In this document: positions 1-64,000 of the stretch, in pieces | Numbering within the stretch: the first letter of the stretch is position 1 | Layout of the letters: every line of letters begins with the position of its first letter | Assembly (NCBI GenBank): GCA_965113315.1 | Contig: OZ220365.1 | Reading direction: 5' to 3' (one strand) | Length of the DNA: 64,000 bases | Origin: Podarcis vaucheri | Lineage: Eukaryota | Made by a program: the position numbers and the translations under genes | Notes under the pieces: generated by a model | The model's database searches: none | What the model was told of the DNA's origin: nothing | The model's input: only the letters and a program-made list of their open reading frames with translations

Positions 1-453
1 CTACAGCTTAGCCCAGTGAGGACTGTCCCTCTGAATGTCCTTTGGGCCACTATCTCCCCCCCCCAGCCATCTATATATGGGCAAGCCTGCCCTGCCTACA
101 AGGATGTGCAGGGAGCTAACCAAGTGGCAGTCCCCTGGGCACAGTGCCCTCCCCCATTGTCCTGCCCATCCTCCAAGATCTCACAGCTGCTGGAGGTGTT
201 GCAGCTTTTGTTTTATTGGCTCCACAGATAGATTGACATGGGAGTCTTGTTGCTGCCTGTCTTTCATTATTAAACATGCCATTTTAATAGGAATTAGAAA
301 TAGATTTTTGTTACCATAGGCTCAAGGCATTCACTTTTTGTAAAAGGCATCTGTAGTCATTTGCTCTGAGTCATAACATTTATTAGATGTCTCTTAGGGG
401 ATTGAACTGCTATTGGATTTTTAAAAATACTTTAAAAGCATTTGACTGACTCT

Positions 454-456
<3 letters not shown>

Positions 457-505
<49 letters not shown>
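457..505. repeat. (TA)n microsatellite, left flank of palindromic insert
   Basis: Pure TA dinucleotide run seen directly. Confidence 0.98.
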
Positions 506-508
<3 letters not shown>

Positions 509-770
509 GGTTTTGGTATCTTCGGGTGTCTTCCCGTGTAAGAGTAGGGGTGTCTGGGCGACGTTTCGACGAGGTCTCACTCGTCATCTTCAGGCTGGTG
601 CTTTCGGCTTCTTGTTACTGGAAGTTCCAGTAACAAGAAGCCGAAAGCACCAGCCTGAAGATGACGAGTGAGACCTCGTCGAAACGTCGCCCAGACACCC
701 CTACTCTTACACGGGAAGACACCCGAAGATACCAAAACCTGCATTCCTGTACCCGTGAAAATCTACGAAA

Positions 771-772
<2 letters not shown>
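504..772 (+). mobile_element. Penelope-like retroelement terminus with inverted duplication (241-bp palindrome plus 28-bp unpaired tail)
   Basis: 504-623 is the exact reverse complement of 625-744 (1-nt spacer at 624). It contains a CTGAAGA..GAAA hammerhead core. Inverted pseudo-LTR arrangements with hammerheads are typical of Penelope-like elements. Confidence 0.75.
653..690 (+). ncRNA. minimal type I hammerhead ribozyme motif (mirror copy on - strand at 558-595)
   Basis: CTGAAGA (655-661), stem II GACGAG/CTCGTC (663-668/675-680), GAAA (681-684), then C-GTC cleavage triplet (686-688). Stem III is palindromic with no loop; stem I is only about 2 bp. Confidence 0.65.

Positions 773-816
<44 letters not shown>
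773..816. repeat. (AT)n microsatellite, right flank of palindromic insert
   Basis: Pure AT run seen directly. Confidence 0.98.
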
Positions 817-818
<2 letters not shown>

Positions 819-2030
819 AACATTAGGAAAGCCTAATTATAAATTGTTCTTTATTTCACAAAATTGCCTGCTGCAACAGCCACACCAGGAGATGAAGCAG
901 ATTTCCAAATTCAGAGATTGTTAAAAAGGTGCTTTTAATAAAACACAACTAAATGGCTGGCTTAGGAAGCAAGATACCAATCAGGAGAAAATGAATCTCC
1001 TCTCGGAGACCCATAAAAGCTCTATGAGGCTATATCCAACAATAGTCTCTATTTGCTTCACCATGGCATACCATGGAAAAGGCTTGGACCAGGGAGAAGG
1101 GAGGCTGCATGGACAAGCTGATCCTCTGCTCTTGTATACTGGGTGCCCATGACATGCAACAGGTGTGGAAGGTGGAGCCAGAATCAGCAGTGTGGATGGA
1201 GCAGGAACATTAAGGAGCTCTGAAAGCCCAGCAAAGCTCCAGAACCAACTTCTATGATCACTGTCCTCCCATGATCATCTTTCTGGTCACTGCCTGTGCC
1301 TGGGTGATGGCTTACAGCTAGCTTTTTCACCTTTCTCCTGAGTAGGTCTTTCCTTCCAGGTAGCTCCTGTACTGACAGCCAAACAGAGGGTCCTCCTGCG
1401 GCTCTGGGTTGCCACCATTCTCCTGAGACCTTGGGGGTAGGGAGAAATAGGGTTCTAGGTTAGACATTTTAAATACCTGTGTTGCCAATGACCAGTTTGC
1501 AAATTAAGCTCCCGTCTGGAAAATCAGCAGGATTCAAGGGCAAAAGCCTAGGACAAAATAATTGCTATCAAAGTATACAAGCATGGGCATTCCACAAGTG
1601 GTGGGGGGCATAAAGTAGAACCTCTCTCTGAGAAAGTTTAGACCAGTTTCCCTGTTTCTGTGGGGACATTAGAAACTCTGTGATCAGGAAAATTTGAGTT
1701 TCTCTGCCCTGTCTCTCCAAAGGAAGAGGTGGGAAGCTGCATGGAAGAAATGCAAGAATCCTACTTTGAGGCATGGTTCCTACTTCCCTATGGAGCCCCC
1801 AACACCCCCACTCCCTTCTTAACCTGCATAGGTCATTGCAGTCATTATTGTCCTATAAAATGTTTCATGTGGTGGCTGCCTGTTTATTAACTACGGTGAC
1901 ATATTTTGGGAACTGGCACTCCAATATGCACATGCCTTCTTCCTTTCTTATGGTTGGGTTAATATGAACACAATATTCGACTCAAGGCCTCTGGGTCTCC
2001 TTTCTTTCCAAGGATAATAGTGTTGTGTTG

Positions 2031-2163
2031 CAGTAGTAGATAGGTAGCCGTGTTGGTCTGCCATAGTCAAAATAAAAAAATTCCTTCCAGTAGCACCTTA
2101 AAGACCAACTAAGTTAGTTCTTGGTATGAGCTTTCGTGTGCATGCACACTTCTTCAGATACAC
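2031..2163 (-). mobile_element. short Penelope-like non-autonomous insert with hammerhead motif
   Basis: 12-bp TSD AGTGTTGTGTTG at 2019-2030 and 2164-2175; second copy at 45779-45923. Confidence 0.8.
2124..2161 (-). ncRNA. minimal hammerhead ribozyme motif
   Basis: Minus strand reads GTAT-CTGAAGA-A-GTGTGCATGCACAC-GAAA-GCTC-ATAC: stem I GTAT/ATAC, intact core, palindromic stems II and III, CUC triplet. Confidence 0.75.
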
Positions 2164-2177
2164 AGTGTTGTGTTGGA

Positions 2178-2310
2178 CAGGGATGGAGAACCTGTAGCCC
2201 TCCAGTTGTTCCTAGACTACAACTCTCCGTCATCCCTGACCGTTGGACATCCTGTCATGGGCTGATGACAGCTGGAGTCCAACCACATCTGCAGGGCCAC
2301 AGGCTCCCTA
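2178..2310. mobile_element. degenerate hAT-type palindromic MITE
   Basis: Resembles the 136-bp MITEs at 32789 and 61436 (gccctccag..gactacaact..catccctgacc..catctgcagggcc). Confidence 0.6.
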
Positions 2311-3369
2311 ATCTTCATGCAGGAACTTGCAAGGAAAGGAAGGGGGAATTCTGTTTACCATCCATAGCACAAGAAGCCCACAGAAATGCAGAAAAGTGAG
2401 GAGGCCAGTTCTTTGCAGTAGCTGTTTTCTTTTACCGTAGGCACGTTTCCAGCATCGTCTTTTGATGAAGAGAATGAATAACAGCCTGTTCTTTCATGTC
2501 TTTTCTTTGATCACATGCCAATTTCCATTATGATAATAGGGGAACCATCTCTCTACTGCAGAGCAAATGACAGGATAGAGGAAAGGGGGAGGGGACAGGC
2601 AGCCCAAGAGGCACTTGAGCAACAAGACACATTCTGCTTTGATATGGAGCCTGGTTGACCATTTTAGCATGCATTGGCAGCTAATGTGTTTTCAGAATTT
2701 CCTTACCTCTTGATAGGAATATATACAAGGACCATGCTACTTTATGCTAAGAGAGTTTATTCCAGGGTAGTTTGATCCTTTGTATGGACTCCTGAGCCCA
2801 TACTGGGCATTCATCTCTAATATGTAGGGGAAGAAATGGTGCCATGCTCAATACCCCACCCCCCATCCTCATCTCTCTGGCCTCACAGACTGCACCCTCA
2901 GACCTTCACATGTAGCTTCCATTGAGAAAACGGCATGACAAACCTGTTCAGTGTACCTGTTCATATATCTGCCTTTGTGTACATGTGCTGGAAGGCTATG
3001 CTTGGTTTAGGAAATTAGTGTAGTGTCTTAGTAGTTAAAAAACTAAGCTGAGAACTGAAAAGTACTTGTTTTAAATCCCACAGATGACGACAGTTCAATG
3101 GATGGTGTTAGACAAGTTGCTGTCTTTCATTCATAGTCTCCTTCTGCAATTGGTCCCTGTAACAGTGAACTCAGTTGCTGAATGCCAACAGAGCAAAAAT
3201 AGTGCCACTGAAAAAAACAAGAGGGTCTGAGAGAGGTAACAGGGTGCTCAAGAGAACCCTGAGATTGCCAGTGTAAAATAAAAATTAAAAATACCAGCAA
3301 CTAAGAGGACCAAAGGTCAATGAGGATTCCGCATATTTAGGAGTTGAGTACAAAACTGTATGTAGGGAT

Positions 3370-3946
3370 AGTAGGTGGAATGACCTGTTTGAGTGCCTTA
3401 CATCTTGGGTGCCAAGGCCCGATGAACCGAAGTTCCCTAATGGATAATAAACACACACGGACACGAGTATTTAGGTTTATGGGTTCAAATAGGCCACAAC
3501 TATATTGGATACAGATGTAAGCGGTTTGGCTTAGGCATTGGCTATATCTTGACTATACTTGTCTGCAGGGAGTCCATCTAAGGGTAAACCACCGATAGGG
3601 TGAGCCCTATGACTTACATCAAATAGGGGCACTACGAGGGGTCCCCGTTGGGGTCATGGCATAGCCCTAGCCCACTTCTGGGCATCAGACAGAATCCACA
3701 CTCCTGGATCCCTTTAACAGGATACCCTTAATGAGGAGGGGCAGGCAGAGGCTACAACCTCTCTTCCATACAAACAAAGGCTTACCCAATGCCTAACTGA
3801 GAGGAGGGCTCCCCGGCCACACTGCGGTTTATATTTCCCTTGGCCACACCTCCTGCTGGCACTGATTGGACAATGGGACCATCCCTGAGTGGGGCCCCAC
3901 CCAGCACCAGCAACACCGCCCACCAGAAAAGGTGAGTGGGCTTACA
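3370..3946 (-). mobile_element. solo LTR
   Basis: Minus strand starts TGTAAG, then CCAAT box, TATAAA (~3827-3832) and an AATATA-GTTGTGGCC polyA-like signal (~3493-3507). Possible GGAT TSD (3366-3369/3947-3950); left boundary uncertain. Confidence 0.6.
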
Positions 3947-3954
3947 GGATCCTG

Positions 3955-4290
3955 AGAATCAAAACAAAGCCATTTTACAAAATTCACACTTCTCTGAACT
4001 TCACAATGCAGTTTTCTCATCAACCCGTGTTTGCAAAAAAATCACATATTAGGGGAAAGTGTGCATAAGAATGCACATGCTAGTGAAAAATAGCATTAAA
4101 AGGCATTATATTAAGGAAAATGCCTTGCAAAAACATTACTTAAAACTGCATTTAAGAGGTTTAATTAGAAGAAATTCGCACTAAGATGCTGGTGATTTTT
4201 TGTAAATAGCTGCAGAAATGTGGAGAACTGAATATAAGAGTGGAAAAATGAGGCCATACGAGAACCAAAATGGATAGGTCCCTCCACCCC
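3955..4290. mobile_element. old AT-rich DNA transposon fragment (same family as 36324-37103 and ~25930-26033)
   Basis: Shared segments such as aaatgtggagaactgaa..aaga..gaaaa and aaatggatag recur at three loci in the window. Confidence 0.55.
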
Positions 4291-5331
4291 AAGTCATAAT
4301 AAGTGCAGAATTGTCTATATACATGCTAAATATTATAACTGACCTTGGGTTTCCAAGTGAACTTTCCACATGTGCAAACAAAACCCTCACATAATTAGAC
4401 GTGATGTATGCACAAATTTCATGCAAAACTCTACATGTGAATTACTGTGGTGTTGGTAATCTTTAACATGTGAAGCAACCATTGGCTGATATTGTTATGT
4501 ACATTCCTCCAGTTGTCTAACTGTCCCTGGTTATTTCTATTAAAATTCACACAAACCTTTCGTAATACTGTACAACTTTGTCTGAATTTCTTCTTTATTG
4601 TGGTTGGCAAAGTATAGGTTTTTATTACTATATTCTCCCCTGTCCTGGGAATAAACGCTGCTTATTTTGTGCTCTCTTGTATTAATGCAGATTTCCATTA
4701 TTTCCATGGAGACTTGGCTGGTGTTTGTTTTTACCTAAGAGAGAAAGGAAGAAAGCCACAGGCAGACCTTATTCATGTTCATGCTGTTCCACAAAGGACA
4801 GGAGGGAATTCTGTGCACTTTCAAGTTGAAGACTCAAAAGTAACAAAAAAACAGATTTTCATTTCCAGCAATAAGATTAGAAGTGAGTATTGTTGGGCAG
4901 AGCAAAAACATTTGTTTTAAAAGCAGTTTTGCATTCAGGCTCCATGTGCCAGGCTTGGCAACTGGCAATCTATCATATTTTGAGGCTTTTAGAGAAATGT
5001 GCTTTTCTGTTCTGGCAGACTAAGCTCTGATTTGTCTAAATCCTGCTGAAAAGTGTTTTTTAAACTAGTGAAACGCCCACAGCTGATACCACCTTCGCTA
5101 AAGCAAAACTCAGAGCAATGCTCAGAATAATAAAGCTTCCATTCAGTCATTATATCCCCCCATAGAAAAATCAATCTTTATGTGACAGTTGTACACACAG
5201 AAAGAATAGTTTTATTATTTTCGAAGTAGTAGCAGGCAATCATTCATCATAGCATCTATCTTCCGACTTGTTTATCTAGCTTATTACTTCATAGTTTCTG
5301 TGCTTTCTTGTATTAATGCAGATTCCCATTA

Positions 5332-5625
5332 CCGTAGATTCCGGCGTATTAGGCGACTGGATGTATTAGACAACCCCCCAAATTGGCAGGTGCAATTTGG
5401 GGGTTCGTCTTATAAGCCCAGTTGCCTAATAAGCTGGGCAGCTCTATGCCGGGAGAAAGCCGCCCGGCGTAGAGCGGAGCACGCCACCCCTGCTGCTGCT
5501 TCTGATGCTTCTGAGCCGCCACAGCAGCAGCGGGGGGGGGCGGATACCCGGCGTATAAGACGACCACCAACTTTTTAACCTCTTTTCCGGGGTTAAAAAT
5601 TCATCTTATACGCCGGAATTTACGG
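5332..5625. mobile_element. Tc1/mariner (pogo/Tigger-like) MITE
   Basis: TIRs CCGTAGATTCCGGCGTAT / ATACGCCGGAATTTACGG; TA duplications at 5330-5331 and 5626-5627; CpG-rich. Confidence 0.9.
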
Positions 5626-5888
5626 TATTTCCAATTTTACAAGCATTGGCAAGATTTGGGGATGCAGCAGTTGCCCAAGTTTGTCTTTCCTTTGGAAGGA
5701 GGTCACTGGAAGTTTACAGTGTAAATGTAGTATTTTAGTTAATTTGCAAATAAACTGATTGTTTGTAAGTGAAGGCACAGCTTAAACTCTTCAGTAGACT
5801 ACCAGAGGATGTAGCCAGCATCCCAGAATGCTTTTAGCTCACAGAATCCATACTCAGCTCTCTCTTGCTCTCTCTGTCAGACTATAAT

Positions 5889-6139
5889 CAGGGGTCAGCA
5901 AACTTTTTCAGCAGGGGGCCAGTCCACTGTCCCTCAGACCTTGTGGGGGGCCAGACTATATTTTGAAGGAAAAAAATGAACAAATTCCTATGCCCCACAA
6001 GTAACCCAGAGATGCATTTTAAATAAAATCACACATTCTACTCATGTAAAAACATGCTGATTCCTGGACAGTCTGCGGGCCAGATATAGAAGGCAATTGG
6101 GCCGGATCTGGCCCCCGGGCCTTAATCTGCCTATCCATG
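5889..6139. mobile_element. hAT (Charlie-like) MITE
   Basis: Starts CAGGGGTCAGCAAACT and ends TGCCTATCCATG; subterminal GGGCC motifs; imperfect TSD around a CTAG/CTAT core. Confidence 0.75.
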
Positions 6140-7375
6140 GACTAGATGTTACTTTAGCTCCATAAGTGCACCCTCAAGTTTAGGGTGTTTTTGTTTATGC
6201 AAATTATCAGTGCTACCCCCACCCCATGCATATTAGGATTCTAGCATGGAGGGAGGTAATAAATCTAAGGAGGCAATCATATAAATTAGTATATGTAAGT
6301 TTTATGTGAACCTGTACTTTCTATTGTGCTTTTTGCAGCAATGCAACCCTGTCCACAATACACATATCTGTCTCTTTCTCTCGGATATGCATACACACAG
6401 ACACACACCCACACACCAGGAGGATTGAATTAATACACTGTATGTGTGCATTTTGTGAAGAGGGAAGATGCTGATTGCATGCTATCTGTACACTGGCCAG
6501 AAAGCATTGGAAATACGGGTTTTTATTAATTCATCATACGTGCCTGAATAATCAAGGCATATACAGCAGTCACCGCTAATTAAAGGAAGCTGTTAACTTT
6601 CAATACTGGGCAGGAAAGAAGTTACTTATTCAAGGTTGCATAAAAGAGCTATCGGAAGCATAAAGTAAAAAATCATAAAATCCAGATCAAATGGCCAATA
6701 CTGAATCAAATTAATTATCTGAAAACACTTGGTGTTTACAGAATTTAGGGAATTTACATTTCTGATTTCATAACTAAGGAATAAGAAAATAATGTCTCCA
6801 GGCAGCCCTCCATTTAAGTACCAATATTCCGTTGGTCGTGTTTGTGATAATTTTAGGTCATGGATATACATCCACAAACTAACATATGTACAAACAGGAT
6901 AGTTTCAAAAACGTTAGCTTCAGAATCCCTGACAATTATATTAAGACATAAAGATAGCACAAATGAAATTAAAGTATATGGTACAATTTGTTTTTGATAT
7001 GTATTAATAAAATAAAAAATTGAGGGTGGGGGAGAAAGGCAAATAATACTTTGTTCTAGCTAGAGAAAACATTAGGACTGAGTCATGAGAAGGGAATGAT
7101 TTTTTTAAAAAGGATTTTATTTGCTTTTCATAATACATTGCAATAACAGACAAACTAATCTGAGCAAAAAGAAAAATGCAAAGTCCTCTCTCTCAGGTAG
7201 ATCTTTACCCTTGTCCCACACAGAAAGAAGTGAACCTTCCCAGCTCTCACCTGGGATCTTCAAGGAGAAGATTTGTGTTATGTACTGAAGTTCTCACCCT
7301 TGGCCAGCAGGGGATACTGTAGATAGTTTTCACTCAGGTCCACATATGTAAATAAGGGATTGAAAGTGATGTTCA

Positions 7376-8107
7376 GTGATTGACAAAAAAACAGGATTCC
7401 AGGTGGAAAAATCGAAACTTGAGACAGAGTTGTTAGAACCAAAGACCAAGTTATTATCGAGAATGTATAACTTGCTGCTTAAATGGAACACTCAGGATGA
7501 GACAGTTAAATCAGCTATGATAAAATGGGCTCAGGACATTGGTTATAATATCATGTCTGAAGACTGGGAGAGGTTATGGACCACCGGTATGAAGTTTACT
7601 GCATGCAATGCTCTGAAAGAAAATATTATGAAAATGGTATACAGGTGGTACATGACCCCGGTCAAGCTGGCTAAGATATACCATTTGTCCGATAATAAAT
7701 GTTGGAAATGTAAGGAAGCTGAGGGGACATTCTTTCACCTTTGGTGGACTTGTCCAAGATTGAAGGCCTTCTGGGAAATGATCTATAACGAGTTAAAAAA
7801 GGTGTTTAAGTACACCTTCCCCAAGAAACCGGAGGCCTTCCTTCTGGGCATTGTCGGCCAGAAGGTGTTAAAGAAGGATAGAACTTTTTTCATGTATGCT
7901 ACTACAGCAGCAAGAATTCTTATTGCTAAGCATTGGAAGACTCAAGATTTGCCCACACTGGAGGACTGGCAGACGCAATTGATGAACTACATGGAACTAG
8001 CCGAGATGACTGCAAGGATCCGAGATTTGGGAGAAGTGGTAATGGAGGAGGATTGGAAAAAATTTAAGGACTATCTGCAAAAGTATTATAAGTTATATGA
8101 ATCTTAA
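7376..8107 (+). CDS. L1 ORF2 C-terminal region (zf-RVT-type zinc finger); truncated, no genuine start codon
   Basis: 243 uninterrupted codons containing CWKC-x8-H-x4-C (CWKCKEAEGTFFHLWWTCP..FW) and AARILIAKHWK, typical of non-mammalian vertebrate L1 ORF2 C-termini. Confidence 0.85.
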   Translation: MIDKKTGFQVEKSKLETELLEPKTKLLSRMYNLLLKWNTQDETVKSAMIKWAQDIGYNIMSEDWERLWTTGMKFTACNALKENIMKMVYRWYMTPVKLAKIYHLSDNKCWKCKEAEGTFFHLWWTCPRLKAFWEMIYNELKKVFKYTFPKKPEAFLLGIVGQKVLKKDRTFFMYATTAARILIAKHWKTQDLPTLEDWQTQLMNYMELAEMTARIRDLGEVVMEEDWKKFKDYLQKYYKLYES

Positions 8108-8499
8108 GATGCCGTATGACTTGGAATGTTAGCCCCAGCAACGAAAGTGGAGTATATATGAAATTGGATAATATTTATGAAAAAATCAAAGTTTAAATGG
8201 GTAAAAATGACAATGGGTTATATTTTAAGAGTAAATGGAAAATAAGAGATTTAAACTTAAACTGCAATTGAAAGTACAAAGAAACACATGAAACAAGGTT
8301 ATAATTTGCTGATAACTTTATTGTCAAGAATGCATTATGTGGGAGATGTGGGGAAGTCCGATAGAAATCTGAAATAAGTTCTTGAAATGGATGTGATTTT
8401 CTGTTTTTTCTTTCTTTCTATTCTCTATGTTCTTTCTCTTTTCTGTTTTATCTGCAATTTGGAAAAAAAATGCAATAAAAATTATTATAAAAAAAAATA
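7383..8499 (+). mobile_element. 5'-truncated young L1-clade LINE
   Basis: 22-bp direct repeat TGAAAGTGATGTTCAGTGATTG at 7361-7382 and 8500-8521; AATAAA at 8474 followed by an A-rich tail; open ORF2 C-terminus. Confidence 0.92.
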
Positions 8500-8914
8500 T
8501 GAAAGTGATGTTCAGTGATTGGATAGTTACAGGAATTTGTTACAGTTGTGTTGTAGTGGAGCTCTATATAAGCAGGCTGGCTGAACCCTTCAGTTCAGTT
8601 CTGTTCTGGCCTGTGAATAAACAGGAGCCGTTTGAAGAATCGCTATGTAGTCTTATATGTTCACCCACAGCTTAACAATTTGAAAGCTGAGTTAGAACCA
8701 AAAGGAGTTAAAAGGAGCAAGGAAAAACAAAATATTTCAATAACTGGGGGGAGGGGGAGGACATGCCAGCATTGGATGGGTAATACATTTCAAAGGGCAC
8801 TGTTGGTAAATACATGTACTGAATCATACATGATAAGTGAAGGTATATGAAGGAAAACAATAGCATGGGGAAGCTTAATATCTGTATAATTTTAGATTAT
8901 GATTAAAATGTCTT

Positions 8915-9200
8915 AATGGCAAATGTATCTCTCTTAATATGAATGGCTTACATCACTCAGTCATGAGGAACAAGATCTCCTGGCAGATAAAAAGACAAGA
9001 AGCAAGTGGTGTATGTCCAGAGTAAATACACATAGCATAGAAAGACAGTCATTTATTGGGAAGATTCATAAAAGTCAGCTATATCATTTATGTGCGTATA
9101 ATAAAACCAAAGGAGTTGCTATGGTGGTCTTGCGGGAGCAGGATATGGGAATGTAAAGATCAATACAGAAAGATTGAAGGAAGATATTTGACAAAAGAAA
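8915..9200 (+). pseudogene. decayed L1 APE endonuclease N-terminus
   Basis: Translates across frameshifts to CISLNMNGL..RNKI, KTKGVAM and EGRYL, matching the S-x-N-V-N-G-L, KRGVAI and D-x-EGRY endonuclease motifs. Confidence 0.6.
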
Positions 9201-10269
9201 GGATCACTGGCCTCTTGGGGCTATTTCAGACTGTGTTTTATTTCAGGTGTATTCTGACCCATATTCTTGACACAATAATAGTGGTAGATTTATTTTGCTT
9301 TTATTAGTTTTTCTGTGATGCTGCCCCAATGCTTCCACATTATTGCCCTCCAGGCGGTGGGGGCCAATGATGCAACAAAAGTGGGACAAAAATAAACCAG
9401 AACGTTTGTGGTATAAAAAGTTATAGGATACAGCAGAAAGTGACAGGATATTGCCCTATTAAAAATGAAGCAGTGTGACCTGCATCAAAAGAGCCAAACA
9501 GTATCGACACTGTTTGTGACCACACCAATAGTATCATGAGCACAAATAATCACAAATTAGCAAGAGAAAGGATGTCTGGAGGGGGTTTGTGTAGAGTGGC
9601 AATCGATACAAATCACCTGTCTGGGGTAATTAATAAAAGAATTGGCTGGATCCCTAAATTCAAAGTGTGGTGCTGAACACACTCTCCAGCAAGAGAGAAC
9701 CCTCCAGCAGAGTTTAAAAGTCGCAGAAGCAAGCAGCAATGTAGCATGGGAATAACAGGCTGTTAGACCTTTTTAATATGCCATTTTAGTCCCCTTACAG
9801 TGTTTCCCTTCTCTACCCCTCTCACAAGGAACAGACCACAGCATTAGTAAGTTTAAATGCTTTACTTGCAAACTACAATGGTCAGGTTCATGTGTTATTT
9901 CATGCAGCAGCAAGTAAACACAAGCAAAATTCTTGGGATACAAAATATAATGAAATAGCTCTAAGCACACGGTCTGAGCTTGTAGCGAGCAGCCTCAGGC
10001 ACATCCTATCTTGGTGAGTTTACACGGTAAACTGTGAGTGAACAAAGAAGTTTCACTTCCTTCTTCATTGGAGGTAAGGAGGTGTGACCTAGTCAAGTCT
10101 AGCAACAACAGTTTACTCTGTGGTCTTAACCCCTTCATGCATTAACTGGAGCTACACGTGCTAGTTATATGGGACTGCAAGTTATCCCACAGTTTATGGA
10201 TTTCTCTGTTGAAGCTGTGTATGCACCAAATCATTTAGTAGCAAAAAAAATTCACTAGTTAACCAAAGA

Positions 10270-10880
10270 TATCTAGAAATTTGTAAGAGGGGAAATGATA
10301 ATGGCAAGAGATTTCAACATGGTTTTGGATTCACATAAGTATAAATCTGTTGTAAGAGGTATAAATATATGGTGTGATATGAATCCTAATAAAAAGGATT
10401 ATATTTCAAATTCAATAAAAAGTAACACATATTAAAGGATGTACTATTTATATACTTTATGTATTATATATGTATTTGTGCTGTAGATGTACTATAGATG
10501 TATCTATAGTTTGCCTTTCCAAGGTTTCCAAGCAAAACTGATATTAAATTTCATGCCCCAGTGAATATTGAGTGGTGTATGATTATTGGAAACAACTCGT
10601 ATGATAACAGATATTACAGTGATAAGATTAAGTCCTAAACTGATTTTATTTAATTAGATTGAGGCTGATATCCCAAAGGGCATGAAATCCTTAATTAATT
10701 TATTAATTTCAGCAATAAAAAATAATAAAAAAATCCGAGATAGGTAAATTAATATATATGATACACAGGAGAAATGATAGTATCAAGAATACTATGCTTG
10801 TTGAAATGTGGAATGAGTTATGAAATTTTACGGTTCAATAGGGGTTTGTGTAAATAGTGGAATGTATAATATATATTAAT
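10270..10880 (+). pseudogene. decayed L1 fragments (endonuclease plus C-terminal remnants)
   Basis: GEMIMARDFNMVLDS resembles the GDFN endonuclease motif; the AT-rich remainder matches only weakly. Confidence 0.45.
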
Positions 10881-10965
10881 GTACCTCTTCCACCAGGCTT
10901 TTGGATGAGAGAAACTGTTTATTAATCTATTAATATTTTGATGCTGCAACTATTGAGTTATAATT

Positions 10966-11193
10966 GGGTTGCATTCAGCATAGTCCCATTGGGGCAAGGA
11001 CTTCCACTTGCGCAACTGAACTACCATTCCCTCTTCTCTCCCCGCACACACCCGCATACCCCACACCCCAATTTTTCTTCAGAATCTTGGGTAACCCCAG
11101 AATGGATTTGGCGACTGCATAAGGGGATCAGAGGAAGGGGAAGTGCAAACAGAAGCCTCTGAGCAAATGAAACACCTTCTCTAGATACAACCC
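10966..11193. mobile_element. palindromic MITE, PIF/Harbinger-like
   Basis: GGGTTGCAT.../...ATACAACCC termini flanked by 3-bp ATT on both sides. Confidence 0.55.
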
Positions 11194-12457
11194 ATTGTTT
11201 GTACTGTATTGTTTTTTCTATGTTATTAAATGCCTTCTGACCTTTTGGCAAAGAGCAATATATGTATTTTCTGAAAAACAAGCAAGCAAACAAACATTTT
11301 ATGGAAAACTAACAGTAATGTGTAGGATTTTTTTGTTTTTGTTTTATTTCTAATTCATTAAGTGCCTGATTAAGTTAGGGCACTTCCAGATGACCTTTTA
11401 ACTGAGGATGCATCCTGGTTTGGAGATCAGGTGATGTTGGCTATTTAATGAGCATGCACTCTGATGCGCTTGCGGGGAAGTTAGGTGACGTTGCATCAAA
11501 GCAAGTGCCACCCCACACATTCCTTACCCATTACCGTACTTACCTTGTCACAAAAAGCTTGACCTTTTTGGAGAAGTGGGTTTGTTGCACAAGGCCTCCC
11601 AATTGCACAATCTGAATTTGCCAGCATGTGATTGGATCCCACCCAAAACTAGTGACATTCTGGAAGCATCCTTCCTTTTACTGACCACTGCTGTTTAAAT
11701 AGTGCAAAATATTACCCACATATATAGTCTTCCCAAAGCTTCTGAACTGTCTTTTGAGTTGTAAGATGCTTCTGGAATAGTTGTGATTGAAATTGCTCAG
11801 AACAAATCAATTCTTTTGGTGCTTCATAAAACATCTATCTTTCTAGCCTAATTCCGTTAAGTATTAGACAGTAAACAAATTTGCCCCGGCTTGGCAGAAT
11901 ACCTAGCAGTCTTTAACAAAGGCCAGACCAGCTGACGTCAAAACAATTTCCACATTAGCAGTTTATTCAGTGACTGGAATGAAGCCTGAAAAGGGGGGCA
12001 GGGCTGAATTTCACACCCCATATTAAGTTTATTATATCTCACCAGTCACCACTTTTGATGTACATTTTACGTTTTGATTTGTTCTGACAGACTTGAAGCT
12101 GAAACTATGGAATTATGGCAGATGGTCTTCTGAATTACTTAATAGAATTGGAAAAACACCGAAACTTTGGGAAAGCTTTCCTCTATATCTACTCGATCGT
12201 CTAAAGGTATTGTTTTCTTGCTTCCTCATATTTATGTGTCTACATGCTTAGAATATGTTCAAAGATATATGCATTTTATTTTATTTTTTGCTATTTTGTG
12301 CTCCAATGTGAATATTAAAACTTTACTGCTGGGCTTCAAACACCAACAGAAAAAGTACTTTGGACAAGGGTGTGTGGGAAAAGAGAGTTGACAGGGGGAA
12401 AGCTCTGTCTTCCACCATTTCTCTTCCATTCTGTCAGAAGAGGGCCTGCCTTGTAGG

Positions 12458-12980
12458 TGTAAGGAACGGGTCAGCAATAACTCACATGGTGTCAGTGAAG
12501 TTAATTCTTTATTGAAGGAAGTGAAGTCTGCTCAGGAGGCCTGGCCTAGTAAGCACAGCAACCTGTCCCAGTAGATTTTGGCCCTATGAGGCAGTTGTGG
12601 GAACTGAAGGTTGGCGCCTTCCCACAGTTGCCTAAATCTCCTCCTCCCCTGTGTCCTTCCCAAGCAATCTGAGACTTGGTCGCCATGCCTGTTATTGCTC
12701 CTCCCACTTCATACCTCTTTTTGTTCTGGGAGACCAGGGGAGAGGGGAATTGGTTGTAGCAGGAAGGGGAAACACCCTGGCTTCTTCACCAGCCTGACTC
12801 ATCCCTGCCTCCCCCACTCCTTTCCAGCCTCTGCTCCTGCCTCTGCTTCTAGACTGCTCTCTGCCACAGACTCTTCCTGCTCACTCAACCCTTCAGCTAC
12901 CAACACCTCCTCCTCCCGTCGTCTTCTTCTCCCTCTGACCACACTTCATTGTCCCTCCACCATTGTCCCCAGCCTTGACC
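12458..12980 (-). mobile_element. degenerate solo LTR
   Basis: TGTAAGG...CCTTGAC(C) ends; near-TSD TAGG/TAAG; minus-strand AATAAA at 12508-12513; purine-rich U3-like part on the minus strand. Confidence 0.6.
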
Positions 12981-13539
12981 TAAGCACCAAGTGCTAAGAT
13001 TGGAGATAGGAGATCTCTTCTCTCTAATTTCAGTGCTCAGCATCCTAGCGTTAAAATCAGAGATAAGCCTCTACTTGCATCTGGATAAAAGGCAGTTGTA
13101 GTCCCCAATCCTCTTATTGTGAGATGATCTCTCACTTGACTTTGGTCACCTCCAGACTGTCAGTATTTTGCAGGACGCAAAATTTGGGTTTGTAATTTAG
13201 ATTTGTGAAATTCAGGTAAGTTCATGTGGGGGTTTTTGTGCATTTTGTCGCCCTAATGCAACAAATCTGCTAAAAACAACAACCCCACATGAACTTTTTG
13301 TGGTTAGCAAAGTGGCATGGCCATGCACTGAAAAATTAATCAGAAGACTTACAAACACCACACAAACTTATCAGAATGAATGCTGTATAAAGTCTGGCTA
13401 TAGTTTAAGTTCCATATAATCTTTGTGCAAACAAATCAGGATGAGTGCTCAAAAACAGGTCTTCTGGAGGATATCTTTGTTTCAGGCTCTTATAAGATGC
13501 TGCTTATTCCTGCCTTTGTCTCCTTCTACTCCATTCTTG

Positions 13540-13650
13540 ACCACCCACAGTCCAGCTTCTGCCACTGAAACTGCCCTTGCTAAAATCACTGGTGACCTTT
13601 TCACCAGATCTAAAAGCCTCTACCCTGTCCTTATTTCCCTTTACTTTTAT
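13540..13650 (+). pseudogene. L2/CR1-group reverse transcriptase fragment
   Basis: ATETALAKITGDLF..SKSLYPVLISL resembles the STETAL..V.NDLL..LILLDL RT motif. Confidence 0.6.
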
Positions 13651-15059
13651 ACTCTTTACAGTAAACCATTTTCTAATGCTTCATACCTCCTGTACTTTAG
13701 GTTCCTGTGGCTTTCCCCACAAGCTGATTATATTTCTATCTGTCAGATCATTCATGTAACATTTCGGCGAGAGGGGATTTCCTCCTCAGCCTAGTTATTC
13801 AGTTTCTCTGACCTTTTGACCCATATGCCTCAATACTGTCTCATAGAAAATCAAATTGCTCATCAGGGTGTGTGTGTGTTCAAGTTCAAGTACTTTATTA
13901 TGGTCATAGACCAGCATACAGGTTGTGTGTGTGTGCTCAGCATTAAGAATGTCTGCTCTGTTTGCAGTACGCCCCATGTTCTTGAGCACCTTCCCCATCC
14001 ACTGGCAACGACATCACCCCTCACACTGAACAGAAGCTTTGGTATACTGCAGGGGAGGGGAACCAAAGGTAGCAGAAAGAAACAAGTTAGCTCGCCTGTT
14101 CCAAGCCAAGTGGTATTAAGACGCTGCTGCAATCCTAAAATAATAGCAGTCCCCTCACCCACCCACCCACACAAATATGAGCAATAGCTTTCTGACAATA
14201 AATATAATTGCCTTTCTGGGGGATATCTCTGTTTACAGCTTTTAGAAAAGTAATTATTGTTAGCTTAGACTCTATTGACTAAACCTACTCAGGGCAACTT
14301 CTGATTTCGGTGTATAAAACCATTATGTAACTGACTTAGCTGAGACAAATAAGAGCTTAAATATACCGAGTTGGATCCTGTATCAAGGATGCATAACAGA
14401 AGTGGTAGAAGCTGACATCTTTGCCCACCCCCCCATGTCACCTCCTGCCTGTGTGAGTTTCCTCCACCTGATTTTAGGATGGGGTGTCCCTGTCATCTCC
14501 CATGCCTTAGTCCGCTCCATTTATCTGTTTCCCCCACTTAGCATTGAGGGAGGTGTTGAAGGCTACTGTGTGGAGGATGGGAAGTCGCCACACCCTCTTT
14601 ACGCATGCTTAACTCTGAATTAAGCCTGCTGTGCTTTGAACGGACAGTTTCCTAACTGCAGGGGTCCTTCACCAGAGCGCCAGTCACTGGTGAGGGTGAT
14701 TTGTGAATTTGAGGAGAGCAGACACAACCAATGGGATGGTCAATGCCATGGTAGATGGACTGGTAGATTCAGAACAGTGCTTGGTTTATTTAGGCCACCC
14801 ATGTCTGATGTATTCAGGGAGGTTTAGCACTTGGTTTAGGGAGGTTGCACACCTATTCACTCAGCCCTGATTTGGGGTTGCCATGTGATGTGAGAAAAGG
14901 CTTTTTATTGGAGTGGGGTCTGCATCCTCAGAATGGCTTAGAGGGTCACCTTCTCTGACTGACCCTCAGGGCTATTATGTGGTGTTGGAGTGCAATTGCA
15001 GTTTGTACTCCATCTTGAAGCTTCTCAGAATCCCAGCATGGAGAGGATCAGATCTTAAT

Positions 15060-16360
15060 CCCCTGTTTTTTTTCTGTTCTCCCAGAGAAAATGTGATAAC
15101 CAAGATTTATAACTTAGCTATCATTAATCACCACATAATTATCTCTTGTTGACAGAGTGTCAAGAAGAGACATCTAGTCCGCCATCTTTCCTCTCTGGAA
15201 TTCCAAAATTGAGTGACTGCTGATAAGTGATCATGCACAAAACACCAACTTGGATATATCATTCTTCCTGGCAGAGGCTAAGAATTTAGATTTCAGTGTC
15301 TTTCTCTTGATTAAGAAATGATTAACAGCTATTGGATGGAAATTCAGGAGTATTTTGTGTTTTCTTGAACATCTGATGCAACATGAAATTGATATTGGAT
15401 GCTACTAAAACTCATTTTGGGGGCCGGGGCCTTTTAGGGTGAGATCTTTCATAACTCAACAAGCAGAAAAACAACTTTTTGTAAAAGAATGATACTCCCC
15501 CCCGAGATAACACCCAAACACTCACTACATAGTAATCTGAACATATATAAGAACTGGACACATATAGAAATCTTATTGATCTTCTGAATACACAGGAGGC
15601 TGATAAAGCCTTGACATTTACAAAGCACAAATATTTTCAAAAGGACAACAAAGCCAATATGTTATTAGCTCACAAATCAGCATGGGGACAGAAAAGTAGA
15701 TTAATACTAACAATCCGTGTGGGGGGGGAGGAACAGGGGGAGAAAGACTGCTACTAATAATGAATGGAATTGTGTTAGAATTTGCTGCACTTCATAAATC
15801 TCCAGATCAACCCTCAAAAGTTAGAATTAATTAATGAGTTTCTTGGCAAGCATCATATTCCTAAACTTTCTAAACAAGATCAGCAACAGTTAAGTGCTAC
15901 CATTTGCAAGAATGAAATACAATAGGTCATCCAAAACCTGAAGCCAAATAAATCTCCAAGATTAGATGGCTTTCCTGCTGAGTTTTATAGACCATTTGCC
16001 AACCTGCTACTGAATTTGCTACAGACTCTTTGTAATGAATGTTTCGACCTCTTCTGAAAGGCCAAATTCATGGAATGAGGCTGTAATTATTATGCTTCAT
16101 AAGAAAGATAAAGATCCTAAGTTGACAGCTTCATGTCATCCAGAATCTTTATTAAATCAATATTATAAGGTCTTGGCAGCCATTTATGCTAAAAGGATAA
16201 ATACTATAATTGCAAGCTATATCCACAACTCATCAAGCTTCATTAGAGAACAATTACTCTTAGGAAGCACTACAAAAGCTGTCCGTATTGTCAGTGAGTG
16301 TGGTCGTAGTAAGGAAATTCTTTTGGCTTTTATTGATGCACATAATCCTTCAATCATGTC
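15060..16360 (+). pseudogene. decayed L1 ORF2 (end of endonuclease to start of RT)
   Basis: ISDHA; KALTFTKHKYFQKDNKANMLLA; KSPRLDGFPAEFY; SWNEAVIIMLHKKDKDP..SLLNQYYKVLA (compare YRPISLLN.DYKIL). Contains multiple frameshifts. Confidence 0.8.
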
Positions 16361-16749
16361 CAGTGAGCAAAACTTAGAAGTTGGAACATCTTTGTTTGGA
16401 ATATTTAGTTTTGGAACATCAAGATTATACAGGGCATTGTTTTACCGACGTAATTTTAAAAGCAAGGAAGAGTCACTTCTTTTAGCTTGTGCCCAAGCCA
16501 GACATTGAACAAAACAGTGCGCTATACTTGTTTTTACATATCTCAGTGTTTGGGAAGCAGATATGGCAGCATAATTGGTGTTATAATTATATGCTTTAAG
16601 ACCAATCTGAGAGGTTCAAGGTATCCAAGTCCTGAAAGGGATGCCTAGCTGCATTTGGGGGTGTAGTTTTTCTGGTTGCAATGTGAACTGTTGACTGGGG
16701 ACAATAGTGCATCATTTTGTTACTACCTATCTTCTGTTATCATTTGAAA

Positions 16750-16816
16750 AAGGAAGGAAGGAAGGAAGGAAGGAAGGAAGGAAGGAAGGAAGGAAGGAAG
16801 GAAGGAAGGAAGGAAG
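16750..16816. repeat. (GGAA)n microsatellite
   Basis: Seen directly. Confidence 0.97.
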
Positions 16817-17146
16817 CTTTATTTGCTTGTCTTGATTACTGTGAATCAGCTGAGCACTTGGCAACTAAGGGGTGGCCAAGACTTAACAAAATAACATTAA
16901 TATTCCTTGATGGCTGTGGAAATGTCACCTTCCAGAGGCCAGGAAAAGACATCTATCAGAATTTGGAAGAGAAAGCTGAACAAATTAGATTTATGCCATG
17001 CTTATATATTAGGGGAGTGGTTTTTAGCTATGGTAACTAAATGGAACCTTTGTGCTTAGAGACAGTATAGCTTTGACTGCCAGTTGAAGGGAGACAAAAA
17101 CCATGGTGGAGGAGCCAGAAGAGCTGTTCATTTTGAGCACCTTGGA

Positions 17147-17395
17147 GAAGAAGAAGAGTTTGGATTTGATCACCCACTTTATCACTACCCGAAGGAGTCT
17201 CAAAGCGGCTAACATTCTCCTTTCCCTTCCTCCCCCACAACAAACACTCTGTGAGGTGAGTGGGGCTGAGAGACTTCAGAGAAGTGTGAGTAGCCCAAGG
17301 TCACCCAGCAGCTGCATGTGGAGGAGCGGGGAATCGAACCCAGTTCACCAGATTACGAGTCCACCGCTCTTAACCACTACACCACACTGGCTCTC
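17147..17395 (-). mobile_element. tRNA-derived CORE/MIR-like SINE (Squam3-like)
   Basis: Minus strand has an A box (TGGTGTAGTGG), a B box (GGTTCGATTCC), a CORE-like GTGACCTTGGGC and a (TTC)n tail; four near-identical copies in the window. Confidence 0.9.
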
Positions 17396-17829
17396 CAGTG
17401 GAGGCGTCTGGTTGGCACCACTGATGACAGGATGCTAGAGTAAATGGTACTTTAGTCTGGGACAGCAGAGACGCTTTCACCTGCTTTTTTTATGTAGTGA
17501 TTTTTGACGCAAACCTTTTCTTAAAAAAACAAAGCATAGCCTGCATATCCACAGTAGCAGAAAAAAATAATAATTTAAACCTATATATAAAACCATCAAG
17601 ATACCATCTGCAACAAAGACAATTAAATAAATGTCATACGAAGCAAGCTGTGGACCAGTGAAAAGGTGGAGTAAGGTGAACAGTTTCAATAATGAAAGTA
17701 AAATTTCCTTAATCTGAGATATCTTATTTATTTGCCAGGGATGGGAAATGATAAAGTTGCTTCCTATGATTTTTGTGTGTTATGTCTCTTATTGAGAAGT
17801 AAGTAGTCTCTCTAAACTTGCCTAATATA

Positions 17830-17986
17830 AGAATCATAGAATTTTAGAGTTGTAAGGGATCCTGAGGATCATCAATTCTAGTCCAACCCTCTGCAGTTCA
17901 GGAATAAGCAGCTGTCCCACATGGGGATCAAACCTGCAACCTTGGCATTATCAACACCACACTGTAACCAAGTGAGCTATCCTGGC
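17830..17986 (-). mobile_element. tRNA-headed SINE with CR1 3' tail
   Basis: Minus strand reads GCCAGGATAGCTCA..TTGGTTA..GGTTTGATCCCC, then GGACTAGA..GATCCTCAGG.TCCCTT.CAACTCTA..ATTCTATGATTCT. Confidence 0.8.
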
Positions 17987-19211
17987 AGTCCTAAGTAAAA
18001 GCTACTAAACCCAGTGGGATCCGCTTTTGAATAAGCTTGCATTGGCTTGCGCTCTCAGCCAGCAGCTAAAAATGACAATGCTTTCATGAAGCAGCAGCTG
18101 ATGTGGTGTTCTCCATCAGCCTGAAGCTAGCATGGGTAATGGTCAGAGATGATGGGAGTTGGTAATCCATAACACCTAGATAGCAGCACATGCTCTAATG
18201 AGTATAGTTTTGTATTTTGTGGGGCTGTGCTGCTGATCTATCTTCGGCATGCTGAAGGAAAGGACTCCAATAATGTAATATGCAAGGCTGTAGCTTGACA
18301 TACTGGCCACCGGGCAGAGCACTGTGGGAGATTAAACATGGCAAAGCCGCCACTTGGCTCACATCCCATTACACCACTGCCAACACCATTGAGTAGGCCC
18401 ATCCAGGGGGACGAGGTGACTGGCAGCTAGCAACTGTGCTGCGGGGGGGGGGGGGCATGTGGCAGCAAGCGCAGATGCCCAATGTGGGGAGCAATGATGT
18501 CCTAGTGGGCTGACTCTGGGCCTGCTAAGATATCACATATCCTACTATAACCAGATGACTTGCTTTATATTTTGTTAACCTCACAAGGTCAGCCACTATG
18601 GAATCATTATCCAATCCTCTCCAAATGCTGTTCTTTGATTGTATTAGAGCAGTTCCTGAAATCCGTACTCTGAGTAGCAGCAGCTGCCTTTCACAGCCCC
18701 ATGGTTGGTTTGATGGGCCCCTCAGCAAAGTGCCCTCTGGTGGGCCCTGCTTCTCTATTTTGATTTCCCACAATGCCCCAGAGCAATGCTGTGCCAGGGG
18801 CATTATGGGAAATGTAAATGAATGTCCACCATTACTGCCATGAGGTAAAACCACAGATGGACATCCAGGATGCTGATTGGCCCTGTGGCCTTGGCAGCTT
18901 CCTTAGGTGGCCCAAAGGGCTGCTCCATAAGGGGTATTGTGGGAAATCTAAACGGCCACCCTTCACTGCCACCATGAGGTAGCTGGGGACCAAGGGTGCT
19001 GGAGTCTTGCTCAGTTCAGCACTATGCTGACAAGTCCTAATTATATATCCCTGCTGTAGGCTGGTTAGTTGATTTGCTAAGCAAATTAGTCTCTTAAACT
19101 TAAGCCAAGAAAGATTATTCTCTATAAGATTGAATATCAATATATGTATCAAGACTTTGAGATTAGACCACTGAAGAAGCCCAGAAAACTATCTTGGGAG
19201 TGTGCTACCTG

Positions 19212-19380
19212 CAGTGGCGTAGCATGGGTTGTCAGCACCCGGGGCAAGGCAAGTAATTTGCGCCCCCTAACCCGTGGATTTGCGCCCCTAACCCGTGGAT
19301 TTGCACCCCCTAACCCTAACCCCCAGATGTTGCGCCCGGTGTGGCCGGCCCCCCCCTGCACCCCCCACGCTACGCCACTG
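19212..19380. mobile_element. hAT MITE with internal minisatellite
   Basis: TIR CAGTGGCGTAGC / GCTACGCCACTG; perfect 8-bp TSD GCTACCTG at 19204-19211 and 19381-19388. Confidence 0.92.
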
Positions 19381-21470
19381 GCTACCTGCAAGCCCCAGTT
19401 AAAGGGCCCCATTGGGGGTGAACAGCAGCCTTTTGATTACTTGGACTGCCAGGGTGAAACAGGTGCAAAACGCTGGCACCCTGTCTCTGTCTACAACTCT
19501 ACTAGCATCTCTCGGTATTATGAATATCACCGAAGTTACCTTTTGTTGGTATCTTCATGAACTTATCTAAAAGACTGATTTAAGCATTTGAAAAATCTAT
19601 TGAAACCAGACATCATAAGTTCATTTTAGGCTGGGTGGTTCGCAAGTCTTTGTGGCTTTGTTTAATGTTTTGTATTTTTCTCAGAAGGTTGATAAAGTAT
19701 GTGTAATTATTGTTCTGTGTATATTAATCGGCAACGTGTTGCATGAGTCACACTCCTCCACTTCTTCAGCTACTTTTAAAAAATTCTTACATTGTTGCTT
19801 CTAACCAGCTTTTCTGTTGATCGTGCAGCTATTCGACTATAGGAGCTAAACCAGAGCATTCCACAAACACCCATGCATTTATGACTGTCTGGAGAAAAAC
19901 ACGCATTATTAAACAGTAGGGAAGACTTGTATTGTCCTCTATTGGTAGACTCTGCAACAAAACCTTTAATTCAGGCTTGGGGATTCCAGGTACTGAGGGA
20001 ATGTTGGCTGGCTTTTCCCACTAGGCACTTCAAGCTGAGTGGCTTAATTAGTTTAAATGCTGCTCTGTAATAATGTGGGAGACTTAATGGCTCTCAGAGA
20101 CAGCTTTTGTTTATCGGGCTGCCAAAAGATGGCAGTGGTGGGTGAAGAGCTGCTTACAAAACAACCACCTCAGGTGCGGGGGTGGAAATCCACCAGATAA
20201 CCAACCATGAGAACAATGAATTTTGATTTCTAATTCACAAAAGCAGCTTAATGAGCGTGCGTATGTGTGTGTGCAAGCATGTACTTTAAAAACCACAAAA
20301 CTTATCTGCTAAGTTGTTTGTGTTTTTTTTAAAGCATGCAATTATACACAACTCTTTCTGGAAAACATTTTCATTGTTTTTGTGCCAGTTTGTTGTCTGG
20401 TCTAGGGCTGTTCTGAAAATCTTTCTCCTGCAGCAATGACCTAAATCAGGATCAGTACCAGGGTGCTTTTTCACTTAGGTATCAGAAAAAAAGAAGACAA
20501 AAAATAGGCCAAAAGAAGACACTGATTTGCATCATGTCTGCAAATGCCGATTTATATGTATAGATGTATTTTTAAAAAATCACTATAATTTATATGGATA
20601 TACAGTATATCACACCATATAGCAAAAGGTTGGCCCTGTGTTCTCATTGTTTACGGGCAACTTCAAGGCTTCTGCAGCTTTCCCTTCTTATAATTCTTCA
20701 TCTTTAAACCAGATTTGGGCAGGACAGCTCTCCAAATAGGTCCAATCCAATCCTACAAATCTATGATTCTGTGGTTGCATAAGGTACAAGGCATTCCAAG
20801 GATGCAAGTCTGGGCTCCTTTAGAAGGAAGAGTGGGACAGAAATTTAATAAATGAATAAAATACTTCTTTATTATTACATTTATTTGTCACCTACTACAA
20901 AAGTGCCCCTAAGCGATTTACAAAAATAATAATACATATAGAATTAAAAATACATTTTAAAAAAGATAAAGTAGCTGAACATGCTCATATTCAATAACAT
21001 AAAAAGGACAAATCCTACCCCATCCTACTAAAGATGACCACCATCCATACAGGCTATAATCATACCCAACTCTTCAAATATATTACTGCGATCAGGGTTG
21101 GTAAGATGGAAGGAGTTAATTTCTCCCAGATGTGAACTCCTGGAGTACTTGCACTTTTAGTTAAAACATTTATATCCCCACCTTTCAGTGCGAGGAGTTT
21201 ACAAATATTTCCACCAATATTAGTATCACATAACTTAATAACAGTGGTGCAGTTGTGGGTTGTTTTTTTAAGAAAAAATACTTCTTGCTAATGATATTTC
21301 AGTGATATAAATCTCACCCTTCCTATTATATTGTATAATTGCTTTAGTAGTATTATATTACATAACTTGTTTGTTCTTATTAGTTGTGCTCCAAAGAAGA
21401 AGTATATTTTGAAACATGTAGCGCTAAGGATATTTTGTATTCTTGTGCACCCTTGAGATTTCATCTCATC

Positions 21471-21522
<52 letters not shown>

Positions 21523-21524
21523 TC
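21471..21524. repeat. (TTTC)n microsatellite
   Basis: Seen directly. Confidence 0.97.
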
Positions 21525-24370
21525 CAGTGTTCTCAACTTCCCACCTCTGGTTTCTCTGCCAATAGTAGCAGGAGCAAAATAATTTATTAAAATAGGGACA
21601 AGTGCCTTTAGGCTTCTAATTTTACAGAAACCTTATTTATGGGATGAATTTATGTACTCACATTAACATAAATGTATGAGTCAGAATTCAGCCGAAGTTA
21701 ATGCACTTTTAAAGTTCCATTGAGTTCTGTGGAAGAAAATTAGGCAGTTGCTTAATTCTGCTGTTGACTTCGATGCAACTTTAAAAAGTTCCCCTTTGGC
21801 TAGGTCGTGACCACTCATTTCACGTTAAATATATCATCTATGTATATTATTAAACTGAAGTTTTAAATCCTACATTCATGCATTTTCAATGCTAAAGGTC
21901 TGTAAACGTGAAGGTTGTGCACAGGAACTGTCTGAGGCCTGAGCAAAGCTAGGCATCTTCAGAGGGAACCAGGCATTGGATCAATAAGGTTCAGACAACC
22001 ACAGATTGCTACAGGTCAGGTTAGATGGAACAGGACAATCCGTGGCTGTGAGAGGGTGGGGCATCACGTAAGAAAGAGGCCCAGAAAACCCAATGAAAAA
22101 GCCAGTAACTACCTCTGATCCAGGGCTGGCCTGGCCATGTGGCAAACTGTGGCAGCTACCTTAGGTGGCAGAATCTGAGGTATACCACCACATCATCCTG
22201 TCCCCCTGTCCCCCACCACTGCCATTGAAGAAGTGAGATGTGCCTGTGGTGCCTTTAGGCTTCTGGCAAGATCTTGTGAGACCCATGCCTTTCCCTGATC
22301 CACCCTAACATGCCCCACCTTGCAACTTCTACCATTGTTGGGGTTCCAAAGCTTGTCAGACGAGGACTGTGAAGGTTTCCACCATGGCAGGGTGCAAGGA
22401 CCTACAAGGACCTCTCAGCCCTTGGAGAGGGAGATCTGTTTTATCCTATCACCTCTGGGACACCTACCCAGTGAGCATATCATCATCATCATCAGTAGTA
22501 GTAGTTGTAGTAGTACCCTGCCCGTCTGACTGGGTTGCCCCAGTATTTTGTCTGAGAGTTATGTACCAATCTCTTCCCCATGCTGGCAATCTAGTACTGG
22601 AAAAAAGGGAGCTGTGTTTTGGAATGACATACTCAGCTTATGCTTTTTAAAAAAAAAAACCTGTACAAAGTTTGTTTTATTTAGACCAATATGCTTATAT
22701 TTCTTAGCTAATATAAGGTATACACATTCCACTCATTAAAACCAAAGCATAATTTCGTTAATTGTCATGCAAATTCTAGGTGTAGCATCAGTTATTGGAA
22801 GAGTACTCATTAGTTCTGAGATGCACTGGAGCTACATTACTTCTTTAATTGCTGGAATTTTAAATGCAGAGCATCTGGTGTGTGATGAATTGACTTGCAC
22901 TAACACAACATATCTTTCACTGAATACTTCTTATTTACTCTAAACATTTTCTCTCCTTATCACTTCCAGCATGACTGTAGCAATCTAATTGTTGTTACTT
23001 TTCATGAACTCAGGATATGCCCATCATATGGTGGAAAGCATGTATGTTTATGCTAAGACAGGAGGGCAGAACCTCAGGCCTAAGGACCAAATGTGGCCTT
23101 TCAGGCCTATCTAGTCGACCTTTGGGAGTCTCCTCAGAGCCCAAATCACTTTCCAGACTGCACCCTTCACTAGGCTTCACTAGCCAATCATACAAAAGCA
23201 AGAGGCACATCAGTAGCTGCACCGAATTCTCGCCTCTAACCACACTTGCCCCGGTACGTCGTCCCCAGAAGGTTGCTGCTGAGGGAATGCAGCCTTCATG
23301 CTGTGAAAAAGGCTTCCCACTGCTGTACTATTGGTGGGCAGAATGAAGACTGGGATCTACCATTAGACCCTTGGGTTATTTGCAGTAGATTGGCCAGGGT
23401 TTCCAACACTCAATTGTTTCATAAGGGCATCAGCAAAGTGACTATTCTCACCTAAGCTAGGGTGCTGAAATGGAAAGCAGAAGTGGGCATTTGTGTGGAT
23501 GGGCCCCTATTTATTTCTCACCAGGAATACTTTGGTTTTTTTGTGTGTGTCCATGAAATCCACACATGTAATGTTTTTCTAGATTGTAATCATGACTGTA
23601 ACTATTTACATATAAACTTTCAGTCTTCTGTTGCTTATACAAAAAAATTCTGCTTGCTTCAAAAATGGCATCGTTTTCCTTCCACCTGAGGATTAGCAAG
23701 AGAATGTCTCCTCCCCCAACTCCTTCACTGTACAAAGCACTGTGTTTAGTCTACTCTGATTTCTGGTGCTTGACAGACTATGCAGACTTGTGCTCACACA
23801 TGACATCTTGCCAGTCACACAGGTGCAATGAGCCACTAACAAAGCTGTCTCTTTCACTGCATTCTAATCAGATCACATCCCCCTTTCGCCAACCTTGTCT
23901 GGCTGGTAGAAAAGCTAGCCTCGGAATGTCGGGAATTGAAATTCAATTTGCTTCTGAAATATTCAACAGAGCCTCGGAGCCCTGCTGAGACTCAGAATAA
24001 TGTACATTAATAGATGTATTGAGTTGGGTGGTTTTGTTTTGTTTTTGGGTTTTTTAAAAGGGTAAGATTTCAGTTATAAAATCAGATGTCCTAATACTGT
24101 GAAGATACTGCCTCACAACAATGGGTTGGTGTATACAATGGTGGTGGCTTTGCCTTAGTGAAAACTGTTTCATGTAAGCAGCAGCACCCTTCCCCCCCCC
24201 CCGATTCTGCCCCCCGCCCCCTTCTGCTGCAGTCTGTTGCACCATCACCCATTCTGTTGCAGAGAGTTCTACAGTTCTCAGGAGTTTGGGGTGGGCAAAG
24301 TAGGAGAGATCAGTGAAAAACAGGGGCCCTAACTTACCCAAGTGGAAGTGCGTTCCCCTATGGCAGAGGT

Positions 24371-24710
24371 TGCTAGCTAGGGGTGATGGGAGTTGTAGTT
24401 CAACAACATCTGGGGACCCACAGGTTGAGAAAGACTGCCCTAAGGCAAGCCCCCTGGAGAACTTACCGCCCTCCAGATGTTTCTGGACTGCACATTTTGT
24501 CACTCCTTACCTACTGGCCATGTGGCTGATGAGAGTCCAACAACATATGGAAGGCCACAGGTTGCTCAGCCGTGCCCTAAGGCAGGGGTTCCCAAACTTG
24601 GTTCTCTAGCTGTTTTTGGACTACAGTTCCCTGATCACTGGTCCTGCTAGCAAGGGATGATGGGAGTTGTTGTCCAAAAACAGCTGAAGAACCAAGTTTG
24701 GGAAACCCTG
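24371..24710. mobile_element. three tandem hAT MITEs (partial ~24371-24437; 24446-24574; 24583-24710)
   Basis: Separated or followed by CCCTAAGG (24438-24445, 24575-24582) and CCTTAAGG (24711-24718). The third has TIRs CAGGGGTTCCCAAACTTGGTTCT / AGAACCAAGTTTGGGAAACCCTG. Confidence 0.85.
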
Positions 24711-38345: not shown

Positions 38346-39644
38346 TAGATCAATTCTTAATATGGCCTAGCGTTACCAGGCGTACAAATTTGTATTCCGA
38401 AACCAGGTCATTATGAACTTGGACACCATCACAACTTCCTCCATGTCACCATCGCAGGCATTTGTGAGCCCTGGGAAAGGTGCAAGCAAGCCCAACATCG
38501 TGTGAATGAAATTCACCAGGGATGCTGCCTTGCATTTCACATCTATTTTAGTGAAGGGGGAAATGGGATTGGGTGGGAGGTCCGGAGATGATGTTGCTTG
38601 GCTTGACGAAGTGTGAGACATCTTAATAATGGCGTCATTAACTAATGAGAAGAAAAGGGAACGAGTGAGTCATTTTCATTTTAGGTAGTTTGTCTTTCTT
38701 TCTTACTGTGTGTGGGAAATGACAAAATTACCAAATGAATGCAAGTCCATTATGTATCCAAAGACTTATATTGAGGGATTGTGTACCTTCTTTTCTTCAG
38801 CAAGCTGGCAGATGTGTATGTGCATAGCTACTCCAGGCCATTTTTGCTCACTTCTCTTTCGCCTGCCTTACTTTGACCGTGAGACACGTGTTGTCCTAGC
38901 TCTTCACTTTTACAGTGCTCTGAAATAGGGGGAAAACAAGTGGGACTTGCGACAGAGGGAGGGATTCAATGTAGCACTGTGGCAATTAGTCCCTCAGCAC
39001 AAGCGCTGCAACTTGACAGATAAAACAATTACCCCCCTCCTCCCCTTGCACACTGTTCTGGGTGTTCTCCCACCTTCCAAGAGGCCTTTTGTGTGGTGTA
39101 AGGGGGTGGAGAGGGGGCAAAGCCCCATTGCACTAGTGGAAGTCCTTGTGTGGACTTTTGCTAGTAGGACTCACCAACTGAACCCTAATCTAATGCTAGC
39201 ATGTGAGTGTCATTCCTTTCCCCTCATTCTGAATTCCATTTCTCTCTTCCCCTCAAAAAAGAAAGAAAGTCAGAATTGCATACCTACTGATCACATTCAG
39301 TTTTCATTGGGATGTTGGGGGGCTTTTCCTTCTAAGAGTTAGCTTTCTAAAGATTTTTGTACTTCCACAAACGCTGGGTATTCTTTCAGGCCTGTTTAGA
39401 CCTCCCCTCTGGTGGCGGAGTTAGTGCCATTTTGATCACATAAGGATTAACACTCAAATGAGTCAAGTTTCCTGTTAGTATATGTGATATGTTCTAGCAT
39501 CAAAATCACTGGCCCCAGCCTAGCTAGCAGAGGCCCCAGATGGGAGATGCACACCTTAGTATGTGAGAGTAATGGAGACCAAAGGAGCGCCAAAATGTAC
39601 AACTCCAACTGCTGTATGCATGGGTCTGTTCAGCATGTATGGGA

Positions 39645-39850
39645 GGAAGTAAGAAGAGCCCAGCTGGACCATGCCAAAGCCCGTCTAGTCCAGTATACTG
39701 TTCTCATGGAGGCCAACCAGATGCCTTTGGGAAACTTGCAAGCAGGCCCTGAGTGCAGTACAACTTTCCCACTCATGGTCCTCAACAGCTGGCATGCTTC
39801 CTCCAATATTGCAGGTAACATATAGCCATTACAACTAGTAGCCCCAGAAA
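39645..39850 (-). mobile_element. old CR1-type 3' UTR fragment (similar fragment at ~40625-40745)
   Basis: Both loci share GTAAGAA.AG..C..CTG.A....CAA....CC..C.AGTCCAG.AT.CTG.T..CA...G.CCA..CAGATGCC. Confidence 0.55.
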
Positions 39851-40090
39851 GTCTTATAAAATAAGAGCGATTCCTTTGTTTTTATCCTATGCATTTGCCA
39901 AAAGGCACTGGCTATTCAAAAGCCTTGAAACTGAAGGGTACTTTGATTTTGAACAAATCTCAAAAGCGTGCTCTCAAAAACCAGTGTCTGCCACAAGCTG
40001 GATCTCTTTGTTAAATTCTACTAAATCAGAAAGGTGTATCAGCCAGCCAGGAACAGCAGCCATTGTCCCAAATGAGACAAAAGAGAAGTA

Positions 40091-40095
<5 letters not shown>

Positions 40096-40137
<42 letters not shown>
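40096..40137. repeat. (GA)n microsatellite
   Basis: Seen directly. Confidence 0.97.
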
Positions 40138-40142
<5 letters not shown>

Positions 40143-41059
40143 CATGAACGGCTTCATGCTTATATATTGTAATTATCATAATTTAATTTTGAATAACTCC
40201 TAGCACTTTCATCTTGCTTTGTAGGATTTGGTTGCTCAAGTGTCACAAGCGCTTCTTGAATGGAAGATTTCTGTATTGTTTTCTGAACCTTTTAAAGGTT
40301 TTACTACATTTTATAAATGTCTCTAATTTCTCTGGGGGCTGTGAAATATCTTACTCAGGAGCCACTCATCTAGTAAGCATTTTTTTAAAAAAAGAGAAAG
40401 AAAAAAGAAAAGAAAAATTAAAGTGGGGGATGAATAGCAGGAAGCTGTCTGGTTCCCCACATCCTCCTGTAGTGGAGTGAACTGATAGAGCGGATGGGTG
40501 GTAGTCAGTGCTAGTTCTACTCAAACCCATTGAAGTCAATATACATGACTAACTTAGATTTCTGAATTTCAACAATGCAATGCCTTCTTTTAGTAACAGA
40601 GGTGCACAAAGTCATGCACCTAATGTAAGAAAAGTCTTCTCTGAGAAGATCAAGTGGCCACCCCAGTCCAGCATTCTGCTTTCCACAATGACCAGACAGA
40701 TGCCTCCAGAAGTATTTAGAGGCAGCCTGCCTCTGAATATGGCAGCCCAGAGGAGCCTTTCTAAAGCAAGGGAACAGGCTGCCCCACCTCATCAAGCCAT
40801 CCCAACTGAGCTGGACAAGCAAACTTCCTCTGCCAGTGATATTGAGGCCACCCAATTCTTTGAATTGGTGTGTTGTCAACTACCTGGATCTCCTTCCTTA
40901 GATCCCTGGCACTGAAAAGACATTGAGTGTTTTGCCAAGCAAGCTTCACCAGGAAAGACCATCTCTGAGTCACCACAACTCTCCTTAGGGCCTTCTCCTT
41001 AGTCAGCACCTGCTTAGCCTCAGGTACTGAGGGAGTGGGGAGCTGGAGGGTGGGTCACT

Positions 41060-42110
41060 GAAAGGTTCAGGCAGGATCATGTGGAAAAGGTTGGTCCTTC
41101 TAATAGCTGAGTTCCAAGACATTTGGACCTTCATGGGTAATGACCAGCACTTCGAATTTTGCCTAGAGACACTAGAACCAGTGTAACTGTTTAAGAACTG
41201 GTGATATCCATTCAATGTGACTGGTTCTAGCTTAGCCCTACGCTGTGTACCAACTGATGATTCCAAGAAATCTTCAAAGGCAGCTCCAATGTATTGCAGC
41301 AGTCCAGCCTCAAAGTTCCAAGCCCATGGATAACAGTGACCAGACTATTACTGCGAGAAGGGATGTAACCAGAGGCAGCAGCCTAAGAAGATAAAAGACA
41401 TTGTGTGCTGTGGAAATGGCTTGGTTCCATCTTATGTGGGATTCAACAGCAGCCATAAGCTACAAAAGCTGAGCCTTCAAGGCAACCTCATCCATAACAG
41501 CATGGCTACCACACACCCTCTGCCGGCCAGGTGAACCACCTTTCACCAGGGCATCTGACTTACCTAGAATCAACTTCCTTTTGCTGGCCCTCTTCCCATC
41601 CATTACAGCTTCTACACACCGATTCCTCACTCTCCATCAACTCAGCAGTTACATGTAGAAGAAGAAGAGTTTGGATTTGATATCCCGCTTTATCACTACC
41701 CGAAAGAGTCTCAAAGGGCCTAACATTCTCCTTTCCCTTCCTCCCCCACAACAAACACTCTGTGAGGTGAGTGGGGCTGAGAGACTTCAGAGAAGTGTGA
41801 CTAGCCCAAGGTCACCCAGCAGCTGCATGTGGAGGAGCAGAGACGCAAACCCGGTTCCCCAGATTACGAGTCTACTGCTCTTAACCACTATACCACACTG
41901 GCTAGATGTTAAATAACATGGTCCCACTGCATTAATGTTATAGAGCTGAGCTGTAGGCCTCTTAGCATCACCTTCTAGAACAGGCCATCCAGATAGAAGT
42001 GGAACCACTGCAATATAGTACGGTGCCTCTAGTCTCCAACAAGGATGGCCTATCCAGAATAATACCATAGTTGATGGTATCAAAAACCACAGGAGAATCA
42101 GCACATTGTG
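41060..42110 (-). pseudogene. decayed L2 LINE ORF2, interrupted by a SINE
   Basis: Minus-strand remnants of FDTIN.GI (~42060-42085), RLDYCN..GLPLK (~41270-41312) and HW..V...KFEVLVITH (~41130-41185). Confidence 0.65.
41657..41903 (-). mobile_element. tRNA-derived CORE/MIR-like SINE (Squam3-like)
   Basis: Near-identical to 17147-17395. Confidence 0.92.
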
Positions 42111-43528
42111 GCTATACTTGTCTTTCTCCTGACCATAATCTCATCACAAACAGACATATACACCTTGCTAAAATAGCAGAACTATTTAAGGCATGAGGCC
42201 TGAAGTTTGCATTTGTTTTAGGCTTATGTGTGAAATTGGATGCTACATTTTAGGTTCTGTCTAGGATTCTTCCCTTTCCCGTTGACTGTTGGAAAATTCT
42301 ATTCCACCTTTAGTTATAAGACATGGAACTGTTGCGTGTCACATGTCTGTTTACATTCCAGCACAGTCTGCTGGGAACTTCCATTGTGTGTATAGCTTTT
42401 GTTTTTCTCTGTCTCTCTGAGAAGACAGAGAAAGAGAAGACATGTTTCTTTGTCCTGAAACAATAAATCTGTAGTTGTAGTATGCTTCCATAAGCCTCAC
42501 GCCTATTCTGTGTGTGCAGTTCGCTCTGCTGACATAGTGTGCCCTGGTTTTGAAGCCTGGGTTGCTGATTTACATCAGAGCAGAGGCCAATGGGTCTTCA
42601 CAGCGGGACGGCTGGAAAGAGATGACCCAGCTGGGGGTAGCCAGCTGGCCTTGTGGCCCTCTGTATGTCGACATTGACTACAGTGTTGTAGATGTTGACC
42701 TTCAGTGAGGTCAGATTGACTACCATGTTGAGATTTTGCTAGGTTGTTTTAATATTGGAGGATAAATCAGGGATAACCACTTAGGGTATTTTTCAAGCAC
42801 AATATGTTTTTGGAAGGTGCTCAAATCCAGCTTACCTTAGCCACAGGTAATTAAATCTTCATGCAGCCATTTCCGCAGCTTCTCTTTAATCACTGCCTTC
42901 ATTCCATTGCCAAGAATCCTTTCCAACCTCCTTGCTCATATGCCTCTGCTTTCAGTCAAATGCCAGCAGCCTCTCCTGCACTGTCCTCTTCTGTTTTCTC
43001 TTGGGAAATCCAGAGTCATTAGCTTTGAGATCACAGAATGTTAATTTTTTTCAATGACAGATTAGTTCCCAGCTGGATATCGAAGACTTGCATGTTAAAG
43101 ACAGGCAGTCCATGCTGAGTATTTATTTTGTATTCAACAAGAAGAGGAGAGAGGATAATCTGTTTAGGCACAGGTGGGTTTACTTCATCTTCAATGCAAT
43201 CCTTGAAAAGGTTTAGTGTGTTTAAGTGCTTATGTTGATTTCATTGGGTCTTATTTAAATGTATTTGAAAGGTGAAACCATCCTGGTATGCTGTCCTGCA
43301 CTGTGAATTAACTGGGGCTTGTAAAACTACAATTTCCCATATCCAGAGGAAATGGGAAGCTGCAGTTGGTAACAAACTATATCTAGACACTTTAAATCTC
43401 CTCTGTGTTTGAAGAGGGGAGGAAGACAAAGCTAGCCTGAGGCTTGCTGCAGCACATCCTCATAATGCTAAATGGTTATATATAATTATGTCAGACAGCA
43501 GCCAATGTCTGATGAAAATATAAATATG

Positions 43529-43936
43529 TGTGATGGGATGATGAGCTGCTTGTGCGTAAAATCGTAGTCCCTCAGAGTTTGTTCAAGTCCACAAACCTCT
43601 GTCTGTGACGGAGCCCCTCAGACATGGCTGCTCTAGTCACTTGCAGATTCCGACAGTGGCTGCTTTCGGAATCGCTTCCAACATAAAAGCTCCTTAACGG
43701 AAACACGTCTTCTGGACTCACGGAGTGACAGTTTCCGGCGAGGAGTGGGTCTCCCTATGGGAGGTCCAGAAACCTCCCCACTGTTCTCGCTGGGCGTGTC
43801 CCTGAGCCCTCCCTCTTGCTCGCTTTCCCTCAGAGACCCACCTCTCCCCCTGCTGGTTCCTGCTTCTGCTGCTGGGTCTCTCCCAGCCTCCGTGAGCCCT
43901 TCCACCACCTGTTCCTCCGATGGCAGTTCCCTGACA
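43529..43936 (-). mobile_element. solo LTR (408 bp) carrying an open reading frame
   Basis: TGTGA...TGACA ends; perfect 5-bp TSD ATATG at 43524-43528 and 43937-43941; CpG-rich. Confidence 0.88.
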
Positions 43937-44460
43937 ATATGCTTTCCATCAATGCTGTTGTATCATCACATGGTACAGTAGCCAATCATGTGAAGTGGAA
44001 ATAAAAAGCACAAGTGTCAGTTAGTTCACAACATGAGAAAAACCTTTGTGTGATTTGTATGTTCAATAGCATGCTGTTCTAGTGTTGAGAATTATGTAAG
44101 ACAGCTTCAGAACTTTTCACAGCTGTCTGAAGTTCTGCTGAGAACAGCTTATGCTCCCATTTACAGATATTCAAACTAGGTCCAGGAAAATGAATTATGT
44201 TTGATAGAGTTGTGGTCAGTGGCAGATCTACATTTGGGGGGCCCTGAAACTTGAATTGTGGAGGCCCCTTCGCAACCAGCAATGAGGTCTGGGTAATGAC
44301 TGTTATCTTATTGTGTGGGTTTGTTCCACAACAGAGCACCACATTTTTGAAAAAATAGCTGCTACCTCTGATTTTGATTAAAATTGTTGCACTGGATTAT
44401 CTCACATGTCAAAGTCGCTGGTGTGAATAAAAATTTCCTATGCCTTATAGTTTTCGAGTT

Positions 44461-44719
44461 GAAGAAGAAGAAGAAGAGTAGTAGTTTGGATTTGATATCC
44501 CGCTTTATCACTACCCGAAGGAGTCTCAAAGTGGCTAACATTCTCCTTTCCCTTCCTCCCCCACAACAAACACTCTGTGAGGTGAGTGGGACTGAGAGAC
44601 TTCAGAGAAGTGTGACTAGCCCAAGGTCACCCAGCAGCTGCATGTGGAGGAGCGGAGACGCGAACCCAGTTCACCAGATTACGAGTCTACTGCTCTTAAC
44701 CACTACACCACACTGGCTC
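44461..44719 (-). mobile_element. tRNA-derived CORE/MIR-like SINE (Squam3-like)
   Basis: Near-identical to the other three copies; (TTC)n tail. Confidence 0.92.
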
Positions 44720-44834
44720 AGTTGATAGAGCATGAGACTCTTAATCTTAGGGTCATGGGTTCAAGTCCCACACGGGGACAAATAGTCAGACTAGATGATC
44801 CTTGTGGTCCCTTCCAACTATTCTGTCATTCTAT
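44716..44834 (+). mobile_element. tRNA-Lys(CTT)-derived SINE with CR1 3' tail
   Basis: GCTCAGTTGATAGAGCATGAGACTCTTAATCTTAGGGTCATGGGTTCAAGTCCCAC matches tRNA-Lys-CTT. It is followed by the CR1 tail GACTAGATGATCCTTGTGGTCCCTTCCAACT. Confidence 0.85.
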
Positions 44835-45778
44835 TGTGGGGGGTGAAAATTAGGGAAATGTTTTTACAAAGTCACTTAAGCCCTGAAGCTGAAGCTTCAT
44901 TAGTTTCATAGTAGATCCGCCCCGGTTGCGGTTCGTGTTCTTCATAGTTTATAGATCACATTTTAAATTCAGCCATGGCTTATATAGCATTCTGCACTCG
45001 CTCTTTGAAGGAAAAGTTCTCCAAATAAGCTATGTCATTGCTGGAGCCTTCAGGATTTCTAATCAAATCTTGTAATGTTTTCAATTTATACCTCCCTCAA
45101 GCCGCTAGATATGGTTTATGACCTATCAGCCCTTCAGAGAGAGGTAGCTCATTTACTCAGCGCTGACTCTTCCTTCTCCTGACCAAAACTCATAATCATT
45201 TATCATTAAACAGAAAATTATTATCAAAGTGTATCTTTTCTGTATTGTGAAGGAACTTGTTTTAAAATGGAGAGTGTCCAGCATTAACCGTTTCTGTGCC
45301 TCACAAGTCAGCATGATACCTGAATACTTCATTAATATTTGCCTTAAGGAATTTTTGTCATAGATATACATGTACTTAAAATGGCATAGCAAAATATTGC
45401 TAGAGTCGCTTTTCACATTACATTTTGGGCATATGGGCCAGCTTTCTGAGAGTCACATAAGAGTCTATGAAAATGTGTATCATTTGAGGGAGAAGACTAG
45501 TTTTGCTTAAGTAATGGTGGTTTGATTTTTAAGAATTTATATAGATAGCAGCAGCATGCTTAGCTTTCTGACATCAGTGCTCCTAAACACCAGTGCTTCC
45601 AAAGTAGTACAGGAGTTCCCTAGTCTGTGAGAGCCAGACACAGAAACAACATTTCTGAAATAATGCCTTCTTCTCCTGTATCATCCTACCTGGATGAGAC
45701 TCTCCCTTCCAACTCTACAGTTCTATGATTCTATATACCTTCTAATTATGTTATAAATTGTATGAGGGAAAAAATTAT

Positions 45779-45923
45779 AGATAGGTAGCCGTGTTGGTCT
45801 GCCATAGTAAAAAAAAAAAAATCCTTCCAGTGTATCTGAAGAAGTGTGCATGCACACAAAAGCTCATACCAAGAACTAACTTAGTTGGTCTTTAAGGTGC
45901 TACTGGAAGGAATTTTTTTATTT
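45779..45923. mobile_element. short Penelope-like insert, internally inverted, with a mutated hammerhead (45832-45869, + strand)
   Basis: 12-bp TSD GGAAAAAATTAT at 45767-45778 and 45924-45935. Same sequence as 2031-2163 but with the 5' part inverted; GAAA changed to AAAA at 45858. Confidence 0.82.
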
Positions 45924-45969
45924 GGAAAAAATTATGTTCCTGCTTATGATGTATCATGTTTTATATTAC

Positions 45970-45970
45970 T

Positions 45971-46005
<35 letters not shown>
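45970..46005. repeat. (TTTA)n microsatellite
   Basis: Seen directly. Confidence 0.95.
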
Positions 46006-46006
<1 letters not shown>

Positions 46007-47156
46007 GACCTTTATATATACTGCCTAAATATCTTATTTCTAAGCAATGTACATAAAAACAATCTACAGAAAATTCTGTAAACTATCCTGTGGCCATTTT
46101 TGGTGAAAGGCGGTATAGAACTACAGAACCAAATAAACTTGTGCGGCTTTTCAGGACCAGGGACAGCTCCCAGTGAGCCATTGTGGTCCAGCAAAGCATA
46201 ATGTGTCAGCCCTTTTTTCTTTACTTTTCATTAACCACATTTGTAAAGGTGACAACACTAAAGCATTGCTATTTTGTTTTTCACTTCCAGTTCAATTGTT
46301 TCCCCATTCTTCAGCCCACCAGTGTCAACTGCTAATGCTAACCTGTCACCATTTCATTACTGTGACACTTTATTCTTCATAAATCTTTACCTGGACAAGC
46401 ACACAGAGTCATTTTCCTGTCATTCTAAGTCTTATCAATGCTGCATGTTAAAACAAATCATCCCAATGGCAACACACTCAACTCCCAGGAGTCAAGAGAG
46501 TTGCACACAAACTTTTTAGATGTTCTTTAGAGCAAATTGGGGAAACAAAAAACATCGCCTGAGTAATGTGCAAAAGCATATTAGGATGAACAAAATTCAG
46601 CAGATGGCTTCTGTTTACAAAGGATCTCAAGAGTAATTTTGTGTTGTTGTTGTTTTCTATCATGAAACGGGACTTGAAATATTCTTCCACACTAGGCATT
46701 TACTGTGGAATAGCCACACTATATTCATTCAGGTTTTTTTGTGGGGGTGTGGGGATCATTATCCAAACATCTCCCTAATGCTTTCGCTGTTCAGATTCCC
46801 AGATATTTCTATGTACTGCATCCTTCAATCCACTTTAGCAAGAAACATTATAAAAGAAACATTCCAAACTGGCAAAAGTGTGGAGTACAACTGGTACATT
46901 TGTCTTGTGAGCTGACAGTTCCCCCCATACATAAAACCCAAAGGTTATGCCCAGTGTTAGCTGTATTTTGAGGTTTTCAAGGAATATAATCATGTGCTAA
47001 GAAAGAAGGTCAGATTAGAGAAATCACTGGATCCCTTATTCTCATTGTTTTAATCATCACCTCTAGTGGAATATTTTAAGTCAGAGGTAGGGAACATTTC
47101 TGAGCTTGAGGGCTTCATGCTTTCTATGCACTCTACATTTTAATCTTATAAGCATA

Positions 47157-47401
47157 CAGTGGTTGTAAATCGGGTTACAAACACCTTGGGTTACAAACAC
47201 TTTGGGTTACAAACTCCGCTAACCTGGAATTAGTATCTTGGGTTAAGAACTTTGCCCCAGGATGAGAACAGAAATCGTGCGCCGGTGGCGCAGCGGCAGT
47301 GGGAGGCCCCATTAGCTAAAGTGGTACCTCAGGTTAAGAACAGTTTCAGGTTAAGAATGGACCTCCAGAACAAATTAAGTTCGTAACCCAAGGTACCACT
47401 G
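47157..47401. mobile_element. Tc1/mariner (Tigger-like) MITE
   Basis: TA-CAGTGGT...ACCACTG-TA; repeated internal GGGTTACAAAC/GGTTAAGAA motifs. Confidence 0.85.
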
Positions 47402-47867
47402 TATAGTATATGGTATTATTTATTTGGTTTTGAAGAAAACCGGTGATCTTTTAATTATTTGAGTAACTGTAAAGAAAGATGCTAACACACACACAAATTT
47501 AGCAGCTTATACAGGTAACATGTCTGAAATTATTTCCTGCAGTATGGGTACTAGAGAGATAATTGTTTCCAGATATGGTTCTATACCTTGCTGTGTTGCT
47601 TTTATTCTTAGTTCCTAGTCAAGTAAGCACAGTCAGCCTGTTCTCTTAAGCAAACTTCAAACAGACATGCTGGATTGTCATGCTGTCCCAGAAGTCTTGG
47701 CATGAATACATTGCATTCATTATGGTGCCTGTTATCACTCTGAAGCAGCTGTTGACATCACAAAATGAAAGCAAGTTGCTCTTCAGGGAATACTGAGCAC
47801 AGGGATGACATCTATTCCCTAGTTCATGGTAGAAGTTTGTGCATTTGTGTGTGTGAATTCAGCACAG

Positions 47868-47869
<2 letters not shown>

Positions 47870-47905
<36 letters not shown>

Positions 47906-47922
47906 TGTGTATGTGTGTGTGT
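47870..47922. repeat. (CT)n-(TG)n compound microsatellite
   Basis: Seen directly. Confidence 0.95.
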
Positions 47923-49408
47923 CTACCACACTATCAAGACTGAGACACTGTGGGGGGCACAATCATGCCATAAGATAGGGACCCTGAAATCCAAAGAGCT
48001 CCTTCATGCACGCTGAGGAACCTAGGTCTGCCTCTATAATTTGCTACCTCTCCCCTCAAATGCCAAATCACAGACTCATTTTCTAAAGATGTTTGCCAAA
48101 TGGCACTTGGCATTACTGCTTGAGAAAGACAAGTTCCTTAGGCACATAGAACTAATCACATTGTACTTTGGATCCAGCCTGGAGGATCACCAAGTCCAGC
48201 CCTACCATTGGGCAGAGTGAAGCAGCCATCCCAGGCATTGGTTGCTGGTGGAGGCAGGCAGCAAAGTTAAATATTTGAAGAATAGTGGTGAGATGCTGGA
48301 GGACAGAGCTGTCTGTGCCATGCAGCATCCCATTCACCCGGTAAACTACCCCGTTGTCCTTAGTAACAGCGAAGGATGCTGTCCGTTGAAGTTGGCTTCT
48401 GTATATGCCATGGCAGGGTGCCATCTTGTCCTTTGTCATAGGTCAGTCCTGAGGAACGCATGCATTTGTTTGTTTGTTTACAAATGTTTCTCTGCCACCC
48501 TTCAGTAAGGATTCTCAGTAAACACATACAATATTGTGAAAATAAAACAGCAGAAGCAGCAATTAAAACATGCAATTAATCAGAATGGATAAAACCAAAA
48601 GCTAGTTCAACTTAGATTACACACCAAAGGTCTTTTTCTGACACTGAAATCACATTCAATTTGGCACCAGGCAAGCCTCTTTGCAGCAAGCATTCCACAG
48701 ACCAGGCAACACATAGAATCTGCAGGAAAAGTACAACAAGCTACAACATGAAATAGGTGGTTTAATCTTCTTCCCCTTTTGTCCTCCCCACCCCACCCTT
48801 TGACTCTTTCATCATAGCCATCGGAAATGCTAAATATATTCAGATGTTGCACACAAATATCATACGTATACATGGCAAGAGTTCAAATGATTACCACTCA
48901 CCCCCAAATACATTTGCTAGTTGCATGCTGGATGCAATTGGTTGTCTTTTTATTAAGAAATATTAAGATATTTTCTTAAGAATTTCCAACTGGGAGGGGT
49001 AGAAAACAAGACAGAGAGCAATTGAAGACCTTCACAAAGCCATGCATGTTTTACATGCATATGTTCTGAGTTTTCAGAACTCTGACGTCTCCAGACATTT
49101 TGCATCAAATCTATGATTGCTGTAAACAGTCATCTACTGCCTGACTGAAGTGAAAGATTGATAGATTTTTTAAAAAAAAAATGTACCTTGAACAAAAAGC
49201 AAGCATTTCAAGGGGCTGATAATTCATTGGATAATTAAATACAGTTGCAGGAAAAAATGGATTTGCTTTCTCTGAATAGATGAAGACTTAAACATAACTA
49301 TTTAGATTGGGCAGTTGTTTCCTTATGATCTCATTCCTAATGCATGTTAGTCCCTTTAGTGTTTAGTGGACAAACTGTCACCTCAGACCTTCAGAAGTCA
49401 TAAACTAG

Positions 49409-49933
49409 TTCGAGACCTGGGAGAAGAGACGGTGGAGGAGGACTGGAAGAAATTTAAAGACTATATACAAAAACATCATAAGCTGTATGAATGCTAAGAG
49501 AATGCATGATAGAAAACAACATGGCATCAGTAACTTAGTTGTAAGATGTATGATTAAGTGATGTTTAAGAAAATGGTGGAATCTGAGGTAATATTATGCT
49601 TAAGTTAACCAGTTTAGTATATGATAAAAATATTGAAAATTGGGGACATAATATTCGAGAACTACAAAATAAGATTTGAAATAAGGTAATAATTTGCTGC
49701 TTGTAACTATATTGCTGAGAACGCAGGAAAGGGTGATGTGAGGAAGTCCAAAGGTTATGAGAATATGATTAACGGATAAATGGATCTTGATGTATCTTAT
49801 TCTTTATTCATTCTTTGTTTACTTTTTAAATCTTTTCTGTTTTATTTTGTTTTGTTTTATGGTGATGGTATTGTATATGTTTGTTGGTTTGTTCTGTGTT
49901 TAAAAAATGCAATAAATAATAATAATAAAAAAA
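49409..49933 (+). mobile_element. 5'-truncated L1 (related to 7383-8499)
   Basis: 17-bp TSD CAGAAGTCATAAACTAG at 49392-49408 and 49934-49950. Encodes RDLGEETVEEDWKKFKDYIQKHHKLYEC*, versus RDLGEVVMEEDWKKFKDYLQKYYKLYES* in the other copy. AATAAA plus A-rich tail. Confidence 0.92.
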
Positions 49934-52900
49934 CAGAAGTCATAAACTAGCCTCAGATGAACTTGGACTATCAGAGTCTAATATTGTTGCATGCACTGCT
50001 AGGCAAAATGGTGGATTAGTCTGAGATATGATTGAAGGGGGCAAGATCAAATCATCAGGATCAGAAGAGGAGAGGACTTAGGACTTGCCCTCTCACACCC
50101 CTAAGCATCATGTTTTAGCAGCCGCCTCTTAGATCTGCTTTGTTCCTCCCCTCTCCTTTACCTGGGCACTGGATCATGCAAAGCCAGGCATAAAAGATCT
50201 ACAGTTCTCATAACCAATTAGCATTCTCAGGACATTGCCAGAGCTATGTAAAAAAATAATCTCTCCCATTTCCCTTTAAAGCAGAACTATTGCTTGGTGT
50301 CAATTGCTTTGATTTTGTATGCAATTACATTTCACCCTTTGCTTATTTTGCAATGACGTGGGGTGCACCTCATACATTCGGGAAGTGAACAGTTCAGATA
50401 ATTGGAAATGTTATTTTACATAAATTTATTTTATGTGGTGCTCTGCGGAAGGGACGTTGTGAATTCAGATCATGATGCCACTGCACTGCATAAGCTTAAT
50501 TTTCAATTTCAGTCTCCAAGGACTATTCCGCGCAATCCAAAACATGGTTTCCCACGGACAGTATACTCAATATGGGGAGCAATAGAATACACGTGTTTGC
50601 ACAAATAGGTTTGTGGCAGTCTCTTGCATTACATTCTTAGGTGTACAGTGGGGCAAGGAGAGAACTTTGTAGCCCCTAGTGCATTGCACAGAATGCTGCA
50701 CATCTTAACCCACAAATTAAACATATTGTCCTTTATTTCTGTTTTCTGAGTGGACAGGGAACTGTGATTGCCTCTCTCTACCTCATAATTATACTCTGCA
50801 TGAACTAAGCTGGTAAAGAAAACTACAATAAAAAAACCTGTCACATCAATTTGTTTACTTGGGCTGATTATTTTGCTTTGATTACACAGACCGCTGGGCT
50901 CAGCAGCCAACCTCTCCATCTTCGACCTTCTCCCCAGTTACCAAACGCGGCAAGTCAAGGTCAAGAGAGGCGGTCTTCAAACCTTCTAAGGGGTGGCTGG
51001 CATCTGACTGGGCAGGGAAATGGTCTATTCAAACCACTGAAGCTGCTGGTGGGAAGAAACAGGATCGGGACCATGGCACTGGGGGAACAGCAATTTAACC
51101 TTCCCCCCTGCTCCATTTTCCCAGTGAAAATAATCTCCTCTCAAGGTTGCTGTTTGCCTCATGATTGGCAGCAAATGGCCACCTAGTGATTTTGAAAGCA
51201 TGATCTGCCCGGACTGGAATGAACTGGAGATAGGATCAAGAAAACGGACACCAAAATCAGGACCAAAGAGCAACTGAAGGATGCATATCCACACCAGAGC
51301 TCAGAAAGGCCTTGTTGCTGCAGAAGAGTCCAATGGGCAGTGCAGATGGGCAGGATCAGTCCAGGGCCTAAGGATACATAGCTCCCTGGGTGGATTCTGC
51401 AACCTGTCATTCAATGGCTTATCAAAAGAGGGCAGCTGCACACAGGCCTGAAGCTTCCATGTTTGAGCCCCAGCAGCTCCTGGCATGATAGCATACTAAA
51501 TACGGCCTCTTCATCATTGTAATCTTCATCATTGGTGCCACAGAAAGACTGCATGCCTGAGTGCTAAAAGGTAACTGCGAGCTGTTAGAATTTGAATACA
51601 ACATATGATGGGCAGGTGTTGCTAAATTAAACTGGATAAGCCTTGCCTAAATGCCATGGGCTTTTGACTGACACATGGCGGGTGTGAATCAGTTGAGCTG
51701 TTCCCTGAGCCTTTAACTGGAAACAAAAACAGGCAGGCTTATCTCACTGAGAAGAGAAAAGAGCCATCTCTTTGAAATGGCAGCTGCTGAATAGGTCATT
51801 TAACATGTGCTGTTGCAGACGGACACAAGGGAACAATATTTTGTATTAACTAGGAATAATTAGCAGCAGGTTAATAGTCATGTCAAGAGCTGCTGGTTGC
51901 CATACAGCATTCTTCAAATGACAGTGATGTCCCTCTAAGTGCTGCGGAGGAAGGATGAATTGCTTTCCAGATTAGATGCAGGTCAGTAGCTGATATACTT
52001 ACATGGTACCAATTGCTAAAGTCAATGTCTGTCTGCCAGTTTAGTCCACAAAATAATTCTAAGACAAAAGATTCAAACCCAACAACCAAGCTGTAGAAAT
52101 AATTACACTGGCTGCATTCAGACATGGGGCTTGTTGTGTTAGTTTTGCTGGTTATAATGTTAGTGGTTCTGGAAATGCCAGCGTCAAACATTTCCTTTAC
52201 CAGTTGTGTTATGGAACTATGGCTTTTTTACCAATATGCTGCCATGCTGCGCTAAATTTTAAGTGACAGGAAATAATTGTCACCTGAACTTGAATTTCCT
52301 CTGCTCAGCCAGGGCTAAGTATCTCACCTGACTGAGATAGACATGTGCTGGCATAAGTCTATCAACCTGGCTCAGCTGGTGGACCCTAAGACAGTGTAAT
52401 TTAAGTTCCCCAAAAAGGGTGTTCTGAGGGCGGGGGCAGGAAGGGGTGAGGATAGGACCGTGAAAAACTTATACCTCTTCCAGACCCATTTCTGTTTGGT
52501 CATGGGACCTAACAACCCTGTGGAATGTAGCCCACAAAAAGAATGGTGCAAGTCAGAAACAGAAGAATATTTATTTGCATCAGCCATAGCAAGGTGCAAG
52601 TCAAATTTCTCCTGGACAGAGTTTCAAATGGGGTGATTTATGCCACCCTAGAGTACATCGGCTTTCTATAGTTAGGATTGTTCTATAAGTGCAACCAAGT
52701 CTGGATACAATCCAAGTGCCCGTGTTTGTGTTACTTTCATGGAACTCGGGACAGTTTACTTTTAAGTAAACACAGATAAGATTGGGCTGCAGTGCATAGG
52801 TTAATTCTGAAGAATATTTTTTGCTGCTGTTGTTTTTACTCTTGAACTATGCGTGAAGCTGTTAATGTACTAATTTTCAGTTGACTCAAATTTGTTACCT

Positions 52901-53110
52901 AGAGACTGGGTTCTAGGTTCATGGGAAGTCAGTTTTTCCCTTTATTTAGAACCTTTATAGAACACGATTTTTTAAAAGAATGATCCAAACGGTGTATAAT
53001 TTGAGAATAAGGGGCATAGTGCATAAATTAAAATGGGAGGTTCAGGGAAATGAAATATGGGTGTTTTTAAAAAAAAGAGAGAGAGAAGGCATGAGTATGT
53101 GTTTGTGTGC

Positions 53111-53138
53111 TGTGTGTGTGTGTGTGTGTGTGTGTGTG
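53111..53138. repeat. (TG)n microsatellite
   Basis: Seen directly. Confidence 0.95.
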
Positions 53139-54438
53139 CTCCCAAATTGTGTAGAGACTGAGATGCCTCTGCTGAACTACAGACTCAACAGTTTTTAACT
53201 ACCCTTGTCAGCTAAGTTAAAAAGTTTGTATCCATGAGGTTGGATCCAATGTCAGTCATACTCAAAGTAGACCCATTCAAGTTAATTGACATGACTAACT
53301 TAGTTTCATTAATTATAATGGGTCTATTTATTGGATGCCATGCATGGTCTGGACATATGCAGCAATGCTCTGCTAACCTTCCCTTGTACCTGATATGATG
53401 ACAGGCTGGTATGTGCCCCCACCAGTATTCCATGTACAGAAGCCAAGCAGACTGGCAGATGTACATTACTTCAAGATTGGCAATGAAACAGTATCCCTAC
53501 ACCACACTGGAGGGCAGCAGGCTAACTTAGGGGATTGAGGACACACTATGCGGTACAATCAACTCTGTTCTCTAATGCCTTGATGCAACTCTCACCCGTA
53601 TCTGCCGCTTGAGACAGTCATCTCGCTCTACCCAACAATAGGGCAGGCCATGTATGGTCTTCATAATCAATTGTTGATAAATTTTACAGCAGTTGTCTGG
53701 CATCTGACTAAAGCTAATTGCTTTTCCTTTTGAAATACTGTCTTTGCCTTCAAATGTGTTTTCAGCTGCGGTCTATAGCTAAGGCGGCAGCAGATATCTA
53801 AAAATAGTGTGGCTCATGCAGTTCTTAAGAAGTAGTTAAGTTTTTTAGCTACGGTGGCTCTGCCTAGAACAAATCACCTCTGACTAGTCACATTGCATGC
53901 AAATATTTATGCCCTTAAACAAACTGTTTGCATGTAATTACAAAACATGATTGCAATTACTAAAGTGTTTAATAAGACCCAAACTCTGCGCTCTAGGGAT
54001 TCATGGGTACACCAGTGACCTTGCCTGTTATTATAAATGAAAGCTCTCTTTTCCAGCACGAAACAATGTCACCTGCTAATGAAATAGTTTGACATTTTGT
54101 GTGTATGTGTCTATCAGATGGCATTCTTTTGCCTTTTCACAGCCAATTAAATTACAAAGTGAGGATGAAATGAGCACAGCTTCCCATCTCTCCACAACTC
54201 TTTGAGTGTGTGGCTGGGCAGGGGGAATCTGATGTGATGTTGTTGTATTTGTGTTTCCTAGCCAATAGAATAATGCAAAGAAAGAGAGAGTGTTAAAAAA
54301 TGTAAATCCATGTAAATCCTTCATTGAGGAGATGAAGAGGGAGACTTGGGTCAGTGGTACAAACATGCTCCCCAAATCATATAGTCTCAGCTGGCCAGAC
54401 TTCAAGTATAGGATTCCACATCTACAGGTGATAGGTGC

Positions 54439-54440
<2 letters not shown>

Positions 54441-54471
<31 letters not shown>

Positions 54472-54497
54472 ACACACACACACACACACACACACAC
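54441..54497. repeat. (TG)n-(CA)n inverted compound microsatellite
   Basis: Seen directly; palindromic around 54469/54470. Confidence 0.95.
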
Positions 54498-55404
54498 CCA
54501 GCAGATTGTAGCAAGGCGTGGTGGGGTAAAGGAGCAATGTTCTTCCTTCGGGGAAAAAATCAATTAGAGACCAAAGCATCCACAGACACAGAGAGACCAA
54601 ACAGTTAACACTACTGGGCACTTACAAAAAAACCTTCCCCATGAAATATCTCCCCCTCTGCAAAAAAACAAGTATGAAAATAAAAGGCCATAAAGTGTTT
54701 AACTTGTGAGTGTATTGCATTGAAATGATGAACTGCAGAGCTTTGCATAAGCAGCTGTATACATGACTGATCTTGCCATTTTCTCTACAAGCTCTCCATA
54801 AATTCAGGCCTCCTGTTGGCACCAAACCGATGCCCTAAATGCACCATAAGTAATCTGCCATTTCAACAGTAGTAGCTGGGCATTAAGTAGCAGGGGATTC
54901 TGTCAAGCGTTCCCTAATGACAGTCAGTAGCGTTCTCGTTCACATCATTTACAAGATTAAGGAGCACACTTCCAAGTTTACTTGTGTCAAATGATGGAGA
55001 AAATATATACAAATAATCCTCGTTACTCTGCTTTCTGAAACTGACAGCTTAATCAGTTACAGCTGCCATTTGAAGAAGTTTGCTAGGAATTCATAGCAAT
55101 TCATTTTATGACAAGACAAACAACACCTTGTTGGTAGGAACAAGAGAGATATTTAAGTGGCTTGTGTTGGTGAGGTATAGCAGCTAGAGGCCACAGGGCC
55201 AAATTCAGCCCTCTGAGTGGTGCCAACTCCCCTCTATAGTTCAGGGAGAGGAGTACTTGTTTAAAAGAACATGGTTCATTATGATTAAATTCAGCATTCC
55301 CATCGTGGATACCATAGAAATTTATTAACAGTATTAATACATTGATTAAAAATATCCATTAACCATTCAAAAACTTAGCCTGGTTATTTGCTTCATTTTG
55401 TTGA

Positions 55405-55406
<2 letters not shown>

Positions 55407-55468
<62 letters not shown>
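55407..55468. repeat. (CA)n-(GA)n compound microsatellite
   Basis: Seen directly. Confidence 0.95.
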
Positions 55469-56579
55469 CGCAATTGAATACTCACATTACAGTGTTGGGA
55501 GTACACACAGCCACTTTGCTTGACAGCATTCAACCTAGGAAGGGAAAAACACAATCAGAAAAGACAGGTATGATATAAGGACAGACACATCATCAGCGTT
55601 CCTGGAAGCTGCACCAGCACCCATGAAGCCACATGCCACCCACACATGGAGGGAGACAATGAACACACAGTGATTGGGACAGACCCTCAACACGTGCTCC
55701 TGTATCACCACAAAATGTGTATCAGGTGTTTTATAAAGGCATATTACTATTTCATAAAACATTTCCCTGTAACATTCTGAGGTCTGCCCCCCAGCTATCT
55801 TTGCTCCTTTGTATTCTCCTTTGCATCCTCTCTTGCCTCCTTAATTCTGAGCGCAAGCCAGTATCTTTTAGGTAGGTAGCCCAAGATACCCTTCCGCCTA
55901 ATCGGATGGACTTGTTCCCCAGTTCCATCAATTATTTCCCCACTGCATCCATGCAAAATGAATCCTGCCGAGATGGTTCAGAGGCTGAGCTCATCTTTTT
56001 TTAAAAAAAAACACGATTCCCATTTCAAAAGAGCTAAAGCAATAGGATTAATAATATTCCTCTGTTTCCCTAATGCACCAGCTCGTCCGTGGAAGATATT
56101 TAAGAAACATTTCAGCATCTACTTGCTTGTAAACATGCCTGGCTGCTTTGTTTCCTTCTCTAGTCCATTCCGTGAAGGTAGCCTTCCCCAACCAGGTTCT
56201 TCAACCCTGACCATTGGCTATGCTGATTGGGGCTGGTGGAAGTTTGAATCTAAGAACAATGGGAAGTCACAGCTTCTCCGCCCCTGCTGTGTAATGTACT
56301 ACATTCAACAGGGGTGTGGAACTGTTTTCCGCCTGAGGACCACATTCCCTCATGAGCAGCCTACATTCCGACATATGGGTGGAGTCAGAGGGAAAAATGG
56401 GCGGAGCAATGGATGTAAATCCTACCTTGCACAGTAGACTACATTCCAGCTGCATGGAAGCATCCTGAAGTTCCCTATCCCTGCTTACAAGATCTTTTTA
56501 TTCCTAAAGAAGAGTAGAAAGTTCTCAGAATCCTTCCTAGCCATAAGCATAAAGCAGTGAAAGCCGTCGCTTTATTGTA

Positions 56580-56740
56580 GGAAACAGTTATTGGGTAAGT
56601 GGCAGAAACCAAAAGAATATTTTTGCTCTGGTGAGAAAAAGCAGAGAGTTAACCACCAGACACAAATTTGTCACAGGAAAAGGGCGGCTTGACATTTCAG
56701 ATATTAAACATTATTATGAAGCAACACAGCTCCAGGCTTT
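56580..56740 (+). pseudogene. decayed L1 ORF2 fragment
   Basis: GGL..SDIKHYYEATQLQA resembles the GGL.LP....YY.A.QL motif found downstream of L1 RT. Confidence 0.5.
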
Positions 56741-57001
56741 AGCACAGCCTTCCTTAGCCTGGTAACCTCCAGATGTGTGTGAGTTGTTGTTTTTTAATCT
56801 TCAGTACTAGCTATATCTAGAGTTCCAGAGGTTGCCCATGCCTATTATACAGAGCATATGGGAGGGGAAATGATATGCCCCTTTTGGCTGATCTATGGCA
56901 ATGCGGAAGAGGGCTGAGGTGAAGTCCTTCCCTGAACTTCTGCACCCTTTTTTATACTGTGCTGTTGAGGGGACATTTTGGAATGGCAGTGGTGGTTGTA
57001 T

Positions 57002-57276
57002 GAAGAAGAAGAAGAAGAAGAAGAAGAAGAAGAAGAAGAGAAGAAGAGTTTGGATTTGATATCCCGCCTTTCACTCCCCTCAGGAGTCTCAAAGCGGCTA
57101 ACATTCTCCTTTCCCTTCCCCCCCACAACAAACACTCTGTGAGGTGAGTGGGGCTGAGAGACTTCACAGAAGTGTGACTGGCCCAAGGTCACCCAGCAGC
57201 TGCATGTGGAGGAGCGGAGACGCGAACCCGGTTACCCAGATTACGTGACTACCACTCTTAACCACTACACCACACT
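57002..57276 (-). mobile_element. tRNA-derived CORE/MIR-like SINE (Squam3-like) with expanded (TTC)n tail
   Basis: Homologous to the other three copies, with subfamily differences (CCTTTCACTCCCCTCAGG). Confidence 0.92.
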
Positions 57277-60074
57277 ATTCTGGGCGCTGTGGTTTGTTAA
57301 GGGTTGCTGGGAATTGTAACTCTGCTTGGGGTAAACTCTAGTGCCCAGGATTATTTGAGGGTTTAAAGGAGCAGAGTGTATACATGGCCTTAGGTGTAAG
57401 CCAGGTTGGGAAAACTGTTGCCTTCCCAAATGTTGGTAGACTACAACTGCCCCATTGCCCCTTCCCATTGCCCAGGCCAGCTGGGACTGAGGAGAGCCAG
57501 GACTCATCTACATTAGTAAAGAAAAAGCATTTTATATGCGTTATGACACCAGATGGTGCTATGGAGTTCCGTCTTCACCAATGTGATTTCGCACATTGAG
57601 GTTTACAACGCGTTTTCCCAAAATGCTTTTTTGATGCGTCTAGACCCAGCTTTGGTGTCCAAAACCTCTGGAGAGCCATATGTTCTCCATTCCCCTGGGA
57701 TTTAAGTGAGGGTGTTATTTCTAACAGCACGCGCAGAGGTAACTTGCCAGTGAATAGCACTGATTGACTATGCATGTTACCTGACACAAAAAAGGTGTTA
57801 ATTAGTTTCAAGTGATGCAATTGTGAATAAATTCAATATGCATGTGAATAAATAAAATTGTTCAGAAGCAAAATGAAAAACCACTTGGTTTTTTTTATGA
57901 TGCATGTACATCGTAACAAGCACCACCTTTCCTTCTTGTGAGCTCCCATTCAAGTATTTACGACTCTGCCTTTTATGAATGGCTGGTGAATGGTTGCTGG
58001 CTGGCTCTGTCTTCATTGCATGCCTGAATGTTGCACAGGGCATAGAGTTTGTATGTGCATAGAGAGAAACTATATATTAGAGAAAATGACTCTAGACTAA
58101 CCTTTCCCCTGACATGCTTGTTGTCTATCCACAGGGCTTTTGTGTACAGAAACCAAAAGTTTTCTATGTGCAGAAGTATTCATTTATGTGAATATCCCTC
58201 AGCGCTCTGAAACGGTTCGATCCGGACTCAGGTTTACCATCTAGGCCTATGTGTGCATGTGTACAAACACAACTACACAAATTATCAAGGCCTTGGGAAT
58301 AGGAGGACTCTCTGGAGATACGTATATAGATCCTTTCCCATCTTGTTCTCTCCAGTTCCCTCTCTCTCATTTTTCAGAGTCAGTATTCCAGCAGTAAGCA
58401 TACCGATGTTGATTTATCTCCTAATATGCTGCTGATGCAAAAAGTGACACATGTCCCATGCGGAATGACCTTGCAATCTAAATAATATTGAGAGAAGTGT
58501 GTCAAGAATGAGAAGCACAGGCGGCAGCACAGTGCAGGTTTCTGCATGTTTTTAAAAAATCAATTCATGATACCCAGGAAAATAGAGAGGAAAATAATTG
58601 AAGATGGGCTTGCTGCTGTAAACAGCAGCTTATATAGAGTCCTTCCCCTCCATAATATGACCACCATGTCCCGGTGCTATTATTAGCTGATGGCATTATT
58701 GATGACATCATACCTGCTACTGCTGGGGTGGAGGAATATGCAAGGCGATAACTTAAGGACATGGGCTAAGATGTTACAGAGGGGAAGAAGGTATCCCTGG
58801 TGTTTCGTTGTGACCTTATGCTTCTTTAACATGATTCATCCTTTGCAAGAGAGGAAATAAAAACTTGGCATGCAGTACCAAGATTTGCATTTCATCTTTA
58901 TGAACAGGTTGTCATAGTAACACAAAACCCAAAACTAAATAAAATTATTGTATTAGTCTTCTTTTGTATGGACCTTTATACCTCCTCTGTATACAAGACC
59001 ACACCATTCTGTTCCATATTAATTTATTCCAGAACAGTTTCCACCTGCAACCATTCCAGACTTGCAATCATTAATGTAGGTTAGAAGCCACACATCTGTC
59101 TGCATTGAAAAGTATTTTTGGAGGAAGTGATAAATCATATTTTGACATGTTTAGGCTCTCTGATATTAGACACAAATAGCTTGGCTCATTTGTCTCACAA
59201 CACAAGCTTATCCACATCTATTCAGAAGTGGGGCCCATTGAATTCAGTGAGGCTTTCTTCCAGGAAAGTGTGCAGACAGATTAGAGCCTTAAAGAGTATC
59301 TGTGTTAATTGAGCTTAAAAGTGACTACAGAAAATCAGAATCCAGTTTATTTTTTTAAACTATCCAAAAAAATTTAAAAATAATGAGGAAGGCCTTTAAG
59401 CACAATGAAATAGCATTAAATAAAATGTGGATAATGTATTTTGCCATCTGATCCTTACTTTAGTTTCTCATTTGTATCCCTTTTTTCTGAAAGATCTCAC
59501 AACAAGAAGAGCATTCCATTCCATTTTTTATTTCTGTACTGCCTTGCTACATTATTGTACTCAAGATGGCTGACAGTCCACAGAAACGATAAAATGTAAA
59601 ACAAAAACCACACTGCCGTCCTAACAGTTCAAAAGAGAACTAAAAGCAAGTTAACAAAATTCAGTAACCCATTTCTTACCTAGTAATAAATAGCAACAAT
59701 GAAACAATATTTGTAAAAAGGTACTCAGAGAGCACAAGGTTAGGAATTTGTTGAGGCTCTAAGTAAAGGTCTTCCCAAAGTAGTCCATCTGCTGTTGGAC
59801 TTCAGCTGATATCAGCCTAAGCCTGTGTGGTCAATAGTCAGGGATGATGGGAGCTGGCGTCAAAGACTTCTGGAGGATGCCAGTTTGGGAAAGACAAGCT
59901 GTGAGGTCATGAACATAGCCAAAAAGAATATTCCTCTTACATATTTTATTGCTCTACTGTATTGTGTATATATACCAGAGAGGTCCAACCAATTCCTGCT
60001 TCCCCAATATGTGCTTCTCTTTCAAAAGGTGTGTTTCTTTTTTAGACATTAATAGCACAAAACTATGTACCTGT

Positions 60075-60426
60075 GGGACATGGGTGGCGCTGTGGGTTAA
60101 ACCACAGAGCCTAGGACTTGCCGATCAGAAGGTTGGCAGTTCGATTCCCCGCGACGGAGTGAGCTCCCGTTGCTCGGTCCCAGCTCCTGCCAACCTAGCA
60201 GTTCGAAAGCACGTCAAAGTGCAAGTAGATAAATAGGTACCGCTCTGACAGGAAGGTAAACGGCATTTCCGTGCGCTGCTCTGGTTCACCAGAAGCGGCT
60301 TAGTCATGCTGGCCACATGACCCGGAAGCTGTACGCCGGCTCCCTCGGCCAATAAAGCAAGATGAGCGCCGCAACCCCAGAGTTGGCCACGACTGGACCT
60401 AATGGTCAGGGGTCCCTTTACCTTTA
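60075..60426 (+). mobile_element. Sauria SINE, full length
   Basis: GGGAC..GGTGGCGCTGTGGGTTAAACC head, B box GTTCGATTCC, body GCAGTTCGAAAGCACGTCAAAGTGCAAGTAGATAAATAGGTACC, (CCTTTA) tail. Confidence 0.92.
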
Positions 60427-61232
60427 TGTATGTGTACTCATGTCAGCAAATTTCACTGTGTGCAGTGGTGCTTACTCACAGGTAAGTGGACACAGGATTG
60501 TAGCCTAAGGTACCTCGGGTACACACTAAGAATCTACATAAGGTCTAGGGGTGAGCCACTTTGCTGAGAAAATTTCGTATGATGGGGTTCTACAGGACAG
60601 ACTTTACTAGTCATTGCCAGATTCCCACAAAGAAGCCAAAGGCCACATCAATATATTGCAAAAGGAATGCAAATTGGCCTCCTCTAGCATCTGAATGGAA
60701 ATGGATCATGGAGCACTAAATTTTAAAGCATACCTTCATGTGGGAAACAAAGATATCATCTTGCTGAAATAAAATTACCTTGGAAAGAAAACGTTCTACT
60801 GTTTGGAAGAAACAATTTGCAGTCAGTCATAGAACGCTTTACCAAATATAGTAACTTTGAGAATGACTATTTATGTGTGTGTATTTTGAAGGAGGAAAGG
60901 CGCATTGACTTTAGCATGTTGATTTTTTAATTTTTTTTGGTGATAACTACTTGTTGGATTTTAACAGATTGCTGGCAGTGTTTTCCAGATATACAAAACG
61001 GCTTATGCTTTCAGTTTGACACATTTTACAACCTGATAGCAAAAATGCATTGCAAGACAAAGTGCCAAATCATTTTGCCCAATGCTGTATAATTAATTGT
61101 TTCTGCTTATAGAGAAGTGAATAATTTAGTTTTCGGGACATAGGAAATGTGTCTGCTCTCATTTCACAGGAAATTCTACATAGAAGAAACACAGAGTGGC
61201 ATAGCAATGGGAGGCATCCGCCAGCTAGCAAG

Positions 61233-61353
61233 TTTTTAAGGAGAAGCTGGATGACCATCTGCCATGGATGCTTTAGCTGAGATTCCTGCATAGCAGAGAG
61301 TTAGACCAGATGACCCTCAGGGTCCCTTCCAACTCAGCAACTCTATGATTCTA
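61233..61353 (+). mobile_element. CR1 LINE 3' end
   Basis: TTTAAGGAGAAGCTGGATGACCATCTG..GATTCCTGCAT..GACCAGATGACCCTCAGGGTCCCTTCCAACTC..CTATGATTCTA. Confidence 0.8.
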
Positions 61354-61378
61354 TTATTCTAATCTAAGTCTTTGCTAA

Positions 61379-61629
61379 TTTGATCCCCATATGGGGCAGC
61401 CACATATTCCTCCATTGCAGGGGGTTGAACTAGATCAGGCTTCCTCAAACTCAGCCCTCCATATGTTTTTGGCCTACAACTCCCATGATCCCTAGCTAGC
61501 AGGACCAATGGTCAAGGATGATGGGAATTGTAGTCTCAAAACATCTGGAGGGCCGAGTTTGAGGAAGCCTGGACTAGATGATCCTCGTGGTCCCTTCCAA
61601 CTCTACAATTCTGTGATTCTTTGATTCCA
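61379..61629 (+). mobile_element. CR1-tailed SINE fragment interrupted by a 136-bp hAT MITE (61436-61571)
   Basis: MITE TIRs CAGGCTTCCTCAAACTC / GAGTTTGAGGAAGCCTG; TSD AACTAGAT / GACTAGAT. The host sequence continues as a CR1 tail. Confidence 0.88.
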
Positions 61630-62772
61630 TATAATAGCACTATATTTAACACTATATATGCCAGTATGGTGGCCTTCAGATGCTTTAGACTACAACTCCC
61701 TTCAGCCCTAGCAAGCATTGCCAGTGTTCATGAACTGTAGAAGTTGTAGGCTTGCTTTTTGAAAACCTTACACACCTTATTTGTTGGTTTCATACTATTT
61801 GGCATAGTACTGCTTTGCAGTAGCTGCTTGTTTGATTATTGTTTATATGTGATTGCACTGGAAGTGCTTACTACATTTGATTGATGTTAACTGATAGTTA
61901 AAAGAGCACCAGACAGCACTCTGTGTAAGCTTGCTATGAATCTCCTTTTAGGATTTGGTTCATCTCTAAAATAATAGATAGTTTTACACACCACTCCTAT
62001 CTCCGAACACTGCAAGATCCCAGGCCGGGTTTTCCTCTCATATACCTGCTGGGATTGACAAGGCATCTGACCCTCACCTATATCTCATAGCTCTCCTGCA
62101 GCTGCCTCTAATTACTTATCATTTAACTCTTGGGGGAAATAATTAGCACCACAAGTCATGTGCATGGAAGTAGTCGAACAAGTCTTATTAGTTGCTGACG
62201 TATGAGCGGATTTTATTTGCTGCTATTCTGGGCTTCTGGTGCACCAGGGTTTACACCAGCATAATAGAGTTGGCCAGGATGCCAGAAGGGATACAATTTA
62301 TGAGCTTTCTCCATTATCTGCACAGCAAGGGGTGTGCAACAGTGCAAAGGCTGAGCTGAAGCATTCCCTGCTGGTTACCTGCTTTCAACAGTAGGGGTCG
62401 CTGTTTGGTAGTACTCAATTGGTTAGCTGTCAGATTCTAGAGTTCCCTATTGGTGGCTCTTAGGTAATTCACAAAAACAGAGTCTGTTCATAAAGCACAG
62501 TGTTCATTCATAAAGCAGTAACATAAATCTCCATTGCTACATATTGTGTGTATATTTCAGTGGTTGAATGTACAAGTTTATGGCCATGCTGTAGTGTAGT
62601 GCTTATGCAACTGTGAATAAAAGGTGGCTGAGCTCATTGTCTCGGGGTTTGGGGGGGGGGCAAAACTGATTTCTAATAAGTGCCCCCCTTTTATTTCCAT
62701 AACAAGTCCTTGAGCCTGTACTCTGAATGGTGACACCAGAGACTTAGAAGGTGCAGGGCTTGTCAGTCTCAT

Positions 62773-63139
62773 CAGGGCTGACCTTAAGGCAACTGGAGCA
62801 ATTTAGCCAAATTGGGTCCGGCGGGCCGCTCCTAAGGGGCCCCCGGCACCAGGGCAATCTAGATGGATTTTATTTATAGCTATAAGATTTTGCAGACTTT
62901 GGTTCTGAACTGGGGCCCTACAAAAAAAAAAGTTGCGCCCCACTGCTTCAAATTGGGCCCCACTGGATACCCCTGAGACTAATAGTTGCTGGGCCTGAGT
63001 TGCCCTGCCCTTGCATGAAGTCTTGGGTTTCCAATTTTGGAAGAGGGGACACTGCGGCACTGGGGAGAGGGCAGGCTGGCAAGGCCCCCTAGAGGCCCTA
63101 GGCTTCAGCCTACTTTGCCTATACATAAATCCGGCACTG
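62773..63139. mobile_element. GC-rich hAT-like MITE remnants (possibly two elements)
   Basis: CAGGGCTGACCTTAAGG start, AAATCCGGCACTG end, repeated GGGCCC subterminal motifs; no clean TSD. Confidence 0.5.
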
Positions 63140-64000
63140 CTTGCCCTGGGTGCTGAGCTGAAGGGAGTGCTGGTCTGAGCTTGGGATCCACAGTGAGCTA
63201 CAGGCTTAGGGGAAATCAGTAACTGTTTTTGACCTCCCACCTGAGCTGCTTACAAACATGATTTTGCATCAGTTAGCTTTAAAGTATGTTTGCTTTTGAA
63301 TTTCCATTTGATGTCATTTGTTCTAGATGAATGAGACACAGCTTTGAAACTGCATTATGATGAAGCACTAACAAATCCAATAAGCACTATCAGTTGGGGG
63401 GGGGGGGCACGCATAAAATAGGTCAGGATCAGGGCTAGTGTAAAGGGCTCTAAGCCCAGCAGGGGACCCCACTGACACGAGCCCCCTGGACTTGCTGCAA
63501 TGTGGAGTCAAACTCACAAAATCAAGCGGAGCTCATGGAGTGTGTTTTGCCTTCCAAAACCTGGAGCCAATATTTATCAGGAATGGATACAAAGAAAGCC
63601 AGGGAGGAAACCAGGAAGTGGTTTTTGTTTGAAAGGATTGGGAGCTCAGTTTACTATTTTACACTTGGCTGCATCTGTCAGCCTTTGAGGTTCTCTGCAA
63701 AAACTGAGTAGCTCCAACAAGCTGGAAGTCCACCTGCCGCTGCTATAAATGAAAGAGAAACAAAATCTACACAAGAGGTCAATTTCAATACTGCATAACT
63801 TTTGATAACTTTCAAAGTCTGGATAATCATTTCAAAATTAGTAGGTGGCATAAGCCTTGCTTATGTTTGACTCTTACAAGGTGGTTGCTAGGCTCAGTCA
63901 CATAGTTACTAGAGCTCCATATTTCAGGCCAACAATAACATTAAAAATTACGAAGTGCCGCAAATTTTAATAGGCACTGAACAAAATCTCTAAGCAGCCA

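Follow-up and report, generated by a model that had tools for sequence, protein, structure and literature searches.

A young palindromic insertion in a (TA)n tract of Podarcis vaucheri, probably composed of two Penelope/Poseidon-type element ends

Structure of the locus

The window analysed here is a single stretch of 64,000 nucleotides from Podarcis vaucheri (contig OZ220365.1 of assembly GCA_965113315.1), and the insert that concerns us lies close to its beginning, between the two halves of an alternating dinucleotide tract, (TA)n on the left (457-503) and (AT)n on the right (773-816). Positions 504-623 and 625-744 constitute a maximal perfect inverted repeat with arms of 120 nt around the lone central base G624, and each arm contains eight CpG dinucleotides, exactly as an earlier note on this DNA had claimed. 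Since the runner-up among perfect inverted repeats in the window (loop of at most 10 nt) has arms of just 28 nt, and consists of microsatellite, the 120-nt palindrome is far beyond chance. The centre of the palindrome is itself a short quasi-palindrome. TA tracts of at least 12 nt occur only twice in the window, at 457-505 (49 nt) and 773-816 (44 nt), both of them bordering the insert; the left tract is a perfect repeat up to 505 and so has two nucleotides (504-505) in common with the left arm. The outer flanks do not mirror one another (score of 19 against a random median of 18).

The palindrome may be described as two 5'-truncated arms that meet head to head at 624. The forward arm, with its tail, occupies 625-772 on the plus strand and is a candidate Penelope/Poseidon-type pseudo-LTR (pLTR) end, in which homology to a sea-krait sequence is firm from 634. 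It includes a minimal type I hammerhead core (655-688, with cleavage predicted after C688), the putative first 37 codons of the element ORF (661-771) and a terminal stretch of 28 nt (745-772) that is present on this arm only. The inverted arm (504-623, minus strand) is a copy of the same end without that stretch, and carries the mirror of 655-688 at 560-593. When folded as RNA, 457-816 forms one rod with a minimum free energy of -301.6 kcal/mol from which the 28-nt stretch is looped out, as the earlier note had envisaged, while the DNA hairpin of the palindrome is computed at -166 kcal/mol. The complementarity of the two tracts, to which that note also drew attention, is real though trivial, because (TA)n is self-complementary.

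Identity of the insert

An ATG at 661, where stem II of the hammerhead starts, is followed by 37 open codons that reach the end of the insert; this ORF start had been missed by the earlier note. The anole Poseidon ORF likewise begins at hammerhead stem II (PMC11167929). In a search of 1.84 billion proteins, the 37 codons matched one, the coral-snake protein P0002 of Micrurus surinamensis (E 2.4e-4, 71%), and a profile built from these two sequences found three of 14 candidates, namely P0002, which is itself a member of the profile, P0003 and P0004. P0003 is the aberrant C-terminus of a major facilitator (MFS) gene model of the sea krait Laticauda, and has nine identical residues upstream of the ATG (634-660); P0004 begins at the same methionine as the insert ORF and continues as a long ORF. 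Searching with P0004 led to P0006 of Crotalus adamanteus, a protein of 377 aa (65%, E 8.5e-64, one of 397 candidates), which is identical to the insert at 21 of 37 codons (57%) when the two are compared directly. The relatives retrieved come from three snake genera and from one further record, P0004. P0006 contains a DKG motif at 283 and further motifs at 207, 354 and 365 that we take to resemble the N-terminal region of the reverse transcriptase (RT) of Penelope-like elements (PLEs). DKG is named as diagnostic for PLEs in PMC8557442. Poseidon-Ac of Anolis carolinensis provides a second comparison: its codons 33-78 agree with residues 32-77 of P0004 at 24 of 46 positions in a gapless hand count made without a tool, and in its RNA, as printed in PMC11167929, the end of the core and the position of the ATG are by eye the same as in the insert.

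In none of the relatives was an RT core or a GIY-YIG domain reached. Pfam detected neither RVT_1 nor GIY-YIG in P0006, which ends early at 377 aa, and returned nothing relevant for P0001, P0002, P0004 and P0006; in the ESM Atlas, P0006 joined only DUF8422 clusters (0.96-0.97), with no named alternative; and its AlphaFold model, computed without an alignment, had a pLDDT of 42. A word-index protein search with a single 46-aa frame gave none of six candidates. Searches with blastn, nhmmer and tblastn disclosed no other family copy or ORF remnant in the 64-kb window. Two weak matches of P0006 to ribosomal protein S13 in a PDB sequence search (E 0.04) were taken as chance, as was one 24-residue match in bacterial and archaeal genomes (one locus among 98 pattern matches).

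We are in little doubt, on these protein comparisons, that the insert represents a Penelope/Poseidon-type pLTR end, including the first 37 codons of the ORF, twice over in head-to-head orientation. The Penelope-like origin proposed in the earlier note thereby gains an ORF start that matches snake proteins and leads, through them, to a 377-aa ORF with DKG. The inverted repeats are near-terminal and the flanks are TA, which would also suit a MITE-like fold-back DNA element with a TA target in which the hammerhead is incidental. MITEs and fold-back elements are defined by symmetric terminal inverted repeats without a retroelement coding origin; here, the sequence corresponds to the ORF start of a retroelement, the tail makes the inverted repeat asymmetric, and single-orientation relatives stop at the tail end, such that we give this explanation hardly any credence.

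Tail and arm ends

Counting from the ATG, C17 lies at +28; the end of the inverted arm is reached at +82 to +84, and that of the forward arm at +112. In Poseidon-Ac (PMC11167929), the RNA is cleaved 26 nt past the start codon and reverse transcription starts 111-118 nt into the ORF; there is a second RT start site, and a tail of 30-40 nt lies between both. Transferred in register, by eye, the first of these ranges falls at about 768-775 in our sequence. The matches of P0002 and P0003 both cease at the codon ending at 768 and the insert ends at 772, so the ends of three independent copies lie no more than 4 nt apart. The stretch confined to one arm measures 28 nt, or 30 nt with 743-744, which is at or just below the published 30-40. 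The 28-nt bulge, which the earlier note had correctly placed at 745-772 without recognizing what it was, is the tail known from Penelope elements, and the arm ends match the pair of sites at which anole Poseidon starts reverse transcription. The arrangement as a whole, that is, an inverted truncated copy placed head to head beside a pLTR, with junction palindromes and a one-sided tail, is described as typical of PLEs (PMC8557442 and PMC3846280).

Age of the insertion

The CpG observed/expected ratio is 1.07 in 625-772 and 0.22 in the window, where only three of 432 fixed tiles of 148 nt have at least 10 CpG. Two changes resembling CpG decay are seen at the residue level in each of three of the four relatives, at sites that are intact here. 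The arms show no difference over 120 bp, bounding divergence at 0.006-0.0125 substitutions per site (95%) and age at about 2-12 million years for assumed rates of 1-3e-9 per year; palindrome arms can, however, be homogenised after insertion. Both CpG content and arm identity indicate that the copy is young, in agreement with the earlier note.

Hammerhead core and RNA folding

Each strand carries one hammerhead core of the form CUGAAGA-U-stem II (6 bp)-GAAA-CG-UC, at 655-688 on the plus strand and 593-560 on the minus strand; the earlier note, too, had put such a motif on each strand. On the plus strand its parts are CUGAAGA, the bulged U662, stem II (663-668/675-680), GAAA and a palindromic helix III (684-687). 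A minimal-hammerhead descriptor comprising core, stem II and palindromic helix III found three sites in the window, the two cores here and one of another family, where 0.01 are expected from 200 first-order Markov controls. The traits of minimal PLE hammerheads are thus present as regards the core, the bulged base 9/10.1, G10.1-C11.1 and the palindromic helix III. Helix I is the exception, since 4-5 bp are expected and only 2 bp (C654-G689 and G653-C690) are in register. Because of this 2-bp helix I, which resembles that of the D. virilis variant, we file the motif as a putative variant hammerhead core rather than as a working ribozyme. The Rfam hammerhead models, the use of which the earlier note had proposed, gave no match: among 48 Rfam matches at E<=10 in 400-900 none was to a hammerhead, 625-772 gave none, and no hammerhead reached gathering score in the whole window. 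Rfam microRNA matches were rejected, being all below gathering score and driven by hairpin structure.

The short helix I may be a trait of the clade, to go by analogy with the D. virilis hammerhead variant, whose helix I has 2 bp (PMC4209133), and with Poseidon-Ac, in whose printed RNA (PMC11167929) we count 3 bp by eye. Given that helix I is possibly short clade-wide, the parent element may still be cleaved; the Poseidon-Ac hammerhead is described in PMC11167929 as cleaving only with protein present. A candidate intron acceptor AG at 652-653, whose use in splicing would put another sequence in place of helix I's 5' strand, is a weak lead, and a pyrimidine tract is absent upstream of it. Such a replacement of the helix I 5' strand is reported for D. 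virilis in PMC4209133.

The earlier note had further suggested that a transcript of the locus would have to choose between a long hairpin and a ribozyme fold. This finds no support in the folding calculations. The sense core sits in the second arm whichever strand is read, and the antisense arm is therefore transcribed first from either strand. For RNA starting at 457 or 504 (and ending at 681, 692, 720 or 772) the probability of stem II is 0.0; for RNA starting at 600-640 it exceeds 0.99, with helix I falling below 1% once 720 has been made. Minimal PLE motifs are described as needing dimers (PMC4209133). There is one core per strand, helix I has 2 bp, and the computed stability of a hammerhead-like dimer (-19.2 to -20.3 kcal/mol) falls short of that of a pair of folded monomers (-21.2) and of the best co-fold (-27.0). 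No special stability was found in the 3' region (z -1.23, with 27 of 200 shuffles equally good). We propose, on the basis of these models, that the hammerheads are passengers here, buried by the 120-bp hairpin of any read-through RNA.

If transcribed, the palindrome would nonetheless yield a 120-bp duplex, and it is conceivable that the host has kept the locus as an RNA switch between hairpin (as siRNA or ADAR substrate) and ribozyme, or as a source of small RNA. The hairpin is very stable, transcripts starting within 600-640 do form stem II, and in Drosophila the siRNAs of Penelope fall in inverted regions (PMC3681739). This reading is opposed by the absence of stem II from transcripts starting at 457 or 504, by the lower stability of the dimer, by the low-scoring, structure-driven microRNA matches and by the surroundings, in which neither a host gene nor transcription is evident: Pfam gave no matches in 123 of the 133 ORFs of at least 38 aa in 1-9000, the remaining 10 having been left out because nine overlap the element or its repeats and one was scanned separately. 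The insert is also young, and we regard any such host function as highly improbable; the palindrome locus probably does nothing now. Young palindromes in (TA)n with a 1-nt spacer are possibly unstable sites and sources of dsRNA.

The probable (TA)n target

The arm without a tail stops within the element, at a point where the native sequence goes on into the tail, and the adjoining (TA)n must therefore have come from the target and not from the element RNA. Any target duplication would be hidden inside (TA)n, and none is seen beyond the tracts, where the longest shared word is 5 nt. Among the snake relatives, P0002 continues past the shared end into a (CA)n-type repeat of about 18 codons (HTHTHT) and P0003 into three (TA)n-type codons (IYI). 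These are the only two truncated relatives, read at the protein level, P0004 and P0006 being element bodies that do not count. Dinucleotide repeats of at least eight units make up 0.49% of the window. The locus itself was chosen for its flanks. The microsatellite targeting inferred in the earlier note is thus upheld to the extent that both truncated relatives enter dinucleotide-like codons, and qualified in that they are two in number, seen as protein only, and one of them is of (CA)n type. On balance, we favour a true preference of the family for dinucleotide repeats.

Alternatively, the (TA)n may have grown from a short AT site during or after priming, in a family that merely prefers AT-rich DNA, as does Poseidon-Ac, which according to PMC11167929 favours AT-rich DNA with a 5'-ATT-3' motif. 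Growth of this kind would accommodate the sea-krait copy, with its mere three repeat-like codons, better than the coral-snake copy, which runs into about 18 codons of (CA)n type, and it must also contend with the small fraction of the window that dinucleotide repeats occupy; we consider it possible, if the less probable account.

Origin of the palindrome

A second PLE-like family in the window bears on how the palindrome arose. Its two copies, a plain one at 2031-2163 (minus strand) and an inverted one at 45778-45926, are 98% alike; each is flanked by a 12-bp target duplication, and they have an exact common 5' end six bases before the core, which implies that shared stops exist. The minimal hammerhead of this family differs, with a helix I of 4 bp, and its ends seem to resemble those of Neptune type. 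In 45778-45926, a long arm has the hammerhead and no tail, and a short arm has a tail of 30-33 nt and no hammerhead; a G has been lost from the GAAA box. These arms are not nested and overlap by 2 nt, and so folding back of a single cDNA cannot have made this copy.

Several properties reported for the Poseidon_Ac protein in PMC11167929 suggest a mechanism: it cuts AT-rich DNA on both strands and extends them, it is predicted to be a dimer, it has two RT start sites without strand bias, and it employs an uncleaved RNA template. In our insert, both arms cross the cleavage site, hence the template was uncleaved at 688. We propose that a full element copy elsewhere would supply the protein in trans, which would nick both strands of the (TA)n. 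One 3'-OH would prime cDNA at +112 (772), while from the other synthesis would begin at +82-84 (742-744), whereupon both cDNAs would traverse the uncleaved hammerhead to about 625, and would be joined there through a shared stop or through annealing at a short native palindrome. We place the chances of two-strand priming as the origin of this copy at about even. Several observations count against it. The forward arm contains the whole of the inverted one and they stop no more than 1 nt apart, and for arms nested in this way two-strand priming needs either a shared stop or annealing at a native palindrome. At both junctions 1-2 nt are shared with the target, whereas initiation by Poseidon_Ac is reported as being without homology (PMC11167929). 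Moreover, the argument for two primings rests on another family and on one copy, 45778-45926.

Fold-back copying explains the nested arms more simply than two primings do. One cDNA, having extended from 772 as far as about 625, would have folded over on its short self-complementary end, been copied back to 744, and joined the left (TA)n via 2-nt microhomology; in a variant proposed in PMC3846280, self-priming occurs on an antisense template. Nested arms, a 1-nt spacer and a centre that is a short quasi-palindrome are all what this would produce, and PMC3846280 takes junction palindromes as a sign of self-priming. Yet it requires either a chance stop at the tail boundary (by our estimate, about 13 of 148 positions would serve) or an endonuclease cut, and the copy at 45778-45926, in which neither arm includes the other, cannot be made thus. 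Taken together, snap-back, copy-back and the antisense variant form a tentative alternative to which we assign about one chance in three.

Identical arms and a 1-nt spacer might equally be expected had a fold-back read, or a chimera at (TA)n, doubled a single 148-bp insert during assembly, and such structures do trouble assemblies (PMC8557442). Against an artefact, the mirror halts at the tail boundary, excluding both the tail and the right flank, and the outer flanks are unrelated; the build with a tail on one arm recurs in the second family of the window, within a clean 12-bp target duplication, and has already been published (PMC8557442 and PMC3846280). We therefore rate an artefact as very unlikely. 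Considered as a whole, the description of the locus as a real, young, non-coding insertion of the Penelope/Poseidon clade in (TA)n seems to us very probable.

The joint proposition, that a dimeric protein double-primes at both RT starts and that a squamate Poseidon-clade family targets (TA)n/(CA)n without a zinc-finger linker, is speculative, and we would sooner doubt it than assert it. If true, double priming would explain the inverted pLTR of PLEs, their junction palindromes and the one-sided tail without recourse to an antisense template. The dinucleotide preference, if it holds, weakens the idea that such a bias requires the linker zinc finger. The origin of inverted structures and that of microsatellite bias are both named as open questions in PMC8557442. 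Neither the two-strand-priming model nor a dinucleotide bias of Poseidon-type elements was found stated in the literature searched, of which some sources were available in part and subscription journals were thinly covered, and these two points may be new. The arm ends of the insert fall on the in-vitro RT start sites of a related element, making it a clean test case, and arm-end counts over genome copies could tell whether two-strand priming, fold-back or antisense self-priming is at work.

Relation to known elements

The palindromic insert is ordinary for its class, its structure and opposed hammerheads having already been published, and its family may already be catalogued in Repbase or Dfam. 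The closest system is Poseidon_Ac (PAc) of Anolis carolinensis (PMC11167929), which resembles the insert in having an ATG at the start of stem II, an AT-rich target, cleavage 25-26 nt past the start codon, reverse transcription that starts some 110 nt inside the ORF, a tail between two start sites and a helix I that is short (by eye, 3 bp in PAc). It differs in that helix I has 2 bp in the insert, and in that the ends of the insert family adjoin dinucleotide repeats, of which PMC11167929 makes no mention; the first 30 codons are little alike by eye, so the family of the insert is not that of Poseidon_Ac. With the Penelope elements of D. virilis and Adineta vaga (PMC3846280, PMC8557442 and PMC2377424) the insert shares an inverted 5'-truncated copy beside the pLTR, a junction palindrome, a tail at one end only (31 bp or 30-40 bp there) and a pLTR that takes in the first ORF codons. 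Unlike them, it consists of two pLTR ends alone without the ORF body, is perfectly symmetric to 1 nt, and would have any target duplication hidden in (TA)n.

Metazoan PLE minimal hammerheads (PMC4209133) have in common with the insert the core, the unpaired base 9/10.1, G10.1-C11.1, a palindromic 15.2-16.2 and a long helix II; helix I is 4-5 bp there, against 2 bp here and in the D. virilis variant. In Schistosoma, pairs of minimal hammerheads lie 100-700 bp apart on opposite strands (PMC4209133), whereas in the insert no more than about 60 bp separate the two cores. Naiad, Chlamys and Neptune PLEs (PMC8557442) also insert into (TA)n/(CA)n in a manner that hides the target duplication; their bias is associated with a CX2-5CxxC linker, which is absent from Penelope/Poseidon elements, and Naiads, unlike the insert, have no hammerheads. 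Non-LTR retrozymes (PMC7229834; bioRxiv 10.64898/2026.07.22.740005) are similarly short, non-coding, derived from PLEs and hammerhead-bearing. They consist, however, of head-to-tail tandem units, where the insert has its two units head to head and a single core on each strand. A non-LTR retrozyme was rejected as a classification, since this calls for at least two head-to-tail units that each bear a type I hammerhead.

Other features of the window and its relatives

The Laticauda models P0003 and P0005 (UniRef A0A8C5SFZ0 and A0A8C5SC99) are MFS-domain proteins whose last residues, at least 55 in number, read through an element copy, probably as a result of exonisation or of faulty annotation; what precedes the match, on its upstream side, may be pLTR as well. 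Elsewhere in the window, 54442-54497 is a perfect palindrome without a spacer, (GT)14 followed by (AC)14 in arms of 28 bp, possibly resulting from local inversion. An open frame of 245 aa at 7370-8107 (plus strand) had no Pfam match at E<=0.1, and we assume it to resemble the C-terminal part of a LINE ORF2. A decayed reverse-transcriptase fragment at 16014-16508 (plus strand) has a weak RVT_1 match (E 0.029) that is below the cut-off. The region 5320-5620 is CpG-rich (10-11 CpG per 148 nt), contains an inverted repeat of 11 bp, has a direct repeat in common with 4665-4700, and looks like a young non-autonomous DNA element. A short MITE-like fold-back family with imperfect arms of 58-74 nt is represented at 24573-24720, 32789-32924 and 61418-61589. 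Finally, a SINE-like repeat of 247 nt is present in four copies (17146-17392, 41657-41903, 44472-44718 and 57034-57280), 73-95% alike to the reference. A partial tRNA at 44714-44771 (plus strand, 37.8 bits), which ARAGORN did not find, is the sole Rfam match at gathering score in the window and is probably the head of a tRNA-derived SINE.
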